Assembly (NCBI GenBank): GCA_035604415.1 | Contig: DATNIN010000068.1 | Coordinates: 6,102 to 70,101 of the forward strand | DNA from: Candidatus Acidiferrales bacterium | GTDB lineage: Bacteria > Acidobacteriota > Terriglobia > Acidiferrales > UBA7541 | DNA: 64,000 nucleotides | Direction: 5' to 3' | In this document: positions 1 through 64,000 of the stretch, one piece after another | Position numbering within the stretch: position 1 is the stretch's first letter | Layout: each line of letters opens with the position of its first letter | Program-made: the position numbers and the translations under genes | The notes under the pieces: generated by a model | Told to the model about the DNA's origin: nothing | Databases searched by the model: none | The model's input: the letters and a program-made list of their open reading frames with translations, nothing else

Positions 1-219
1 GACGGACGCGTGGTTGAAGGCGTGCGCGTTGGTGAAGACTCGTTCACGATTGTCCTCAAGGATGCCGGTGGAAAATTTCACGGATTCCGGAAGCCTGAAC
101 TGCGCTCCTTGGAAAAGGAGCCTGGGAAAAGTTTCATGCCGAGCTTCAAGGACACCTTATCCGCAGCGCAGTTGGATGACCTGGTCGCCTATCTTATGAG
201 CTTGAAGAGCGCACAATGA
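1..219 (+). CDS. C-terminal fragment of a c-type cytochrome-like protein (5' end outside window)
   Basis: The frame is open from nt 1. The tail ...LSAAQLDDLVAYLMSLKS resembles soluble cytochrome c domains. Stop TGA 217-219 overlaps the next gene's ATG at 216 (ATGA). Confidence 0.5.
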   Translation, partial: DGRVVEGVRVGEDSFTIVLKDAGGKFHGFRKPELRSLEKEPGKSFMPSFKDTLSAAQLDDLVAYLMSLKSAQ

Positions 220-1823
220 AGATCTCCCTCTATGCGCTTGTGTTTGCTGTTTCACTTTTGTCGGCTCCGGCGAGATTACTTGCACAGGACGTGACCTACG
301 AGCAGTTGCTGCACGCCGACGCCACGCCGCAAGACTGGCTGATGTACGGCGGCAATTATCAGTCGCAGCGCTTTTCAAGGCTCACGCAGATCAACCGCGA
401 AAATGTTCACAGCCTCAAGCCGGCCTGGATCTACCAGCCCAACCGCCCTCTTCAGCCGTTTGAGTCATCTCCCGTTGTGGTGTCGGGAATCATGTACGTC
501 ACGGAACCGCTGAGCACGGTTACCGCTCTCGATGCGCGCTTCGGTACGAAGATCTGGAGCTGGTCGCCCAAGCTTCCGGAAAAGATTTACACCATTGGAG
601 TGCACCGTTCGAATCGCGGAGTGGCAGTTTTTGCCAACACCGTTTATGCGGAAACGCTCGATGCGCACCTTGTCGCGCTCGATGCCACCACAGGCGCCGT
701 GAGATGGAATGTCCACGTGGACGATAACAATCAAGGCTACGCCATGACGGGCGCGCCTCGTGTGCTCGATGGAAAAATCATTGTTGGGATTTCCGGAGGA
801 GACGTCGGGATTCGCGGCTTCGTGGACGCCTACGATGCGAAGACCGGAAAGCGCCTCTGGCGTGTGTGGACCATTCCAAGTCCGGGCGAGCCCGGCTCGG
901 AAACGTGGGGAAAAGACATGTCCGGCACGGGCGGTGCAGGTACGTGGGGCACCGGATCGTACGACCCGGAACTGAACCTCTTGTATTGGACTACCGGGAA
1001 TCCCGCCCCTGACTACAACGGCCGCAACAGGGAGGGGGACAACCTCTACTCGGACTCGGTGCTTGCCATCGATCCAGACGCGGGAAAGATGAAATGGTAT
1101 TTCCAGTTCACGCCCCACGATACGCATGACTGGGATGCAATCCAAGTTCCCGTGCTGTTCGACGAGACGGTGGACGGCAAACCCAGAAAGTTTTTGGCGC
1201 TGGCGAATCGCAACGGATTCTATTACGTGTTGGATCGTGTAACGGGCGCCTTCGTGGCCGGCGTCCCCTTCGTGACGCAAACCTGGGCGAAAGGGCTCGA
1301 CAAGAACGGGCGGCCGATTCTGTTGCCCAATACAGAGCCGACTCCTGAAGGGAGTTTGGTTTATCCCGATGGCCACGGTGGCACGAATTGGAACAGCCCG
1401 TCCTACAGCCCTCAGACGAAACTTTTCTATGTCTCGGCTCGTGAAATTGGCGCATACACCGTGCAAGGCCAGCCCAAAGTTAACTTTCCCGATTTCGGTG
1501 GTGGCGGACGAAACGCTCTTTCTGGAGACGACTCCTACGGTGCGATTCGCGCCCTCGAAGTAATGACCGGCAAATTGAAGTGGGAGTACCGTATGCTATC
1601 CCCCGCGGAGACCAGCACGCTTGCGACTGCGGGCGGCCTTGTTTTTGCTGTAACGGACGAAGGCAATTTCTTCGCGCTCGACTCCGCAAGCGGCAAGCTC
1701 CTGTGGGAATTTACCGTTGGCGGAGCGAATGCTGAATCAAATCCCATTACATATGAAGTTGCCGGCAAGCAATATCTGATCGGAGCCTCCGGCAACTGCT
1801 TCGTGGCTTTCAGTTTGCCGTAG
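216..1823 (+). CDS. PQQ-dependent dehydrogenase, methanol/ethanol family (secreted)
   Basis: 535 aa with an N-terminal signal peptide. Contains WLMYGGNYQSQRFSRLTQINRENV and repeated W-containing propeller motifs typical of quinoprotein alcohol dehydrogenases, plus PHDTHDWDA around the catalytic Asp. Confidence 0.9.
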   Translation: MKISLYALVFAVSLLSAPARLLAQDVTYEQLLHADATPQDWLMYGGNYQSQRFSRLTQINRENVHSLKPAWIYQPNRPLQPFESSPVVVSGIMYVTEPLSTVTALDARFGTKIWSWSPKLPEKIYTIGVHRSNRGVAVFANTVYAETLDAHLVALDATTGAVRWNVHVDDNNQGYAMTGAPRVLDGKIIVGISGGDVGIRGFVDAYDAKTGKRLWRVWTIPSPGEPGSETWGKDMSGTGGAGTWGTGSYDPELNLLYWTTGNPAPDYNGRNREGDNLYSDSVLAIDPDAGKMKWYFQFTPHDTHDWDAIQVPVLFDETVDGKPRKFLALANRNGFYYVLDRVTGAFVAGVPFVTQTWAKGLDKNGRPILLPNTEPTPEGSLVYPDGHGGTNWNSPSYSPQTKLFYVSAREIGAYTVQGQPKVNFPDFGGGGRNALSGDDSYGAIRALEVMTGKLKWEYRMLSPAETSTLATAGGLVFAVTDEGNFFALDSASGKLLWEFTVGGANAESNPITYEVAGKQYLIGASGNCFVAFSLP

Positions 1824-1876
1824 GCTGAATTCGATAATGCGGGCAAAATCGCCAAGACGTAGGAGGCAGTCGATCC

Positions 1877-2287
1877 ATGAAGGTTAACAGACGAAACCTG
1901 CTGTCGTTGCTGGGTATGTCTCCGGCGCTTCTGGCGGGCTCGCAGGTGGAGGCGGACCAAAAGAAAAAAGGCGCGCACAGCGGCGCGGGAAGCGAGCCGA
2001 AGATTTTGGCGGTTAGTCCAAAAGGCACTCCGCCGGCTATACAGCTCTATTCGATGGCTCCTCGCGCCAGCTCCCTCGACGGGAAGACCATCTACGTGGT
2101 CGACGCCACTAGTTTCCTTGGCAGCGAGACGCTCCTGAAGAAAATGCAGGCCTGGTTTCAGCAGAACATGCCCGGCGTCAAGACCGTCTTCCGCAAAAAG
2201 GCCGGCGGATATGCCGAGGATGACCCGAAGCTCTGGGCGGAAATCAAGGCAAACGCCTACGCGACTGTTATGGCCATTGGGCATTGA
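1877..2287 (+). CDS. Tat-signal protein segment ending at in-frame TGA (possible N-terminal part of a UxxC selenoprotein)
   Basis: Starts MKVNRRNLLSLLGMSPALLAGSQVEA, a twin-arginine-type signal. The ORF ends ...AIGH-TGA and continues in the same frame into the next ORF. Confidence 0.6.
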   Translation: MKVNRRNLLSLLGMSPALLAGSQVEADQKKKGAHSGAGSEPKILAVSPKGTPPAIQLYSMAPRASSLDGKTIYVVDATSFLGSETLLKKMQAWFQQNMPGVKTVFRKKAGGYAEDDPKLWAEIKANAYATVMAIGH

Positions 2288-2308
2288 GGAGGCTGCTCCC
2301 CAGCGACC

Positions 2309-3655
2309 GTGAGTCACTGCGTAACGATGGAGAAGATGGGCGTCCCTGCAATTCCGATGTGCACCAGGGCCTACACGGAATTGGCGAACCTCACCGCGGC
2401 AAGGGATGGCATGCCGCACTTGCGTCAAGTGTTTACTCCTCACCCTGTCGGGGGCAAGACAGACGCGGAGCTCGCCGCATATCTGGTAAATCCCGACCCG
2501 GTATCGGGAAAGCAAATCATGAAGGAGATCATCGACGACCTGACCGTGCCGCTTTCGGCGGACGAGATGAAGACCGGGATGCAATCCATCGCGGCAGGGG
2601 CGGCTACCTTCGGTCCGGATACCGCGGATAACCTGCAAGAAATCTTCATGAATAATGGAATGACGGATTACTTGCCGATCGTCACTCCCACGGAAGAGAA
2701 AGTGGACGCGATGCTCAAGGGGACGAGCCACAGTCCCGACGAAGTGCTCAGGACACCGGTCCAAGGTGTGGGTTATACGTCCGCGCGGTGGGGGTACACG
2801 GTGAGGCAGGTCGCTGTGAACGCGGTGATGGCGGGATGCAGGCCGGAATTTTTTCCGGTGGTGCTTGCCATGGCGTCTGTGGGCCCATTGGGGCTCTTCG
2901 GCTCCACCACGTCGTCGAGCACCTCAATCGTGATCAACGGCCCGATCCGCGACAAGCTCAACATGAATTACGGTCTCGGCGCGCTCAGCCCCTTCGCCCA
3001 GTCCAACGCCACCATTGGGCGCTCGTGGACGTTGATGGGCAAGAACCTCACCAACGGCGGTATACCCGGCGACACCTATCAAGGCGGCCAGGGAAACAAT
3101 TTGGACTACAACAACCTCGTGATCGCGGAGGACGAGAAGAACAGCCCATGGACTCCCCTTCACGTGCAGTTCGGATTCAAACCCGAGGAAAACGTCGTCA
3201 GCATATTCGGCGGACCGGACATTCGCCAGGGTCACGGCGCGAGGGGCGCGGGAGCCGAAATTGCGATGTTCGACGAGCAGATCAGCTTCATGTGCCAATC
3301 CATGGTGGGCGGGTCGGGTGCGCTCGTTATTTGCGATCCGCTGGTGGCGAAGCGTCTGGTGGAACAGGGATACGACACCAAGGAGAAGCTCACCGAATGG
3401 GTATTCAAGAAGACGCAGCGCACGGTGAAGGATTTTCGGGAGTCCTTCCTGGCCTCTTTTCATTTGTATCCGCTCGCGCTGCAAGGCAGAGAGCCCTACG
3501 CGACTTGGTACAAGCTTCCGGACGATGCGATGATCCCGTTCTTCGTCTCAGCGAAACAGATTAACTTCGTCGTTTGCGGCGGCCAGGCCAATGCCTTTTT
3601 CCAGGTGGCGAACATGAGCCACGGCAGAAGCGCCTCGATCGACAAGTGGATGTAG
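2309..3655 (+). CDS. Conserved protein of unknown function (possible C-terminal part of the same readthrough protein)
   Basis: 448-aa ORF in the same frame as 1877-2287. The GTG start has no well-spaced Shine-Dalgarno: GGAGG lies 16 nt upstream. Coding-like composition throughout. Confidence 0.65.
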   Translation: MSHCVTMEKMGVPAIPMCTRAYTELANLTAARDGMPHLRQVFTPHPVGGKTDAELAAYLVNPDPVSGKQIMKEIIDDLTVPLSADEMKTGMQSIAAGAATFGPDTADNLQEIFMNNGMTDYLPIVTPTEEKVDAMLKGTSHSPDEVLRTPVQGVGYTSARWGYTVRQVAVNAVMAGCRPEFFPVVLAMASVGPLGLFGSTTSSSTSIVINGPIRDKLNMNYGLGALSPFAQSNATIGRSWTLMGKNLTNGGIPGDTYQGGQGNNLDYNNLVIAEDEKNSPWTPLHVQFGFKPEENVVSIFGGPDIRQGHGARGAGAEIAMFDEQISFMCQSMVGGSGALVICDPLVAKRLVEQGYDTKEKLTEWVFKKTQRTVKDFRESFLASFHLYPLALQGREPYATWYKLPDDAMIPFFVSAKQINFVVCGGQANAFFQVANMSHGRSASIDKWM

Positions 3656-3994
3656 ACGGGATTAGCACGAATTGGCGACTCCGAAACTGCTTCGGATTGT
3701 TCCATGCGCACTGCGGTCCGAGTGAGCCCGAAACTTCCGTGTCGCGTGCGGCCAGATACAGCGTACGAGGTTTTGGAAAGCGTGTGCTCATGGAAGACGT
3801 TTATGCCATTTCTGGCTCTCGAACGTTCGCGATTACGTTTGACGGGGATACGCTCGGCCTCACTTTAGAAGAGTTTGGGAACTTCCACACCTTTCTGCAA
3901 CTGGTTGAGACCTTTGAAGTCAAACGCTGATTACCGCGGTCTTGATCGGGGTAGAACCGCCGCCTAAGTCCTGATTAACGCGCGCTCAGCGAAG

Positions 3995-4026
3995 AACAAA
4001 AAAGGGGCGCTGCCTTCAGCGCCCCT
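3995..4026 (-). terminator. Rho-independent terminator downstream of ftsH
   Basis: GGGGCGCTG-cctt-CAGCGCCCC hairpin (4004-4025), followed on the minus strand by TTTTTTGTT. Confidence 0.65.
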
Positions 4027-4054
4027 TCCGTAAACACGTTGATGGGATAAAGGA

Positions 4055-5992
4055 CTACGCCGGGGCTGGCTTCTCGCCCTTGGCGAGGCCGGGAATCGAC
4101 CGCGGCTCGGGGCGCAGACTGATCTGCGGCTCCCTTGTCGCCACCGGCGGCGCAACAGGAGGAGGCGGCAGCTTTTCCGGCAGCGGCTTGCCTTCCATCA
4201 GGAGCTTCAGTTCGGTGGCGTCGAGCACCTCGCGATCGAGCAGCGCCCGCGCGATGCTTTCGAGCGTGTCGCGATGAGTCTCGAGAATCGTGCGCGCCCG
4301 CGTGTATCCGCTGCCAACGATGCTGCGCACTTCAACGTCGATCTTGATCGCCGTGTCCTCGGAATAGTCGCGGTGCTGCGCGATTTCGCGGCCGAGGAAA
4401 ATCGCTTCCTCTTTTTTCCCGAAGGTCAGCGGACCCAGCGTGCTCATGCCCCACTCGCAAACCATCTGCCGGGCAATTTCCGTGGCGCGCTCGATATCGT
4501 TTCCGGCGCCGGTCGTCAGGTGATTTAGAAAAATCTCTTCGGCGGCGCGCCCGCCCATCAGGACGGCGAGCTGCGATTCGAGGAATTCCTTCGTGTAAGT
4601 GTGCTTGTCGTCGATGGGCAGTTGCATCGTGACGCCCAGCGCCATGCCGCGCGGAATGATCGTCACTTTGTGCAATGGATCCGCGCCCGGCGTCATCGCG
4701 GCGACCAGCGCGTGGCCCGCCTCATGGTACGCCGTGTTTTTCTTTTCCTCGTCCGACAAAATCAGGGACCTCCGCTCGGCGCCCATCAGGACCTTGTCCT
4801 TGGACATCTCGAAATCCACCATCATGACGAATTTGCGGTTCTGGCGGGCCGCCCACAGCGCCGCCTCGTTCACGAGGTTCGCCATGTCGGCGCCCGAAAA
4901 GCCCGGAGTGCCGCGCGCGATCACCGACAGTTCCACGTCTTCCGAGAGAGGCACCTTGCGCGTGTGCACGCGAAGAATTTCCTCGCGCCCTCTCACGTCC
5001 GGACGCGGCACCACGACGCGCCGGTCAAAACGCCCCGGCCGCAACAGCGCGGGATCGAGGACGTCCGGCCGGTTTGTGGCCGCAATCAGGATCACGCCTT
5101 CGTTGGATTCGAAGCCGTCCATTTCGACGAGCAATGCGTTCAGCGTTTGCTCGCGCTCGTCGTGCCCGCCGCCCAGGCCCGCTCCGCGATGGCGTCCGAC
5201 GGCATCGATCTCGTCGATAAAGATGATGCAAGGAGCGTTTTTCTTGCCCTGCTCGAAAAGATCGCGCACGCGGCTTGCGCCCACGCCAACGAACATTTCC
5301 ACGAAATCCGAGCCCGAGATCGAGAAGAACGGAACGTTGGCTTCGCCGGCAATCGCCCGGGCAAGCAAAGTCTTGCCAGTGCCCGGAGGCCCGACGAGCA
5401 GTACGCCCTTGGGGATGCGTCCACCGAGTTTCTGGAATTTCTGAGGATCCTTCAGGAAGTCGATGATTTCGTACAGCTCTTCCTTGGCCTCGTCGATCCC
5501 CGCCACATCCTTGAACGTGGCCTTCTTCTGCTGTGCGGTCAGCAATCGAGCGCGGGACTTTCCGAAGCTGAGCGCCTTATTCCCGCCCGCCTGCATCTGC
5601 CTCATCATGAAGATCCAGATCGCGATGATCAGGATAAACGGCGCGAGATTGATGACCAGGGTGAGCCAGTTGGCTTCCTTGACCTCTTTGTAGTTGTAGA
5701 GCACGCCTTTATCTTGCAAGGCTTTCGTGACGTCCGGAATCGCGGTGTTCGCGACGGTCACGCCGCGGAACTTGCTGCCGTCGCGGTATTCGCCCTGGAG
5801 TTCGGCGCTGTTGGGCGAAAGATAGATCGTGACGTCCTTGACGGTTCCGCTGTCAACCTTGGCGAGGAAGTTCGTGTAGTTGGGCTCGTCTTCATGAGCG
5901 GTAGTGCCGGGCCTCGATGCCATCTGCCACAACACGACCGCGAGCGCGATCATCATTACCCAGAACAAAATGTTGCGTACTGTTGAGTTCAC
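4055..5992 (-). CDS. ftsH: ATP-dependent zinc metalloprotease FtsH
   Basis: 645 aa with N-terminal TM segments, Walker A GPPGTGKT, an AAA module and the HEAGH zinc motif. Confidence 0.97.
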
Positions 5993-6001
5993 CGTGTTAC
6001 C

Positions 6002-6595
6002 TCACCCTTTTGATGCTTTCCTGCGAGCGTCCGAACGCCGCACCCGGCTGCCTGTGCGGAGCCCCTGCGCCGCCACATACGGAAGGTTCCGGTAAAGACC
6101 GGACTCGCCGCTCAGTCCGTAACCCACCCAATCCTTAGATGCGGCAGCGAAGCCAGTGTATTCAGCCCTTAGATTTACTTTCCGCGACGCCGGCTTGTCG
6201 AACAGCACCGCCATGCGTAGCGTCCGCGGCCGGCCTTCCTCGATCCGCTTCAACAGGAAATCCTGCGTGACGCCTGTATTGAGCACGGCGTCTACTAAGA
6301 GAACGTCGCGGCCGCGAAGCGCCGGCGCCTCGCTGAAAAAAATCTCGCGGCAATCGTGTCCAGCCAACCGCACGTCGCGAATTTCCGACCGCACAAAGTG
6401 GCACAGCACTGGGCGCGAAATTTCCCGCACCAGATCGGCCGCGAACAAGAACGAATTTTCGAGCACTACAACGACGTCAACCGTCCGGCCTGCGTAATCC
6501 TTCGAAATGGCGCGACCCAATTGGCTCACGCGCGTCGCAAGCCGCTGCCGCGTAAACGCGACCTTCATCGATCCCTCAAAGGTGGTCTTCCTCAA
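6002..6595 (-). CDS. hpt: Hypoxanthine phosphoribosyltransferase
   Basis: PRTase fold (VVVVLENSFLFAADLVREI..., LLVDAVLNTGVT). Sits in the classic tilS-hpt-ftsH order. An alternative start at 6568 (MKVAF...) would remove the overlap with tilS. Confidence 0.85.
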   Translation of the reverse strand: MRKTTFEGSMKVAFTRQRLATRVSQLGRAISKDYAGRTVDVVVVLENSFLFAADLVREISRPVLCHFVRSEIRDVRLAGHDCREIFFSEAPALRGRDVLLVDAVLNTGVTQDFLLKRIEEGRPRTLRMAVLFDKPASRKVNLRAEYTGFAAASKDWVGYGLSGESGLYRNLPYVAAQGLRTGSRVRRSDARRKASKG

Positions 6596-8045
6596 TCACC
6601 ACCCCGGCACGTGTGCCTTCTCGCGCGCAAAACGCCTCCGCGGGCGGCATGCCGCGGGCCCACGCCACGCGTCCGCCACTCTCGAGCACCGGCCAGCAGG
6701 CCCGGTCGCGAACCGGCACGCGTCCCGCCAGGAACATTTCCTTCAGTTTCTGGGGCTGACGGCGCCCCCGGGGCTGATACGCATCCCCCGGCCGCCAGTT
6801 CCGCAGGACCAACGGGGCACGGAGCAGGTCGGCATCTAGTACCGCGCCCTCCCTTTTAGTGTCGCGCTCCGCGATAGGCCAGTCAATCACTTTCAGGCAG
6901 AAGCGGCTTTTCAGTTCTGGAACGGAAACAGTCGCCGCGCCGTGGTCCGGAAGGCTCACAACATATCGGTACGCATTCGATCGCGCCGAGGTTTCTCGAT
7001 CGTGCGAGGAGCGTCCGGCGCGCACGAAAATCAGCTCATCGAAATTACGTTCGACCAGAATGCCGCCGGGGAGTTCGATGCGCCGCCCGCTCGCGGACTC
7101 GGAGGCGAGATGGATCACGCGTTCGACGTGCTCGGCCGTGAGCCCATGCAAGTCTCCGTGCAATTCACGATATAGACGGCGAATCAGGCGTTCGGTTAGC
7201 GCGCGCCACGGAGCCGGCCCCGTGGCGGAAGACAATTCCAGCGGCAAGAGCAGGTCTCGCGCTCGAATCCCGAATCGCGGTTTTCCACGATCGGCCCTCA
7301 CGAGCGCGCGGAAGCGATCCTCTACGAGCGCGCCCCAGAATACTTCTTCCTCGCGCGCGAGACGCGCCAGTCCAGCAAGGTGCAACGCAGTGTGAGGAGA
7401 AAAATCGCGCTCGAGCATAGGCAAGAGTTGCTCGCGAATCCGGGCCCGTACGCGGCGCAGGTCGCGATTCGTCGAATCCTCGCGCCAGTCCTGGCCGAGC
7501 TCTCGCAAGTAATTCCGGAGATCCTCACGCCGTTCGCCGAGCAGCGGCCGCACGATCGAACCGGCGGTGGGATAGATTCCGGCCAAGCCCGCCGGGCCGG
7601 TGCCTCGAAGCAGGTGCGCGAGAACCGTTTCGGCCTGATCGTCCGCCGTATGCGCCACGGCGATGCGCGTGGCGCGGCCTTCCTCGACCACGCGCTCGAA
7701 AAACGCGTAGCGCAGGCGCCGGGCGGCGTCCTCGAGGTTCCACTTGTGTCGCGCGGCTGCCGCTGAGACATCTTCCCGATCGACAATCCACTCAAGCCCG
7801 CGCGCGCGTGCCAGGTCGGCCACAAACTCGGCGTCCGCATCCGATTCGGCGCCGCGGAGGAGATGATCGAAGTGCACGATGACAAGCGTGATTCCGAGTT
7901 TGTCGCGCAGGCCCTCGATCACTCGAAGCAGCGCGACCGAGTCCGCGCCACCCGACACGGCTACGCCCACACGATCGCCGGGCGTCAGCATTCGTGTGCT
8001 GCGCAGATTCTCCAGAACGCGTTGTTCGAGCGGTGTCACGGACAT
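6576..8045 (-). CDS. tilS: tRNA(Ile)-lysidine synthase
   Basis: PP-loop motif VAVSGGADSVALL. I chose the start at MSVTPLEQ (ATG at 8045; alternative at 8063). The upstream 150 codons of the 641-aa track ORF look non-coding: Arg/Ala/Ser-rich with no homology pattern. Confidence 0.85.
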   Translation of the reverse strand: MSVTPLEQRVLENLRSTRMLTPGDRVGVAVSGGADSVALLRVIEGLRDKLGITLVIVHFDHLLRGAESDADAEFVADLARARGLEWIVDREDVSAAAARHKWNLEDAARRLRYAFFERVVEEGRATRIAVAHTADDQAETVLAHLLRGTGPAGLAGIYPTAGSIVRPLLGERREDLRNYLRELGQDWREDSTNRDLRRVRARIREQLLPMLERDFSPHTALHLAGLARLAREEEVFWGALVEDRFRALVRADRGKPRFGIRARDLLLPLELSSATGPAPWRALTERLIRRLYRELHGDLHGLTAEHVERVIHLASESASGRRIELPGGILVERNFDELIFVRAGRSSHDRETSARSNAYRYVVSLPDHGAATVSVPELKSRFCLKVIDWPIAERDTKREGAVLDADLLRAPLVLRNWRPGDAYQPRGRRQPQKLKEMFLAGRVPVRDRACWPVLESGGRVAWARGMPPAEAFCAREGTRAGVVIEEDHL

Positions 8046-8142
8046 CGATCTTCGAGCCGGCATTGCCGGCTTGAATCCATGGTAGCAGCGGTTTGGGAAA
8101 GGGTCGAGCGCCTGCGGGAGGGGAGAGCCGGGATCGGGCTCG

Positions 8143-8553
8143 CTACAGCCGGTCACTCGCATGCTGGACAAACAGTTCGCGGCTCGACGATATGCAGCGG
8201 TCGAGCACGACGGCGGCAAAATAGGAGCAGCTTTGGCGCTCTTGTTCAGACCACGCCGCCAGCTTCGGCATCGCGGTCCGCGATACGCGGCCCAGGACTT
8301 CCAAAAGATTGCGATAGACTCCGACGGCTCGTATCTCCCCCCGGCCGTCCTCGTAATCCGGGCAGAGGCGCACGAGCTCCAGAATTCGGTCGAAGTCGTT
8401 TGCGGGAATGTTCTTGCTCTCGATGCCCGCCACGGCCAGGAAGCGTTCCGATAGGTCCGCCTTTCTGGCGGAAGCGAGCGCCGACCGGCAGTACGACACA
8501 AAAATCTGCCCGAGCGCTGCCAGCGATATGACGCAAATGAGTGCCACGATCAT
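8143..8553 (-). CDS. Hypothetical membrane-anchored protein
   Basis: 136-aa ORF with an N-terminal hydrophobic helix (MIVALICVISLAALGQIFV). Same orientation as tilS and just upstream of it. No family recognised. Confidence 0.4.
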   Translation of the reverse strand: MIVALICVISLAALGQIFVSYCRSALASARKADLSERFLAVAGIESKNIPANDFDRILELVRLCPDYEDGRGEIRAVGVYRNLLEVLGRVSRTAMPKLAAWSEQERQSCSYFAAVVLDRCISSSRELFVQHASDRL

Positions 8554-8819
8554 TCGGATTCCACCGAGCTTTCATCGCGGGACGACATGCTGGCGATCGG
8601 CCGAGTCCCGCGGCTGAGCCGATCAAGATGGTTGGACACCATCACTTCCGGATCACGTCAGAAACCGATTACTGGCGGAATATATACCCTTCCCGTAGCC
8701 CGTGTGACCGGAGTCTCTCCCAACCTTCGAGCCCAAGATAGCTCCCGGAACTGGCGGCGGCAATGTTACCGAAGTACCACACGGACTAATCTTTCGGCGG
8801 CACGCTCTGAGGAACAGCG

Positions 8820-9650
8820 CTAATCGAGGTATTTTACGAAGACGACTTCGTTTTGCGCTTCGTTGTAGAGGAGTTCGTCCACGTTCGCCTTCACGAGCAG
8901 CAATCCGAATCCCCCCGGGCGCAATCCCTTCTTTTCGCGTATTTGGCCGTGTTTCGTGGGTTCGTCGGCATGCGCGATCGCGGCGTGGTCGAGCCCGGCG
9001 AACTTGAATCCGGCGCCCGGATCGGCGATGCGATACAGCACCATGCGCTTTGCGCGCAGGTGCGAGATGCGGACCCGGCGCTTGGGATCGAGTTTTCCGC
9101 CCCATTCGATCGCGTTCATCAACAGCTCGTGGAACGCCTGCCCGACCGCGTTGCGCACGTCCTCGGGAAGCCCCGTGTCGAGCTGTATCAGAAACGCTTC
9201 CAGGCGTTCGGCCGCCTCCAGCGAGCATGGGACCAGCAGCTCCACCCACTCCGGACGCGCGGAAACCACCTCGATCGGCGGCACGCGCGTTTTCTTCGCG
9301 AGCGATTCCCGCACCAGCGACACCAGCTCGTCCCGCCCGACCGGCTTCGTAATATGGTGATGCGCGTGCTCCCGGATCGAAGAAAGAAGCGTTTGCGGGG
9401 TATCGTCGGACGTCAGCACTATCACTTTCGGGCGTGACCGGATCCCGCGCATCTCCGCGAGCACTTCCATGCCGTTCATGCGCGGCATCCACACGTCGAG
9501 CAGGACGAGGTCGAATTTCGTTTTCTGGAGTTGCTTCCAGGCGGCGCGGCCGTCGGACGCCGTGGACACCGCGAATTTCTCGGCGCGCAGAATCTGCGCA
9601 AGCCACTGCCGGGTCGTGCGGTCATCGTCCGCCACCAAGATGCGCTTCAT
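8820..9650 (-). CDS. Response regulator receiver fused to a SpoIIAB-like (HATPase_c_2) ATP-binding domain
   Basis: N-terminal REC (ILVADDD..., DLVLLDVWMPRMNG). The C-terminus (FHELLMNAIEWGG..., IADPGAGF) resembles anti-sigma-factor-type Ser kinases. Confidence 0.8.
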   Translation of the reverse strand: MKRILVADDDRTTRQWLAQILRAEKFAVSTASDGRAAWKQLQKTKFDLVLLDVWMPRMNGMEVLAEMRGIRSRPKVIVLTSDDTPQTLLSSIREHAHHHITKPVGRDELVSLVRESLAKKTRVPPIEVVSARPEWVELLVPCSLEAAERLEAFLIQLDTGLPEDVRNAVGQAFHELLMNAIEWGGKLDPKRRVRISHLRAKRMVLYRIADPGAGFKFAGLDHAAIAHADEPTKHGQIREKKGLRPGGFGLLLVKANVDELLYNEAQNEVVFVKYLD

Positions 9651-9923
9651 CGCTGCCTCCGCGGTAAAGCGTGCGAGCGGCGCCGCGCTTCCGGCGCAGC
9701 GTTTCGCCCGTTCGATCTACTACAAGCCGGAATGTGGACCGCAGTTCATCCGGCCCCAACGAGTGTAACCCCCTCAGCGGGTGTTTCCACGCCCCTCAAT
9801 CGAACGCGCTACGCAGGCGTAATGGCCGCTGTTGCCATCGCACCCGCATCGCGGCACAATGTCGTGCCTCGCTCGAAGTGCATTTGCCTGTCGAGCCATG
9901 GCCAGGTCTCTCGCGGAGGGCCG

Positions 9924-11045
9924 ATGAGAAAATCCATGCTGTTGATCGCGGGGGCTCTTGTGCTGATATCCCTCAGCCTACCTCCCGCCTCATTGGAGGC
10001 GCAAACCAGCAGCAACCCGTCCGCCCCCGCCTCAAGACCGCGGCCGCGCCCCTGGAAGTTCGCGGCTTCAGGAGATTCACGCAACTGCGGCGACGTCGTG
10101 ATGCCGGGAATCGCCGCCGGTGTAAAGCAGAGCGGGGCGATCTTCTACTGGCACCTCGGCGATTTTCGCAAGATCAGCGAGGTAGACGAAGACATTGCGC
10201 ACCAGCCCGAGCATCTCTCCGCGCCGCTCGCCTTGCCGGACTATCAGGCGCTCGCCTGGAAGGATTTTATCGACAGCCAGATCGCGCCGTTCGGAGCGCT
10301 TCGCGTGTATCTTGGAATCGGCAACCATGAAACCGTCGCTCCGAAGACGCAGGCGGAGTTCGCAGTCCAGTTCGCCCGGTGGATCGACGCTCCGAATCTG
10401 CGCGCGCAGCGGTTGCAGGACGATCCTACCGATCGCCAGCCCAAGACGTACTATCACTGGTCGGCGGGCGGCGTGGACTTCATCAATCTCGACAACTCCT
10501 CGCAGAATCAGTTTGATCAGCCGCAAATCGATTGGTTTGAGAAGACTCTGGCCTCCGACTCTTCCAGCAGCCGGATTCGCGCGATTGTCGTGGGCATGCA
10601 CGAAGCGCTCCCCGAAAGCATCTCGAAGGATCACAGCATGAATCAATCGCCCGGCGGCACCGATACGGGCCGCCGCGTGTACGCCGATCTCCTCCAGGCT
10701 CAAAACACGGCGCACAAGCACGTGTACGTACTCGCCAGCCATTCGCACTACTTCATGGATGGCATCTTCAACACCGATTACTGGCGCGCGCACGGCGGCG
10801 TCCTGCCCGGATGGATTGTCGGGACGGCCGGGGCGGAGCGCTATAGATTGCCGTTGGAGAAAAGCTCCGCGCATGCAGCACTGACCAACGCCTATGGTTT
10901 CCTCACCGGCGCGGTGCATCCCGATGGTCAGATTGATTTCGATTTCCAGCAGATGAGCGAGTCCGACGTCCCGGCCGCGGTCAGCGAACGCTACACGCCG
11001 GAATTCGTACACTGGTGCTTCGCGCAGAATTCGCAAGCGCAGTAG
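9924..11045 (+). CDS. Secreted metallophosphoesterase (calcineurin-like)
   Basis: Start chosen at MRKSMLLIAGALVLISL (signal peptide). Contains GDSRNCGD, WHLGDF and GIGNHE motifs. Confidence 0.8.
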   Translation: MRKSMLLIAGALVLISLSLPPASLEAQTSSNPSAPASRPRPRPWKFAASGDSRNCGDVVMPGIAAGVKQSGAIFYWHLGDFRKISEVDEDIAHQPEHLSAPLALPDYQALAWKDFIDSQIAPFGALRVYLGIGNHETVAPKTQAEFAVQFARWIDAPNLRAQRLQDDPTDRQPKTYYHWSAGGVDFINLDNSSQNQFDQPQIDWFEKTLASDSSSSRIRAIVVGMHEALPESISKDHSMNQSPGGTDTGRRVYADLLQAQNTAHKHVYVLASHSHYFMDGIFNTDYWRAHGGVLPGWIVGTAGAERYRLPLEKSSAHAALTNAYGFLTGAVHPDGQIDFDFQQMSESDVPAAVSERYTPEFVHWCFAQNSQAQ

Positions 11046-11076
11046 AGCGCAATCGTCCTCGATCGAAAGGCAAATC

Positions 11077-12099
11077 ATGGCCACGCAGACAGTCGCCCCA
11101 CAGCCGGATCGGAATCTCGTCTATCACACGTTGAACGCCTACCAGAACACCGCGGCGCTCAGGGCCGGAATTGAGCTGGATGTATTCACCGCAATCGGCG
11201 AGGGCGCCGATACGGCCGCGGCTCTCGCGAAGCGTTGCCGCGCCGCCGAACGCGGCGTGCGGATTCTCTGCGACTACCTTACGCTCATCGGATTTCTCAA
11301 CAAGCAGGACCACCGCTATGCCCTGACGCCGGACTCGGCGATGTTTCTCGACCGGCGTTCGCCCTCATATCAGGGGGAGACCGCGGGCTTTCTCACGCTG
11401 CCCGGCACCGTCGCCGCTTTCATGAACCTCGCTGACGCGATTCGCAGCGGGCATCCGGTCCTGCCCGGCGAAGGCTCAATCTCGCCGGAAAATCCGATTT
11501 GGGTGGAGTTCGCGCGCTCCATGGCGCCGATGACTCGGCTGGCCGCGGAAGAGATCGCTCGCTTCCTCGGCGCCGACGCCGGGGAAAAATGGAAAGTGCT
11601 GGACCTCGCCGCGGGGCACGGCACATTCGGCGTCACGCTGGCGAAGCACAATCCAAACGCGGAAATCTTCGCCCAGGATTGGGCGCCGGTGCTCGCGGTC
11701 GCCAAAGAGAACGCCCGGGCGGCGGGAATCGACGCGCGCCTCCATCTCCTGCCCGGCGACGCCTTCCAGGTCGAGTTCGGCTCCGGCTACGATGTGATCC
11801 TCGTAACCAACTTCCTTCATCACTTCGACCCGCCCACGATCGAGACCCTGCTGCGCAAAATTCGCGCGGCGCTCGCTCCCGGCGGCGTGGTTGTGACGCT
11901 CGATTTCGTTCCCAACGAAGATCGCGTCAGCCCTCCCCGCGCGGCGGCTTTCGCCATGACGATGCTCGGCACCACTCCCTCGGGAGACGCCTACACATTT
12001 CCTGAGTATCAGCGGATGTTCCGGAACGCGGGCTTTTCATCGAACGAGCTGCGGCCCGTATTGGCCAGCGGTCACAGCTTGATCGTTTCTCGGATCTGA
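11077..12099 (+). CDS. SAM-dependent O-methyltransferase (Methyltransf_2 type with dimerisation domain)
   Basis: 340 aa. Has the SAM-binding motif VLDLAAGHGTFG and an N-terminal winged-helix dimerisation region. Confidence 0.85.
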   Translation: MATQTVAPQPDRNLVYHTLNAYQNTAALRAGIELDVFTAIGEGADTAAALAKRCRAAERGVRILCDYLTLIGFLNKQDHRYALTPDSAMFLDRRSPSYQGETAGFLTLPGTVAAFMNLADAIRSGHPVLPGEGSISPENPIWVEFARSMAPMTRLAAEEIARFLGADAGEKWKVLDLAAGHGTFGVTLAKHNPNAEIFAQDWAPVLAVAKENARAAGIDARLHLLPGDAFQVEFGSGYDVILVTNFLHHFDPPTIETLLRKIRAALAPGGVVVTLDFVPNEDRVSPPRAAAFAMTMLGTTPSGDAYTFPEYQRMFRNAGFSSNELRPVLASGHSLIVSRI

Positions 12100-12132
12100 A
12101 GAACTTCGGAAATCCTCGGGGCAGGTCTTCGG

Positions 12133-14601
12133 TCAAATCCCGAACGCAAGCGAGAGCAGCGTTTTCTGCTCCATCTCGTGCGCTTTCGCGGATCCTGTGG
12201 CGGGACTGGCGCTCGCGGAGCGGTTGACCGAAAGCACCGCGCGCCCGCGAGCCAGCCGCTCGAGCTGTGGAACGATGAAGTCGTGCGCTCCCATGTTGCC
12301 GGGTTCTTCCTGGACCCACACAAACTCCCGCGCGTTCGCGTGCCGATCCATCTCCGCGGCGAGTTCCGCCTCCGGGAAGGGATAGAGCTGCTCGACGAAA
12401 ACGATAGCCGCGGAACGTTCCGGGCGGCGCTTCCGCTCGGCTTCGAGCTCGTGGCCGATTTTTCCGGTGCAAAGCAGCACGCGCGCCGCCGAGCCGTCGC
12501 CGCGATCAGGCATCACGGTCTGAAAACGGCCGGTCGCGAGATCGCCGAGCGGAGAGGAAGCCGCCGGATTTCGGAGCATGCTTTTGGGCGTGAAAACGAC
12601 GAGCGGCTTGCGCCACGCCCGCAGCGCCTGGCGCCGCAACAAGTGAAAATATTGCCCCGCGGTCGAGGGCTGGCAGATCTGCATGGCGTCGCGCGCCGCG
12701 AGTTGCAGGAAGCGCTCGATTCGTGCGCTGGAATGTTCCGGCCCCTGGCCTTCGTAGCCGTGCGGGAGCAGCAGCACGATGCCGGAGAGAAGATTCCACT
12801 TGTCCTCGCTCGCCGCGATGAACTGGTCGATGATGATCTGCGCGCCGTTTGCGAAATCGCCGAATTGCGCCTCCCACAGGACGAGCGCCTCGGGATAATC
12901 CCGGCTGAAGCCGTACTCGAATCCGAGAACGGCGGCCTCGGAGAGCGGCGAATTGTAGATTTCGCACCAGCCCTGATCCCGCGCCACGTGTTCGAGCGGC
13001 ACGTACTCCTCTTCGGTTTCGATATCGATCAGCGCCGCATGCCGCTGGTTGAAAGTGCCCCGGCGGGTGTCCTGCCCGGTCAGCCTCACCGGCACGCCTT
13101 GCTTCAAAAGCGACCCGAACGCCAGCGCCTCGGCCATGCCGAAGTCGATCGCGCGCTTTCCGCGCGCCATGTCGAGCCGCTGCTCGAGGAGTTTCTTCAC
13201 CTTCGGATGAATGTGGAATCCGTCCGGATAGCTCACCAGAGACTCGCCGGTCGCCGTCAGCGACTCCTCTGGAACGGCCGTGTCCACTTCGAGCGAGGCA
13301 TCGTAGCGCCCGCCGCGGAACTTGCTCCAATAGCGCGGCAGCTTCCGCATCATGGGGCTCTTCTCGAGTTCGCGCGCTTCCGCCTGCGCGGCGTCCAATT
13401 CCTCGCGCACGCGCTGGATGATCGGTTCGGCATCCGTGCCGATTTTCTCCGCGTAGATCTGCCACATCTGCGGGTGCGCCTCGATCTTCCGGTAGCGCAG
13501 CGGCTGCGTGATGGTGGGATCGTCCACCTCGCTGTGGCCGTGCCGGCGATATCCGATCAAGTCGACCACCGCGGGCGTGCCGAACGCGTAGCGGTAGTCG
13601 AGCGCGATCCGGCCCACCCGCACCACGGCCTCCGGGTCTTCCGCATTCACGTGAAAGATAGGTACGGGCAAGCGCTTGGCGAGGTCCGATGAAAAGCGCG
13701 AAGAGCCGGTGTCCCGCGGCACGGTCGTGAATCCGATCAGGTTGTTGACGATGATGTGCACCGAGCCGCCCACGGTAAAGCCCGCGACTCCGCTCATGTT
13801 GAGCGTCTCGGCGCAGATTCCCTGGCCTGCGAACGCGGCGTCGCCGTGCATCGTGATCGCCAATATTTCCCGCCGGCCGTGCTCGCCCTGGCGCATCTGC
13901 TTGGCGCGCGTGCGGCCCATCACCACCGGATCGACGGCCTCCAGATGGCTCGGGTTGGATACCAGGTGGATTCCAACCTCGCGGCCGCTCGCCGCTCGAA
14001 ACGTGCCGGTGGCGCCCAGGTGATATTTCACGTCGCCGCTGCCGAGGGTGCTTCGCGGGTCCACGTCTTCGAACCGCGCGAAGACGTCCGCCGCGGCGCG
14101 GCCGACGATGTGCACCATCACGTTGAGCCGTCCTCGATGGCTCATCGCCAGCATGGCTTTCTCCGCGCCCTGCTCCGACGCCGCGCTCAGGATCGCGTCG
14201 AGCAGCGGGAGCAACGATGCTTCTCCCTCGAGCGAATAGCGCTTCGTGCCGAGATAGCGCGTCTGGAGCACGTGCTCGAAGATCTCCGCGCGGACCAGCA
14301 GGTCGAGAATTCGTGCGCGATCCGGCTCCGGCGCCTCCGATTCCACGCGCTCCTGGACCCACAGGCGGCGCTCGCGGTCGGGGATGTGCATGAATTCGGC
14401 GCCGATGCTGCCGCAGTAGAAGCGGCGGGCCGCGTCCGCCTCGGGCCCCGCGATCTCCAGTTCGGGCAGGGCTACGGGCTCGAGATCTCCCAGTGGGTCA
14501 AGATTGGCCTGAAGGTATCCCCAGCGGCGAAACGAATCCCACACCCGCTCCTGCGCTTCTCTCGAAGCTGCCGACTCCGCGATGGCTTGCTCCCCGCTCA
14601 T
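12133..14601 (-). CDS. sucA: 2-oxoglutarate dehydrogenase E1 component
   Basis: Strong E1o-like sequence (GDVKYHLG, HGDAAFAGQG, HGHSEVDDP, LLPHGYEGQGPEHSS). Start set at MSGEQAIAES (ATG at 14601). Confidence 0.9.
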   Translation of the reverse strand: MSGEQAIAESAASREAQERVWDSFRRWGYLQANLDPLGDLEPVALPELEIAGPEADAARRFYCGSIGAEFMHIPDRERRLWVQERVESEAPEPDRARILDLLVRAEIFEHVLQTRYLGTKRYSLEGEASLLPLLDAILSAASEQGAEKAMLAMSHRGRLNVMVHIVGRAAADVFARFEDVDPRSTLGSGDVKYHLGATGTFRAASGREVGIHLVSNPSHLEAVDPVVMGRTRAKQMRQGEHGRREILAITMHGDAAFAGQGICAETLNMSGVAGFTVGGSVHIIVNNLIGFTTVPRDTGSSRFSSDLAKRLPVPIFHVNAEDPEAVVRVGRIALDYRYAFGTPAVVDLIGYRRHGHSEVDDPTITQPLRYRKIEAHPQMWQIYAEKIGTDAEPIIQRVREELDAAQAEARELEKSPMMRKLPRYWSKFRGGRYDASLEVDTAVPEESLTATGESLVSYPDGFHIHPKVKKLLEQRLDMARGKRAIDFGMAEALAFGSLLKQGVPVRLTGQDTRRGTFNQRHAALIDIETEEEYVPLEHVARDQGWCEIYNSPLSEAAVLGFEYGFSRDYPEALVLWEAQFGDFANGAQIIIDQFIAASEDKWNLLSGIVLLLPHGYEGQGPEHSSARIERFLQLAARDAMQICQPSTAGQYFHLLRRQALRAWRKPLVVFTPKSMLRNPAASSPLGDLATGRFQTVMPDRGDGSAARVLLCTGKIGHELEAERKRRPERSAAIVFVEQLYPFPEAELAAEMDRHANAREFVWVQEEPGNMGAHDFIVPQLERLARGRAVLSVNRSASASPATGSAKAHEMEQKTLLSLAFGI

Positions 14602-14689
14602 TTCGTGCGTGCCCCTTGGACCTTGGTATGTTCCTCTTTCATCCCAACTATAAGATGCCCTGATTCGATGGCGGGACGCGAAGTGCGGC

Positions 14690-15169
14690 TTACGTTTCCG
14701 GCCAGCAACCCAGCAGCCGGCGAACGAGGACGAGCTGCCCCAAATGGTACGCATTGTGGTCGGCGATCAGCACCGCCTCGCGCAGGATCGTCTGACCCGA
14801 CCCGTGCGGGATGCGCGCCAGGAGATCGGTCTTCGGATCGGTCACCAGCTTTCCCATTTCTTCCAGATCGTGCTCCAGCGACTTGACGCTCTTTTCCCAC
14901 GCGGCCGCATTCGGCGGCGCCGGCTTTTTCGGCCAGTATCCCCCGGGCCAGTCTGGCGAGACGTGTTTCGCATCCCGGCTGAACTCAAGAATGTCCCACG
15001 TCGCGATGCGCACGTGCTCGAGCAGTTCCCACGCCGAATGAGGCGCGCCTTTCGGCCGCGTCCCGCGATGCTTGGCCGGGAAATTTTTCAGCGCACCCTT
15101 CCAATCGACATGCGCCTCGTGCGAGTCCATCGCACGTCGAACATAGTCGCGCAGTATTTTTTCGTCCAT
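14690..15169 (-). CDS. DinB family protein
   Basis: 159 aa. Four-helix DinB_2-like pattern with His residues (HVDW..., WELLEHV..., DHNAYHLGQL). Confidence 0.8.
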   Translation of the reverse strand: MDEKILRDYVRRAMDSHEAHVDWKGALKNFPAKHRGTRPKGAPHSAWELLEHVRIATWDILEFSRDAKHVSPDWPGGYWPKKPAPPNAAAWEKSVKSLEHDLEEMGKLVTDPKTDLLARIPHGSGQTILREAVLIADHNAYHLGQLVLVRRLLGCWPET

Positions 15170-15265
15170 GAAAGTGGCGCCTCCCGCCGCGGTTAATTTT
15201 AGGCTGCCATCGGAAGGAGGTCAATCAACGGCGCGGCTCATCGGAGGCTTTCGAATTCCCGCCGG

Positions 15266-15306
15266 AAAACAGAAAAGCCCTTCCCGGCACGATTGCGCCG
15301 GGAAAG
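15266..15306 (-). terminator. Rho-independent terminator after the zinc-ribbon gene
   Basis: TTCCCGGC-N8-GCCGGGAA hairpin (15281-15304), followed on the minus strand by GGGCTTTTCTGTTTTCC. Confidence 0.5.
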
Positions 15307-15401
15307 GCGCCAAGCAGGCGATTGGCATGTTACCGGGAATTCCCTAGTTGCAGGCGAGGTTTACCAGGTTGCGGCCAGCCGGCCTCGCGGCGATTGTGGA
15401 T

Positions 15402-15716
15402 TTATACTGTGGCGCTCGAAGCGCCGATGGATCGCCGCTGCTGAAAGCATTCGCGGCAATACACCGGGCGTCCCTGCGTTGGCTTGAAAGGAACCGTGGT
15501 CTCTTTCCCGCACTGCGAGCAGACCGTTTTCGTTTCCACTCGCTGAGCGTTCCCCGAACCCATCTCATTGCCTTGCGAGCGATTTGCCTTGCAGGCCTTG
15601 CACCGCTTCGGCTCGTTCTTGAAGCCCTTATCGGCGAAAAACATCTGCTCGCCCGCGGTGAAGACGAATTCAGCCCCACAATCCGAACACTTCAGGACCT
15701 TGTCATTGTATTCCAT
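15402..15716 (-). CDS. Zinc-ribbon domain-containing protein (two CxxC...CxxC units)
   Basis: 104 aa. CSDCG...CKAC and CSQCG...CREC pairs, similar to small zinc-ribbon proteins often found near cold-shock or ribosomal genes. Confidence 0.75.
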   Translation of the reverse strand: MEYNDKVLKCSDCGAEFVFTAGEQMFFADKGFKNEPKRCKACKANRSQGNEMGSGNAQRVETKTVCSQCGKETTVPFKPTQGRPVYCRECFQQRRSIGASSATV

Positions 15717-15902
15717 ACGCTGCTCCGGGGCCGGGTTCGCATAGGAAGGGCTCCCAGGTCGACGGCGAGTCGAGCCTGGGAGAAAGTAGGGCTAGCGGTG
15801 CAGCGCGCGGCCAGCGGCACGATGATTGCCCGCACATACTCGCGGTTGTCATCTGCCCGCTGGCACGAAGCTGCTTGGAATGAGTTTGGACGACTGGGTC
15901 GC

Positions 15903-16100
15903 CTAGTCTTGCTCACGCCGCTGTTTCTTACGGAGACGCTTACGCGAGAGGGCCTGCTTGGTTCGACGCCTTTCCCCGGGCTTCATGTAGTAGCTGTGCT
16001 TCTTGATTTCCTTGATGATGTCTTCCGACTGCACTTTCCTTTTGAAGCGCCGGAGAGCGTTTTCCAAAGACTCGCCCTCTTGAATTACAACTTCCGCCAC
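15903..16100 (-). CDS. rpsU: 30S ribosomal protein S21
   Basis: 65 aa, MAEVVIQEGESLENALRRFKRKV...KPGERRR. GTG start. Confidence 0.95.
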   Translation of the reverse strand: MAEVVIQEGESLENALRRFKRKVQSEDIIKEIKKHSYYMKPGERRRTKQALSRKRLRKKQRREQD

Positions 16101-16191
16101 GCGTATTCACCCCCGTCCCTTTGTTTGACCTGAACTAACGGAATTCTTGTTAGTGTAACCGGCATCCACGCGAACCGGCTAATGCCCAATC

Positions 16192-16220
16192 CTTCTATCG
16201 GAGGCTACCGTCCAAGTCAA
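16192..16220 (-). promoter_or_regulatory. Candidate sigma70-type promoter for rpsU
   Basis: On the minus strand: TTGACT (16215-16220), 17-nt spacer, TAGAAG (16192-16197). About 90 nt upstream of the GTG start. Confidence 0.35.
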
Positions 16221-16408
16221 GACTTAAATTGTCTATTAAGCCCGAAGGGGCGTGGCCTTTAACTACTCAGTAAATCTGCCGCGTCCTCGACTTGCGCCTC
16301 GCCCCGGCCCTCTGGCTCCACGCGCCCTGGAAGCGGGGCCTCCGGCGCGGGCGACATGCTGCTAGAATAGTGCGCTGCCCCGGGGAGGCGCTGCCGGACA
16401 ACCGATCC

Positions 16409-17641
16409 ATGCCGCAGATGCGCAACGCGATTGGTGTTCTCCTGGCCGGCGGCCAGGGCGAACGGCTCTGGCCGTTGACGCGGGACCGCGCGAAGCCCGC
16501 CGTGCCCTTCGGCGGCGTTTATCGTATCATCGACTTCACCCTCTCGAACTGCCTCAATAGCGATTTGCGGCGCGTCTTTGTCCTGACCCAGTACAAGGCC
16601 CTGAGCCTCAATCGTCACGTCCGGCGCGGCTGGTCCTCTTTGATGGGACATGGCGATTTCATGGAGGTCCTGCCTCCGCAGATGCGCGTCTCGCAGCACT
16701 GGTATCAGGGCACCGCCGATGCGGTCTATCAGAACATCTATTCCATCGGCAGCGAGCAGTCGAACTACGTCTTCATCTTGTCGGGCGACCACATCTACAA
16801 GATGAATTACCAGAAGATGCTCGAGCAGCATGTGGCGGCCGGAGCGGACGTGACCGTTGCGACGATCGAGATGGATCCGGTTTCCGCCGCGGGAAAATTC
16901 GGCGTGCTTGAAACCGACGAGAACTGGCGCGTCCTCGGCTTCGAGGAAAAACCGCCCCGTCCCAAGCCCTCGCGCGTGCATTCCGGCGCCGTCAACGCCT
17001 CGATGGGTGTTTACCTCTTTAACACTCAGTTCCTGGTTCCCATTCTCATCGACGACGCCGAAAATCCCGGATCCTCGCACGACTTCGGCAAGGATATTCT
17101 CCCGCGGATCATCGATAAATACCGCGTCTTCGCCTACAACTTCCGCGACGAAAACAAGAAAAGCACGTCTTACTGGCGCGACGTCGGCACCATCGACGCC
17201 TATCACGAAGCAAACATGGATCTCGTCTCGGTTACGCCCATTTTCAATCTGTATGACGAAAGCTGGCCGCTGCATAGCTGGCAGCGGCAGTATCCTCCTG
17301 CGAAATTCGTCTTTGCCGATCCGGAGCGCATGGGCGTTGCGCTCGATTCGATCGTGGCCGGCGGATCGATCATCTCCGGCGGGCGCGTCGCGAAGTCGGT
17401 GCTCGGATACGACGTCCGCGTGAATAGCTACAGCGACGTCGAGGAGTCGATCATCTTCAACCACGTCACCATAGGCCGTCATTGCCGCATCCGCCGCGCG
17501 ATCATCGACCGCCACGTGGAGCTGCCCGAAGGCACCGTCATCGGTCACGATCTCGAAGCGGACCGGTCTCGCTACGCCGTCTCTGACAATGGCGTCGTCG
17601 TGGTCGTTCGCCCCGAATCCATGATTGAAGAGCCGGAATGA
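16409..17641 (+). CDS. glgC: Glucose-1-phosphate adenylyltransferase
   Basis: VLLAGGQGERLWPLTRDRAKPAVPFGG and the C-terminal left-handed beta-helix region. Start set at MPQMRN (16409). Confidence 0.9.
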   Translation: MPQMRNAIGVLLAGGQGERLWPLTRDRAKPAVPFGGVYRIIDFTLSNCLNSDLRRVFVLTQYKALSLNRHVRRGWSSLMGHGDFMEVLPPQMRVSQHWYQGTADAVYQNIYSIGSEQSNYVFILSGDHIYKMNYQKMLEQHVAAGADVTVATIEMDPVSAAGKFGVLETDENWRVLGFEEKPPRPKPSRVHSGAVNASMGVYLFNTQFLVPILIDDAENPGSSHDFGKDILPRIIDKYRVFAYNFRDENKKSTSYWRDVGTIDAYHEANMDLVSVTPIFNLYDESWPLHSWQRQYPPAKFVFADPERMGVALDSIVAGGSIISGGRVAKSVLGYDVRVNSYSDVEESIIFNHVTIGRHCRIRRAIIDRHVELPEGTVIGHDLEADRSRYAVSDNGVVVVVRPESMIEEPE

Positions 17642-17672
17642 CGTCTGGCGCTCGCTCAAGGGGGCGGGGTCT

Positions 17673-17739
17673 TAGGGGGTCGGAGCTTTCGCGCCGTTTG
17701 CGTCCCGACGCCGTTTGTCGGGAAGCTCCGACAAAACGG
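17673..17739. repeat. Palindromic intergenic element, long form (TAGGGGGTCGGAGCT...AGCTCCGACAAAACGG)
   Basis: Outer arms are GTCGGAGCT/AGCTCCGAC, inner arms TCCCGAC/GTCGGGA, with an internal direct repeat CGCCGTTTG x2. It shares both ends with the element at 19275-19308. Confidence 0.7.
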
Positions 17740-17836
17740 GCCGCGCGAAGCGCGTGCCTTTGCGCTGTCTTTCTCGCAGCATGTAGTTGCTGGCGGTCTT
17801 GAACTCCGATTACGCACTACTTTTTATCAGGAGTGA

Positions 17837-19171
<1,335 letters not shown>

Positions 19172-19221
19172 TCGGCGTCGCATCGCGCTGGCGATGGTTA
19201 TGTAGAGGCTTGTCCCTTGTC

Positions 19222-19250
19222 TTCGTAGCGGCCGCCTTTAGGCGGGCGCC
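19222..19250. repeat. GC-rich hairpin repeat TTCGTAGCGGCCGCCTTTAGGCGGGCGCC (terminator-like, followed by GTTTTCTCC)
   Basis: A near-identical copy lies at 20042-20069. Each copy sits just downstream of a plus-strand gene (eno, DinB) and is followed by a T-run. Confidence 0.65.
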
Positions 19251-19274
19251 GTTTTCTCCTGTGGTTCTTGGACA

Positions 19275-19308
19275 TAGGGGGTCGGAGCTTCAGCTCCGAC
19301 ATAAACGG
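19275..19308. repeat. Palindromic intergenic element, short form (TAGGGGGTCGGAGCTTCAGCTCCGACATAAACGG)
   Basis: Perfect 9-bp arms GTCGGAGCT/AGCTCCGAC. Same flanks as 17673-17739. Confidence 0.7.
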
Positions 19309-19450
19309 CACTCAATCCAGTGGGCTTTAGCCCCTGAGGTCAAAGACTTTTTCCTGAACCGATCTGGGCTGACTCAGGTCTATAATCCGCTGGGCCGCGA
19401 GGCTGGCAACGAAGTTTCCGGTTTCGACGGCCTCATAAGGAGAAACTGCG

Positions 19451-19990
19451 ATGAAACGCTACGCCGTCATCATGGTGGGACTTGTTGGATTTCTCGCTTC
19501 GCCGCTCTTTGGTCAGGCCCCGGCGCCCAGTCAGGCGCCGCCGAGCGTCACCGACGCGATTCGCCAGTCGTACAACCAGGCTAAGAACAACCTGCTCAAG
19601 GCCGCCGACAAAATGCCGGATGACGCCTACGCTTTCCAGCCCACTCCGGAAGAGCGCAGCTTCGGCGGATGGATCGCGCACGTCGCGGACGCGCAGACGG
19701 CCGGATGTTCGCGCGCCCTCGGCACGCCGAAGACCCCAAGCGCCGGATCGAAGACCACGAAGGCCGATCTCGTCGCCGCCCTCAAGGATTCCTTCGACAC
19801 CTGCGATGCCGCGTACGCCGCGCTCACCGATGCGAATTCGAATGACCCCATTCAGAGCTTCCGCGGTCCCGTGCCTCGCCTCATCGCGCTCATGAACAAC
19901 ATCGTCCACGACAACGAATGCTATGGCAGCATCGCCGTGTATTTGCGCCTCAAGGGCATCGTCCCGCCCTCCAGCGAGCCGCGCCGATAG
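19451..19990 (+). CDS. DinB family protein with N-terminal signal peptide
   Basis: AAGGAG Shine-Dalgarno 8 nt upstream of the ATG. Signal MKRYAVIMVGLVGFLASPLFGQA. DinB-like His pattern (WIAHVADA..., HDNECYG). Confidence 0.8.
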   Translation: MKRYAVIMVGLVGFLASPLFGQAPAPSQAPPSVTDAIRQSYNQAKNNLLKAADKMPDDAYAFQPTPEERSFGGWIAHVADAQTAGCSRALGTPKTPSAGSKTTKADLVAALKDSFDTCDAAYAALTDANSNDPIQSFRGPVPRLIALMNNIVHDNECYGSIAVYLRLKGIVPPSSEPRR

Positions 19991-20014
19991 CGCGATTTTC
20001 GCGCTTCACGCATC

Positions 20015-20275
20015 TATCTCGATCATCCTTCAAGCGATGGTTTCGTAGCGGCCGCCTTCAGGCGGGCGCTTTTGCCTTTGCCGTGATTCGTAGCCATCCA
20101 TCCCCGCGCCGCCCATCCACCTCGACCATTCCTCAAGTGATGGTGTCGTGGGGCACGGTACACCGTGCCCGGCGCACATCCTTGGCGTGAAGCTGCCCAC
20201 TTATCTCGATCGTCGTTCAAGAGGTGGTTCCGTAGGAGCGCAGCATGCTGCGCCCGGCACACATCCTTGGCCTGA
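20015..20275. repeat. Tandem array of three related intergenic units (conserved head plus variable GC palindrome)
   Basis: The heads are ...TCTCGATC.T..TTCAAG.G.TGGT..CGT.G. The palindromes are CCGCC-TTCA-GGCGG, GGGCACGGT-AC-ACCGTGCCC (20151-20170) and GCGCAGCATGCTGCGC (20238-20253). Units 2 and 3 share the tail CCCGGC(G)CACATCCTTGGC. Confidence 0.65.
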
Positions 20276-20413
20276 TGTAGCCCATTCGGCACACGCGCCC
20301 ATGCGAGTCGGTTGTTATCCTCGTCGCTTACTCTGAGTCCGCCCTGGCGGACGAATGTGCCTTGATGGAAGACTTGATGGAGGAAGGGAGCGGAGATCTG
20401 ATCCGGGTGAACC

Positions 20414-21259
20414 CTAAGCGCCGCTCGCTTGACCCTGCGGCACTTGTTCGGCTACCACTGTGAACTGCTTCAGGTTCGCGATTCCGAAGGATGTTGTCAT
20501 GGCAACGTCCGAGGCGTCGCGCCCTGTCGCCATCAGCACGCGTCCGATGCGCGGCTGGTTATGACGTGCGTCGAAAGTCCACCACCGATCTTCGAGATAC
20601 GCCTCAAACCATGCGCTGAAGTCCATGGGCAATGGGGAGGCCGGCACGCCGATATCGCCCAAATATCCCGTCGCGTAGCGCGCGGGAATATGCAGAGCGC
20701 GGCACAAAGTGACAGCAAGATGCTGGAAATCCCGGCAGACTCCGAAACTTTCTGTGTACACGTCCAAGGCAGTCTTTGTCGGCCGGGCGTATTCATATCC
20801 GAAGCGAATTCTTGAGTGTACCCAGTCGCAAACGGCCTGCACTCGCGACCATCCTCGAGGTACCCCGCCGAACAATTCCAGTGCAATCGTCGCGAATCTG
20901 TCGACCTCGCAGTAGCGGCTGTTGTAGAGGTAGCGCAGCGCATCGTGCGGCAGTTCCTGGACCGGAAGTTCACGCGCATAAGGATTCACGGGATCGGCCA
21001 GGCCGGAGTCATAAATCAGGGTCGAGTTGCTCAAGCGGAGCGTGCCCGGTTGCGCAACGAACCGGGTGCAGCGATTCCCGAAGCTATCGATATAACTCTC
21101 AAGCTGCGCCGCAGGTTCCACGCGCAATTCGTCCGGGGCGTGAAGATCCCCAACCCGGGAAGGATGCACGTTGAGCAACGCCACAATAGCCGTCGGGGCG
21201 GGAATCTCAAACTGGATGTCGTATCCCAGCCTCTGAATCATCGGTCCAATCGAATGCAT
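20414..21259 (-). CDS. Transglutaminase-like cysteine peptidase family protein
   Basis: 281 aa. Catalytic-core pattern GVCRDFQHLAVTLCRALHIPARYATGYL... Confidence 0.85.
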   Translation of the reverse strand: MHSIGPMIQRLGYDIQFEIPAPTAIVALLNVHPSRVGDLHAPDELRVEPAAQLESYIDSFGNRCTRFVAQPGTLRLSNSTLIYDSGLADPVNPYARELPVQELPHDALRYLYNSRYCEVDRFATIALELFGGVPRGWSRVQAVCDWVHSRIRFGYEYARPTKTALDVYTESFGVCRDFQHLAVTLCRALHIPARYATGYLGDIGVPASPLPMDFSAWFEAYLEDRWWTFDARHNQPRIGRVLMATGRDASDVAMTTSFGIANLKQFTVVAEQVPQGQASGA

Positions 21260-22031
21260 GTGGTCCGCCTCGTGACCCTTCCAATTGTGCCTGAATCGCG
21301 GCGTACTCGGAAGACAAGGTCCTCACCTCCGAAGCCATCGCGCGCAAATCGCGCGGTCTCCGCGTGCCGCCACAACACCGAGGTTGTCATCCCGAGCGAG
21401 GGCCGTTTTCTGGCCCGACGAGGGATCTGCTTTTGCCGTATGTGGCACAGGCACTCTCTCGCCCCGAGCACCGCCTAAGGGTGCCTGTGCGCTTCGCCCA
21501 TAGATAACCCTGGCGACACTTGGACGTACAACGCGCCGATCGGAAACTGACCGCCACGAAATCCGGTCTCCAGTGCCTCCAGATTCTTTACACAACAACA
21601 CCCTTGCAACACGTCCGCCTCGTGCTAACGTAATTTGGTCATGTTTGAATGGACAAAACTCGAAGGTGGTCAAAGGGACGCCACGGCGGGCAGCACCTCG
21701 CCAATGACGGCGCCCTCTTTCGTCCGGCCCGGTCAGTTCGCCGGCAGAAATCTGGCAAAATCAAGTGTCACACCATGCCAGGTCTTTTGCCTCCTAAGTC
21801 ATTCAAAACAAACGATCGGTGCACACAAGAAGTGTCACACTTTTGACGACCCGATGAGGGTCGTCATCCCGAGCGACCAACGGGAGCCGAGGGATCTCTC
21901 CTTGCGTCCTCGCATCCCTGCTTCCTGCTTCCCGGCTTCACTTCTAATCGACACACCGGCGATTAGAAATGGTCGTAACTTGCTGAAAATGAGGGATGGA
22001 GGTCGTTTCTAATCGACACAGAACCGAGACC

Positions 22032-23600
22032 ATGAGCAAACGACCCAAGCCCATCGTGCTCACCGTCCTCGACGGCTGGGGCTACCGCGCCGAAACCAAG
22101 GGCAACGCCATCGCACTCGCGCGGAAGCCCAATTACGATCGCCTGCTGAAGGATTTCCCGAACACGCTGATTCACACCTCTGGACCATACGTCGGCCTCC
22201 CCGAAGGGCAGATGGGAAATAGCGAAGTGGGCCACCTCAACATGGGCGCGGGCCGCATCGTGCAGATGGACATCACGCGCGTCGAACAGCTCATCTCGAG
22301 CGGCGAACTTTTCCGCCAGCCCCTGCTACTCGAAGCGATGGAGCGCGGCCGCACGCGCCAGTTGCACTTGATCGGCCTCTTGAGCGACGGCGGCGTCCAT
22401 TCCCACATCCAGCATCTCTTCGCGCTCCTGCGCATGGCGCGCGAAAACAAGGTCGAGAAAGTTTTCGTCCACTGCTTCATGGACGGCCGCGATACGCCGC
22501 CTGAAAGCGGCATCGACTTCCTCCGCCAGCTCGAGCAGAAGATGCGCGAACTCGGCATCGGCCAGATCGCCAGCGTCATCGGCCGCTACTACGCGATGGA
22601 CCGCGACAACCGATGGGAGCGCGTCGAAAAAGCCTACCGCGCGATGGTCCATGGCGATGCCGAAGCGAAATTCAGCGACCCGATCGCCGCGATTCGCGCG
22701 AGCTACGAAAAAGGCGTCACTGACGAGTTCGTCCTGCCTGCGGTCATCACGACGCAAGCCGCGCCCGGCAAGCCCGCCGTCCCGCGCGGCCCGATCCACG
22801 ACGACGATGCCGTGATCTTTTACAATTTCCGCGCGGACCGCGCCCGCCAGATCACGCGCGCGCTCATCGAGCCCGGCTTCAAGGAATTTCCCGATCCCTC
22901 GCGTCCGAAGAATCTCGTGTACGTCGGCATGACGCAGTATGAAAAGACTTGGCCGTGGCTGCGCTACATCCTCGCGCCCGAAAAACTGGAGCACATCCTC
23001 GTCAACGTCTTCGCCGAGCTGGAATTCAAGAATCTCCGCGTGGCGGAGACGGAAAAGTACGCGCACGTCACCTATTTTTTCAACGGCGGCGTCGAAAAGC
23101 CGTTTGCGGGCGAGGAGCGTGTGCTCGTGCCTTCGCCGAAAGTTCCCACGTATGACCTGAAACCAGAGATGTCCGCTGCCGGCGTCGCCGATGCCGTGAT
23201 CAAGGCCGTCGAAAAAGGCGACTTCGACGCCATCATCATGAATTTCGCGAATGCGGACATGGTCGGGCACTCAGGCAAGCTCGAAGCCACCATCAAAGCG
23301 TGCGAAACCGTGGACGCGTGCCTGGGGAAAATCTTTCAGGCGCTCCGCCCGCGCGGAGGCGCGTGGATCATCACGGCCGACCACGGCAACGCCGAGACCA
23401 TGATCGATCCCGTGACTGGCGGCCCTCACACGTACCACACCACGAATCCCGTGCCGTTCATTCTGATCACCGAGGATGGCCGCACGCAGTTGAAGCCCGG
23501 CGGCTCGCTCCGCGACGTCGCGCCCACGCTGCTCGGCGTGCTCGGCGTCCCAGAGCCGCGCGAAATGACCGGCCGCGACCTGCGAAGGAATGAAAAATGA
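22032..23600 (+). CDS. gpmI: 2,3-bisphosphoglycerate-independent phosphoglycerate mutase
   Basis: Start at [18 protein letters not shown]. Contains [14 protein letters not shown] and ADHGNAE motifs. Confidence 0.95.
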
Positions 23601-23833
23601 AGGCGATTCAATCGCATCATACTTCCGTGCGCGGCGATGAGCCGCGTCAAGGGCGCGATCCCATTGCAAACATGAGTTCGCTCGTCATCACGGGCAGCGC
23701 CATCGGCGGCGTTCTCTCCATCGGCCTATTTGTGGTGGTCTGGGGGGCCCTTCCGGTTGCTCGGCCCTTCCTAATTGCCGCTTTGGCCGCCGGTGGGATT
23801 TTCGGTTTCATTCTGTGGCTCAGGCGACGGTAA
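23597..23833 (+). CDS. Small hypothetical membrane protein (two predicted TM helices)
   Basis: The ATG overlaps the gpmI stop (ATGA). Hydrophobic stretches [23 protein letters not shown] and [18 protein letters not shown]. An alternative start lies at 23672. Confidence 0.35.
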
Positions 23834-23897
23834 GAAAGATGAGCTCCGTTGCTTCTGGCGGTCTCTCGTTCGGTAGAATGTTGCCGGGGGGAATGTC

Positions 23898-25166
23898 ATG
23901 CCTACCGCTGTGCACGGCGAGCTGAACGTCTACGAATCGGCGGAAGCCCGCTTCGAAATTGCCGCTCAGAAGCTGGGACTCGAAGAGGGCGTTTACCGCT
24001 ACATGAAGTATCCCGAAAGAGAAATCACCGTATACATCCCGGTCGCGATGGATAGCGGCCGATTGGAAGTTTTCACGGGCTATCGCGTGCTGCACTCGAC
24101 GGTCCGCGGGCCCGGCAAGGGCGGCATCCGGTTCGCGCCCGACGTTTCGCTCGACGAAGTCCGCGCTCTCGCCGCCTGGATGACCTGGAAGTGCGCGGTC
24201 GTCAATATTCCCTTCGGCGGGGCGAAGGGCGGAGTCATCTGCGACCCGACAAAACTCTCGAAGGCCGAGCTCGAGCGCGTCACGCGCCGCTACACAGCTG
24301 CTCTCTCCGACTGGTTCGGACCCGAGCGCGACATCCCGGCTCCGGACATCGGTACCAACGAGCAAACCATGGCCTGGGTGATGGACACCTACTCGATGCA
24401 CGTGCATCAGGCCACCACGGCAGTCGTCACCGGGAAGCCCCTGGAATTGGGCGGGTCGCAGGGACGCAAGGAAGCAACCGGCCGCGGATTGATGATCTGC
24501 TGCAACAAGGCGATCGAAAAGCTCAAGATGAAGCGGGAGAGCTGCCGCGTGATCATTCAGGGATTCGGCAACGTCGGCTCGCAGGCAGGACTCTTGATGC
24601 ACGCAGCCGGATACAAGATCATCGGCGCGGCGGATATTCACGGTGGCCTCTACAACGAAAAAGGCATCGACATCCCGAAACTTTACGACTGGGTTTATAC
24701 GCAGAAGAAACCTCTGCCGGAATTCCCCGGGGGCGGAGAAAAAACGACGGCGCAGGAAATTCTCTTCCGCCCCTGCGACATTCTCATGCCCGCCGCCACG
24801 GAAAATCAGATCACCGCGCAGAACGCCCACCGCGTGGACTGCCGCATTCTCTGCGAAGGCGCCAACGGCCCCACCACGTCGCACGCCGACCCGATCATCG
24901 AGAAGAAAGGAATTTTCATCATTCCGGACATTCTCGCAAACGCCGGCGGCGTCACGGTCAGCTACTTCGAATGGGTGCAGGACCGCCAGGGATTCTTCTG
25001 GCGCGAAAGTGAAGTGAACGAACGTCTTCAGGACGTGATGGAAAACAGCTTCGATCAGGTGGTGCGTTACGCGGAAGCGCACTCCGTGAACAACCGCATC
25101 GCCGCCTACATCATGGCCATCGATCGCGTTGCGCGAGCCTTGAAATTGAGAGGGTTTTATGCGTAA
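23898..25166 (+). CDS. gdhA: Glutamate dehydrogenase (Glu/Leu/Phe/Val dehydrogenase family)
   Basis: 422 aa with the PFGGAKGG catalytic motif and the NAD(P) fold IQGFGNVG. Confidence 0.93.
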
Positions 25167-26012
25167 ATGGCGCCCCGCTCAAAGGGGTCAGGGGGGGCGC
25201 CAATGCAACACGACTCGATCTCGCACGGTGCTGTGAAGACCGAAGAAGAACACCGCCGCGACATCTGCACCGCGGGCCGCTGGATTCACGAGCGCGGCTA
25301 CGTCGCCTCGACCGACGGAAATATCTCCGTGCGGCTGGGCCCGGACCGCATCCTCATCTCCGCAACTGCCATGTGCAAGAGCATGATGGAGCCGGGCGAC
25401 CTGATCGTCATCGATCGCGAAGGCCGCCGCGTGAGCGGGATGCGGCAGCCGTCCTCCGAGCTGGCCATGCATCTTTTGATCTACAGGCTCCGGCCCGACG
25501 TCAATGCGGTCTGCCACGCGCATCCGCCCACGGCGACAGGATACGCGGCAGCCGGCCTTCCGCTCGATAAACCGATCTTGTGCGAGCTCGTTATCGGGCT
25601 GGGGCGTATTCCCGTGGCTCCCTACGGCACGCCCGGGACCGCCGAACTCACGGCGGAGATCGAGCCGTTCGTGCAGGGCCACGACGCGATCCTGATGGCG
25701 AATCACGGCGTGGTCACATACGGGCCGGATCTGCTGACCGCTTTCCTGCACATGGAGACCACCGAGCATTTTGCGCGTGTCTCGCTCGTGACGGAACTGC
25801 TGGGCAAGCAAGTGTTGCTTTCCGGGAGGGACGTCGAGAAATTGGAGGCGGCTCGCGCTCGTTACGGCGCCGATACCCAACCCGCGGCCCCTGCCGCTCC
25901 GATCGATTCCGTCCATTCCGATGGCGGCCCCACCGGACGCGTCACGCTCACGCGCCGTGAACTCGAGACCTTGATCGACGAAGCCGTCCGCAGGGACCGC
26001 ACTCTCCGGTGA
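25167..26012 (+). CDS. Class II aldolase/adducin family protein
   Basis: STDGNISVR, ELAMHL and VCHAHPPTATGYA motifs. An alternative start lies at 25203 (MQHDS). Confidence 0.85.
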   Translation: MAPRSKGSGGAPMQHDSISHGAVKTEEEHRRDICTAGRWIHERGYVASTDGNISVRLGPDRILISATAMCKSMMEPGDLIVIDREGRRVSGMRQPSSELAMHLLIYRLRPDVNAVCHAHPPTATGYAAAGLPLDKPILCELVIGLGRIPVAPYGTPGTAELTAEIEPFVQGHDAILMANHGVVTYGPDLLTAFLHMETTEHFARVSLVTELLGKQVLLSGRDVEKLEAARARYGADTQPAAPAAPIDSVHSDGGPTGRVTLTRRELETLIDEAVRRDRTLR

Positions 26013-26073
26013 ACTGATCTTCACAACTGCCAGTCCACCCTGCAAGTTCGGGCTGGACCGAGCGCTCTCTTGT

Positions 26074-26427
26074 TTACTCCGCGATTTCGACGTAGCGCAT
26101 CTTGCCGCCGAAATGGATTTCCTTGAGATGGTCGCCGAGCGTCACGATCTTGGAATACCGCGCCTTGCTCGGCTCGTCCTTCCATTGCACGGGCGCCTCG
26201 GCCACCACTTTGCCGTTCTGCGCAAGCGTCACTCTCGCGTCGTCCGCTGTGATGTTGTACGTTCCGGGCTTGAGCTGCTTGCCGGCCAGCGACACCGATA
26301 TCGAAATATCCAGAGTCGCGCTGGTTGATTTCCCATTTTTCGCTCCAGCGTCGCGAGCCACGGCGGGCATCGCCAGCACCAGTGCGATGAAGATCGGCAC
26401 GAAAAGATTCAATCCATGGCGGGACAT
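26074..26427 (-). CDS. Small secreted hypothetical protein
   Basis: 117 aa with signal peptide MSRHGLNLFVPIFIALVLAMPAVA. The longer 241-aa track ORF was trimmed to this start. Confidence 0.55.
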   Translation of the reverse strand: MSRHGLNLFVPIFIALVLAMPAVARDAGAKNGKSTSATLDISISVSLAGKQLKPGTYNITADDARVTLAQNGKVVAEAPVQWKDEPSKARYSKIVTLGDHLKEIHFGGKMRYVEIAE

Positions 26428-26673
26428 TGTTCGTTCCTCCTCGATCGGATCCACCCCTTGCGTGCAGTTAGACGCGGGGCGTTTCGCGAGGAAAGCAAAG
26501 CGGCGCGATTTGCGAAGATTGTTTTGCCGGGCCAATTTGGCATTTCGAAATTGCGTAGAAAAGTGTCCGCATCCGAATTTTCGTATGCGCGCGCGAAGTT
26601 CTGCATGCGAGCGGCGCACCGCACCGCGTGGCCGCGTTGACACCCTCCTGTCCCTAACCGATAATCGCTCGAC

Positions 26674-27297
26674 ATGATTGGCTCGCTCCGCGGCAAGCTG
26701 ATTGACAAGCGTCCCAACCAGATTCTGCTCGACGTGAGCGGCGTGGGCTATCAGGTGCAGATTCCGCTTTCGACCTTCGCCGGCCTCGGCGCGCTCCACG
26801 ACGAAACCACGCTACTGATCCACACGCACGTGCGCGAGGATCAGTTCTCGCTCTACGGATTTCTCACCGCGCGCGAAAAACACTGCTTCGAACTGCTGCT
26901 GACTGCTTCGGGTGTAGGCCCGTCTCTGGCGCTGAAAATTCTTTCCGGAATGGGCCTCGAGGATCTGGTCCCTGCGATCCGCAAAGGGGACGTCGCGCTG
27001 CTGGTGCGCATTCCGGGCGTGGGCAAGAAGACCGCGGAGCGCATCGTCGTCGAACTGCGCGATAGGCTCGCCGCAGTGGACGTTCCCGAAACCGGGAAGC
27101 CGGCCACGCGCTCGCAGCTTGAAGCCGACGTGGCGTCGGCCCTCGTCAATCTCGGCTACGAACAGCGATCGGTCGAGCGAGCCGTTGAACAAGCGCGCGC
27201 CGCGGGCGACGCCGACTTCGAAAAACTCTTGCGGGCGTCGCTGCGAATTCTCGGCAGCTCTGCGATGCACAAGGGTGCGCGGGCGGGGCAGTCGTGA
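26674..27297 (+). CDS. ruvA: Holliday junction branch migration complex subunit RuvA
   Basis: MIGSLRGKLIDK..., the HhH motifs (IPGVGKKTAERI) and C-terminal domain III. Confidence 0.95.
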   Translation: MIGSLRGKLIDKRPNQILLDVSGVGYQVQIPLSTFAGLGALHDETTLLIHTHVREDQFSLYGFLTAREKHCFELLLTASGVGPSLALKILSGMGLEDLVPAIRKGDVALLVRIPGVGKKTAERIVVELRDRLAAVDVPETGKPATRSQLEADVASALVNLGYEQRSVERAVEQARAAGDADFEKLLRASLRILGSSAMHKGARAGQS

Positions 27298-27356
27298 GCC
27301 GGCCGCGCGATTTCAGGAATTAGGGTTGACCATACCAAGGGCTACGGAGAACTCAC

Positions 27357-27674
27357 ATGCGAAAGGAGGCGGAAATGGTACGCATTGTCTGGGAATTCAT
27401 GGCGCGCGCGGATCGAGTGCAAGAGTTCGAGCATTACTACGCAAATTCCGGCCCCTGGGCGGCGCTGTTTCGCAAGAATGCGGGCTATCACGGCACCCTG
27501 CTGCTCCGCGACGCGGAGAATCCGCGCCGCTACCTCACGATCGACCGCTGGGAGAGCGTCGCTTCGCACGGCGCCATGCGCAAGCGTTTCGCAAGGGAGT
27601 GGGAAGAATTGGACCGCGCCGGCGAAGCTTTCACCGAGAGCGAACGGCGCAGCGGCGTTTTCGAAGAGGCGTAG
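27357..27674 (+). CDS. Antibiotic biosynthesis monooxygenase (ABM) domain protein
   Basis: About 100 aa with a ferredoxin-like ABM pattern (IVWEF..., YLTIDRWES...). Lies between ruvA and ruvB. Confidence 0.7.
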
Positions 27675-27687
27675 GCTTGCGGAGAAA

Positions 27688-28713
27688 ATGACCGATCCAC
27701 GACATCGCGTGATTTCCGGAAAAGCGCTCGACGAGGACGCGCGCATCGAGGCGAGCGTCCGCCCGGCCAGCTTCGGCGACTACATCGGCCAGGACCGCGT
27801 GAAGGAAAATCTCCAGATCGCCGTCCAAGCGGCGCGCGCGCGCGGCGAAGCCCTCGACCACGTCCTGCTCTACGGCCCGCCGGGCCTCGGCAAGACCACG
27901 CTCGCGCAAATCCTCGCTACTGAAATGGGTTCGTCGATCAAGATCAGCTCCGGGCCGCTGCTCGAAAAGAAAGGCGATCTCACCGCGGTGCTCACGTCGC
28001 TCGACCCGCGCGATTTTCTTTTCCTGGACGAAATCCACCGCCTCCAGCCCGCGCTCGAGGAAATCCTCTATCCCGCTATGGAGGATTTTCGCGTAGACCT
28101 GATCATCGGGCAGGGTCCCGGCGCGCGCGTCCATCCGTATCAGCTGAACCAGTTCACTTTGATCGGCGCGACCACGCGCGCGGGCCTGATCATGGCGCCG
28201 CTGCGGTCGCGCTTCGGCATCGTGCACCGGCTGGATTTCTACACGCCGGAAGATTTGGAGAAAATCGTCACGCGCTCGGCGCGGATTCTCGGCATCACGA
28301 TAGATAAGGACGGCGCCGTCGAAATCGCGCGGCGCAGCCGCGGCACTCCGCGCGTGGCGAATCGCCTGCTGCGGCGGGTCCGCGATTATGCGGAGGTTCG
28401 CGCCAAAGGCCACGTCACGCTCGGGGTCGCGCGCGATGCGCTGAAAATGCTTGGCGTGGACGAGCACGGCCTCGACGAGACCGACCGCAACCTGCTGCTC
28501 ACGATCATCCAGAAATATTCCGGCGGGCCGGTGGGACTCAACACGATTGCCGCGTCGCTGAGCGAGGAAGAAGATGCCATCGAGGAAATCTACGAGCCGT
28601 ACCTGATGCAGCTCGGGCTGCTCGACCGCACGCAGCGCGGCCGCGTCGCCACCGCGCTCGCGTACAAGCATTTCGGTATGGAAGAACCTCGCCGCCAGCC
28701 GGGCCTCTTTTAA
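27688..28713 (+). CDS. ruvB: Holliday junction DNA helicase RuvB
   Basis: Start at MTDPRHR. Contains Walker [19 protein letters not shown] and [16 protein letters not shown]. Confidence 0.96.
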
Positions 28714-28724
28714 CTGGTCTAGAA

Positions 28725-29366
28725 ATGATGATTCCCGGCCCGATCACCGCGGTACTTATGCTGACTGCCGCGCGCAGCTTGCGGCGCTGGATCGTCCACC
28801 TTGGCGGCCTAGGCCTGATTTTCCTCGGGCTTCTGGACAGCTCCATCATTCCGATTCCCGGCAGCATGGACGTGGTGACGATCATTTTGTCCGCCCGCCA
28901 GCAGGAGTGGTGGTTTTACTACGCCTTGATGGCGACGGCAGGCTCGGTGATTGGAGGTTTCGTCACATACCGGCTGGCTCGCAAAGGCGGGAAGGAAACG
29001 CTCGAGCGCAGGTTGTCGCGCAGGCATGTGGATAGAGTTCAAAGGATCTTCGAACGATGGGGGTTCAGCGCCATCGCCATCCCAGCTTTGCTGCCGCCGC
29101 CGGCGCCGATGGTTCCATTTGTGCTCGCCGCCGGCGCCATGCGATATCCGGTAAGAAAATTTCTGGCCGCGATGACACTTGGCCGAATCATTCGATACAC
29201 AATCCTGGCCTATCTGGCCGCGCGCTATGGACGGAAGATCATCGCGTTCATCGCGAAGCACGGCCACCCCGTCGCATTGACGGTCGCCGGCGTGCTGATT
29301 GTCACTGCTCTTGTGGCATTCTTTTTCTGGCGCGGACGCAGGAGCAGCGAGCGGACAGCGAGTTAG
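28725..29366 (+). CDS. YqaA/DedA-related (SNARE-associated) membrane protein
   Basis: 213 aa with multiple TM helices. LDSSIIPIPGSMDVV motif. Confidence 0.75.
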   Translation: MMIPGPITAVLMLTAARSLRRWIVHLGGLGLIFLGLLDSSIIPIPGSMDVVTIILSARQQEWWFYYALMATAGSVIGGFVTYRLARKGGKETLERRLSRRHVDRVQRIFERWGFSAIAIPALLPPPAPMVPFVLAAGAMRYPVRKFLAAMTLGRIIRYTILAYLAARYGRKIIAFIAKHGHPVALTVAGVLIVTALVAFFFWRGRRSSERTAS

Positions 29367-29370
29367 TCGG

Positions 29371-29871
29371 ATGAAGACGATTCATCTATCGCTGGGATCG
29401 AACATGGGGGAGCGCGCGCAGAATATCGCGCGGGCGGTCGAGGCGCTGGGCATGCGTGGAGTGCGAGTGACGTGGCAATCGTCGCTCTACGAGACGGAGC
29501 CGGTGGATGTTCGCGGCGGAGGCTGGTTCTTGAACTGCGTGGTTGAGGCGGAAACGGAGATGATGCCGCGGCAACTGATGAACGCGCTGCTCGCGATCGA
29601 GCGGTCGATGGGGCGCAGCCGACGTCCTGTGTCCGACGGGCCGAAAGAGCCGCGCACGATCGACATGGACATTCTGCTCTTCGGCTCGACCGTGGTTCAC
29701 ATGCCGGAGCTGGAGATTCCTCATCCGCGGATGGCCGAGAGAAGGTTTGTGCTCGTGCCGCTGGCCGAGATCGCGGGCGGCGTCGAACATCCGGTGCTCA
29801 AGAAGACGATTGCCGAGCTTCTTGCGAAAACGCGGGACAAGAGTCAGGTGAAACGCTGGGTGCAGGAGTAG
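29371..29871 (+). CDS. folK: 2-amino-4-hydroxy-6-hydroxymethyldihydropteridine diphosphokinase
   Basis: Start at MKTIHLSLGSNMG. Contains RTIDMDILLF, IPHPRMAERRFVLVPL. Confidence 0.9.
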   Translation: MKTIHLSLGSNMGERAQNIARAVEALGMRGVRVTWQSSLYETEPVDVRGGGWFLNCVVEAETEMMPRQLMNALLAIERSMGRSRRPVSDGPKEPRTIDMDILLFGSTVVHMPELEIPHPRMAERRFVLVPLAEIAGGVEHPVLKKTIAELLAKTRDKSQVKRWVQE

Positions 29872-29941
29872 GAGAAAGGCTTTGGCGGGCAGGGAGAAGT
29901 TCCTCGCCCCGATTCTTTTCAAGATTCCAACGGCTTTCGGC

Positions 29942-30283
29942 CTAGCTGCTTGCTGCTGCTTGTGAAAGAAGTTCCCTTAGCGCAGCTGCCTGTTCGGCGG
30001 TCAGTCTAATTGGAAACATGTGGTAGCTCGCTATGGACCGGTTCACGACTTCAATTCCGACTGTGGGTGCTCCAGGTTCTCGCGATCCTAAATGGTGGAG
30101 TTTCAGCGTCGTGTGCATCGGGCCGCTCTTTCCCAAGTCCAGCTCCCCGACAGTTCTTGTGATTGGTGCTCCAAATATTGCGCCTTTCAGCCCTCGATTC
30201 TTCTTCGCTTGATAAAGGAAATTCGCCGCAACAAGTGCTGCCAGCGCCCAAAAGCCATAAATCATGAATTCCGGCTTCATCAC
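29942..30283 (-). CDS. Hypothetical small membrane-anchored protein
   Basis: 113 aa with an N-terminal TM helix (IYGFWALAALVAANFLY). Lies 16 nt downstream of the receiver-like gene on the same strand. Confidence 0.45.
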   Translation of the reverse strand: MMKPEFMIYGFWALAALVAANFLYQAKKNRGLKGAIFGAPITRTVGELDLGKSGPMHTTLKLHHLGSREPGAPTVGIEVVNRSIASYHMFPIRLTAEQAAALRELLSQAAASS

Positions 30284-30298
30284 GCTCCCTCCTCCTCG

Positions 30299-31012
30299 TC
30301 AGCCTCTGCCCAGATCTTTCATGTTTTTCACTTCTTTTTCGCGCTTCTTCTTGTCTTCTTCTTCCTGGCGCTCCCACTCGATCATCTCTTCTTCGGTCAT
30401 CTGGTAGTCCTCGCGCGTGGCAAACATCGTGCCGCGGCGGGAATCGCGGGAGAAGCGGGTGTTCCGGTTGCGCCGCTTGCCCGCTCCAAAGCCGCCGATG
30501 CTGCGGATCGGTTCGGCGATGGCGCCGGCCTCCACCAGAAGCTCGCTGACCTTTTCGAGAAAATCGTGCAGGTGATACGGCTTGAACGAGTAGGGAAGAC
30601 CTTCGCGCTCGAGGACCGGCTGGACGTTCTTGGCCATGGTCATGGGCACCAGAAAGAGCGAGCGGATATGTTTTCGGGGGCTTGGCTCTTCCCCTTCGAT
30701 GGGAGGGGCGGGGGTCTCGGAATCGGCCTCGGCAAGCTCGCGCAGGATGGCGAAGAGCGGCCCGCGGACGTCCGCGAGGGCCACGTTGACGATGGCCAGA
30801 TTCCAGCTTCCGGTGGCCAGCTCGGACAGGGCGTCGGCGGCGACCGGAACGATCCGGACGCGCCAACCCTCAGAATCGAGGACGTTTTTCAGTGCCTGCT
30901 GGCTGGTGACATCGTCATCGACGATCAGGATCCCTACTTGGGGCACGGGCAAAGTCTCCAGGGGTCGCCTCTCCAGTATATCGGCCGCCGGGGAAGGGCG
31001 GATTAAGGGCAT
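30299..31012 (-). CDS. Receiver-like (pseudo-receiver) domain protein with highly charged C-terminal tail
   Basis: Start set at MPLIRPS (31012). GILIVDDDVTSQ and a KP motif are present, but the position expected for the phospho-acceptor Asp reads LAIVNVALAD. The tail is EEEMIEWERQEEEDKKKREKE. Confidence 0.55.
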   Translation of the reverse strand: MPLIRPSPAADILERRPLETLPVPQVGILIVDDDVTSQQALKNVLDSEGWRVRIVPVAADALSELATGSWNLAIVNVALADVRGPLFAILRELAEADSETPAPPIEGEEPSPRKHIRSLFLVPMTMAKNVQPVLEREGLPYSFKPYHLHDFLEKVSELLVEAGAIAEPIRSIGGFGAGKRRNRNTRFSRDSRRGTMFATREDYQMTEEEMIEWERQEEEDKKKREKEVKNMKDLGRG

Positions 31013-31128
31013 GCGGGGGGATTTCCAGGGGCGATCTTGTACGGGCGACCAGCGAAACAAAAGCGAAATGTTTCTCTTGACAGGCGAAAGAAAAGCGAAT
31101 ACATTCGGCGCGTGCGGCGAGGCTGCCA

Positions 31129-32289
31129 ATGGCCACTTATCCCATCCTTCGAGCGAACCCGGAGACGCTTCGGCGCCGGCCGGCTCGCGCGAAGCAAACC
31201 AGTCTCACCTTATTCCCCCAAGCCGCTCGCCACGGCAATTGTGAGCCGCCTAGCGGTGCTTCCGCGCCCCCTCCGGCGCCTGACCGGAGCAGGAAGCCCG
31301 CGACGGAACTGGTTGGCATTGCGCGCCTCGCCGCATCCTCCCCTCGCGCCGAAGCCAAGCGCGGGACGGAGTATTTTCTGCTGCCCGTCAAATCGATCCT
31401 CAACGAGTGCCACTCCGAGAGGGTGCCGTTTCGCTGGACTGCGAATCCCTATCGCGGCTGCGAATTCGGCTGCCGCTACTGCTACGCGCGCTACACCCAC
31501 GAATACATGGAGCTCGATTCCGCGGATTTCGAATCGAAGATTTACGTGAAGCAGAACGCGGGCCCGCTCACCGAGCGCGATCTGAGCCGCGAGAAGCTTC
31601 GCGGCGAGCACATCGCCATCGGGACCGCAACCGATCCCTATCAGCCTGCCGAGCGCGAATTCGGCGCCACGCGCGCGATGCTCGAAAAAATGGCGGAGCG
31701 CGAGGGGCTGAGCCTTTCGATCACGACGAAATCGAATCAGGTGGTGCGCGATATCGACGTGCTGCTGCGCATTTCGGAGCGATCGTCGATTGCCATCAAC
31801 ATGAGCGTCACGACGATGCGGATGAGGCTTGCGCGGCTGCTCGAGCCGCGCGCTCCGAGGCCGGACCTGCGCATGGAGGCGGTCCGCAAGCTGCGCGAGG
31901 CGGGGATTTCGGCCGGGGTGTTCGCGATGCCGATTTTGCCGGGATTGACCGACCGCGAAGATGATCTCGATGCGGTCGCGCGTGCGGCGCGCGATGCGGG
32001 AGCGCAATGGTTTGGTGCGCGCGTGCTTTTCCTGATGCCGTCGTCGTGGAAATCGTTCAGCGCGTTCCTGGAAGAGAAGTTTCCAAGGCTGACCGGGCAA
32101 TATCGCGAGTGGTACAGCCACTACGGAGACGCGCCGGAAAGCTATCGGAAGGAAATCGCCGCGCGCGTGGAAAAGGTGCGCCAGAAATATGATTTGCGCT
32201 CGCGACCCGAAGTGCCGACGAAGCCATCACCGATTGCACCGCAATTGCAGCTCGCCTGGGAAGATGGAGAACAACGATGCCAAACGTGA
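31129..32289 (+). CDS. Radical SAM protein (SplB/COG1533-like, PA0069/Rv2578c type)
   Basis: NPYRGCEFGCRYCYA CxxxCxxC cluster motif followed by a TIM-barrel-like region. The exact start is uncertain. Confidence 0.85.
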   Translation: MATYPILRANPETLRRRPARAKQTSLTLFPQAARHGNCEPPSGASAPPPAPDRSRKPATELVGIARLAASSPRAEAKRGTEYFLLPVKSILNECHSERVPFRWTANPYRGCEFGCRYCYARYTHEYMELDSADFESKIYVKQNAGPLTERDLSREKLRGEHIAIGTATDPYQPAEREFGATRAMLEKMAEREGLSLSITTKSNQVVRDIDVLLRISERSSIAINMSVTTMRMRLARLLEPRAPRPDLRMEAVRKLREAGISAGVFAMPILPGLTDREDDLDAVARAARDAGAQWFGARVLFLMPSSWKSFSAFLEEKFPRLTGQYREWYSHYGDAPESYRKEIAARVEKVRQKYDLRSRPEVPTKPSPIAPQLQLAWEDGEQRCQT

Positions 32290-32354
32290 AATCACGCAGA
32301 AGAACTCGTGGCAGACGCACGCGCGCGCATGCGCCGGATTCCGGCGGCGACAGC

Positions 32355-32882
32355 ATGAAGCCGGAAAAGAAGCTGGTTCGCGGCGTGGAGTTGAAAACCG
32401 TCTCGAGATGGACGATGTGTTTCGCCGTAATATGTCTGGCAGCATTTGCGGCAGGCCGTCCGCCGGTTTCCGCGGCGGGATCGTCACAGGCCGCGAAAAA
32501 GGAGCGTCCCGTGTTCTTTGGACTGAGGACGGCCGCGTATCAGGTGAAGGACCTCGCCAAGGCCAAAGCGTGGTACGCGAATGTGCTGGGCGTTCAACCC
32601 TATTTCGATCAACCGTTTTACGTGGGATTTAACGTGGGCGGCTATGAACTGGGATTAAGTCCGACGCCGGACGCGGGTCAGAAGAGATCCGCGGCGGGCA
32701 TCGCTTACTGGGGCGTCGAGGATGCGCGCGCCGCGTATCAGCGCCTGCTCGATCTCGGCGCCACGCCGCAGGAGCCGGTGCAGGACGTCGGCGAAGGAAT
32801 CCTGATCGGGGCGGTGCACGACCCGTTCGGCAACGTGCTCGGCGTGATCCAGAATCCGAAATTCAAAGCCACAGGCAACTGA
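32355..32882 (+). CDS. VOC (glyoxalase/bleomycin-resistance) family protein with N-terminal signal/anchor
   Basis: Start set at MKPEKK. The VOC pattern AYQVKDLAKAKAWYANVLG...HDPFGNVLGVIQN is present. Confidence 0.75.
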   Translation: MKPEKKLVRGVELKTVSRWTMCFAVICLAAFAAGRPPVSAAGSSQAAKKERPVFFGLRTAAYQVKDLAKAKAWYANVLGVQPYFDQPFYVGFNVGGYELGLSPTPDAGQKRSAAGIAYWGVEDARAAYQRLLDLGATPQEPVQDVGEGILIGAVHDPFGNVLGVIQNPKFKATGN

Positions 32883-32892
32883 CGCTGCACGC

Positions 32893-33534
32893 CTAGGGCA
32901 TGATGATGCGCGGAGCGTCCTTGGCGGCGTCCGCGGGAAGAGGGAAGCGGGCGCGGAGAAACTCGAGAAATCCCCGCGAGAGCCGGCGGCCGTTGGTTTC
33001 CTGCTTGCCGACGCGCAGCAGAAAAACAAGCAGGTGGAAGATATCGGAGTCCTTCAAGGGCGGAAAGGCGGCGCGCCCGGCGGCGTCCTTGCGGAATTCC
33101 TGCAGGAACTGGACGAGCTGTCCATAGAGCGCACGCGGAAGCGGCGCGTCGGGCGGCCGCTCGTAGTAGATGCCGGTCCCCAGCGTGCGATGGGTTTCGG
33201 CCAGGGCTTCGATTGCAGCCAGAGCCGAGCCGTCGTTTAGATCCTTATTGTCGATCTGGAAGCGCAGGATCGTGGTCGCAATGCCGGTGACGACGGGCCA
33301 GCGCTCATACACGAAGTCCGCCGGGAATTGGATATCCCGGTAGGGGAACTCTTCGGCGGAGATGGGCTGGCGGTGCTCGGCCTCATAGCGGTGCGCGGCG
33401 ACAAGGTGCGGGCAGTCGGAAAGGCAATCGATGGTAATTTCGCGCTCGCGCCCGCAGCAGACCGCGCAGATCTTTTCGCCCTTCGCGGGACAAAAGCGCT
33501 TCGGCGGCCGCTTCTCGCAGATGGGACAACTCAT
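32893..33534 (-). CDS. Cys-rich hypothetical protein (putative metal-binding N-terminus)
   Basis: 213 aa with eight Cys in the first 41 residues (C3, C6, C15, C23, C26, C27, C37, C41). The remainder is helical-looking. Confidence 0.6.
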   Translation of the reverse strand: MSCPICEKRPPKRFCPAKGEKICAVCCGREREITIDCLSDCPHLVAAHRYEAEHRQPISAEEFPYRDIQFPADFVYERWPVVTGIATTILRFQIDNKDLNDGSALAAIEALAETHRTLGTGIYYERPPDAPLPRALYGQLVQFLQEFRKDAAGRAAFPPLKDSDIFHLLVFLLRVGKQETNGRRLSRGFLEFLRARFPLPADAAKDAPRIIMP

Positions 33535-33635
33535 CGAAATTCCTCGCAGTCCACGGGTGGATCAGGAGTCAGGGCAATCAGACTACGGGAAGACTCCCTG
33601 CGCGGCAAGTGGCTCCGAAGGCGCCCCGAGCGACG

Positions 33636-34289
33636 CTAGGCTTTAGCGGCAACGCCTGCTGCGGCCGGGCGCTTCTCGAGGGCGGCGATCTGCTGGAGGA
33701 TCGTCTCGACTACGAATTCGTCGCCGAATTTCGAGTTGATCATCAGGTTGTAGAGTGAGCGAAGGGGCCATTCCTTGTTGAAGTAGTGGCGGATGAAGGA
33801 AGCGCGCTCTCGGTCGATTTCGTCGATCAAGTGGAGAGCTTCTTTTTCAGACTGGCCAATCGACTTGAGGCGGCGGAGTTTTTCTTCTTCCGGCGCGTAT
33901 ACGAATACGTGAAAGGCATCCGGACGGTTTCGCAAAATGTAAGGGGCGCCGCGGCCGACGATCACGCAATTCCCCTGCGCCGCGACATCCTCGATTACCT
34001 TTCCGAGCGTTGCGAACATCCGGTCGGTATCGAACAGGCGCGACTCGTTGATGGGAAGCGCTCGCTCGTAGCTGCCCCGGGCATACACCTTGAACAAGCG
34101 ATAGAGCAGGGAATCGACGCGCTCGTCGCAGCTCTCCGCGGCCTTTTGATCGACATTGGCCACGCGCGCGATTTCGGCAGTGATTTCCTCGTCCCACAAT
34201 TTCCAGCCGAGGTGTTCGGCGAGGTGCCGAGCGATCATGGCTCCGCCGCTGCCGTATTCGCGTTCGATGGTGATGATCCGGGCGCGCAT
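33636..34289 (-). CDS. Cytidylate kinase-like family P-loop protein
   Basis: ITIEREYGSGGAMIARHLAEHLGW N-terminus typical of the cytidylate kinase-like family. 217 aa. Confidence 0.8.
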   Translation of the reverse strand: MRARIITIEREYGSGGAMIARHLAEHLGWKLWDEEITAEIARVANVDQKAAESCDERVDSLLYRLFKVYARGSYERALPINESRLFDTDRMFATLGKVIEDVAAQGNCVIVGRGAPYILRNRPDAFHVFVYAPEEEKLRRLKSIGQSEKEALHLIDEIDRERASFIRHYFNKEWPLRSLYNLMINSKFGDEFVVETILQQIAALEKRPAAAGVAAKA

Positions 34290-34351
34290 GGTCCCCCTTG
34301 GCGCGCCAGTGTACTGCGACGGGCTCGTTGAAACCAGAGGGACCGCGGGGA

Positions 34352-35623
34352 TTACTTGAGAAATACCTTCGGTTCGACGGACATTCCGAGACGAAGGGAA
34401 TGATCGGCGTTCTGCCCCGGATTGAGCACGATTTTCACGGGAACTCGCTGCACGACTTTCACGTAGTTTCCGGTCGCATTCTCCGGAGGCAGCAAACTCA
34501 GACGCGCGCCGCTCGACCCGGCGATGCTGTCCACCCGCCCCTCGTAGGTGCGGCCGTTTGAGTCGGCTTTGATTTCGGCGCGCTGCCCGGGCATCATTTT
34601 CTTCAACTGAGTTTCCTTGAAATTGGCCGTGATCCAGATATCGTCGAGCGGGACGACGCTGAGCAATTGCTGGCCCGGCTGAACGTTCATCCCGACTTCG
34701 ACATTCTTCATCACGACGCCGTTGACGGGCGCGATGATCTTCGTGTACTGGAGATTCAGCTCCGCCATTTCGAGGGCTGCCTGCTTTTCTTGCGCGGCGG
34801 CTTCGGCCGACGAGGCGCGGGCGCGCACCGACGCAACCTGCTGCGGGCCGGTTTGGGACGAGCGCCAGCCTGCCTGCGCTTGCGCGAGGCGAGCGTGCGC
34901 CTGCGTCACCTGCTGGACGGCGGCCGCGACGGAAGACTTGGCGGCGGCCACGCCAGCAGTGGACGCCGTAGCGACGGCAACTGCCTGATCGTAAATCTGC
35001 TGAGAGATCTCCTGTTTGTCGACGAGCTGCTTGTAGCGGGCGAGGTCATTTTGCGCCTTCACGTCATTGGCCTCGGCCTGAGCGAGCTGCGCCTGGGCTG
35101 CATCCAACTGGTGCTGGGCGACGGAGATCCCGGCCTGGGTGTTTGCCACGTCCGCTTCCGACGTGGAAACCTGGCTGGACGTGTTGACGGACGTCACCGG
35201 GACATCGATGCCCATGGAGCGGGCCATGGCTGCGGTGTCCGCAGCTTGCGCGCGCGCCTGATCGACGGCGACTTGATAATCGCGCGGATCGATTTCGACG
35301 AGCACCGTGCCGGCCTGCACGTACTGGTTGTCATTCACATTGACCTTCGCGACATAGCCGGAAATCCGCGCGCTGATCGGCATGAGATGGCCGTCCACCT
35401 GAGCGTCGTCGGTCGACTCGTAACTCGAGAAGTAGCGCCACGCAAAGAAGCCACCGACCAGCAGCACGAGCCCAGCAATAATCAGATACATCCGCGCCTG
35501 CGGCCGCTCCCGAAAAAATTCAGACGCGTGGGAGGGTGGAGGTTCGGCCGAGTGAGTCTCCGGAGGAGCCGGATTTTCCGCGGGAGTGACGGGCGACGCT
35601 TCGAGTTCGGTTCGCTGTGCCAT
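34352..35623 (-). CDS. HlyD/EmrA-type membrane fusion (periplasmic adaptor) protein
   Basis: N-terminal TM helix, a biotinyl-lipoyl-like segment, a long Ala/Gln-rich coiled-coil hairpin and a C-terminal beta-barrel. EmrA-like layout. Confidence 0.9.
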   Translation of the reverse strand: MAQRTELEASPVTPAENPAPPETHSAEPPPSHASEFFRERPQARMYLIIAGLVLLVGGFFAWRYFSSYESTDDAQVDGHLMPISARISGYVAKVNVNDNQYVQAGTVLVEIDPRDYQVAVDQARAQAADTAAMARSMGIDVPVTSVNTSSQVSTSEADVANTQAGISVAQHQLDAAQAQLAQAEANDVKAQNDLARYKQLVDKQEISQQIYDQAVAVATASTAGVAAAKSSVAAAVQQVTQAHARLAQAQAGWRSSQTGPQQVASVRARASSAEAAAQEKQAALEMAELNLQYTKIIAPVNGVVMKNVEVGMNVQPGQQLLSVVPLDDIWITANFKETQLKKMMPGQRAEIKADSNGRTYEGRVDSIAGSSGARLSLLPPENATGNYVKVVQRVPVKIVLNPGQNADHSLRLGMSVEPKVFLK

Positions 35624-35626
35624 GTC

Positions 35627-37192
35627 TCATTTTCCTTTAAAGTATTTCTTAAAGCTCTCTTCGGCGGATCCCAGGGCGCGTGCGAGAGAAATCTTTGCGT
35701 AGTTGTCGCGATAGAGGCTCGAGATGTAGCTTTCGTGGGCGCTCGCGACCGCTTCCTGCGCCTGCACGACTTCGACGGTATCGGTGACACCCGCGCGGAA
35801 CCGGTCCCGCGCCTGCGCCAGCGTCTGCTCAGCCAGATCGATATTGCTCTGGGCCACGGCGACCTCTTGCTCGCCGGATTCAACGTTGAATAGCGCGGTG
35901 CGGACATCGGCGTCAATCTGGGCGCGGAGATCCTCAAGCCGCTCGCGGCTTTGCTCCAGCCGCGCGGTGGCATCGAGAACATCGCCGTGGACTCTGCCGC
36001 CTTGAAAGATCGGAATAGAGAGCGTGCCCCGCACGTCGAACACGCCGTGGGTGGAAACATCCGGATACGTCCCCGCCAGGCCGTAATCGGCGTTCATGGA
36101 TAGCGAAGGCAGGTAGCCCGCTTCGGCGGCCTTCTTGGAATATTGAGCGGCGCGGACGTCCGCGAGTGCCGCTTGATAGTCCGAGCGCGAATCGTACGCG
36201 GCCTTGAGCGCGTCGTCCACGCTGAGTTCCGCAAACTCCTGGTACGGCGACTTGTCGGTCAGCTCAAATTCCTGGCCCGGTGCGAGCCCGATGGCCCGCG
36301 CGAGCTTGAGCTTCTGAATGGCGAAGTCGTTCTTCGCCTGGATCAACTGCTGCTGGCGCGATTTCAGCTCGACCTGCGCGCGAAGACCGTCGATCGCGGG
36401 CGAAGTGCCGGCCTTGACCTGATCCGACGCCTGACTGGAAAGGGCCTGAGCCGTTTTCACCTGCGCATCCGCGGTGTCGATGCGGGCTTCGTCCGCGATT
36501 GTTTGCAGATAGGTATAGCCGACGGCCAAAACGACGAGGTCGCGTGCGTCCTTGTAACTGGATCGCGCGGACTTCACGCTTTCGGAGGCAGCGCGTGAAT
36601 TGTTGATGGCCTTCCAATCGAAAATGGATTGCGTCAGATCGGCGCGCGAATCGAAATACGCGAAGGGCCCCACGATCGAAGGGATCGAGACGCCGGGAAT
36701 GGGAATCTTGAACGTAAAGCCGAATTCGGCGAGATCGACTTGCGAGCCGTCGATGTACGTCGAGGTCGTCACGTTGGGGAGCAAGGCGCTCATCTGCCTC
36801 CAGCGCGCGCCGCGGGCCGCGCGGACATCTTCGCCGGAAAGGAGCAAGCCGAGGTTCTGCTTCAGGCCGCGATCAAGGGCGTCTTGCAAGGAAATCTGCA
36901 AAACGCCGGGAACGAGCTTTGCCGGAACGCTTCCCGAGTAGGCGCCCTGCGGCGCTGGTGGAGCGGGCCCACCGAAATCAGAGCTCGGCGCGCCGGGCGA
37001 GGCAATTCCTCCCTGCGCCAGCGCGGAACCGGCCGCCAGCGAAAAAAAGACTGCGGCAACGATCGATAGGATTGTAGATCGCGGTGCCACCGGATCTCCT
37101 CCAACGATCCGTCGTGCTTTGGATGATGCGGCAGCGGCGGAAGACGCAGCAATTCCGCATCGGATCGCTTCCGGGCAGGGCTGGCGGCTCAT
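35627..37192 (-). CDS. TolC family outer membrane efflux protein
   Basis: 521 aa with two repeated OEP halves. The ATG overlaps the tetR stop (ATGA at 37189-37192). Confidence 0.9.
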   Translation of the reverse strand: MSRQPCPEAIRCGIAASSAAAASSKARRIVGGDPVAPRSTILSIVAAVFFSLAAGSALAQGGIASPGAPSSDFGGPAPPAPQGAYSGSVPAKLVPGVLQISLQDALDRGLKQNLGLLLSGEDVRAARGARWRQMSALLPNVTTSTYIDGSQVDLAEFGFTFKIPIPGVSIPSIVGPFAYFDSRADLTQSIFDWKAINNSRAASESVKSARSSYKDARDLVVLAVGYTYLQTIADEARIDTADAQVKTAQALSSQASDQVKAGTSPAIDGLRAQVELKSRQQQLIQAKNDFAIQKLKLARAIGLAPGQEFELTDKSPYQEFAELSVDDALKAAYDSRSDYQAALADVRAAQYSKKAAEAGYLPSLSMNADYGLAGTYPDVSTHGVFDVRGTLSIPIFQGGRVHGDVLDATARLEQSRERLEDLRAQIDADVRTALFNVESGEQEVAVAQSNIDLAEQTLAQARDRFRAGVTDTVEVVQAQEAVASAHESYISSLYRDNYAKISLARALGSAEESFKKYFKGK

Positions 37193-37860
37193 GTCCGGAC
37201 GCTCCGCCGGCTTTTGGCTCCCTTGCGTTTCTCATCGGCGCGAAGATTTGGGACGATCAGCTCCCACACATCTTCCGCCATTCCTCGCAAGGATGAGTCC
37301 GGGTTCAGGGCCCAGGCGAGGGTGATTCCGAACAAGACGATCTGGGTCAGCCGGGCCAGCTCCGCGGGCGAACGATCGCGACGGACCTCACCGCGCTGCT
37401 GCGCGATAGCGAAGATCTCCGCGAGCAGACGACGGCCGTGCTGAATACGCTTGTGAAGTTGGGCGCGGACCGGCGCGCAGGACGCGTGCGCGGCATAAAT
37501 GGCGCGGAGCAGGGCCGCACTCTCTGCTGATTGCCCCGCGAGATCGCTGGCCATCTCCTTAAGTGCTGGAAGCGCAGGGCCCGTCCTGGCGCGTTCCAGG
37601 GCGCGCTCGATGGCGGCGATGCGCTCGGCGCCAAGGGTGGCCAGGACGTGCTCTTTGGTCTCGAAATAGTTGAAGAAGGTTCCCTTGCCGACGTCGGCGG
37701 CCTCGGTGATGTCCTCGACGGTGGTTTCGAGAAAGCCGCGTTCGGCAAAAAGATGGAGTGCGGCGCGAAAAATGCGTTCGCGGATTTCGGCCCGGTGGCG
37801 TTCGCGGCGTCCCGCACGCGGGGGGACGGCGTGCCGTGCGACAGGATTGGGGGATGCCAT
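37189..37860 (-). CDS. TetR/AcrR family transcriptional regulator
   Basis: N-terminal HTH (FLETTVEDITEAADVGKGTFFNYF) and a helical ligand-binding domain. Confidence 0.9.
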   Translation of the reverse strand: MASPNPVARHAVPPRAGRRERHRAEIRERIFRAALHLFAERGFLETTVEDITEAADVGKGTFFNYFETKEHVLATLGAERIAAIERALERARTGPALPALKEMASDLAGQSAESAALLRAIYAAHASCAPVRAQLHKRIQHGRRLLAEIFAIAQQRGEVRRDRSPAELARLTQIVLFGITLAWALNPDSSLRGMAEDVWELIVPNLRADEKRKGAKSRRSVRT

Positions 37861-37877
37861 GATTCCGATGTCCTCCC

Positions 37878-37907
37878 TGACCTTAAGCCATATGTGACTT
37901 TAGGTCA
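37878..37907. promoter_or_regulatory. Candidate TetR operator (inverted repeat)
   Basis: TGACCTTAAG-N10-CTTTAGGTCA, with 9 of 10 positions complementary. Lies 18 nt upstream of the tetR start. Confidence 0.4.
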
Positions 37908-38019
37908 TTTTTGAGTGAAAGTCAATCCAGGAGGGCTGGGGACGCGAATCAGAGATCATCGGGCGAGATTCCCCGCGCCGGAGGGAAGCTCCTCCGGGCG
38001 CAGAGCATCACGCAAGGTG

Positions 38020-38742
38020 TTATTTCGAGCGGTTCTTGGGGCTGTGCTGATTGAGCGTGGCCGTAAGCGCTCTCGCTGCGGGCGGAACCGGGACCGCGCC
38101 GTGAAGGGCAATGTCCTTTGCGGAAATCTTCTTGCCGTAGATGCGTTCGTTCGCGTCGTTATCCGGACGGAGCGTCGATCCCTCGAGTGAAATGCCGGCG
38201 AACAAGCCGCGGGAACGCGAGTAGGTGAGGACTTCGGCGCGCATGGCGACGTCCGTATCCGCCTCGGCGTCCCGGCCCTTGGGACCGGCGGCGGCGGACG
38301 CATCGGCGCCCAGCTTCACCTTGCTGCTGAGGATGGAGCTTGCTCCACCCTGATTCATCACGAGCAGTACAAAGTCCGTCGCTTGGCCGCCAAGCTGGAG
38401 TCCGAAGCTGCCGCCTTCGAGCGCCATCATCGTCGGAGCGCCCCAGGGACCCTGAAAATCATCGCCACTGCGGCAGGTCATCGCTCCGCGGCCGTAACTG
38501 CCGCCGAGGCCAATCGCGAATTTCAGCACCGTGGGAATCACAATGACGCAATCCGCTTTGTCGATCAGGCTTTGCGGAATGTCGTCCGGAATATTGAGGA
38601 TTTCTTTCAGCACCTGGCCGGAATTGTGGAGCCGGTCCTCGTCTTTTTCCTTGTTGTCCGCCCGCACGGGCGCGGCAGCCGAGAGACTCAGCAGACCGAC
38701 CAGCGATGCCGCGAGCATGAATGCGAACATTCTCTTTGTCAT
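38020..38742 (-). CDS. SYLF (Ysc84/DUF500) lipid-binding domain protein, secreted
   Basis: Signal peptide, then ADCVIVIPTVLKFAIGLGGSYGRG...GGSFGLQLGG, typical of SYLF domains. Confidence 0.8.
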   Translation of the reverse strand: MTKRMFAFMLAASLVGLLSLSAAAPVRADNKEKDEDRLHNSGQVLKEILNIPDDIPQSLIDKADCVIVIPTVLKFAIGLGGSYGRGAMTCRSGDDFQGPWGAPTMMALEGGSFGLQLGGQATDFVLLVMNQGGASSILSSKVKLGADASAAAGPKGRDAEADTDVAMRAEVLTYSRSRGLFAGISLEGSTLRPDNDANERIYGKKISAKDIALHGAVPVPPAARALTATLNQHSPKNRSK

Positions 38743-38871
38743 GATTGCTTCCTCCTATGGACGCGATTCCATGATATGTGTTCTGGGTGGGGCAGCGCAA
38801 CCCCGGCGGTAGGAGCGTGATCGGATGGCGTTGCCATATAATTGAGCGCGTTGAAAAACCTCCCACTGGCT

Positions 38872-40527
38872 ATGAGCGGATTCGCGACTCTCGGGCTCGG
38901 CCGTTCTCTCCTGATCGCCGCGGCGTTTTGGACCTTCGCCGCTCCGGCTTTCGCGCAGGCAACTTCTCCACAGCATCCGGCTCGCACGAGGCAGGTGGCT
39001 GGGTCTTCGGCGCCCACCAAGGCGCGCCCGGATGTGGCGCGGTTCCGCGCGCGCGTCGAAGTCGCGCTGAAAGAGACGCAAGCGGAAAAGGGGCACTGGG
39101 GGATTCTGGTAGCCGACCGAGACACGGGCGCGACGCTCTACGAGCTAAACGCCGATCATTTGTTCACGCCGGCTTCGAACGCGAAGATTTTCACAACCGC
39201 ATTCACGCTGGCGACACTGGGCGGCGACTATCGATTCCACACGACGCTCGAATCGAAGGCCACGCTCGAAGATGGCGGGCGCCTGGCCGGGGACTTGATT
39301 CTCGCGGGACGCGGAGATCCGGACCTATCAAACCGCAAGTTTCCATACGCAGGGAAGGCCGAACGCGATGGGCCGGCCGACAAAGTTCTCGCCGAGCTCG
39401 CGGACGAAGCCGTCGCGAAGGGGCTGAAGGAAGTAGATGGAGACATCGTCGCTGACGACAGTTACCTTCCGTTCGATCCGTATCCAGCGGGCTGGAGCGT
39501 GGGCGATCTTTTTTTCACGTTTGGCGCGCCGGTCAGCGCGATCGCGTTCAACGAAAACACGATTGCGGTGGAGGTGCGGCCCGGCGCATTCGTCGGCGAT
39601 CCGGCGACGATCGTGACGGCGCCGGAGGCGGCGCTCAATACGTTCGCGCACGAAATCAAGACGGGCGCGGCCGATGCAAAGTCGGACTTCGCGGTGGTCC
39701 GCCAGCCGGGCGTGAATTTTCTCTTGCTGCGAGGAACGATCGGGCTCGGCCACACGCCGATCATGCTTGAGCTGGCGATGACGGCGCCGGGCGAAACGGC
39801 TGCGCTGGCACTGAAGCTATTGCTCGAAGCGCGCGGAGTACGCGTCACGGGCACGACCCGAGTGCAGCACGCGCCTCCGCCGGAAACGACGGCGGCGGGC
39901 GAGCCGGTCTTTCCGCTGAATCCACCGCCACCCGATCCGAATCCGCTCGTTCTCGCGGAACATGTTTCGTCGCCGTTGCTCGAAAGCGTGCGCCTCACGA
40001 ACAAGATCAGCCAGAATCTGCATGCGGAGCTGTTTCTGCGCACCATCGCTCGGGAAAAAACAGGCCTCGGTTCGACCGCGGCGGGACTCAAGGGCGAGCG
40101 CGATTTTCTGCGCACCGCCGGAATTGCCGAGGGCGACGTTCTGCTTTCGGATGGTTCGGGGCTTTCGCGCGACGATTTGGTGACACCGCGCGCAGTGGTC
40201 ACGCTTCTGGGATATGCCGCCCGGCAGCCCTGGGGCCGGGATTTCGTCTCGACGCTGCCGGTCGCCGGACTGGACGGCACGCTCGAGGATCGGATGAAGA
40301 ACACCGCGGCGTCGGGAATGATCGAGGCGAAGACGGGGGCGGTGGAGCACACGAGGGCGCTATCCGGTTTTGCTACCACGCTGCGAGGCGAATCGCTCGT
40401 TTTCTCCATTTTTGCGAACAATGACCCGCAGCACGGGCCAGACGCGACCGTGGCGCTCGATGCCATCGCGACCGCGATGGTCGAGACGCTGGGCGCCGCA
40501 CCTCCCGCAAAGAAGAAGAAAAATTGA
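38872..40527 (+). CDS. dacB: D-alanyl-D-alanine carboxypeptidase/endopeptidase (PBP4 family)
   Basis: SxxK motif PASNAKIF and the PBP4-type domain order. ATG at 38872 is preferred over the TTG at 38842. A TATAAT hexamer lies at 38837-38842. Confidence 0.85.
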   Translation: MSGFATLGLGRSLLIAAAFWTFAAPAFAQATSPQHPARTRQVAGSSAPTKARPDVARFRARVEVALKETQAEKGHWGILVADRDTGATLYELNADHLFTPASNAKIFTTAFTLATLGGDYRFHTTLESKATLEDGGRLAGDLILAGRGDPDLSNRKFPYAGKAERDGPADKVLAELADEAVAKGLKEVDGDIVADDSYLPFDPYPAGWSVGDLFFTFGAPVSAIAFNENTIAVEVRPGAFVGDPATIVTAPEAALNTFAHEIKTGAADAKSDFAVVRQPGVNFLLLRGTIGLGHTPIMLELAMTAPGETAALALKLLLEARGVRVTGTTRVQHAPPPETTAAGEPVFPLNPPPPDPNPLVLAEHVSSPLLESVRLTNKISQNLHAELFLRTIAREKTGLGSTAAGLKGERDFLRTAGIAEGDVLLSDGSGLSRDDLVTPRAVVTLLGYAARQPWGRDFVSTLPVAGLDGTLEDRMKNTAASGMIEAKTGAVEHTRALSGFATTLRGESLVFSIFANNDPQHGPDATVALDAIATAMVETLGAAPPAKKKKN

Positions 40528-41081
40528 CGCGCAAAGCGAAGATCGTCACAGTCTTCGGAAGTTCGCGGCCGCGCGCCGGAGACGCGCACTATGCCCAGGC
40601 GCAGGCCCTGGGCGCGGAACTTGCGGCGAAGGGCCTGATCGTTTGCAGCGGAGGCTATGGCGGCGTGATGGAGGCCGTTTCGCGGGGCGCAAAAGAAGCA
40701 GGCGGGCGAACGCTCGCCGTGACCGCGCAATTTTTCAGGCCGAGCGCGAACCGCTGGATAGATGAAGAAGTCCGCGTGAATACATGGCAGGACCGTCTGT
40801 TCGAGCTGATCAAGCGCGGCAGCGGCTACGTCGCGTGCCCCGGCGGAACGGGAACGCTGGTCGAGCTAGCGGTCGTCTGGGAGATGCTCAACAAGGGCGC
40901 GATGCGAAAGAAGCCGCTGGTCGTCCTCGGAGATTTCTGGCAACCGGTGATCGAGCGCGTGCGCGAAGTCGAGCTCGGCCACTCCTCGCAATGGGGCGAG
41001 CAGGACGAACCTCTGATACGCACGGCTTCGACTCCCGCCGACGCTGCGGCAATTCTGGCGATGCATTTCGAAGCGCACTGA
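40524..41081 (+). CDS. LOG family (TIGR00730) Rossmann-fold nucleotide-binding protein
   Basis: GGYGGVMEAVSRGA and PGGTGTLVEL motifs. The TTG start overlaps the dacB stop. Confidence 0.8.
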   Translation: MTRKAKIVTVFGSSRPRAGDAHYAQAQALGAELAAKGLIVCSGGYGGVMEAVSRGAKEAGGRTLAVTAQFFRPSANRWIDEEVRVNTWQDRLFELIKRGSGYVACPGGTGTLVELAVVWEMLNKGAMRKKPLVVLGDFWQPVIERVREVELGHSSQWGEQDEPLIRTASTPADAAAILAMHFEAH

Positions 41082-41124
41082 TTTCCCACAGGCAACCGGG
41101 CTAAAATGAGCGATCGAGGCATTC

Positions 41125-43548
41125 GTGTCGCGTCCCGCTGAAGAACTGCTCGAATTCCACCGGCTGAAGGAAATCGTCGGCGGCTTCACTACGTGTGCGC
41201 CCGGGCGGCGCGCGATCCATGCGCTGGCGCCGGGGCAGGACGTTGCGGCGCTCGAGGCGGAGTTTGCGCTGGTGCGCGAGGCGATCGCATACTTGCGCGC
41301 CGGGTCGGAGCTGGGATTCGGCTCGCTAGCCGATCCGGAGCCGTGGCTCGAGCGGCTCGCGGTGCCCGGCTCGGTGCTCGCGCCGGCGGAATTTCTCGAC
41401 GCTGCTTCCTTGATGGAGACGGCGGGCGGGGTCCGACAGACATTCAAAGGCGAAGCCGCGAAGTATCCGCGCCTGGCCGAACGTGCGGCGTCGCTGGCCG
41501 ATTTCCGTTCGCTATTGACCGCGATTCGGCGCGCCGTGATGCCGAACGGAGAAATCAGCGACGACGCCTCGCCGCAACTGAAGCGCATCCGCGCGAGCAT
41601 GGTTCAGGCGCGCGAGAAAATTCAGCACTCGCTGGAAGGCATCTTGCGCGCGCGAGGCGAGCCGGCGGGCGAAGATTACATCACGCTGCGGAATGACCGC
41701 TTTGTGATTCCCGTGCGCGCATCGGAACGCCGCGCCGTGCCAGGAGTGGTCCACGCGGCGAGCGCTACGGGGCAGACGGTGTTCGTCGAACCGCTGGAAG
41801 CGATCGACCTGAATAACCGTCTGGTGCAGCTCGGGGGAGACGAAACCGCCGAAATCGCGCGCATCCTCGAAGAACTTACAGAGCGTGTGCGCGCCGAGAG
41901 GGGACCTCTCGACGCGGCGGCTGTGTCCATCGCGCATCTGGATGCGATCTTCGCGCGCGGCCGGTTTGCCCGCGAATTCGATTGCGTGACGCCGGAGTTC
42001 GCGGCGGGGAATTCGCTGCGGCTCGATGCGGCGCGCAATCCCGTGCTCGAAGCCACGTTGCGGCCGCAGGGGCGCAAGGCCGTGCCGCTCACGCTGGCAC
42101 TTGGCGGGAAAGAAACAGTGATGGTCGTCAGCGGGCCGAACACCGGCGGCAAGACGGTTTCGCTCAAGACCGTGGGGCTCGCGGCGCTTTCCGCGCAATC
42201 GGGAATTCCGATCGCGGCAGAGCGCGCCGGGATGCCGATTTTCGACCGCGTCCTTGCCGACATCGGCGACGAGCAATCCATCGCCGCGGACCTTTCGACC
42301 TTTTCCGCGCACATGCTGAATCTGAAGTCGATGCTGGAGGTGGCGACGGAGCGTTCGCTGATTCTGGTGGACGAGATGGGTACTGGCACGGCCCCGGAAG
42401 AGGGCGCGGCGCTCGCGGTCGCGCTGCTGGAGGAATTTCGCGCGCGCCGGGCGATGACGCTTGCGACGACGCACCACGACCGTCTGAAAGCGTACGCCTC
42501 GACAACGCCGGGCATAGTAAATGCCGCGATGGAGTTTGACGAGGAGCATTTGCGGCCTACGTACCGGCTGCTGGTCGGCGTGCCGGGAACGTCGAGCGGG
42601 ATCGAGATCGCGCGGCGGCTCGGACTTCCCGCACGCGTGGTGGACCGCGCCCGAGCCACTCTTTCGCCGGAATCGCGCGAGGCGCGCGACCTGATCGCCT
42701 ATCTCCACCGCAGCCGCGACGAGATGGAAACGGTGAAGCGCCAGGCCCGCGAAGAACTTGCACAGCTCGAAGCGGACCGCCGCGCGCTACAGACCGAATG
42801 GGTCGAGCGGCAGAAGAAACGCATTGCCGAGCTGGAGAAGAGTTTTCTTGCGACGCAAAAGCGGCTGGAAGGTGAAGTCGCGCGGCTTGCCGCGGATATC
42901 AAGGATCGCACGGTGCGCGCGCAGCTTGAAAAACAGGGCGGGCGCCGCATGGGGAAGATCGCTTCGGACGCCCGCGCCGAAGCGGATGCAGCGGTAGTCG
43001 AAACGCTCGCTGCGTCGCAAGCGGATTTGGGCGTCGCGGCGGGTTCGCTCGAAACGCCCGTTGCGCCTGAGAAGCTGTTGGAAGGGCAGCGCGTGCAGGT
43101 GAAAGGATTCAAGCAGGCGGTTGTGTTCAGGCGCCACGACGGGCGCATGGCAGAAGTCGAGGCTGGGCCGCTGCGGATGAAAGTCGCGCTCGCGGATGTG
43201 ATCGGCATCGAGAGCGATGCGAAGGCTGCGAGGGCGGATGCCGCTGCGGCAGCCGCGCGTCCCCGAGGAATCACCGTTCACACCCAGCCGAGTGACGAAC
43301 CTGCTGCCGATGAAATCAATGTAATCGGCTGTACCGTCGAAGAAGCCACACAGCGCGTGGACAAGTTCCTCGATGAGGCAGCGCTTGCAGGCAAGGCGAG
43401 CGTGCGCATTATCCACGGCCACGGAACGGGAGCACTTCGTCGGGGGCTCGGGGAATTCTTGTCCTCGCATCCCCTCGTGGAGAGAATCCATCACGAGGCA
43501 GAAGATCGCGGGGGCACGGCGATTACGGTAGCCGAATTGAAGGGCTGA
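41125..43548 (+). CDS. mutS2: Endonuclease MutS2 (MutS domain plus C-terminal Smr)
   Basis: 807 aa. Walker A GPNTGGKT, DEMGTGT, and a C-terminal Smr domain (IIHGHGTGALR). GTG start. Confidence 0.95.
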   Translation: MSRPAEELLEFHRLKEIVGGFTTCAPGRRAIHALAPGQDVAALEAEFALVREAIAYLRAGSELGFGSLADPEPWLERLAVPGSVLAPAEFLDAASLMETAGGVRQTFKGEAAKYPRLAERAASLADFRSLLTAIRRAVMPNGEISDDASPQLKRIRASMVQAREKIQHSLEGILRARGEPAGEDYITLRNDRFVIPVRASERRAVPGVVHAASATGQTVFVEPLEAIDLNNRLVQLGGDETAEIARILEELTERVRAERGPLDAAAVSIAHLDAIFARGRFAREFDCVTPEFAAGNSLRLDAARNPVLEATLRPQGRKAVPLTLALGGKETVMVVSGPNTGGKTVSLKTVGLAALSAQSGIPIAAERAGMPIFDRVLADIGDEQSIAADLSTFSAHMLNLKSMLEVATERSLILVDEMGTGTAPEEGAALAVALLEEFRARRAMTLATTHHDRLKAYASTTPGIVNAAMEFDEEHLRPTYRLLVGVPGTSSGIEIARRLGLPARVVDRARATLSPESREARDLIAYLHRSRDEMETVKRQAREELAQLEADRRALQTEWVERQKKRIAELEKSFLATQKRLEGEVARLAADIKDRTVRAQLEKQGGRRMGKIASDARAEADAAVVETLAASQADLGVAAGSLETPVAPEKLLEGQRVQVKGFKQAVVFRRHDGRMAEVEAGPLRMKVALADVIGIESDAKAARADAAAAAARPRGITVHTQPSDEPAADEINVIGCTVEEATQRVDKFLDEAALAGKASVRIIHGHGTGALRRGLGEFLSSHPLVERIHHEAEDRGGTAITVAELKG

Positions 43549-43549
43549 C

Positions 43550-43577
43550 GGAAAATGGAAAAGTGAAAATGGAAAAT
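43550..43577. repeat. Left arm of inverted repeat flanking the four-helix-bundle gene
   Basis: GGAAAATGGAAAAGTGAAAATGG matches the reverse complement of 44036-44058 (GGAAAATGGAAAAAAGAAAATGG) at 21 of 23 positions. Confidence 0.7.
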
Positions 43578-44000
43578 AGCAAAGAGTCGCCGCCACGCAC
43601 CGCCCGCCCGCGTGTTACTGATTTCACCGAACTGGAAACTTGGAAACATGCACGCATGTTGCGCAGCGAGTTGTATACAATGGTGAGGGCATTCCCTCAG
43701 GAAGAGAAGTTCAGCTTGGCCGTTCAGATAAGGCGTGCAGCGAGTTCCGTCACTGCGAATCTGGCTGAAGGGTACGGCCGCTATTCCTATCAGGAAAATG
43801 TCCAGTTTTGCCGGGTGAGCCGCGGGTCCCTCTACGAGCTGCGCGATCATTTGACTACTGCCCTCGACGCTGGGTACATTCCGAAGGCAACATACGAAGA
43901 GCTTGATGCGATGGCTATCAGTGCCATTCGTCTTATCAACGGTTACATACGAGCGACTAAGAATCTGAAAATGTCGGCAACTCCGAGCGCAGCGAAATGA
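43569..44000 (+). CDS. Four-helix-bundle protein (23S rRNA intervening-sequence protein family, TIGR02436-like)
   Basis: ETWKHARMLRSELYTMVRAFPQEEKFSLAVQIRRAASSVTANLAEGYGR...SRGSLYELRDHL is the hallmark of this family. GC looks lower than the flanks by eye. Confidence 0.85.
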   Translation: MENSKESPPRTARPRVTDFTELETWKHARMLRSELYTMVRAFPQEEKFSLAVQIRRAASSVTANLAEGYGRYSYQENVQFCRVSRGSLYELRDHLTTALDAGYIPKATYEELDAMAISAIRLINGYIRATKNLKMSATPSAAK

Positions 44001-44035
44001 TGCGGACAATGACGACCCCGAGGATCTTGCGGGTG

Positions 44036-44065
44036 CCATTTTCTTTTTTCCATTTTCCAATTTCC
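44036..44065. repeat. Right arm of inverted repeat flanking the four-helix-bundle gene
   Basis: CCATTTTCTTTTTTCCATTTTCCAATTTCC. See the left arm at 43550-43577. Confidence 0.7.
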
Positions 44066-44076
44066 GTTCCCTAAGA

Positions 44077-45819
44077 ATGGCTGAAGCAGGATCATTCGCG
44101 GAGAAGGTGAAGCAGCAGGCGGACATCGTCCGCGTCATCGGGGAATACATCCGCCTGAAGAAGACGGGGCAGAATTTCACGGGGCTGTGCCCGTTTCATC
44201 AGGAAAAGACTCCGTCGTTCGCGGTGCATCCCGTGCGGCAGATTTATCACTGCTTCGGGTGCGGCGCGGGCGGCGACGTTTTCAAATTCGTGCAGGAAGT
44301 GGACAAGTGCACGTTTCCGGAGGCGGTGCGGACGGTTGCGGAAAAGTGCGGCATTCCGATTCCGAGGCCGCGGGAGCGCTCGCCGGAGGAGAGGCAGGAG
44401 AATCAGCAGCGCGCCGCGCTCGTCGAGATGCATCGGGAGGCGGCGGCGTTTTTTGCACGGCAGCTCCACGAGGGACATGAGGGCAAGGTAGCAGGAGCGT
44501 ATCTCGAAGATCGCGGCCTCGACCGCGCGGCGATGACGCGATTCGGCCTGGGGTTTGCGCCCTCGTCGGGCGACGCGCTGCTGCGCCACCTGAAATCGAA
44601 ATATCCCGAAAAGCTGCTCGAAGCTTCGGGACTCTTGTCGCGAAACGAAAGCGGGCGATTCTACGACCGCTTCCGCCGCCGGATCATGTTCCCGATCGCA
44701 AACGAAGCGGGGAAAATCATCGCGTTTGGCGGGCGCGCGATGGGCGACGACCAGCCCAAGTATCTAAATTCGCCCGAGACGCCGATCTATTCGAAGAGCA
44801 ATGTGCTATACCACCTCGACCGCGCGAAGGAAGCGATCCGGAAAGAGGATTTCGCGATACTGGTGGAAGGCTACATGGACGCGATCGCCGTGGCGCGCGC
44901 GGGATTCGCGAATGTGGTGGCGAGCTGCGGCACGAGCCTGGCCGAGGCGCAGATCAAACTGCTGGGCCGGTTCACGCGGCGCGTGGTGGTGAATTACGAT
45001 CCGGACACCGCGGGGCAGGTGGCGACGGAGCGCTCGGTCACGCTGCTGCTCGAAAAAGAGTTCGACGTGCGCGTGCTGGCGCTGCCGGGGGGCGCCGATC
45101 CGGACAAGTTCCTCAAGGAGCAGGGCGCGGACGCATACCGCAAACTGCTGGCGCAGGCGCCGCCCTATCTCGACTACCTGATCGGGCGCGCGCGGCAGAT
45201 GGATCGTTCGACAGCGGCGGGAAAAGTGGCCGCGCTGAATTTTCTGATGCCATACGTGCAGCGGCTGCCGAACCGCCTGCTGCGCTCCGAATGGGCCTCG
45301 CGGATTGCGTCCGAGCTGCGCGTGGATGAGCCTGTGCTGCGCGAAGAGCTACGACGCGCCGCGGTCGAGCGCCGCAGCGAGGTGAAGCCCAAAGCGGGGC
45401 TGCTTGGGCCGGCTGCAAAGCCCGCCGAACGGCAGCTGATCCGGATGCTGATCGAGGCCGAGGGATTCCGGGAGAAGCTCGCCGGAGAAATCCTCGCGAA
45501 CGCCCTGCACAGGGGCCTCGAAACCGAAAGAATACTGGAGCTGCTCATTTCCAAAGTGGGCGAGCAGCCGGACCCCGCGGCACTGGCGGCGGCGCTCGAG
45601 GAGAGAGATCGGCGATTGCTCTTCGAGGTGCTTTTCGAGACGTCTTTTGAAGCTACGTGGGAAGCCGCGGAGAGCTGCCTGAGCGTTTTGCGCGGCCGCC
45701 GGGTCGAAGAGGAGCTTTCGGAATTGCAGAAACAGATCGAGACAAAAGCATCTCCCGCGGAATTGAATCGCTTGCTCGCACGCCGGCTCGAGCTGCAAAG
45801 GATGCTGGCACGCCGCTGA
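44077..45819 (+). CDS. dnaG: DNA primase
   Basis: Zinc finger CPFHQEKTPSF...CFGCGAGGD and a TOPRIM domain (EGYMD). Confidence 0.95.
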   Translation: MAEAGSFAEKVKQQADIVRVIGEYIRLKKTGQNFTGLCPFHQEKTPSFAVHPVRQIYHCFGCGAGGDVFKFVQEVDKCTFPEAVRTVAEKCGIPIPRPRERSPEERQENQQRAALVEMHREAAAFFARQLHEGHEGKVAGAYLEDRGLDRAAMTRFGLGFAPSSGDALLRHLKSKYPEKLLEASGLLSRNESGRFYDRFRRRIMFPIANEAGKIIAFGGRAMGDDQPKYLNSPETPIYSKSNVLYHLDRAKEAIRKEDFAILVEGYMDAIAVARAGFANVVASCGTSLAEAQIKLLGRFTRRVVVNYDPDTAGQVATERSVTLLLEKEFDVRVLALPGGADPDKFLKEQGADAYRKLLAQAPPYLDYLIGRARQMDRSTAAGKVAALNFLMPYVQRLPNRLLRSEWASRIASELRVDEPVLREELRRAAVERRSEVKPKAGLLGPAAKPAERQLIRMLIEAEGFREKLAGEILANALHRGLETERILELLISKVGEQPDPAALAAALEERDRRLLFEVLFETSFEATWEAAESCLSVLRGRRVEEELSELQKQIETKASPAELNRLLARRLELQRMLARR

Positions 45820-45820
45820 A

Positions 45821-47302
45821 ATGGCCTCGAAACTCCCATCCATCGTGATCGTCGGGCGCCCCAACGTGGGGAAGTCCACGCTCTTTAACCGCCTGACCGG
45901 CACGCGGCGGTCGATCGTGACGAACGAACCCGGCATCACGCGCGACCGGATCTACGGCACGGCCAATTGGGAGGGCCGCGCATTCGAGGTGGTGGATACG
46001 GGCGGGATCGTGCCGGAAGACAAGGCCGGGATTCCCGGCGAGATTCTCCGGCAGGCGCACATGGCGATCGAGAATGCCGCGCGAGTGATTCAGGTCGTCG
46101 ATGGCCGCGCGGGACCGATGCCGCTGGACGAGGAACTCGCGCAGCTCTTGCGGCGCGCGGGGAAGCCGCCCGTGCTCGTCGTGAACAAAGTGGATTCGCC
46201 GAACCAGGCGGACTTGGCCGCGCAGTTCTACGAACTGGGCGACGAGATATTTCCGATATCAGCGGAGCATGGATTCGGCATCGACACGCTGCTCGACGCG
46301 CTCACGAAGGATTTTCCGAAGGGCGAAGAGCCTGCAATCGAGCCGCACATCAACATCGCAATCATCGGCCGGCCCAACGTGGGGAAATCGACGCTGCTGA
46401 ACCAGCTCGTGGGTGCGGAGCGGTCGATCGTCTCCGCCGAGCCGGGCACCACGCGCGACATGGTGGATACCGTGGTCGAGCGCCACGGCAAGACGTACCG
46501 GTTTCTCGACACCGCCGGAATCCGCAGGAAAGGCAAGACGAATCTGATCGCTGAGAAATTGAGCGTGATCATGGCGCGGCGGCACCTGGAGCGGGCGGAC
46601 ATCGCGGTGCTGGTGGTGGACGCGTCGGTGGGCGTGACGTCGCACGATGCGACGATTGCGAGCTACGCGGAGCAATCGGGCCGGTCGGTGATCATCGCGA
46701 TGAACAAGTGGGACCTGGCGCTCGAAGCGGCGCGCGAAAAAGCCGAGAGGGAAAAGAAGCACGGGGAGAAGGGCGCGGGCGGGAATCCGAGCAAGCTGCT
46801 GGCGGATTACGAGCCGATCGTGCGCAACAAGTTCAAGTTTCTCTCGTACGCGCCGATCGTGTTTCTTTCCGCGCTGACGGGCGAGCGCGTGGAAAAGCTC
46901 TACACGCTGATCGATCGCGTGGCGACGGCGCGCGCGAGGCGAATTTCCACGGGCGAGCTGAACCGCTGGTTTTCGAGCGTGGACCTCGAACGCGGGACTT
47001 CGCCGGCGAGCCGCAAGGTAAAAATTTACTACGTCACGCAGGCCACGACCGCGCCGCCCACTTTTGTTCTGTTCACCAACCAAACGAAGCCGCTGCACTT
47101 CAGCTATCAGCGCTTTCTCGAGAATCGTCTGCGAGACGCCTTTGATTTCGTCGGCACGCCGATTCGCTTCAACCAGCGGCTGAAGAAGCGCGAACCGCGG
47201 CATGGCGAAGCCGGCGGCGGGGCGCCTCTGACGAAGCGCAAGCCGCGGCACAGCGACAAGCGCAAGTGGCACGGCGAGAAGAAGCGCGGCTCCAAGCGGT
47301 AG
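45821..47302 (+). CDS. der: Ribosome biogenesis GTPase Der (EngA) with basic C-terminal extension
   Basis: Two G domains (both GRPNVGKST), a KH-like domain, and a Lys/Arg-rich tail. Confidence 0.95.
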   Translation: MASKLPSIVIVGRPNVGKSTLFNRLTGTRRSIVTNEPGITRDRIYGTANWEGRAFEVVDTGGIVPEDKAGIPGEILRQAHMAIENAARVIQVVDGRAGPMPLDEELAQLLRRAGKPPVLVVNKVDSPNQADLAAQFYELGDEIFPISAEHGFGIDTLLDALTKDFPKGEEPAIEPHINIAIIGRPNVGKSTLLNQLVGAERSIVSAEPGTTRDMVDTVVERHGKTYRFLDTAGIRRKGKTNLIAEKLSVIMARRHLERADIAVLVVDASVGVTSHDATIASYAEQSGRSVIIAMNKWDLALEAAREKAEREKKHGEKGAGGNPSKLLADYEPIVRNKFKFLSYAPIVFLSALTGERVEKLYTLIDRVATARARRISTGELNRWFSSVDLERGTSPASRKVKIYYVTQATTAPPTFVLFTNQTKPLHFSYQRFLENRLRDAFDFVGTPIRFNQRLKKREPRHGEAGGGAPLTKRKPRHSDKRKWHGEKKRGSKR

Positions 47303-47333
47303 CGGAAGGCTATTTTCCACAACCCGTGAGGGG

Positions 47334-47361
47334 TTGACACGCCGGAAAATCGGCCTACGAT
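47334..47361 (+). promoter_or_regulatory. Candidate promoter for the MerR-family gene
   Basis: TTGACA (47334-47339), 16-nt spacer, TACGAT (47356-47361). The ATG at 47373 is only 12 nt downstream, implying a near-leaderless mRNA. Confidence 0.35.
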
Positions 47362-47372
47362 ACAGACAAGCT

Positions 47373-47798
47373 ATGGCAAGTGCGGCCCAAGCTGCGCGCG
47401 AACTCCCGGAAAAGAGCCTTTTCCGAATCGGCGAAGTGAGCCGACTGACGGCGACGAAGACGTTCGTTCTGCGCTACTGGGAGTCCGAATTTCCCACCCT
47501 ACAGCCGGTGAAAAGCCCCAGCGGACACCGCCTCTACCGGCGCGAAGATATCGAGACCGTCTTCGAAATCAAGCGGCTGCTCTACGAAGAGGGTTTTACA
47601 ATCGCGGGGGCGCGCAAGCACCTTGCCGACCAAAACGGCGCGAGCGACTCCGGGACGCACGGTGAAGCGCGGAATCCAATCACCCGGTCCGCGGAAGCGC
47701 CCGCGAAGCACGGACCCGCGTCGCGCGCGCACCGGAAATTCCTGCTCGATCTGCACGAAGAGCTGCTGGCTGTCTTGACCCTCCTCGAACGCGAGTGA
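47373..47798 (+). CDS. MerR family transcriptional regulator
   Basis: HTH FRIGEVSRLTATKTFVLRYWESEF...SGHRLYRREDI. Start at MASAAQ. Confidence 0.8.
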   Translation: MASAAQAARELPEKSLFRIGEVSRLTATKTFVLRYWESEFPTLQPVKSPSGHRLYRREDIETVFEIKRLLYEEGFTIAGARKHLADQNGASDSGTHGEARNPITRSAEAPAKHGPASRAHRKFLLDLHEELLAVLTLLERE

Positions 47799-47824
47799 TA
47801 CGCTGAAACGCGGTTGAAAGCGGT

Positions 47825-47901
47825 CGGGACGTGGCGCAGCCTGGTAGCGCGCACGCTTGGGGTGCGTGAGGTCGCTGGTTCAAATCCAGTCGTCCCGACC
47901 A
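47825..47901 (+). tRNA. tRNA-Pro (anticodon GGG)
   Basis: Manual cloverleaf: acceptor CGGGACG/CGTCCCG, D arm GCGC-AGCCTGGTA-GCGC, anticodon arm CACGC-TTGGGGT-GCGTG, T arm GCTGG-TTCAAAT-CCAGT, discriminator A, encoded CCA. 77 nt. Confidence 0.9.
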
Positions 47902-47919
47902 TATATTCAGTTTCCAACC

Positions 47920-48453
47920 ATGACTCGCTTTTGGAAGGTCTTGATTTTCGGCGTTCTGCCACTCTTGTTAGCAATTGGCGCTTACTTGGGATTCAGGAGA
48001 AGGCCGCCCGAGCCGATGCTCGTTGAGCCACTGGCGATTGCCTTCACGGAACCGGGGATGTCGTCCGCCAAGCGTCAAGCATTTCTCGCTGAGGATTACA
48101 AGATCTTGCGAACAGTGAACGCTTTCCCCTTCGCAATCCTAAAGGATTTCAAACGGCAAGGGCAGGATAGCCTCGCGATTGCCGACCCCGGTCAAGCGTT
48201 TGAAGCGACCGATGTGATAACCGACGCGGCCCTGCCACGCCGTCGGCTGATTTTCGCTGGCGTGGCCAAGGAGAGCGCCTTTGTCCACTATGAGAGAGGT
48301 GGATTTGGGCTCTCCTTCGTCATCGAGTTCTATCATCTGGAATCGAATCAGGAGGCAGTCGGATTGTGGCGGGGCTTCTGCGACAGGCCAGCGAAAAGCC
48401 TCGACGATTTGCGGTTAAGTATTGCGAATGGCCTTTGCAGAGGATCTGAATAA
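47920..48453 (+). CDS. Hypothetical membrane-anchored protein (orphan, lower GC)
   Basis: Start at MTRFWKVLIFGVLPLLLAIGAYLG (TM helix). No family recognised. Begins 19 nt after the tRNA. Confidence 0.45.
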   Translation: MTRFWKVLIFGVLPLLLAIGAYLGFRRRPPEPMLVEPLAIAFTEPGMSSAKRQAFLAEDYKILRTVNAFPFAILKDFKRQGQDSLAIADPGQAFEATDVITDAALPRRRLIFAGVAKESAFVHYERGGFGLSFVIEFYHLESNQEAVGLWRGFCDRPAKSLDDLRLSIANGLCRGSE

Positions 48454-48527
48454 TCTCATTCGCATTATGGGCGGTCCATACTAATCCCGGCAGCCCGCGT
48501 TCGCCGTTTCACCCGAGGCAAACTGGC

Positions 48528-49289
48528 ATGACGAGCATCTTGATTACAAATGACGACGGGATTCACGCGCCGGGCCTGCGCGCGCTGGTGCAGGGGATAA
48601 AGGATCTGGGCACGGTCACGGTCGTTGCGCCCTCGCAAGAGCGCAGCGCGGCGGCGCAATCGCTCACTTTGCGGCAGCCGATCTACTGCGATCAGATTGC
48701 CGAGCGCGAGTACTCGATCGAAGGCACGCCCGCCGACGCGATGATCCTGGCGATTCACAAGCTGCTGCCCGAAAGGCCCGACATCGTCGTGTCCGGGATC
48801 AACCGCGGCGGCAACATCGGCGAAAATATCTACTACTCGGGCACGATCGGCGCCGCGATGGAAGCGGCTGTCAACCGCGTGCCGGCGATTGCCGTGTCGG
48901 TGGCGTACCGGGGAAGGGAATTCGATTTTACGCCGGCGGCGCAGTTCACGCACAGCCTGGTGCCTCTGGTCCTGCGCGAAGGGCTTCCGGCGGGCGTGAT
49001 GCTCAACGTCAACGTACCGCAGGACTGGACTGGAGAGGTGCGGATCACGCGGCAGTCGTCGAAAATCACGCGGAACCTGTTGCAAGCCGGCACCGACCCG
49101 CGCGGGCGGCACTACTACTGGCTGAGCGAGCAGCAGCTGACGGGCGAAATCGATCCCGCCACGGATCATGCCGCGATCCGCGACGGCGCCGCCTCCATCA
49201 CGCCGCTCGAGGTCGATCAGACGCATCCTGCATCGCTCGAGCATCTTGCGCATTGGGTGAAAAGCCTCGAAGAAGCCTTGCGGCGCTGA
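48528..49289 (+). CDS. surE: 5'/3'-nucleotidase SurE
   Basis: MTSILITNDDGIHAPGLRAL, GINRGGN and YSGTIGAAMEA motifs. Confidence 0.95.
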   Translation: MTSILITNDDGIHAPGLRALVQGIKDLGTVTVVAPSQERSAAAQSLTLRQPIYCDQIAEREYSIEGTPADAMILAIHKLLPERPDIVVSGINRGGNIGENIYYSGTIGAAMEAAVNRVPAIAVSVAYRGREFDFTPAAQFTHSLVPLVLREGLPAGVMLNVNVPQDWTGEVRITRQSSKITRNLLQAGTDPRGRHYYWLSEQQLTGEIDPATDHAAIRDGAASITPLEVDQTHPASLEHLAHWVKSLEEALRR

Positions 49290-49364
49290 CGCCGAATCTT
49301 TCTCCCGAACGATGTGCTATTTTAGCGTTCTGCCTTTCCCGGCCTGCGAACGCCGGAAGCATCC

Positions 49365-51323
49365 ATGCCGAAAAAAGCCGCCACCGCGAAAGCCGAGGAA
49401 ATCACCGTCGAAGGAATCTTTGGTCCTGGCGGGCTGCTCGAAAAGCGTCATCCGGGATACGAGTTCCGGCCGTCGCAGCTGGCGATGGCGCAGATCGCGG
49501 ATGAGGCTTTCGCCAAGCACCAGCACGTTGTAATCGAAGCCGGCACAGGCACCGGCAAAACCCTCGCGTATCTGATTCCCGCCATCCGCAGCGGGCGCCG
49601 CGTGGTCATCTCGACCGCGACCAAATCGCTTCAGGAACAGCTTTTTCAGAAGGACGTGCCGTTCCTTCAGAAACATTTCGCGCCAAACCTGAAAGCGGCG
49701 CTAATGAAGGGCCGCGCGAACTTCCTTTGCCGGCAAAAGGTGCATCAGATGGACGGGCAGCCGGTCCTGAAAGGGATCGACGAGATCGACTGGTTTTCTC
49801 AGATCCGCGAATGGGAGAAGCTGACGGAAACCGGCGACCGCAGCGAGCTGACATTTCTTCCCGACGACGCCGAGCTGTGGAACCGCATCGACGCGCGCAG
49901 CGATCTCTGCACGGGCCAGAAATGCGCGGAGTTTCAGCGATGCTTCATCACGGCGATGCACCAGCGGGCGGAGGAAGCGGACCTGATCATCGTCAACCAT
50001 CATCTTTTCTTTGCCGACCTCGCCATCCGGCAAGACGACTTCGGCTCGATCCTGCCGGAATACTCCGCAGTGGTGTTCGACGAAGCGCATGAGATCGAGG
50101 ACGTGGCGAGCGATTATTTCGGGCGGCAGCTTTCGAGCTACCGCTTCGAAGAGCTGGGGCGCGACGCCGAAAATCTGCTGCGCGTGCTACGAATCGAAGA
50201 GGCGCCGCTGCGGAGAAATCTGGCCCGCATGCGCGAGCGAGCCCGCAGCTTTTTCGAGCGGTTCCCGGAGCGCGAGGGGCGCTACCCGTTCGGGCCGGCG
50301 GAGAGGCGTTCGTTCCTCGATCAGAATCGCGAGGAGTACGACGAGCTGGCTTCGAGCGTGAAGCGGGTCGAAACCGAACTATCGGCGCTCACGCCGAAGC
50401 CGGAAGAAGTGGTCGCGATGGCGCGACGGGCCGCCGAGATGCGCCGCGAGCTGGCATTTCTGCTCGAAAGCGAAGAGAAAGGCTACGTGTATTGGTACGA
50501 GCGGCGCGGGCGGGGCGTGTTTCTAGCGGCGACGCCGATCGACGTAAGCGGAATCCTGCGCGAAAAGCTCTTCGATCGATTCGATACGGTTGTTCTCACG
50601 TCCGCGACGCTCGCCGTCGGCGGGCGGTTCGATTATCTGAAGCAGCGGCTCGGCGTGATGCCCGCGAATGAGAGCGTGCTGCCGCAGGAGTTCGACTACC
50701 GCACGCAGGCGCTGCTCTATATTCCTCGCGCGCTGCCGGACGTGCGGAATCCGGCGTTCGCGGCGAGCGCCGCCGAGGAAATCACGCGCCTGCTCGAGAT
50801 TTCGAAGGGGCGCGCTTTTTGCCTGTTCACGAGCTACGCGCAGATGAAGGACATCCACGAGCGCGTCTCGGGACGAGTGAGCTTTCCTCTTTTCCTTCAG
50901 GGGACCGCGCCGCGATCGATTCTGCTCGACCGCTTCCGCACGACGCCGAACGCCGTGCTGTTTGCCACGTCGAGTTTTTGGCAGGGAGTGGACGTGCCCG
51001 GCGCGCAGCTTTCCTGCGTCATCATCGACAAGCTGCCGTTTGCCGTGCCGAGCGACCCGATTGTCGCGGCCCGCGTGCGGGCGCTCGACGAGGATGGCCG
51101 CAACGCGTTTGCCGAGTACCAGGTTCCAGAGGCGGTGCTGGCGCTGAAGCAGGGCTTCGGCAGGCTCATCCGGTCGAAGACCGACCGCGGCATTTTGTCC
51201 ATCCTCGACAACCGCATTCTGCGCATGCAGTATGGTAAGATTTTCCTTGAGTCCCTGCCCGAATACACAACCACGCAGGACCTCGCGGAAGTTGCGCGCT
51301 TCATGGAAAACCATCCGGAATAG
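49365..51323 (+). CDS. ATP-dependent DNA helicase, DinG/XPD (Rad3) family
   Basis: Walker A EAGTGTGKT, DEAH box VVFDEAHEIED, C-terminal helicase motifs (FWQGVDVPG, QGFGRLIR). Confidence 0.9.
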   Translation: MPKKAATAKAEEITVEGIFGPGGLLEKRHPGYEFRPSQLAMAQIADEAFAKHQHVVIEAGTGTGKTLAYLIPAIRSGRRVVISTATKSLQEQLFQKDVPFLQKHFAPNLKAALMKGRANFLCRQKVHQMDGQPVLKGIDEIDWFSQIREWEKLTETGDRSELTFLPDDAELWNRIDARSDLCTGQKCAEFQRCFITAMHQRAEEADLIIVNHHLFFADLAIRQDDFGSILPEYSAVVFDEAHEIEDVASDYFGRQLSSYRFEELGRDAENLLRVLRIEEAPLRRNLARMRERARSFFERFPEREGRYPFGPAERRSFLDQNREEYDELASSVKRVETELSALTPKPEEVVAMARRAAEMRRELAFLLESEEKGYVYWYERRGRGVFLAATPIDVSGILREKLFDRFDTVVLTSATLAVGGRFDYLKQRLGVMPANESVLPQEFDYRTQALLYIPRALPDVRNPAFAASAAEEITRLLEISKGRAFCLFTSYAQMKDIHERVSGRVSFPLFLQGTAPRSILLDRFRTTPNAVLFATSSFWQGVDVPGAQLSCVIIDKLPFAVPSDPIVAARVRALDEDGRNAFAEYQVPEAVLALKQGFGRLIRSKTDRGILSILDNRILRMQYGKIFLESLPEYTTTQDLAEVARFMENHPE

Positions 51324-51350
51324 CGTCGCTTTCGCCGAGAAGGACAGCCC

Positions 51351-51725
51351 ATGTACGAAGTAAGTGTGGACGAGACATTCGCTGCGGCGCACAACCTGCG
51401 CGAATACAAAGGGAAATGCGAAGACCTGCACGGGCACAACTACAAAGTGCGCGTGACTCTGGCCGGCAAGGAGATCGATTCGGTCGGGCTGCTCTACGAT
51501 TTCGTCCATCTCAAGCAGGTGATTCGAGGCGTGATTCAGTCGCTCGATCACAAATACCTGAATGAGCTTGCGCCCTTCGACAAGCTGAACCCTTCGGCGG
51601 AGAATATCGCGCGCCACATTTACGACGAGACGTCGAGGCAGCTCCGCCAGACGCCCAACGGGGCGGGCGTCGCGAGCATCACCGTGTGGGAGACGGAGAC
51701 GACGGCGGCAACGTATCGTCCCTAG
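51351..51725 (+). CDS. queD: 6-carboxytetrahydropterin synthase
   Basis: 124 aa. FAAAHNLREYKGKCEDLHGHNY motif. Confidence 0.9.
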   Translation: MYEVSVDETFAAAHNLREYKGKCEDLHGHNYKVRVTLAGKEIDSVGLLYDFVHLKQVIRGVIQSLDHKYLNELAPFDKLNPSAENIARHIYDETSRQLRQTPNGAGVASITVWETETTAATYRP

Positions 51726-51756
51726 GCAGGCGTTCGTTTCTTGGAAGCACCGCACC

Positions 51757-52434
51757 ATGGTTATCACCGAAATCTTCAAATCCATTCAGGGAGAAGGCAC
51801 CCGCGCGGGATTGCCCTGCATCTTCATGCGGCTCACCGGCTGCAACCTGCGCTGCATGTGGTGCGATACAGCGTACGCATTCCATGGGGGCACGAAATAC
51901 AGCGTCGCCGAAATTCTGGAGCGGGTGCGCTCGCTCGCCGGAGAGGGAGCTGGACGGATTGCGCTCGTGGAGATCACCGGCGGCGAACCGCTGCTCCAGC
52001 CTGAAACGCCCGTGCTGGCTGAGAAACTTCTCGCCGCGGGCTATACGGTGATGATCGAAACGAGCGGGGAGCGCTTCGTCGGCACGCTGCCGCGCGAGGT
52101 GATCAAGATCGTGGATGTGAAGTGCCCCGACTCGGGCGAAGCGGACACATTCGATACGGCCAACCTCGACGCCGTGGACCGCAAAGACGAAATCAAGTTT
52201 GTGATTGCGAGCCGGCGGGACTATGATTTTGCGCGCGATTTCACGGCACGCCATCGCCTCGCCGAGCGGGTCCATCAAGTGCTGTTTTCTCCGGTCTTCG
52301 CGGACCCGGAGGGGCGCTGGCCCGGGTTGAACGCGCGGGAAATGGCGGAATGGATCCTGGCCGACGGGCTGCCCGTGCGGCTCGGCCTGCAGTTGCACAA
52401 GTTCATCTGGGACCCGGCGATGAAGGGGGTTTGA
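51757..52434 (+). CDS. queE: 7-carboxy-7-deazaguanine synthase (radical SAM)
   Basis: EIFKSIQGEG...RLTGCNLRCMWCDT. Confidence 0.9.
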   Translation: MVITEIFKSIQGEGTRAGLPCIFMRLTGCNLRCMWCDTAYAFHGGTKYSVAEILERVRSLAGEGAGRIALVEITGGEPLLQPETPVLAEKLLAAGYTVMIETSGERFVGTLPREVIKIVDVKCPDSGEADTFDTANLDAVDRKDEIKFVIASRRDYDFARDFTARHRLAERVHQVLFSPVFADPEGRWPGLNAREMAEWILADGLPVRLGLQLHKFIWDPAMKGV

Positions 52435-52443
52435 GATCGGGCG

Positions 52444-53139
52444 ATGGCGGAGAAACCCAAGGCGGTCGTGCTGTTGAGCGGGGGCATGGACTCCTGCGTG
52501 ACGACCGCGATCGCGAACCAGACCCACCGCCTCGCTCTATTGCACGCGAGTTATGGGCAGAGGACGGAGCAGCGGGAACGGCGCGCGTTCGAAGCGATTG
52601 CGGATTTCTACGGGGTGCGGGAGGGGCTGGTGGTAAGGTTCGATGCCTTCGCACAGATCGGAGGCTCGGCGCTGACCGACGAGCGCATTTCGGTGCCCGA
52701 ATCGGGCGAAGCGCTTGCGCCGCACAGCGGGATTCCGATTACGTACGTGCCCTTCCGCAACGCTCACTTTCTTTCGGCGGCAGTCAGCTGGGCGGAAGTG
52801 ATCGGCGCGACGGCTATCTTCATTGGTGCGGTGGCGGAAGATAGTTCAGGCTATCCCGATTGCCGGCCGGAGTACTATCGCGCCTTCGAGGCGCTGATTC
52901 GCGAGGGAACGCGCCCGGAAACGCACATTGAAATCGTGACGCCGGTGATCGCGATGCGCAAGAGCGAAATCGTTCGCCGCGGCGCGGAACTCGGTGCGCC
53001 GCTGGACCGGACGTGGTCGTGCTATCAATTTGAGGACGAAGCGTGCGGGACGTGCGATAGTTGCCGGCTGCGCCTCAAGGCGTTTGCCGAGGCGGAGATG
53101 CGCGACCCTATCGCCTATCGGACGCGAGTTGCGCAATAA
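52444..53139 (+). CDS. queC: 7-cyano-7-deazaguanine synthase
   Basis: VVLLSGGMDS PP-loop and a C-terminal Cys cluster CYQFEDEACGTCDSC. Confidence 0.95.
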   Translation: MAEKPKAVVLLSGGMDSCVTTAIANQTHRLALLHASYGQRTEQRERRAFEAIADFYGVREGLVVRFDAFAQIGGSALTDERISVPESGEALAPHSGIPITYVPFRNAHFLSAAVSWAEVIGATAIFIGAVAEDSSGYPDCRPEYYRAFEALIREGTRPETHIEIVTPVIAMRKSEIVRRGAELGAPLDRTWSCYQFEDEACGTCDSCRLRLKAFAEAEMRDPIAYRTRVAQ

Positions 53140-53188
53140 TAGCCTTAGCAGGGGGAATCCGTATTCGGCTGTCGGAGGGATCAACCAG

Positions 53189-54355
53189 ATGAGACGATTC
53201 ATACGTATCTGGACCATGCTTGCCATAGGTCTTGCGTTTGCCGCAGTCGCCGGCGCACAAAACGCTCGCGTTGCCGGCCAAGTGCTCGATCGCGACGGGA
53301 AGCCTTGGGCGGACGTCACCGTAGTAATGAAAAGCGAATCAGGACGAACCTTTTCGCTGAAGACCGACAAGAATGGGAAATATAGTCAGATCGGGTTGCA
53401 GGGCGGTGTGTATACGTTCACTGTGACCGATACGGCGGGAACTTTGAACTTCACGGAAAAGCATCAAGTCCAAGCGGACGGGGACACCGAGGTCGACTTC
53501 AACTTCAAGCAGATCGCCGCACAGCAAGGCCCTACTGCGGAACAGCAAAAGGCTCAAGCGGAATCGCAGAACAAGTTCAAAGAGATGCAGACTCACTTCA
53601 ACGCCGGGAAGGCCGCCATGGACGACTCCGCCGGCCTGCGTACACAACTCCGCGCGGCTACAGCCGATCAGAAGAGCGGAATTCAGGACAAGATGAACGC
53701 CGACTATCAGGCTGCGATCACGGAGTTTCAGCAGGCGGAGCAGGGAGTCACGGCGAAGGATGTGAAGAACCATGCGATCGTGTGGGCCAATCTTGGACAG
53801 GCGTACGAATCCGCAGGGCGGTTCGACGACGCGGCCAACGCCTATCAAAAGGCAATCGAGCTGCAACCTGCGCCGGAATATTACACGCAGGCGGCCACGG
53901 TTCTGGCCAATGTGGCGGTAGGACAGACCGATCCCGCGGTGACCAGTTCAAAAATTGCCGAAGCGATCGCCGATTGTGACAAGGCTGCCGCGCTCGATCC
54001 CACACAGGGGGTAGGCGTGCGGTGCTGGAAGAACGTGGGCATCGTGCTCAACAACAAGGGAGATTTCAAGGATTCAGTCGCGCCCCTGCAAAAGGCGACG
54101 CAGGCCGACCCGAAAGACGCGCAGGCGTGGTTCTTGCTCGGGAGCGCGTATACTGGCGCGATCGACGCGAAGCAGGAGGGAGATAAGATGACCTATATCA
54201 TTCCTCCCGGAACCGCCGACGCCTACCAGAAGTGCATCGACCTGGACCCGAACGGACCTTACGCCGCGCAGGCAAAGCAAAACCTCGACGCGCTGGCCGC
54301 CATGGGCGGCGGCGAAAGCACGGCTGTCGGCCTTCGACCGAAAAAGAAGAAGTAG
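53189..54355 (+). CDS. Secreted carboxypeptidase-regulatory-like domain plus TPR repeat protein
   Basis: Signal peptide MRRFIRIWTMLAIGLAFAAVAGA, the ARVAGQVLDRDGKPWADVTV...TDKNGKY beta-sandwich, then TPR-like helices. Confidence 0.8.
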   Translation: MRRFIRIWTMLAIGLAFAAVAGAQNARVAGQVLDRDGKPWADVTVVMKSESGRTFSLKTDKNGKYSQIGLQGGVYTFTVTDTAGTLNFTEKHQVQADGDTEVDFNFKQIAAQQGPTAEQQKAQAESQNKFKEMQTHFNAGKAAMDDSAGLRTQLRAATADQKSGIQDKMNADYQAAITEFQQAEQGVTAKDVKNHAIVWANLGQAYESAGRFDDAANAYQKAIELQPAPEYYTQAATVLANVAVGQTDPAVTSSKIAEAIADCDKAAALDPTQGVGVRCWKNVGIVLNNKGDFKDSVAPLQKATQADPKDAQAWFLLGSAYTGAIDAKQEGDKMTYIIPPGTADAYQKCIDLDPNGPYAAQAKQNLDALAAMGGGESTAVGLRPKKKK

Positions 54356-54372
54356 CAAGCTCCATTTCACTG

Positions 54373-54420
54373 GCCGCCGCGGGTAAATTTTCAAGAGGCC
54401 GCGGCGGCTTATTCGAGTCT
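54373..54420 (+). terminator. Candidate terminator after the TPR gene
   Basis: GCCGCCGCGG-N16-CCGCGGCGGC, a 10-bp stem, followed by TTATTCGAGTCTCTTGTTTG. Confidence 0.4.
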
Positions 54421-54429
54421 CTTGTTTGA

Positions 54430-57105
54430 GTGAAGCGATCTCGCCCCTCGACCCGAAGGGATGACAGTGTTATCCTTTCGCAGATTGTCCCGAGGATCCT
54501 GGTGCAAGACGTGGATTCCAACCAACCAAGCACCCAGCGCCGGCGCAGTGAAAGAGTCTCCCAGTCCGTTCCTCTGATCGTTCGCGGAATCGACCTTCTC
54601 GGCCAGCCATTCGAAGAGCGCACCTCGACGCTCGCTTTGAATCTCCATGGGTGCCGCTATTCGTCGAAGCATCACTTGCCGAAGAATACCTGGGTAACCA
54701 TCGAGGTCCCGCACGAGGCTTCGCGCCGCAACCTGCGCGCACGGGTCGCGTGGATTCAGCGGCCGCATTCCGTGCGGGAATTCTTTCAAATCGCGGTGGA
54801 GCTCGAGAGCCCGGCGAACATCTGGAATCTGGAATCGCCGCCCGCCGACTGGAAATCAGGTGACCTAGAGATGCAGCCCGCCGACTATTTCGCGCAGCAG
54901 GAACCGCAAACTACCGAAGCGCCGGAATCGAGCGGGATTTCAGAGGAGACCGCCACTTTCACGGAGAGAACGACGGCCCATATGACGAACTCATTTCCGG
55001 AATCCGCTTCTTTGGCTGCATCCACACTCGGACAAGAGCCCGCGCCGGCGGCCGAAAGCCCGCTTCTGCGGGAATGGAACGCGGAGATCGAACGGCAGGC
55101 GAGCCAGGCCGCGGAGACTGCGGCGGCGAAAGCGGCCGAACATATCCACCGTACGATCGAAGAGTTTGAGCGCATGCACGGCGGCGCCGTCGGGGTCTTC
55201 TCCGCCGAGGTGGCCGCGAAGCAAGAGGAACTCATCACCGGATTGCAGGCGGAGTTTGAACGCGGCTTGCGCCACGCCCGCGAGCTCTTGCACGAGCTGG
55301 ACCGGGGAACGCAGGCCCTGCGCGCAGAAAACGACGCGGCGATCGAATCAACAGGTCGTGTGGCGCAGGCGCGCCTCCAGTTGGAAGCTGCCGAGGCAGC
55401 GCGGGCACAGCTCAAGTCAGACGAGATCTCCAAGGAGACGGCGGCCTCCACCGAAAACGCGGCGGCGAGCTGGCGGCAACGTCTCGAGTCGGAAATGTCG
55501 CTCGCGCAGGCGCAGTGGAATGAGCTGCTTCAATCTTCGCTTGACAGCAGTATCGAGCGTTTGGTCGAGCAATTGTCGGGGCGGTCGCAGGATGTGCTGC
55601 GCGGCGCCGAACAAAAGTTGTCCGAACGATTCGCCGAACTCCGCCAGCCCGTGGGGCAATTGCATGCCGAGGCGCGCGAGGCGCTCGCCGGTGTGAAATC
55701 AGCCCTGGAGCAGGAAGTGGCGCGCGCCCGGTCGTCGCTCGCCGAAATCGAGCATGCGGCGGGCCGGATGAAGGAATACTCGGCGCAGCTCGAGGCCGCG
55801 AGCCACGACACGCTCAACGAACTGCATCGGCGGCTCGAAAACATCCTCGATGCGCAGACGGATGAGCTAAGCCGCAGGGCCGAGAACCTGGCAGCCGGGG
55901 TGCCCCAGCGTCTTGCGCCGACGCTCGATTCCCTTGGCCAGGAGTTCGTCGAGCGGACGATTGCAGAAGTGGAGTCGAAACTCACGCCCCGCATCGAGCG
56001 TGTTCCCGAGCTGCTCCGAGAGCTTGCCGCCCGCGAGGTGGAGGCCGAAGAGAGCTTGCGTCTGCAACGCGAGCGCCTCCGGCAGGTTTCCGAAAACAAT
56101 CAACGCGAGGCGGCCTCGCAAATGGCCGGGACGCTCGTGGGCCTCCGCAATGATTTTGAATCCGCTCGGAAGGAAGCTCTGACGAAGTGGAACGAAGAAT
56201 TGGACGCGAGCGGCGTGCGAGCTTCCCATGCCGCCGCCGAATCGATCGGCCGCTCCTCCGAATGGTTCCAGCAGGAGGCGCGAGCCCGGCTTCAGGTGCT
56301 GGTCGAGCAGACGATGGCGACGGCGGGGAACAGCTTCGACGAGAAAGCGTCTCTCGCGGCCACCAAGTTCGAGGCGCGGCTGGAAGAGCAGTCCACCGGC
56401 CGCCTCGCTCAAATTGAGCAGCGACTCGATGGTCTTGCGGTCGAGGTCGCAGGCCGGACGAGGACGCGGCTCGACGAAGCCGCGGAGGCCGCCGCCGCAT
56501 CGTTCGGACAAGTTCTCCGCAGCATCTCCGAGCAGGAAGTGCAAGGGTTTGCGATCAGCAGCCGTGGTGCGCTCGAGGAGCGGCAGCGAGAGCTCGAGGG
56601 CTTTGCCGAGCAAATCCTCCGGAACGTCGAGTCGAATTCCGGAGTGCTGGTGGAGCGCTTCCAGGCGCAGATGGCTTCGGAGATACAGACGAACATCTCG
56701 GAAGGCCGAAGCATCCTCGCGGCAGAGTTTGCGTCCGCGCTCGATGGATACCGCGCCGAGCGCGAACTGCAACACAAAGAGTGGGCCGCAAGTATCGAGC
56801 GAGCGAATGAGGACGCGGCGGGACGTTATGAGGACCGCTTGCAGACGGCGAGCGATTCCTGGATGGTTTCATCGGTGCGCCGGCTCAACGAGCACGGGCA
56901 GAACGTGATTGAGTCGCTCATGCGTTTGGCGGACCAGGCCTTGCGCGATTCCTGCTCCAAGGTTTTTGAGGGGCTTTCGGAAATGCTGCGGGACCGCACG
57001 ACGAATGCGGCAGGGCCGGCGGGTTTCACGCCCGCGCCGGCGCATGAAGCGGGTGAAACGCCCGCGCCCCACAATCAATCGGCTTCGAGCAGCGCGAACG
57101 CCTGA
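54430..57105 (+). CDS. PilZ-like N-terminal domain fused to a ~750-aa Ala/Glu/Arg/Leu-rich coiled-coil region
   Basis: RRRSER (RxxxR) and ALNLHGCRY (a degenerate D/NxSxxG) lie in the first ~130 aa. The rest is amphipathic-helix low complexity. GTG start, exact start uncertain. Confidence 0.7.
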   Translation: MKRSRPSTRRDDSVILSQIVPRILVQDVDSNQPSTQRRRSERVSQSVPLIVRGIDLLGQPFEERTSTLALNLHGCRYSSKHHLPKNTWVTIEVPHEASRRNLRARVAWIQRPHSVREFFQIAVELESPANIWNLESPPADWKSGDLEMQPADYFAQQEPQTTEAPESSGISEETATFTERTTAHMTNSFPESASLAASTLGQEPAPAAESPLLREWNAEIERQASQAAETAAAKAAEHIHRTIEEFERMHGGAVGVFSAEVAAKQEELITGLQAEFERGLRHARELLHELDRGTQALRAENDAAIESTGRVAQARLQLEAAEAARAQLKSDEISKETAASTENAAASWRQRLESEMSLAQAQWNELLQSSLDSSIERLVEQLSGRSQDVLRGAEQKLSERFAELRQPVGQLHAEAREALAGVKSALEQEVARARSSLAEIEHAAGRMKEYSAQLEAASHDTLNELHRRLENILDAQTDELSRRAENLAAGVPQRLAPTLDSLGQEFVERTIAEVESKLTPRIERVPELLRELAAREVEAEESLRLQRERLRQVSENNQREAASQMAGTLVGLRNDFESARKEALTKWNEELDASGVRASHAAAESIGRSSEWFQQEARARLQVLVEQTMATAGNSFDEKASLAATKFEARLEEQSTGRLAQIEQRLDGLAVEVAGRTRTRLDEAAEAAAASFGQVLRSISEQEVQGFAISSRGALEERQRELEGFAEQILRNVESNSGVLVERFQAQMASEIQTNISEGRSILAAEFASALDGYRAERELQHKEWAASIERANEDAAGRYEDRLQTASDSWMVSSVRRLNEHGQNVIESLMRLADQALRDSCSKVFEGLSEMLRDRTTNAAGPAGFTPAPAHEAGETPAPHNQSASSSANA

Positions 57106-57124
57106 CGGCACCTCCGCGCGAAAT

Positions 57125-58231
57125 CTATTTGTCTCCCACCACTTCCCGGACCGAACTTGCCACGAAGGCAACCTGCTCTGACGTCAAACCCGGGTGCACC
57201 GGCAGACTGAAGACACGCTCGCAGGCGCGCTCGGCGTGAGGAAAAGTTCCCGGCGGAAGCCCCAGCGACGAATATGCGGGCTGAAGGTGCACGGGCCGCG
57301 GGTAGTGGACCACGGTCTCGATTTCGCGAGCGGCGAGCTGCGTGACGATCGAGTTGCGATTGTCCGCATAAACGACGAACTGGTGATACACGCATTCGTC
57401 GCGTGGATCGTCCACGGGCATCTCCAGGCGGGTGCCGGCGAGCAGGCGGCGATATTCGCGCGCGATTTCCTGGCGCCGCGCGGTCCACGCGTACAGATGG
57501 CGCAGCTTGATTCTCAGCACGGCCCCCTGAAATCCGTGCATCCGGTAGTTGTAGCCGACGAACTCGTGCTCGTACCGCGCCGTCTGCCCGTGCGATCGCG
57601 CCGCGCGCGCAAACTTTGCTACCTGTTCGTCGTCGGTTGTGAGCGCTCCTCCTTCGCCGTACGCGCCCAGATTCTTCGTGGGATAGAAGCTGAATACGGC
57701 CGCATGGCCCAGGCTCCCGACGCGCCGGCCCCGGTAGTGTGCGCCGTGTGCCTGAGCGGCGTCTTCGAGAACGCGGAGATTGTGGCGCGCGGCAATGTCG
57801 CTAATCGGGTCCATATCGGCGGGGCGGCCATAGAGGTGAACAGGCAAAATGGCGCGCGTCCGGGGTGTGATGGCCCTCTCGATGAGCTTGGGATCAAGGT
57901 TGGCCGTGGCCGGATCGATATCGACGAACACGGGCACCGCGCCGCAGTATGTGATTGCCTCGGCGGTGGCGAGAAATGTATTGGGGCTGGTGATGACCTC
58001 GTCGTCCGCTTGCACTCCGAGAGCCAGGAGGCCCAGGTGCAGCGCCGCGGTTCCATTGGCGAGTGCAACGCAGTGCCGCGTCCCGCAGAAGTCCGCGAAT
58101 TCCCTCTCGAATGCCTCGACTTCTTCTCCGAGGACGAAGGAGGCGTTCTGGCAGACACGGTCGAGCGCAGGCAGAATCTCGTCCCGCAGTTGCGCGTACT
58201 CGGCTTTTAGATCGAGGACTGGAACTTTCAT
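57125..58231 (-). CDS. DegT/DnrJ/EryC1/StrS family sugar aminotransferase
   Basis: Start at MKVPVLDLKAEY. PLP-enzyme pattern with FYPTKNLGAYGEGG. Confidence 0.9.
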   Translation of the reverse strand: MKVPVLDLKAEYAQLRDEILPALDRVCQNASFVLGEEVEAFEREFADFCGTRHCVALANGTAALHLGLLALGVQADDEVITSPNTFLATAEAITYCGAVPVFVDIDPATANLDPKLIERAITPRTRAILPVHLYGRPADMDPISDIAARHNLRVLEDAAQAHGAHYRGRRVGSLGHAAVFSFYPTKNLGAYGEGGALTTDDEQVAKFARAARSHGQTARYEHEFVGYNYRMHGFQGAVLRIKLRHLYAWTARRQEIAREYRRLLAGTRLEMPVDDPRDECVYHQFVVYADNRNSIVTQLAAREIETVVHYPRPVHLQPAYSSLGLPPGTFPHAERACERVFSLPVHPGLTSEQVAFVASSVREVVGDK

Positions 58232-58407
58232 GGCGCGGCGCCTGTCGAGCCGGACAAAAACTCTACTGTACGCGGCCGCTATCCGCAAGTTCGGAGCCCC
58301 AGAGCGGTGCCTCGTAAGCCGCGGCAGAAAGCCAGCCTCAACCACTCATGCCACTTAGGTGCAAGGAAACACACCCGTGCAGTAACCGTCTCGTCAGATA
58401 CTCTTAT

Positions 58408-58416
58408 TGATATACT
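58408..58416 (+). promoter_or_regulatory. Candidate extended -10 promoter element (TGaTATACT) upstream of the small PilZ gene
   Basis: TGATATACT lies in an AT-rich divergent intergenic region, about 100 nt upstream of ATG 58520. Confidence 0.3.
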
Positions 58417-58519
58417 TTCGACAAATGGCCTTGCTCAAAAGAGAGATGCGAAGGGATGAATCGCCTCGCCAGCGACGTTATAGTCTTGTTATTCTAACGG
58501 AGTCCCATGTCCCGGGAAC

Positions 58520-58849
58520 ATGTCTAAGTCCAATCGCCGGTTTCAACGAATCCCCACGCCGAAGGGTGTCTGGGTCGCCTGGCAAAACGGCACGCAGTCG
58601 AGCGTCTCGCGCGTCCGCGATCTGAATGTCGGCGGCCTGTTCATCGCCACCCCCACGACGGCGCCCTTGGGCACGGTCGTCACGATTCTGCTGTCCGTTC
58701 CGGAAGGAGAAATACGCAGCCGAGCCACTGTAAGGAACGTCGTTGCAGGCGAGGGCATGGGCGTGGAGTTCACGAACATGTCTGAAGCGGATGCGGCCCG
58801 CCTGGAAAAGCTCATCACACGTTTGCTGTCCGCGAGCGCTGAAGGGTAG
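58520..58849 (+). CDS. Stand-alone PilZ domain protein
   Basis: 109 aa. RRFQR (RxxxR) and DLNVGG (DxNxxG, close to DxSxxG). Confidence 0.8.
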   Translation: MSKSNRRFQRIPTPKGVWVAWQNGTQSSVSRVRDLNVGGLFIATPTTAPLGTVVTILLSVPEGEIRSRATVRNVVAGEGMGVEFTNMSEADAARLEKLITRLLSASAEG

Positions 58850-58903
58850 GGGTTCCGGGTCGGCTCGCACCCGAAGCGATTCTTGGCCTTCCGGAAATGG
58901 CCG

Positions 58904-59554
58904 CTAACGAAACCAGGAGGGGGACGCCCCCGCTTTGCGGCCCGCTTCTTGGAGAGCATCCATCTGCTTCTCGAGTCCTTCTTTTTTCTTTTGCAAGTCC
59001 TGGAGTTCGCTGTTCCGGTCTTGCACGTAAATGACGCCCTCGGCCAGCCCGGTGGACGTGTCAAAACCGCCATTTCCGTATTTCTTGATCTCGTCTTTCA
59101 CCTTTGCGATTGTCCGGTCCACTGCGGCCATCTGGTCCAGAAGTTTCCGCGTTTCGCCGCGCCAATACGTCTCTTCGTTATCCCCGGCCTTTGTGGAAGC
59201 GTCCGGCTTGGTCTCAGCGCCCGAACCGGTTGACTCCGGCGACGAGGAAGTTGTCGAGGCTTTCTGGCCTACGACGGAAACACCACTGCTTGGCAGGTGC
59301 GACAGGTCGTCTTGCGTGTACACCTTTGCTGGAGCGGATTTGTTCTTCTCGGCTCTGGCCTTGCGTGCCGCGTCGCCCAATGATTGATCGCCCGGCTGCG
59401 ACTGCGGTTCGGTGGGAGCTTGCGATTGCGAGTGAAGCGGCGCCGCAGCCATGAGCCATATGCCTAGGACCAGCAGGCAAAGGGGATTCCGGGCGGACGA
59501 CGATTTCGGTGGATGCGCATGCCGGTGAGCGGGGATCACTTGACGTCTCATCAC
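58904..59554 (-). CDS. Hypothetical secreted protein with C-terminal coiled coil
   Basis: Hydrophobic signal-like segment LCLLVLGIWLMAAAPLHS, a low-complexity linker and a charged helical C-terminus. Confidence 0.5.
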   Translation of the reverse strand: MMRRQVIPAHRHAHPPKSSSARNPLCLLVLGIWLMAAAPLHSQSQAPTEPQSQPGDQSLGDAARKARAEKNKSAPAKVYTQDDLSHLPSSGVSVVGQKASTTSSSPESTGSGAETKPDASTKAGDNEETYWRGETRKLLDQMAAVDRTIAKVKDEIKKYGNGGFDTSTGLAEGVIYVQDRNSELQDLQKKKEGLEKQMDALQEAGRKAGASPSWFR

Positions 59555-59633
59555 TGAGAACTCTTACTAAACGCTACGCCGGCCGCGTTGCGGGGTCAAG
59601 GCACGGCCATATCGATTCCGGCACATGCCGCTG

Positions 59634-60455
59634 CTAGATGTGTGTGAGAGTGCCCGTGATTCTCGTGCGGCGAAGCGCCCAGGCAAACACCGCGAACGAA
59701 AGCGGGATCAGGACCGCCGCGAAGATGAGAAGCGCCACCAGCGAGTGCCACAGACCGCTCCAGCCGGCTCCTTCGAGAAGCGCGGCACGCATCCCTTCGA
59801 GAGAATACGTGACCGGAACGATTCGTGCGAGCATTCGCAACGGCGCCGGCAGGACGGCGACCGGATACATCATCCCGCCCACGAGCCCTGATACCCCCAG
59901 CACAATCCACTTCGCGGGATTTCCGCGCTTAAACAAGATCTGGTAGCTCGCCGATAAAATTCCGAGGCCCGCGAAGGCGAGGATCGAAGCGAGCAGAATC
60001 AGAATGGCACCGGGCCAATTGGCCGTCCTCGGCGCAAAGCCGAAAAACAGTGCGCCCATCGCGAGATAGACGCACGTCCGCAGCGCGAGGGCCACGAACG
60101 GGTACACCGCGGAGCCGGCGAGGATCACGGGGAGCCGAGTTTGCGTCACGAGCAGCGCTTCGAGGGTGCGGTTTTGGCGCGCCTCCTCGAGGCTCGAGTC
60201 GAACGCAGTCATCGACACGTTCAGGTAATCGAAAAATGCAAAGCCCACGAGCGCGAACGCAAAGTAGTTGGCGCCGGCAGGCAACGCCCGCTCGAGTTGA
60301 GGGCTATCGACGAAGCGCGCGAGATAGTAAAACGTGGCCACGCCGAAAAATTCTTCGACCGTTTGAGCCAGCAGGGCCATGCGATAGCCACGCGCGATCT
60401 GGAAGTCGCGCCAGAAGAATGCGGCGATCTTGCGGAGCGTCCCCACGGTGCTCAT
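59634..60455 (-). CDS. ABC-2 type transporter permease
   Basis: Start at MSTVGTLRKIAAFFWRDF (ATG 60455), overlapping the ATPase stop by 4 nt (ATGA). About six hydrophobic helices. The upstream part of the 584-aa track ORF is a shadow frame. Confidence 0.8.
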   Translation of the reverse strand: MSTVGTLRKIAAFFWRDFQIARGYRMALLAQTVEEFFGVATFYYLARFVDSPQLERALPAGANYFAFALVGFAFFDYLNVSMTAFDSSLEEARQNRTLEALLVTQTRLPVILAGSAVYPFVALALRTCVYLAMGALFFGFAPRTANWPGAILILLASILAFAGLGILSASYQILFKRGNPAKWIVLGVSGLVGGMMYPVAVLPAPLRMLARIVPVTYSLEGMRAALLEGAGWSGLWHSLVALLIFAAVLIPLSFAVFAWALRRTRITGTLTHI

Positions 60456-61261
60456 GGAAGCGTCTCCGCAGCGGTGCTCTGATGAACGAGATGCGCAATC
60501 GCAGCTTCGAGCGTCGCTGCGCCGGTGGCTGCGCGAAGGCCGCGCGGTGAATCGCAGGCGAGCATTTTTCCGTGATCGAGCAGCAAGACGCGATCGGCGA
60601 TTTCTTCCACTTCGGCGAGCGAGTGCGAAGCAAACAGGAGCGTGGTGCCGCGCCGGCGGACGAGTTCGTCCTTGAGCAGGCGCCGGAAATCCGCCGCCGC
60701 GAGTGGATCGAGGCTGCGCGTCGGCTCGTCCAGCAGCAAGACGGCGGGGCCGTGCAGCAATGCACGGGCAAGACCGAGGCGGTGGCGCATCCCGGTCGAA
60801 TAGGTGCGGACCTGGCGGTCCAGGTCGTCCGCGATGCCCATCCACGCCGAGACGGAATCTATCTTCTCGCGCGCCCCCGGCCCGGAGATGTTGTTCATGG
60901 CCGCGAAAAATGCGAGGTTTTCGCGGCCGCTCAGCCGTCCGTAGAATCCTTCGTCGCCGCCGGTGTGGTAGCCAAACTGCTTTCGCGCGCTTTCGGTATC
61001 GCGCGCGACGTCGAAACCGTCGAGCGCGGCCCGGCCGCGCGTCGGGAGAACCAGCGTCGCGAGGATGCGCATCAGGGTCGTCTTTCCCGCGCCGTTGTGG
61101 CCGACGAGCGCCATGATCTCTCCCGGCTCGACGGCGAAGGAAACACCCGCGAGGGCGCAGACCGTCGCCTGGGCGAACGGATGGAGCAACGTGCGCCACC
61201 CGGAGAGCGCGGGAGGAAAGTATTTTTCCAGGTTTTCGACGGAGATCGCGGCGGCGGGCAT
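60452..61261 (-). CDS. ABC transporter ATP-binding protein
   Basis: Walker A GHNGAGKTT, signature YSTGMRHRL, Walker B LLLDEP. Confidence 0.9.
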   Translation of the reverse strand: MPAAAISVENLEKYFPPALSGWRTLLHPFAQATVCALAGVSFAVEPGEIMALVGHNGAGKTTLMRILATLVLPTRGRAALDGFDVARDTESARKQFGYHTGGDEGFYGRLSGRENLAFFAAMNNISGPGAREKIDSVSAWMGIADDLDRQVRTYSTGMRHRLGLARALLHGPAVLLLDEPTRSLDPLAAADFRRLLKDELVRRRGTTLLFASHSLAEVEEIADRVLLLDHGKMLACDSPRGLRAATGAATLEAAIAHLVHQSTAAETLP

Positions 61262-61314
61262 CCTGTGAGGTTATAACCGAATTGGGCGCAGCGAATCCAG
61301 TTCGAACGCGAGCG

Positions 61315-62091
61315 TCAGAATGGCGGCGGTGCAAAAGGCGTCGCGGATGGCGGCTCAAGGATTGAGATCGCGTAGCGATAGACTGCAAGCCGCGTTTGCT
61401 CGCTGATGGGATGCGCCCCGATGACTTCGCCGAAGGCCCGGTGGAGTTCGTGCATTTGATCGTCCGGGAGCGGTTCGAGAATCTTTCCGAAGCGATTCTT
61501 GGCCATCGTCATCGGGTCGGCGTCGCTTCGCGCCCGTTCCTGGGCTGTTGCAGTGTGCGGCGAATCGGCGGACGGAGGCGAATCTGTGTGGGCGGGTGGC
61601 GTCGCCGCCGGCGCGGGAGGTTTCATCGCGGAAGGAGCGGGCTTGACGGCCTTCGCTTCATACTCCTGATAGAAGATGTAGCGGAACTGTTTCTCGTAAA
61701 GGTTGGCGTAGGAGGTCTTTTGGCTGTCTGCGGGAGGCTGCGCGTCGGCGAGCGCCTTGGCGGCGAAGTCCTTCAGCGCTGACTCGAATGCGACAAAATC
61801 CGCGCGAGCCGCCTTCGTGGGACCTTTACCGCCACGCGCGAGCAAAGCCGCCAGCCGGTCGGTGCGTTCATCATAGCAGCGGCCGTAAGCGCGGATTGCG
61901 CGCAGATGGGAGTCGATGTTCGACGCATCCTTACTCGTCGATTTGGCGACCCAGTCGGACGAGGTCATTTGCAGGATTTGCGCGCACGTCATCCCCATCC
62001 GGTCTGGGTCGGCCTTTTGCGGCGGTTTGGACTGCGCGGAGATGGCACCGGGGACGATCGCAAGTAACAGCAGTGCAATTAGGCGGCGCAT
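61315..62091 (-). CDS. Hypothetical secreted protein
   Basis: Signal peptide MRRLIALLLLAIVPGAISA. 258 aa with no recognised family. Upstream of the ABC genes on the same strand. Confidence 0.55.
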   Translation of the reverse strand: MRRLIALLLLAIVPGAISAQSKPPQKADPDRMGMTCAQILQMTSSDWVAKSTSKDASNIDSHLRAIRAYGRCYDERTDRLAALLARGGKGPTKAARADFVAFESALKDFAAKALADAQPPADSQKTSYANLYEKQFRYIFYQEYEAKAVKPAPSAMKPPAPAATPPAHTDSPPSADSPHTATAQERARSDADPMTMAKNRFGKILEPLPDDQMHELHRAFGEVIGAHPISEQTRLAVYRYAISILEPPSATPFAPPPF

Positions 62092-62100
62092 GTGCGAATC

Positions 62101-62607
62101 CTAGTCTTGCCTGTTTGATGCGCCCTGGCTGCGGGATTGTGGCGAAACCTCTGTAGCCTGCGAAGCGGCGATCAGCCACTGGCCATCGCGCTTTACTTCG
62201 GTTCGCGTGAAGACTCCCAGGTAAGGTTGTCCTGGAGAGCCGTCGGCGTTCCGCTCGCCGCTCAGAAACCAGTAGACGTGCACGATCGCTACATCGGGCG
62301 TCAAGAATCTGATATCGACTTCGTCCGTTTTCCAGACGCTGTCCTTCTCCGTCGTTTGATGCCGCGCGGTTTGGGCCTTTTCCATTTGGTCGCGCCCCTT
62401 GGCCCACGCGCCGCGAATGTTGATGAAATCCGTATCGGGCGTCGCAAGACGGGCCAGAGCTGCGGGATCGTGATGGTTCCACGCCGCCTCCCATTGCGAC
62501 TCGATTTCGCGGATCGCCTTTTCGTCGTCGCTCGTGCCGCTCTGCGCGCGAAAAGCTGCGGGAAGAAAAAGCAATGAAAGCGCCACGAGAAGAAACTTCG
62601 TCCGCAT
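62101..62607 (-). CDS. Secreted SnoaL-like/DUF4440 (SgcJ/EcaC-type) protein
   Basis: Start at MRTKFLLVALSLLFLPAAFRA. Contains DEKAIREIESQWEAAWNHHD, typical of the NTF2-like family. Confidence 0.75.
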   Translation of the reverse strand: MRTKFLLVALSLLFLPAAFRAQSGTSDDEKAIREIESQWEAAWNHHDPAALARLATPDTDFINIRGAWAKGRDQMEKAQTARHQTTEKDSVWKTDEVDIRFLTPDVAIVHVYWFLSGERNADGSPGQPYLGVFTRTEVKRDGQWLIAASQATEVSPQSRSQGASNRQD

Positions 62608-62676
62608 AGGTGCCTCCGGGGAGCGAATGATCGACGAAATTCTCCCCGGCGGCCCGATTGGAGTCAAGGAATGGTT

Positions 62677-63195
62677 CTACTGGCCCACGATTTCGCGGGC
62701 CGCTCCGGACACGACGGCGGTCGCGCGCGGCACGATGTTGGTCGCATGGGATGCGACGATGAGCCACTTTCCGCCGCGCTTCACTTCGACGCGCGAAAGG
62801 ATGGCGTGGCGCGCCGGCATGGGAGTGCCGTCGGGGTTGAGGTCGCCGTGGGAGGTGATGGACACGTGCACGATGGCGATCCCCGGGGTCAAGAATTTGA
62901 TCTGAGTGTCCTCGGTCTTCCAGACGCTGCCCTTGACCTTACCCGAATGCAGCTCTTCCAGGCTCTTTCGGAAGGGCTCGCGGCCCTTAAACCACTCGCC
63001 CGCCAGGTTGATGACGTCCGCATCGGGCGCAAAGTCGCTCGCCATCGCTGCGACGTCGTGGCGGTTCCACGCCGCCTCCCATCGCGCCTCGATTTCGCGG
63101 ATGGCTTTCTCGTCGGCCGCTGTGCCGGATTGCGCGCGCACGAGAGCAGGGAAGAGAAGCAGCGACAGCGCAAGCAGGGTGACTTTCATTTGCAT
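62677..63195 (-). CDS. Secreted SnoaL-like/DUF4440 protein (tandem paralog)
   Basis: Start at MQMKVTLLALSLLLFPALVRA. DEKAIREIEARWEAAWNRHD, collinear with 62101-62607. Confidence 0.75.
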   Translation of the reverse strand: MQMKVTLLALSLLLFPALVRAQSGTAADEKAIREIEARWEAAWNRHDVAAMASDFAPDADVINLAGEWFKGREPFRKSLEELHSGKVKGSVWKTEDTQIKFLTPGIAIVHVSITSHGDLNPDGTPMPARHAILSRVEVKRGGKWLIVASHATNIVPRATAVVSGAAREIVGQ

Positions 63196-63221
63196 GAGGT
63201 GCCTCCACGAAAAGATGCGCA

Positions 63222-63614
63222 TTAGTTTTTGCCGCTGCCGGATGAAAACGTCATCATGAATGTGGCTCCATCTTTGATGGCGGGCGCGTCTGCTGGCAGC
63301 AAGAGCAGCCCGCGTCCGAAGCAGCTCTTGAGCCGCACGACCGTCGCGCTCACCGATTTTCCGTCGCCGGTCTCGACTTCGACGCCCTCGCCCGAGTGCT
63401 GCCGCAGCGCCGATGAGAGCCGCGCCTGATCGATCTTGTCGCGTTGGTGAAACACGACTGCGACCACCGCCGGGCTTGTGCTTGCATGGGCTTCCAGCAC
63501 CCGGCATGCGATCGTATCTGCACCGGCGCCGCCGACCTGGCGAGCAATGCCAAGGGGCGCCAGACAGTTCGCCATTACAACGCACAAAATTGCGAGCCGG
63601 AGCATCCTTCGCAT
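63222..63614 (-). CDS. Hypothetical secreted protein
   Basis: 130 aa with a signal-like N-terminus MRRMLRLAILCVVMANCLAPLGIA. Confidence 0.45.
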   Translation of the reverse strand: MRRMLRLAILCVVMANCLAPLGIARQVGGAGADTIACRVLEAHASTSPAVVAVVFHQRDKIDQARLSSALRQHSGEGVEVETGDGKSVSATVVRLKSCFGRGLLLLPADAPAIKDGATFMMTFSSGSGKN

Positions 63615-63744
63615 GAATTCCTCCGGGATGAAACTGGCGGGATTGTCCTAGCGGGGCGGCGGCAAGTCAAGGAGACAGGAAAAGCCTCGGGTTTTCCCGA
63701 CGAAGATCGTGGGGACGCACAAAGCGCGAAAGACTCCAGCCGCG

Positions 63745-63909
63745 TCAGCTCCGCTTGCGCTGGCGCAGAAGCGCTCGCTCGAGTAGGACGTCAACGGCGC
63801 GATCGAGGCGGCGGTTGCGGGCTTCGGCGGACTTGGCGGAGTCGAACCACTGAATGAATTGTCGGCGATGCCCCGGCGCGAGCGCCTGAAACGCCTTCGA
63901 TACCGAAGC
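63745..63909 (-). pseudogene. C-terminal remnant of a YdeI/OmdA-domain protein (no start codon)
   Basis: The minus-strand frame reads ...SKAFQALAPGHRRQFIQWFDSAKSAEARNRRLDRAVDVLLERALLRQRKRS*. There is no in-frame ATG/GTG/TTG between the upstream terminator hairpin and the stop. Confidence 0.4.
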
Positions 63910-63911
63910 GT

Positions 63912-63956
63912 CAAAACAAAAGAAGGCTCCGATTGCTCGGAGCCCTTTTGTTTGAA
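63912..63956 (-). terminator. Rho-independent terminator downstream of the 5S rRNA
   Basis: GGCTCCG-N6-CGGAGCC hairpin (63925-63944), followed on the minus strand by TTCTTTTGTTTTG. An A-run on the other side makes it potentially bidirectional. Confidence 0.6.
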
Positions 63957-63962
63957 ACTTAA

Positions 63963-64000
63963 TCCTGGCGGTGACCTACGTTCCCGCGTCGTTACCAACG
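63963..64000 (-). rRNA. rrf: 5S ribosomal RNA, 3' end (continues beyond window)
   Basis: The reverse complement reads ...GCGGGAACGTAGGTCACCGCCAGGA. This matches the conserved 5S 3' terminus pattern (..GAGAGUAGG.C.CCGCCAGG..). Confidence 0.65.

Follow-up and report, generated by a model that had tools for sequence, protein, structure and literature searches.

The periplasmic formate dehydrogenases FdnG and FdoG of Escherichia coli are Tat-exported selenoproteins, and the SECIS element of E. coli fdhF is a minimal 17-nt SelB-binding stem-loop that lies 11 nt past the UGA. A U-x-x-C selenoprotein motif is present in the GrdB/PrdB family (PF07355) and in UGSC, an established selenoprotein family (PMC2398784; PMC13188914). 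Described as the 'UGSC-containing protein' of Zhang and Gladyshev and proposed to be a thioredoxin-fold thiol oxidoreductase, UGSC is represented in the GOS metagenomes by 255 Sec and 21 Cys forms, and a 'UGSC/Unknown_1' fusion was noted in 2008 (PMC2398784). UGSC proteins have been on record since 2005-2008, and the label 'UGSC family (seleno)protein' is in use at NCBI for close relatives of the window gene. Calling the product a selenoprotein is not in itself a novelty.

Here we describe a member of this family from a 64-kb stretch of acidobacterial DNA (64,000 nucleotides; the window). Positions 1877-3655 very likely constitute one gene whose in-frame UGA specifies selenocysteine; its product would be a periplasmic long-form UGSC protein of 592 residues. 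The features on which this reading is built are as follows.

1..219, + strand: 3' end of a dihaem cytochrome c gene (90% identity to the C-terminus of the cytochrome c of related locus L009)
216..1823, + strand: quinoprotein (PQQ-type) dehydrogenase, methanol/ethanol family (PF01011, E=6e-92)
1861..1866, + strand: Shine-Dalgarno sequence AGGAGG, 10 nt upstream of ATG 1877 (direct sequence reading)
1877..3655, + strand: very likely selenoprotein gene, complete, 592 codons plus stop, codon 137 being UGA (Sec) (domain match, homologue alignments, codon counts)
1877..1954, + strand: predicted twin-arginine (Tat-type) signal peptide MKVNRRNLLSLLGMSPALLAGSQVEA (conserved motif, homologue alignment)
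2018..2479, + strand: UGSC domain, aa 48-201, with U137-G-G-C140 and conserved H147-C148 (PF24696, E=2e-28; alignment)
2285..2287, + strand: selenocysteine codon, in-frame UGA, codon 137 (TGA in 211/216 genes; Cys-aligned)
2300..2323, + strand: near-invariant 24-nt block, +16 to +39 from the U of the UGA (third-position entropy, column counts)
2301..2319, + strand: candidate bacterial SECIS hairpin CAG-C-GAC[CGUGA]GUC-A-CUG (RNAalifold consensus, invariant stem)
2483..3652, + strand: C-terminal domain of about 390 aa, always fused to the UGSC domain (database and fold searches)

The window protein shares with the UGSC family a homologous alpha/beta domain, the placement of Sec first in U-x-x-C and a large excess of Sec over Cys forms, which is 211 to 5 here. 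It differs in its tetrapeptide, U-G-G-C rather than U-G-S-C, and in its size, since the NCBIfam model of the family (NF041046) is for a single-domain protein of about 147 residues whereas the window protein has 592, including a predicted Tat-type signal and a C-terminal domain of 390 aa. With FdnG and FdoG it would have in common a twin-arginine signal, predicted here, and an in-frame UGA (Sec) with a hairpin directly 3' of the codon. There is, however, no homology to these enzymes; the window protein has no molybdopterin or Fe-S domain matches, and its redox centre would be formed by a U-x-x-C pair and not by a metal ligand.

Reading frame, domains and signal peptide

As the original prediction held, the ORF at 1877-2287 and the frame running to 3655 form one reading frame that is split only by TGA 2285-2287, the next in-frame stop being TAG 3653-3655. 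The residues flanking the UGA read ...VMAIGH-U-GGCSPATVSHCVTMEKMGVPAIPM... and the codon recurs widely. Among 216 homologous genes, drawn from 160 public loci and the window, the site is TGA in 211 and TGC in 5, and the TGA is kept across paralogues that are 62-91% identical, a sharing of the codon far beyond chance. An alignment of homologues had been proposed as a check on the original prediction: the 14 full-length homologues aligned are single polypeptides of 578-615 aa, and all carry Cys exactly at the UGA codon. Full-length homologues of 578-590 aa are 51-63% identical to the window protein. The site thus combines an in-frame UGA kept in orthologues with an aligned Cys in homologues, the pattern by which bacterial selenoproteins are recognized. 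Certain long-form UGSC relatives in other phyla have neither Sec nor Cys at the equivalent site. Because TGA is also the ordinary stop of 12 of the 25 other genes in the window, the recoding is local and does not reflect global reassignment of UGA. Decoding of UGA 2285-2287 as selenocysteine, in the U-G-G-C arrangement first proposed for it, is strongly supported by these data.

The originally suggested identity of the protein as a 'UGSC family (seleno)protein' was borne out by Pfam, where PF24696 (UGSC) matches across the UGA with 100.1 bits (cut-off 25) over profile positions 5-157 of 172, passing the gathering score. NF041046 is the sole NCBIfam match and, at 73.1 bits, falls under its equivalog cut-off of 125, placing the protein outside that model; a Cys-type relative that NCBI itself names 'UGSC family (seleno)protein' (P0097) also reaches only 71.5 bits. 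The U-x-x-C of the conserved UGSC site is present as U137-G-G-C140. Paralogues have U-S-T-C, U-S-S-C, U-S-G-C or U-A-G-C at this position, and the literal UGSC tetrapeptide, absent from the window gene, is found in one relative (L165). In an AlphaFold2 model of a Cys homologue (P0058; pLDDT 80) the domain is built of beta-alpha repeats and the motif lies at the N-terminal end of a helix. Foldseek searches against the PDB returned weak matches to flavodoxin-like or IIB-like folds and none to thioredoxin. We propose that U137-x-x-C140, together with H147-C148, would form a redox centre where a helix begins within the alpha/beta UGSC domain.

The C-terminal domain has no match in Pfam or NCBIfam, and neither a PDB profile search nor Foldseek against the PDB gave a convincing relative of this domain or of the UGSC domain. 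A representative search for the C-terminal domain gave 3494 clusters. Apparently standalone C-terminal-domain proteins proved to be gene calls truncated at the Sec codon: ahead of each lies a UGSC ORF of about 100 aa with the UGA as its last codon. In a division of labor between the two domains, binding of a substrate or partner would fall to the C-terminal one, and redox chemistry to the U-x-x-C centre.

At the N-terminus, the twin-arginine character noted originally is well conserved: the motif RRx[ILMV][ILM]x[ILM][ILM]GxSP occurs in 202 of 210 homologous genes at a fixed distance from the Sec codon, and R5, R6 and L9 are nearly invariant among full-length homologues. Searches of Pfam and NCBIfam gave no Tat-signal HMM match for the window protein. 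At the level of sequence, then, the product appears to carry a twin-arginine signal peptide and would be exported, folded, to the periplasm.

The conserved element 3' of the UGA

The original prediction drew an imperfect hairpin at 2300-2330 as a possible SECIS element. A conserved hairpin does follow the UGA, at 2301-2319, but the drawn structure was dropped, as the 3' arm of its outer stem (CCAGCG/CGAUGG) varies freely between homologues and the minimum free energy fold of 2285-2345 is no better than that of shuffles (z = +0.96). The conserved hairpin is 19 nt long, begins 13 nt past the UGA (+17 to +35) and presents GU within a 5-nt apical loop. RNAalifold returned it as the consensus structure of 87 sequences, and its stem is invariant among 160 distinct Sec-type sequences. 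The third codon positions at +18, +21, +24, +30 and +33 are invariant in all 160, whereas the flanking ones vary, and the Cys-type genes (n=5) vary at exactly those synonymous sites, with loss of the hairpin. Constraint extends over the 24-nt block at 2300-2323, which comprises the hairpin and a 3' flank, C-R-U-A, that includes the rare codons GUA/AUA; mean third-codon-position entropy is 0.08 bit within the block versus 1.12 bit outside it. A frozen block of this kind provides a simple search signature for such genes and their SECIS elements.

The thermodynamic signal is weak. The conserved hairpin has a free energy of -4.5 kcal/mol, which 32 of 200 shuffled sequences equal or better. Compensatory covariation is absent because the stem never varies. 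A search of Rfam around the UGA gave no match at gathering thresholds or at E<=10, and a search for the same hairpin elsewhere found nothing convincing. In comparison with the fdhF SECIS, the candidate is likewise a short hairpin of similar size and distance from the UGA, and the two also share a G-U in the apical loop and a stem that is not perfectly paired; the candidate differs in its sequence and loop (CGUNN), in having no long lower stem and in having no Rfam match. The stem-loop expected directly 3' of a selenocysteine UGA is present as a predicted hairpin, and the recoding signal is most likely this invariant mini-hairpin, a candidate bacterial SECIS that would be bound by SelB.

Competing accounts of the UGA

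Searches for the selenocysteine machinery returned no tRNA-Sec in the 64-kb window or 160 related loci (ARAGORN), no selA, selB or selD in a Pfam scan of 30 window ORFs, and no match to E. coli SelA, SelB or SelD by tblastn over 1.7 Mb (the window and 170 loci). The absence of this machinery from the searched DNA would suit a read-through of another kind, in which an opal suppressor or a tRNA-Sec-like allo-tRNA inserts Cys or another residue and the product is not a selenoprotein; Acidobacteria possess allo-tRNAs that have been proposed as nonsense suppressors (PMC5389517). We nevertheless regard this as very improbable. Suppression would need to be local, given that TGA serves as an ordinary stop more often than any other codon in the window. 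Constraint on the nucleotides of a hairpin just past the UGA, with its relaxation in Cys-type genes, is the hallmark of SECIS/SelB recoding. That UGSC is an established Sec family in which Sec forms exceed Cys forms (PMC2398784) also argues against suppression.

A slightly smaller chance still attaches to the UGA being a true stop, with a 136-residue exported fragment ending there and an independent protein of about 440 residues starting from GTG 2309 or ATG 2336. This matches the public record P0001, a 439-aa 'hypothetical protein' that starts at 2336, and the behavior of gene callers, which split essentially all Sec-type relatives likewise. Such a split would, however, cut the Pfam UGSC domain in two and leave the downstream product without a signal peptide; the Cys-type homologues are single chains, and the same frame and a zero-length gap are kept in 211 genes. 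Nor does the downstream segment have a conserved start codon or Shine-Dalgarno sequence, in keeping with the original judgement that it has no ATG with a usable Shine-Dalgarno sequence. The GGAGG at 2288-2292 does sit 16 nt upstream of GTG 2309, as first noted, but position +4, within it, is A in 105 of 160 sequences; unconserved, it is therefore no ribosome-binding site for a second gene. As TGA is one base change away from TGC or TGT, a pseudogene (in which a Cys codon has become a stop) or a base-calling mistake in the assembly (TGC or TGT read as TGA) might also be imagined, but the recurrence of the TGA across homologous genes effectively refutes this: the same codon is seen in 211 independently assembled genes on more than 150 contigs, with strong protein-level conservation on either side. 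On the preferred reading of a single selenoprotein gene, the public record truncates to 439 residues what is predicted from the sequence to be a 592-residue exported product.

We also scanned the window for further selenoprotein genes, seeking in-frame TGA between coding-like segments. The scan gave four candidates and is insensitive, because it missed the target UGA itself; the sole candidate inspected, at 52432, is an ordinary gene boundary.

Genomic context and a possible function

The PQQ dehydrogenase and cytochrome c that were originally placed ahead of the gene are both there, at 216-1823 and 1-219. The dihaem cytochrome c is the first gene of a conserved cytochrome c / quinoprotein / UGSC module, and its counterpart at L009:3072-3929 (286 aa) contains two Cytochrom_C stretches and a TIGR02603 haem-binding domain. 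L009 belongs to the complete chromosome OY970264.1, and its orthologue of the window's UGSC gene is 91% identical. The quinoprotein has a Sec-type signal peptide and a single Cys, without a vicinal Cys-Cys. It scores 530 bits on TIGR03075 (cut-off 480) and 536 bits on TIGR04528, 'acido-empty-quinoprotein group A', where it is below the cut-off of 650; a literature search for 'acido-empty-quinoprotein' or TIGR04528 found no papers. Of the 66 UGSC loci flanked by 3 kb or more on each side, 41 have a quinoprotein homologue and 39 the cytochrome c. Three different gene orders were observed for the module, distinct UGSC paralogues adjoin distinct quinoprotein paralogues, and the vicinal Cys-Cys is missing in 59 of 65 adjacent quinoproteins.

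From the gene neighbourhood only, we infer that the window protein is probably a selenol/thiol redox enzyme acting in a periplasmic module with the quinoprotein dehydrogenase and the dihaem cytochrome c. This linkage represents the first concrete functional lead for the UGSC family in about 20 years. More speculatively, and in our view improbably, the long-form Tat-exported UGSC protein could be the dedicated periplasmic redox partner of acidobacterial quinoproteins without a vicinal Cys-Cys, either providing a selenenyl-sulfide centre in trans or serving as a terminal reductase fed by the dihaem cytochrome c. Were this so, it would be the first function for the UGSC family and would account for the presence of 2-4 tandem Sec paralogues matched to different quinoprotein paralogues. 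Sec forms strongly dominate this large clade, and one locus can contain as many as four of them in tandem, which implies heavy selenium use by soil and peat Acidobacteria.

Long-form UGSC relatives of other phyla are located in unrelated catabolic clusters. The window protein shares the U-x-x-C selenoprotein motif with GrdB/PrdB; it gives no match to the PF07355 (GRDB) HMM at E<=0.01 and, in contrast to that system, the acidobacterial protein is predicted to be periplasmic and its gene is unlinked to grdA or trx. The long-form UGSC gene of a Peptococcaceae relative adjoins thioredoxin, GrdA and a GrdC/D-like gene, and occupies the place expected for the substrate-specific protein B.

A single UGSC gene read through a conserved UGA

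The reading frame opens at ATG 1877, with AGGAGG at 1861-1866 upstream, and continues to TAG 3653-3655 with TGA 2285-2287 (codon 137) as its sole interruption, in agreement with the two in-frame ORFs and single intervening stop of the original prediction. Read through, the product has 592 residues and the junction ...AYATVMAIGH-U-GGCSPATVSHCVTMEKMGVPA.... With U replaced by C, the Pfam UGSC family PF24696 matches residues 48-201 (E=2e-28, well over the gathering score) continuously across codon 137, and the sole NCBIfam match is NF041046, 'UGSC family (seleno)protein', the very name put forward in the original prediction; its 73 bits lie under the 125-bit equivalog cut-off of a model made for proteins of about 147 residues. 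Window 1877-3655 is a single gene whose protein contains a UGSC domain. The GGAGG at 2288-2292 does lie 16 nt from GTG 2309, as first noted, and we reject it as a Shine-Dalgarno sequence for that codon because it is too distant and constitutes the Gly-Gly codons after the UGA; these positions vary in homologues, +4 (counted from the U of UGA) being A in 105 of 160 sequences.

Among 5.8 billion proteins searched, relatives 73-100% identical appear as downstream fragments (432-443 residues) and relatives 51-63% identical as full-length chains of 578-590 residues, a split that is the classic selenoprotein pattern. Aligned at the UGA, all 14 of 14 full-length homologues carry Cys (MAIGH-C-[AGS][GT]-C-[TS]PATV). 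The identical database entry is the 439-residue 'hypothetical protein VN822_13395' (P0001) of a Candidatus Acidoferrales MAG, with its start at ATG 2336; the public annotation of window 2336-3655 thereby omits the upstream 136 codons, the predicted signal peptide and the Sec codon. Several close relatives already bear the NCBI name 'UGSC family (seleno)protein'.

Homologous genes were picked by a motif scan of the window, 80 loci of species-representative genomes, each an Acidobacteriota/Acidiferrales-type MAG, and another 80 metagenome loci retrieved with a Cys-type alignment as query (n=216). The codon at the UGA site is TGA in 211 of these and TGC in the other 5, and TGA is kept in paralogues down to 62% identity and in multi-copy loci (two tandem copies in 32 loci, three in 10, four in 1), which rules out a pseudogene or sequencing error at 2285-2287. 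The UGA is conserved and Cys-aligned. Nor is UGA reassigned genome-wide, since TGA is the ordinary stop of 12 of the 25 Pfam-supported window genes. The tandem arrays hold two to four long-form UGSC genes (genes of the window type), and every copy has an in-frame TGA of its own together with the same frozen hairpin (locus L059 at 4109, 5992 and 7877; L060, L067, L070, L080 and others), and several unlinked long-form paralogues occur within single MAGs. Another in-frame TGA, at window 52432 between the coding-like ORFs 51757-52434 and 52444-53139, was rejected as a selenoprotein candidate; it resembles an ordinary gene boundary, with an ATG 9 nt later.

RNA-level constraint on a hairpin in Sec-type genes

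Across 87 distinct sequences, RNAalifold places a hairpin at +17 to +35 (window 2301-2319), CAG-C-GAC[CGUGA]GUC-A-CUG. A conserved RNA element thus follows the UGA, as anticipated, though with this pairing and not the outer stem originally drawn: the 3' arm of the long hairpin at 2300-2330 varies freely, and 2285-2345 folds no better than shuffles. By itself the 2301-2319 hairpin is energetically weak (-4.5 kcal/mol, with 32 of 200 shuffles folding equally well or better), and compensatory changes are absent because the stem is invariant. Over the hairpin, the 160 distinct Sec-type sequences (TGA at the aligned codon) read CCA GCG ACC GUN NGU CAC UGC, nearly always followed by the rare codon GUA or AUA. 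Third positions +18, +21, +24, +30 and +33 are identical in 160 of 160, and the only variable positions in the block are +27 and +28, the two 3' loop bases, and +37; mean third-position entropy is 0.08 bit within the block vs 1.12 bit outside, where flanking third positions are free. The five Cys-type genes (TGC at that codon), our control, encode the same amino acids with CCG/CCC/CCT, GCC/GCT/GCG, ACG/ACA/ACC and AGC/GGA/AGT and do not form the hairpin. Synonymous sites frozen in Sec-type and varied in Cys-type genes demonstrate a constraint on the RNA that is coupled to the UGA and specific to the Sec forms.

The candidate hairpin resembles the minimal SelB-binding stem-loop of E. coli fdhF in its size, its position 13 nt from the UGA and the G-U in its loop; no Rfam model matched the hairpin region. 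We infer that the UGA is decoded by SelB and that the source genome carries the Sec machinery. In the sequence at hand, the only tRNA in the window is tRNA-Pro, and the 30 window ORFs subjected to a Pfam scan have housekeeping or unrelated functions. No tRNA-Sec was detected by ARAGORN across 160 loci, nor did tblastn with the SelA, SelB and SelD proteins of E. coli match anything in the 1.7 Mb of window plus loci. Unusual tRNAs have been reported from Acidobacteria (PMC5389517), and one of these might suppress the UGA locally; we assign this a low probability.

Leader, fold and quinoprotein neighbourhood

The N-terminus, MKVNRRNLLSLLGMSPALLAGSQVEA, combines a twin arginine with a core of mild hydrophobicity and a V-E-A end of the cleavage type. 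The resemblance to a twin-arginine signal seen in the original prediction extends to the family: of 210 homologous genes, 202 carry an RR-containing motif whose distance to the Sec codon is constant; the Tat HMMs of Pfam and NCBIfam did not match the N-terminus. On inspection of the sequence, the leader is probably of the Tat type, and the protein would be exported by Tat. In the AlphaFold2 model of a Cys homologue (P0058, 63% identical; pLDDT 80, pTM 0.76), the leader and linker are disordered, the UGSC domain is built of beta-alpha repeats and has its U/C-x-x-C at a helix N-terminus, and the C-terminal domain is well folded. Neither a PDB profile search nor Foldseek against the PDB yielded a convincing relative (best Foldseek E=4e-4, TM <0.2). 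The C-terminal 390 residues belong to no Pfam or NCBIfam family and match 3494 representative clusters. This domain seems never to occur without a fused UGSC domain; apparent standalone proteins were rejected as Sec-truncated gene calls, since each has a UGSC ORF some 100 residues long ahead of it.

The upstream PQQ dehydrogenase and cytochrome c genes of the original prediction are both present:

1-219, + strand, dihaem cytochrome c, 3' end (90% identical to 3072-3929 of related locus L009)
216-1823, + strand, quinoprotein dehydrogenase (PF01011 match; TIGR03075 over cut-off)

The quinoprotein also scores just under the cut-off of TIGR04528 'acido-empty-quinoprotein group A', and 53 nt without a terminator-like site separate it from the UGSC gene. 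The downstream genes, on the opposite strand, are unrelated (ftsH, a phosphoribosyltransferase-domain gene and tilS), and elsewhere in the window the ORFs 8653-9606 (- strand, 317 aa) and 9531-11045 (+ strand, 504 aa) had no Pfam match. The upstream neighbourhood is conserved: of the 66 related loci whose flanks each span 3 kb or more, 41 contain a quinoprotein homologue and 39 the cytochrome c, in at least three gene orders, and distinct UGSC paralogues adjoin distinct quinoprotein paralogues (75-92%, about 60% and 35-41% identity). A vicinal disulfide is a hallmark of methanol/ethanol-type quinoproteins; the window quinoprotein has one Cys and no vicinal Cys-Cys, and the pair is missing in 59 of the 65 full-length quinoproteins adjoining UGSC genes in related loci. 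This neighbourhood suggests that the protein has a redox role in the periplasm, coupled to the quinoprotein/cytochrome c pair, and our best guess from it is an oxidoreductase of the selenol/thiol type that would use its C-terminal domain to bind a substrate or partner.

UGSC-containing selenoproteins were described from the Sargasso Sea and GOS metagenomes, where they are among the most abundant selenoprotein families (255 Sec vs 21 Cys forms) and where a fusion with an unknown domain had been recorded (PMC2398784); current reviews list the family as functionally uncharacterised (PMC13188914). As the family is described, modelled in both Pfam and NCBIfam, and named by NCBI in relatives, the window gene represents the correct identification of a mis-annotated member of a known family, to which our analysis adds the SECIS definition, the putative Tat leader, the paralogue expansion and the quinoprotein/cytochrome c link.

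Long-form UGSC genes in other phyla

In other phyla, long-form UGSC genes show no linkage to the quinoprotein/cytochrome c module and instead belong to catabolic clusters that include TRAP or ABC transporters, MmgE/PrpD, PGA_cap and GntR; proteins P0358 and P0375 are without the N-terminal extension, and P0349 and P0331 have a hydrophobic, non-twin-arginine N-terminus. In one Peptococcaceae genome (L163/L164, 1-8305) the gene, called as 101 + 434 aa, clusters with a TRAP transporter, a GrdC/D-like gene, thioredoxin and GrdA, which in L164 is also split at its own UGA. This hints that, in anaerobes, a Grd-type reductase may include the long form as its protein-B-like component. The distant relatives P0349, P0375, P0331 and P0358 (L161, L167-L169) keep both domains with a residue other than Sec or Cys at the U-x-x-C site, and L170 encodes U-G-T-V, without the resolving Cys. 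Such relatives suggest that the function of the C-terminal domain may be independent of the redox pair.
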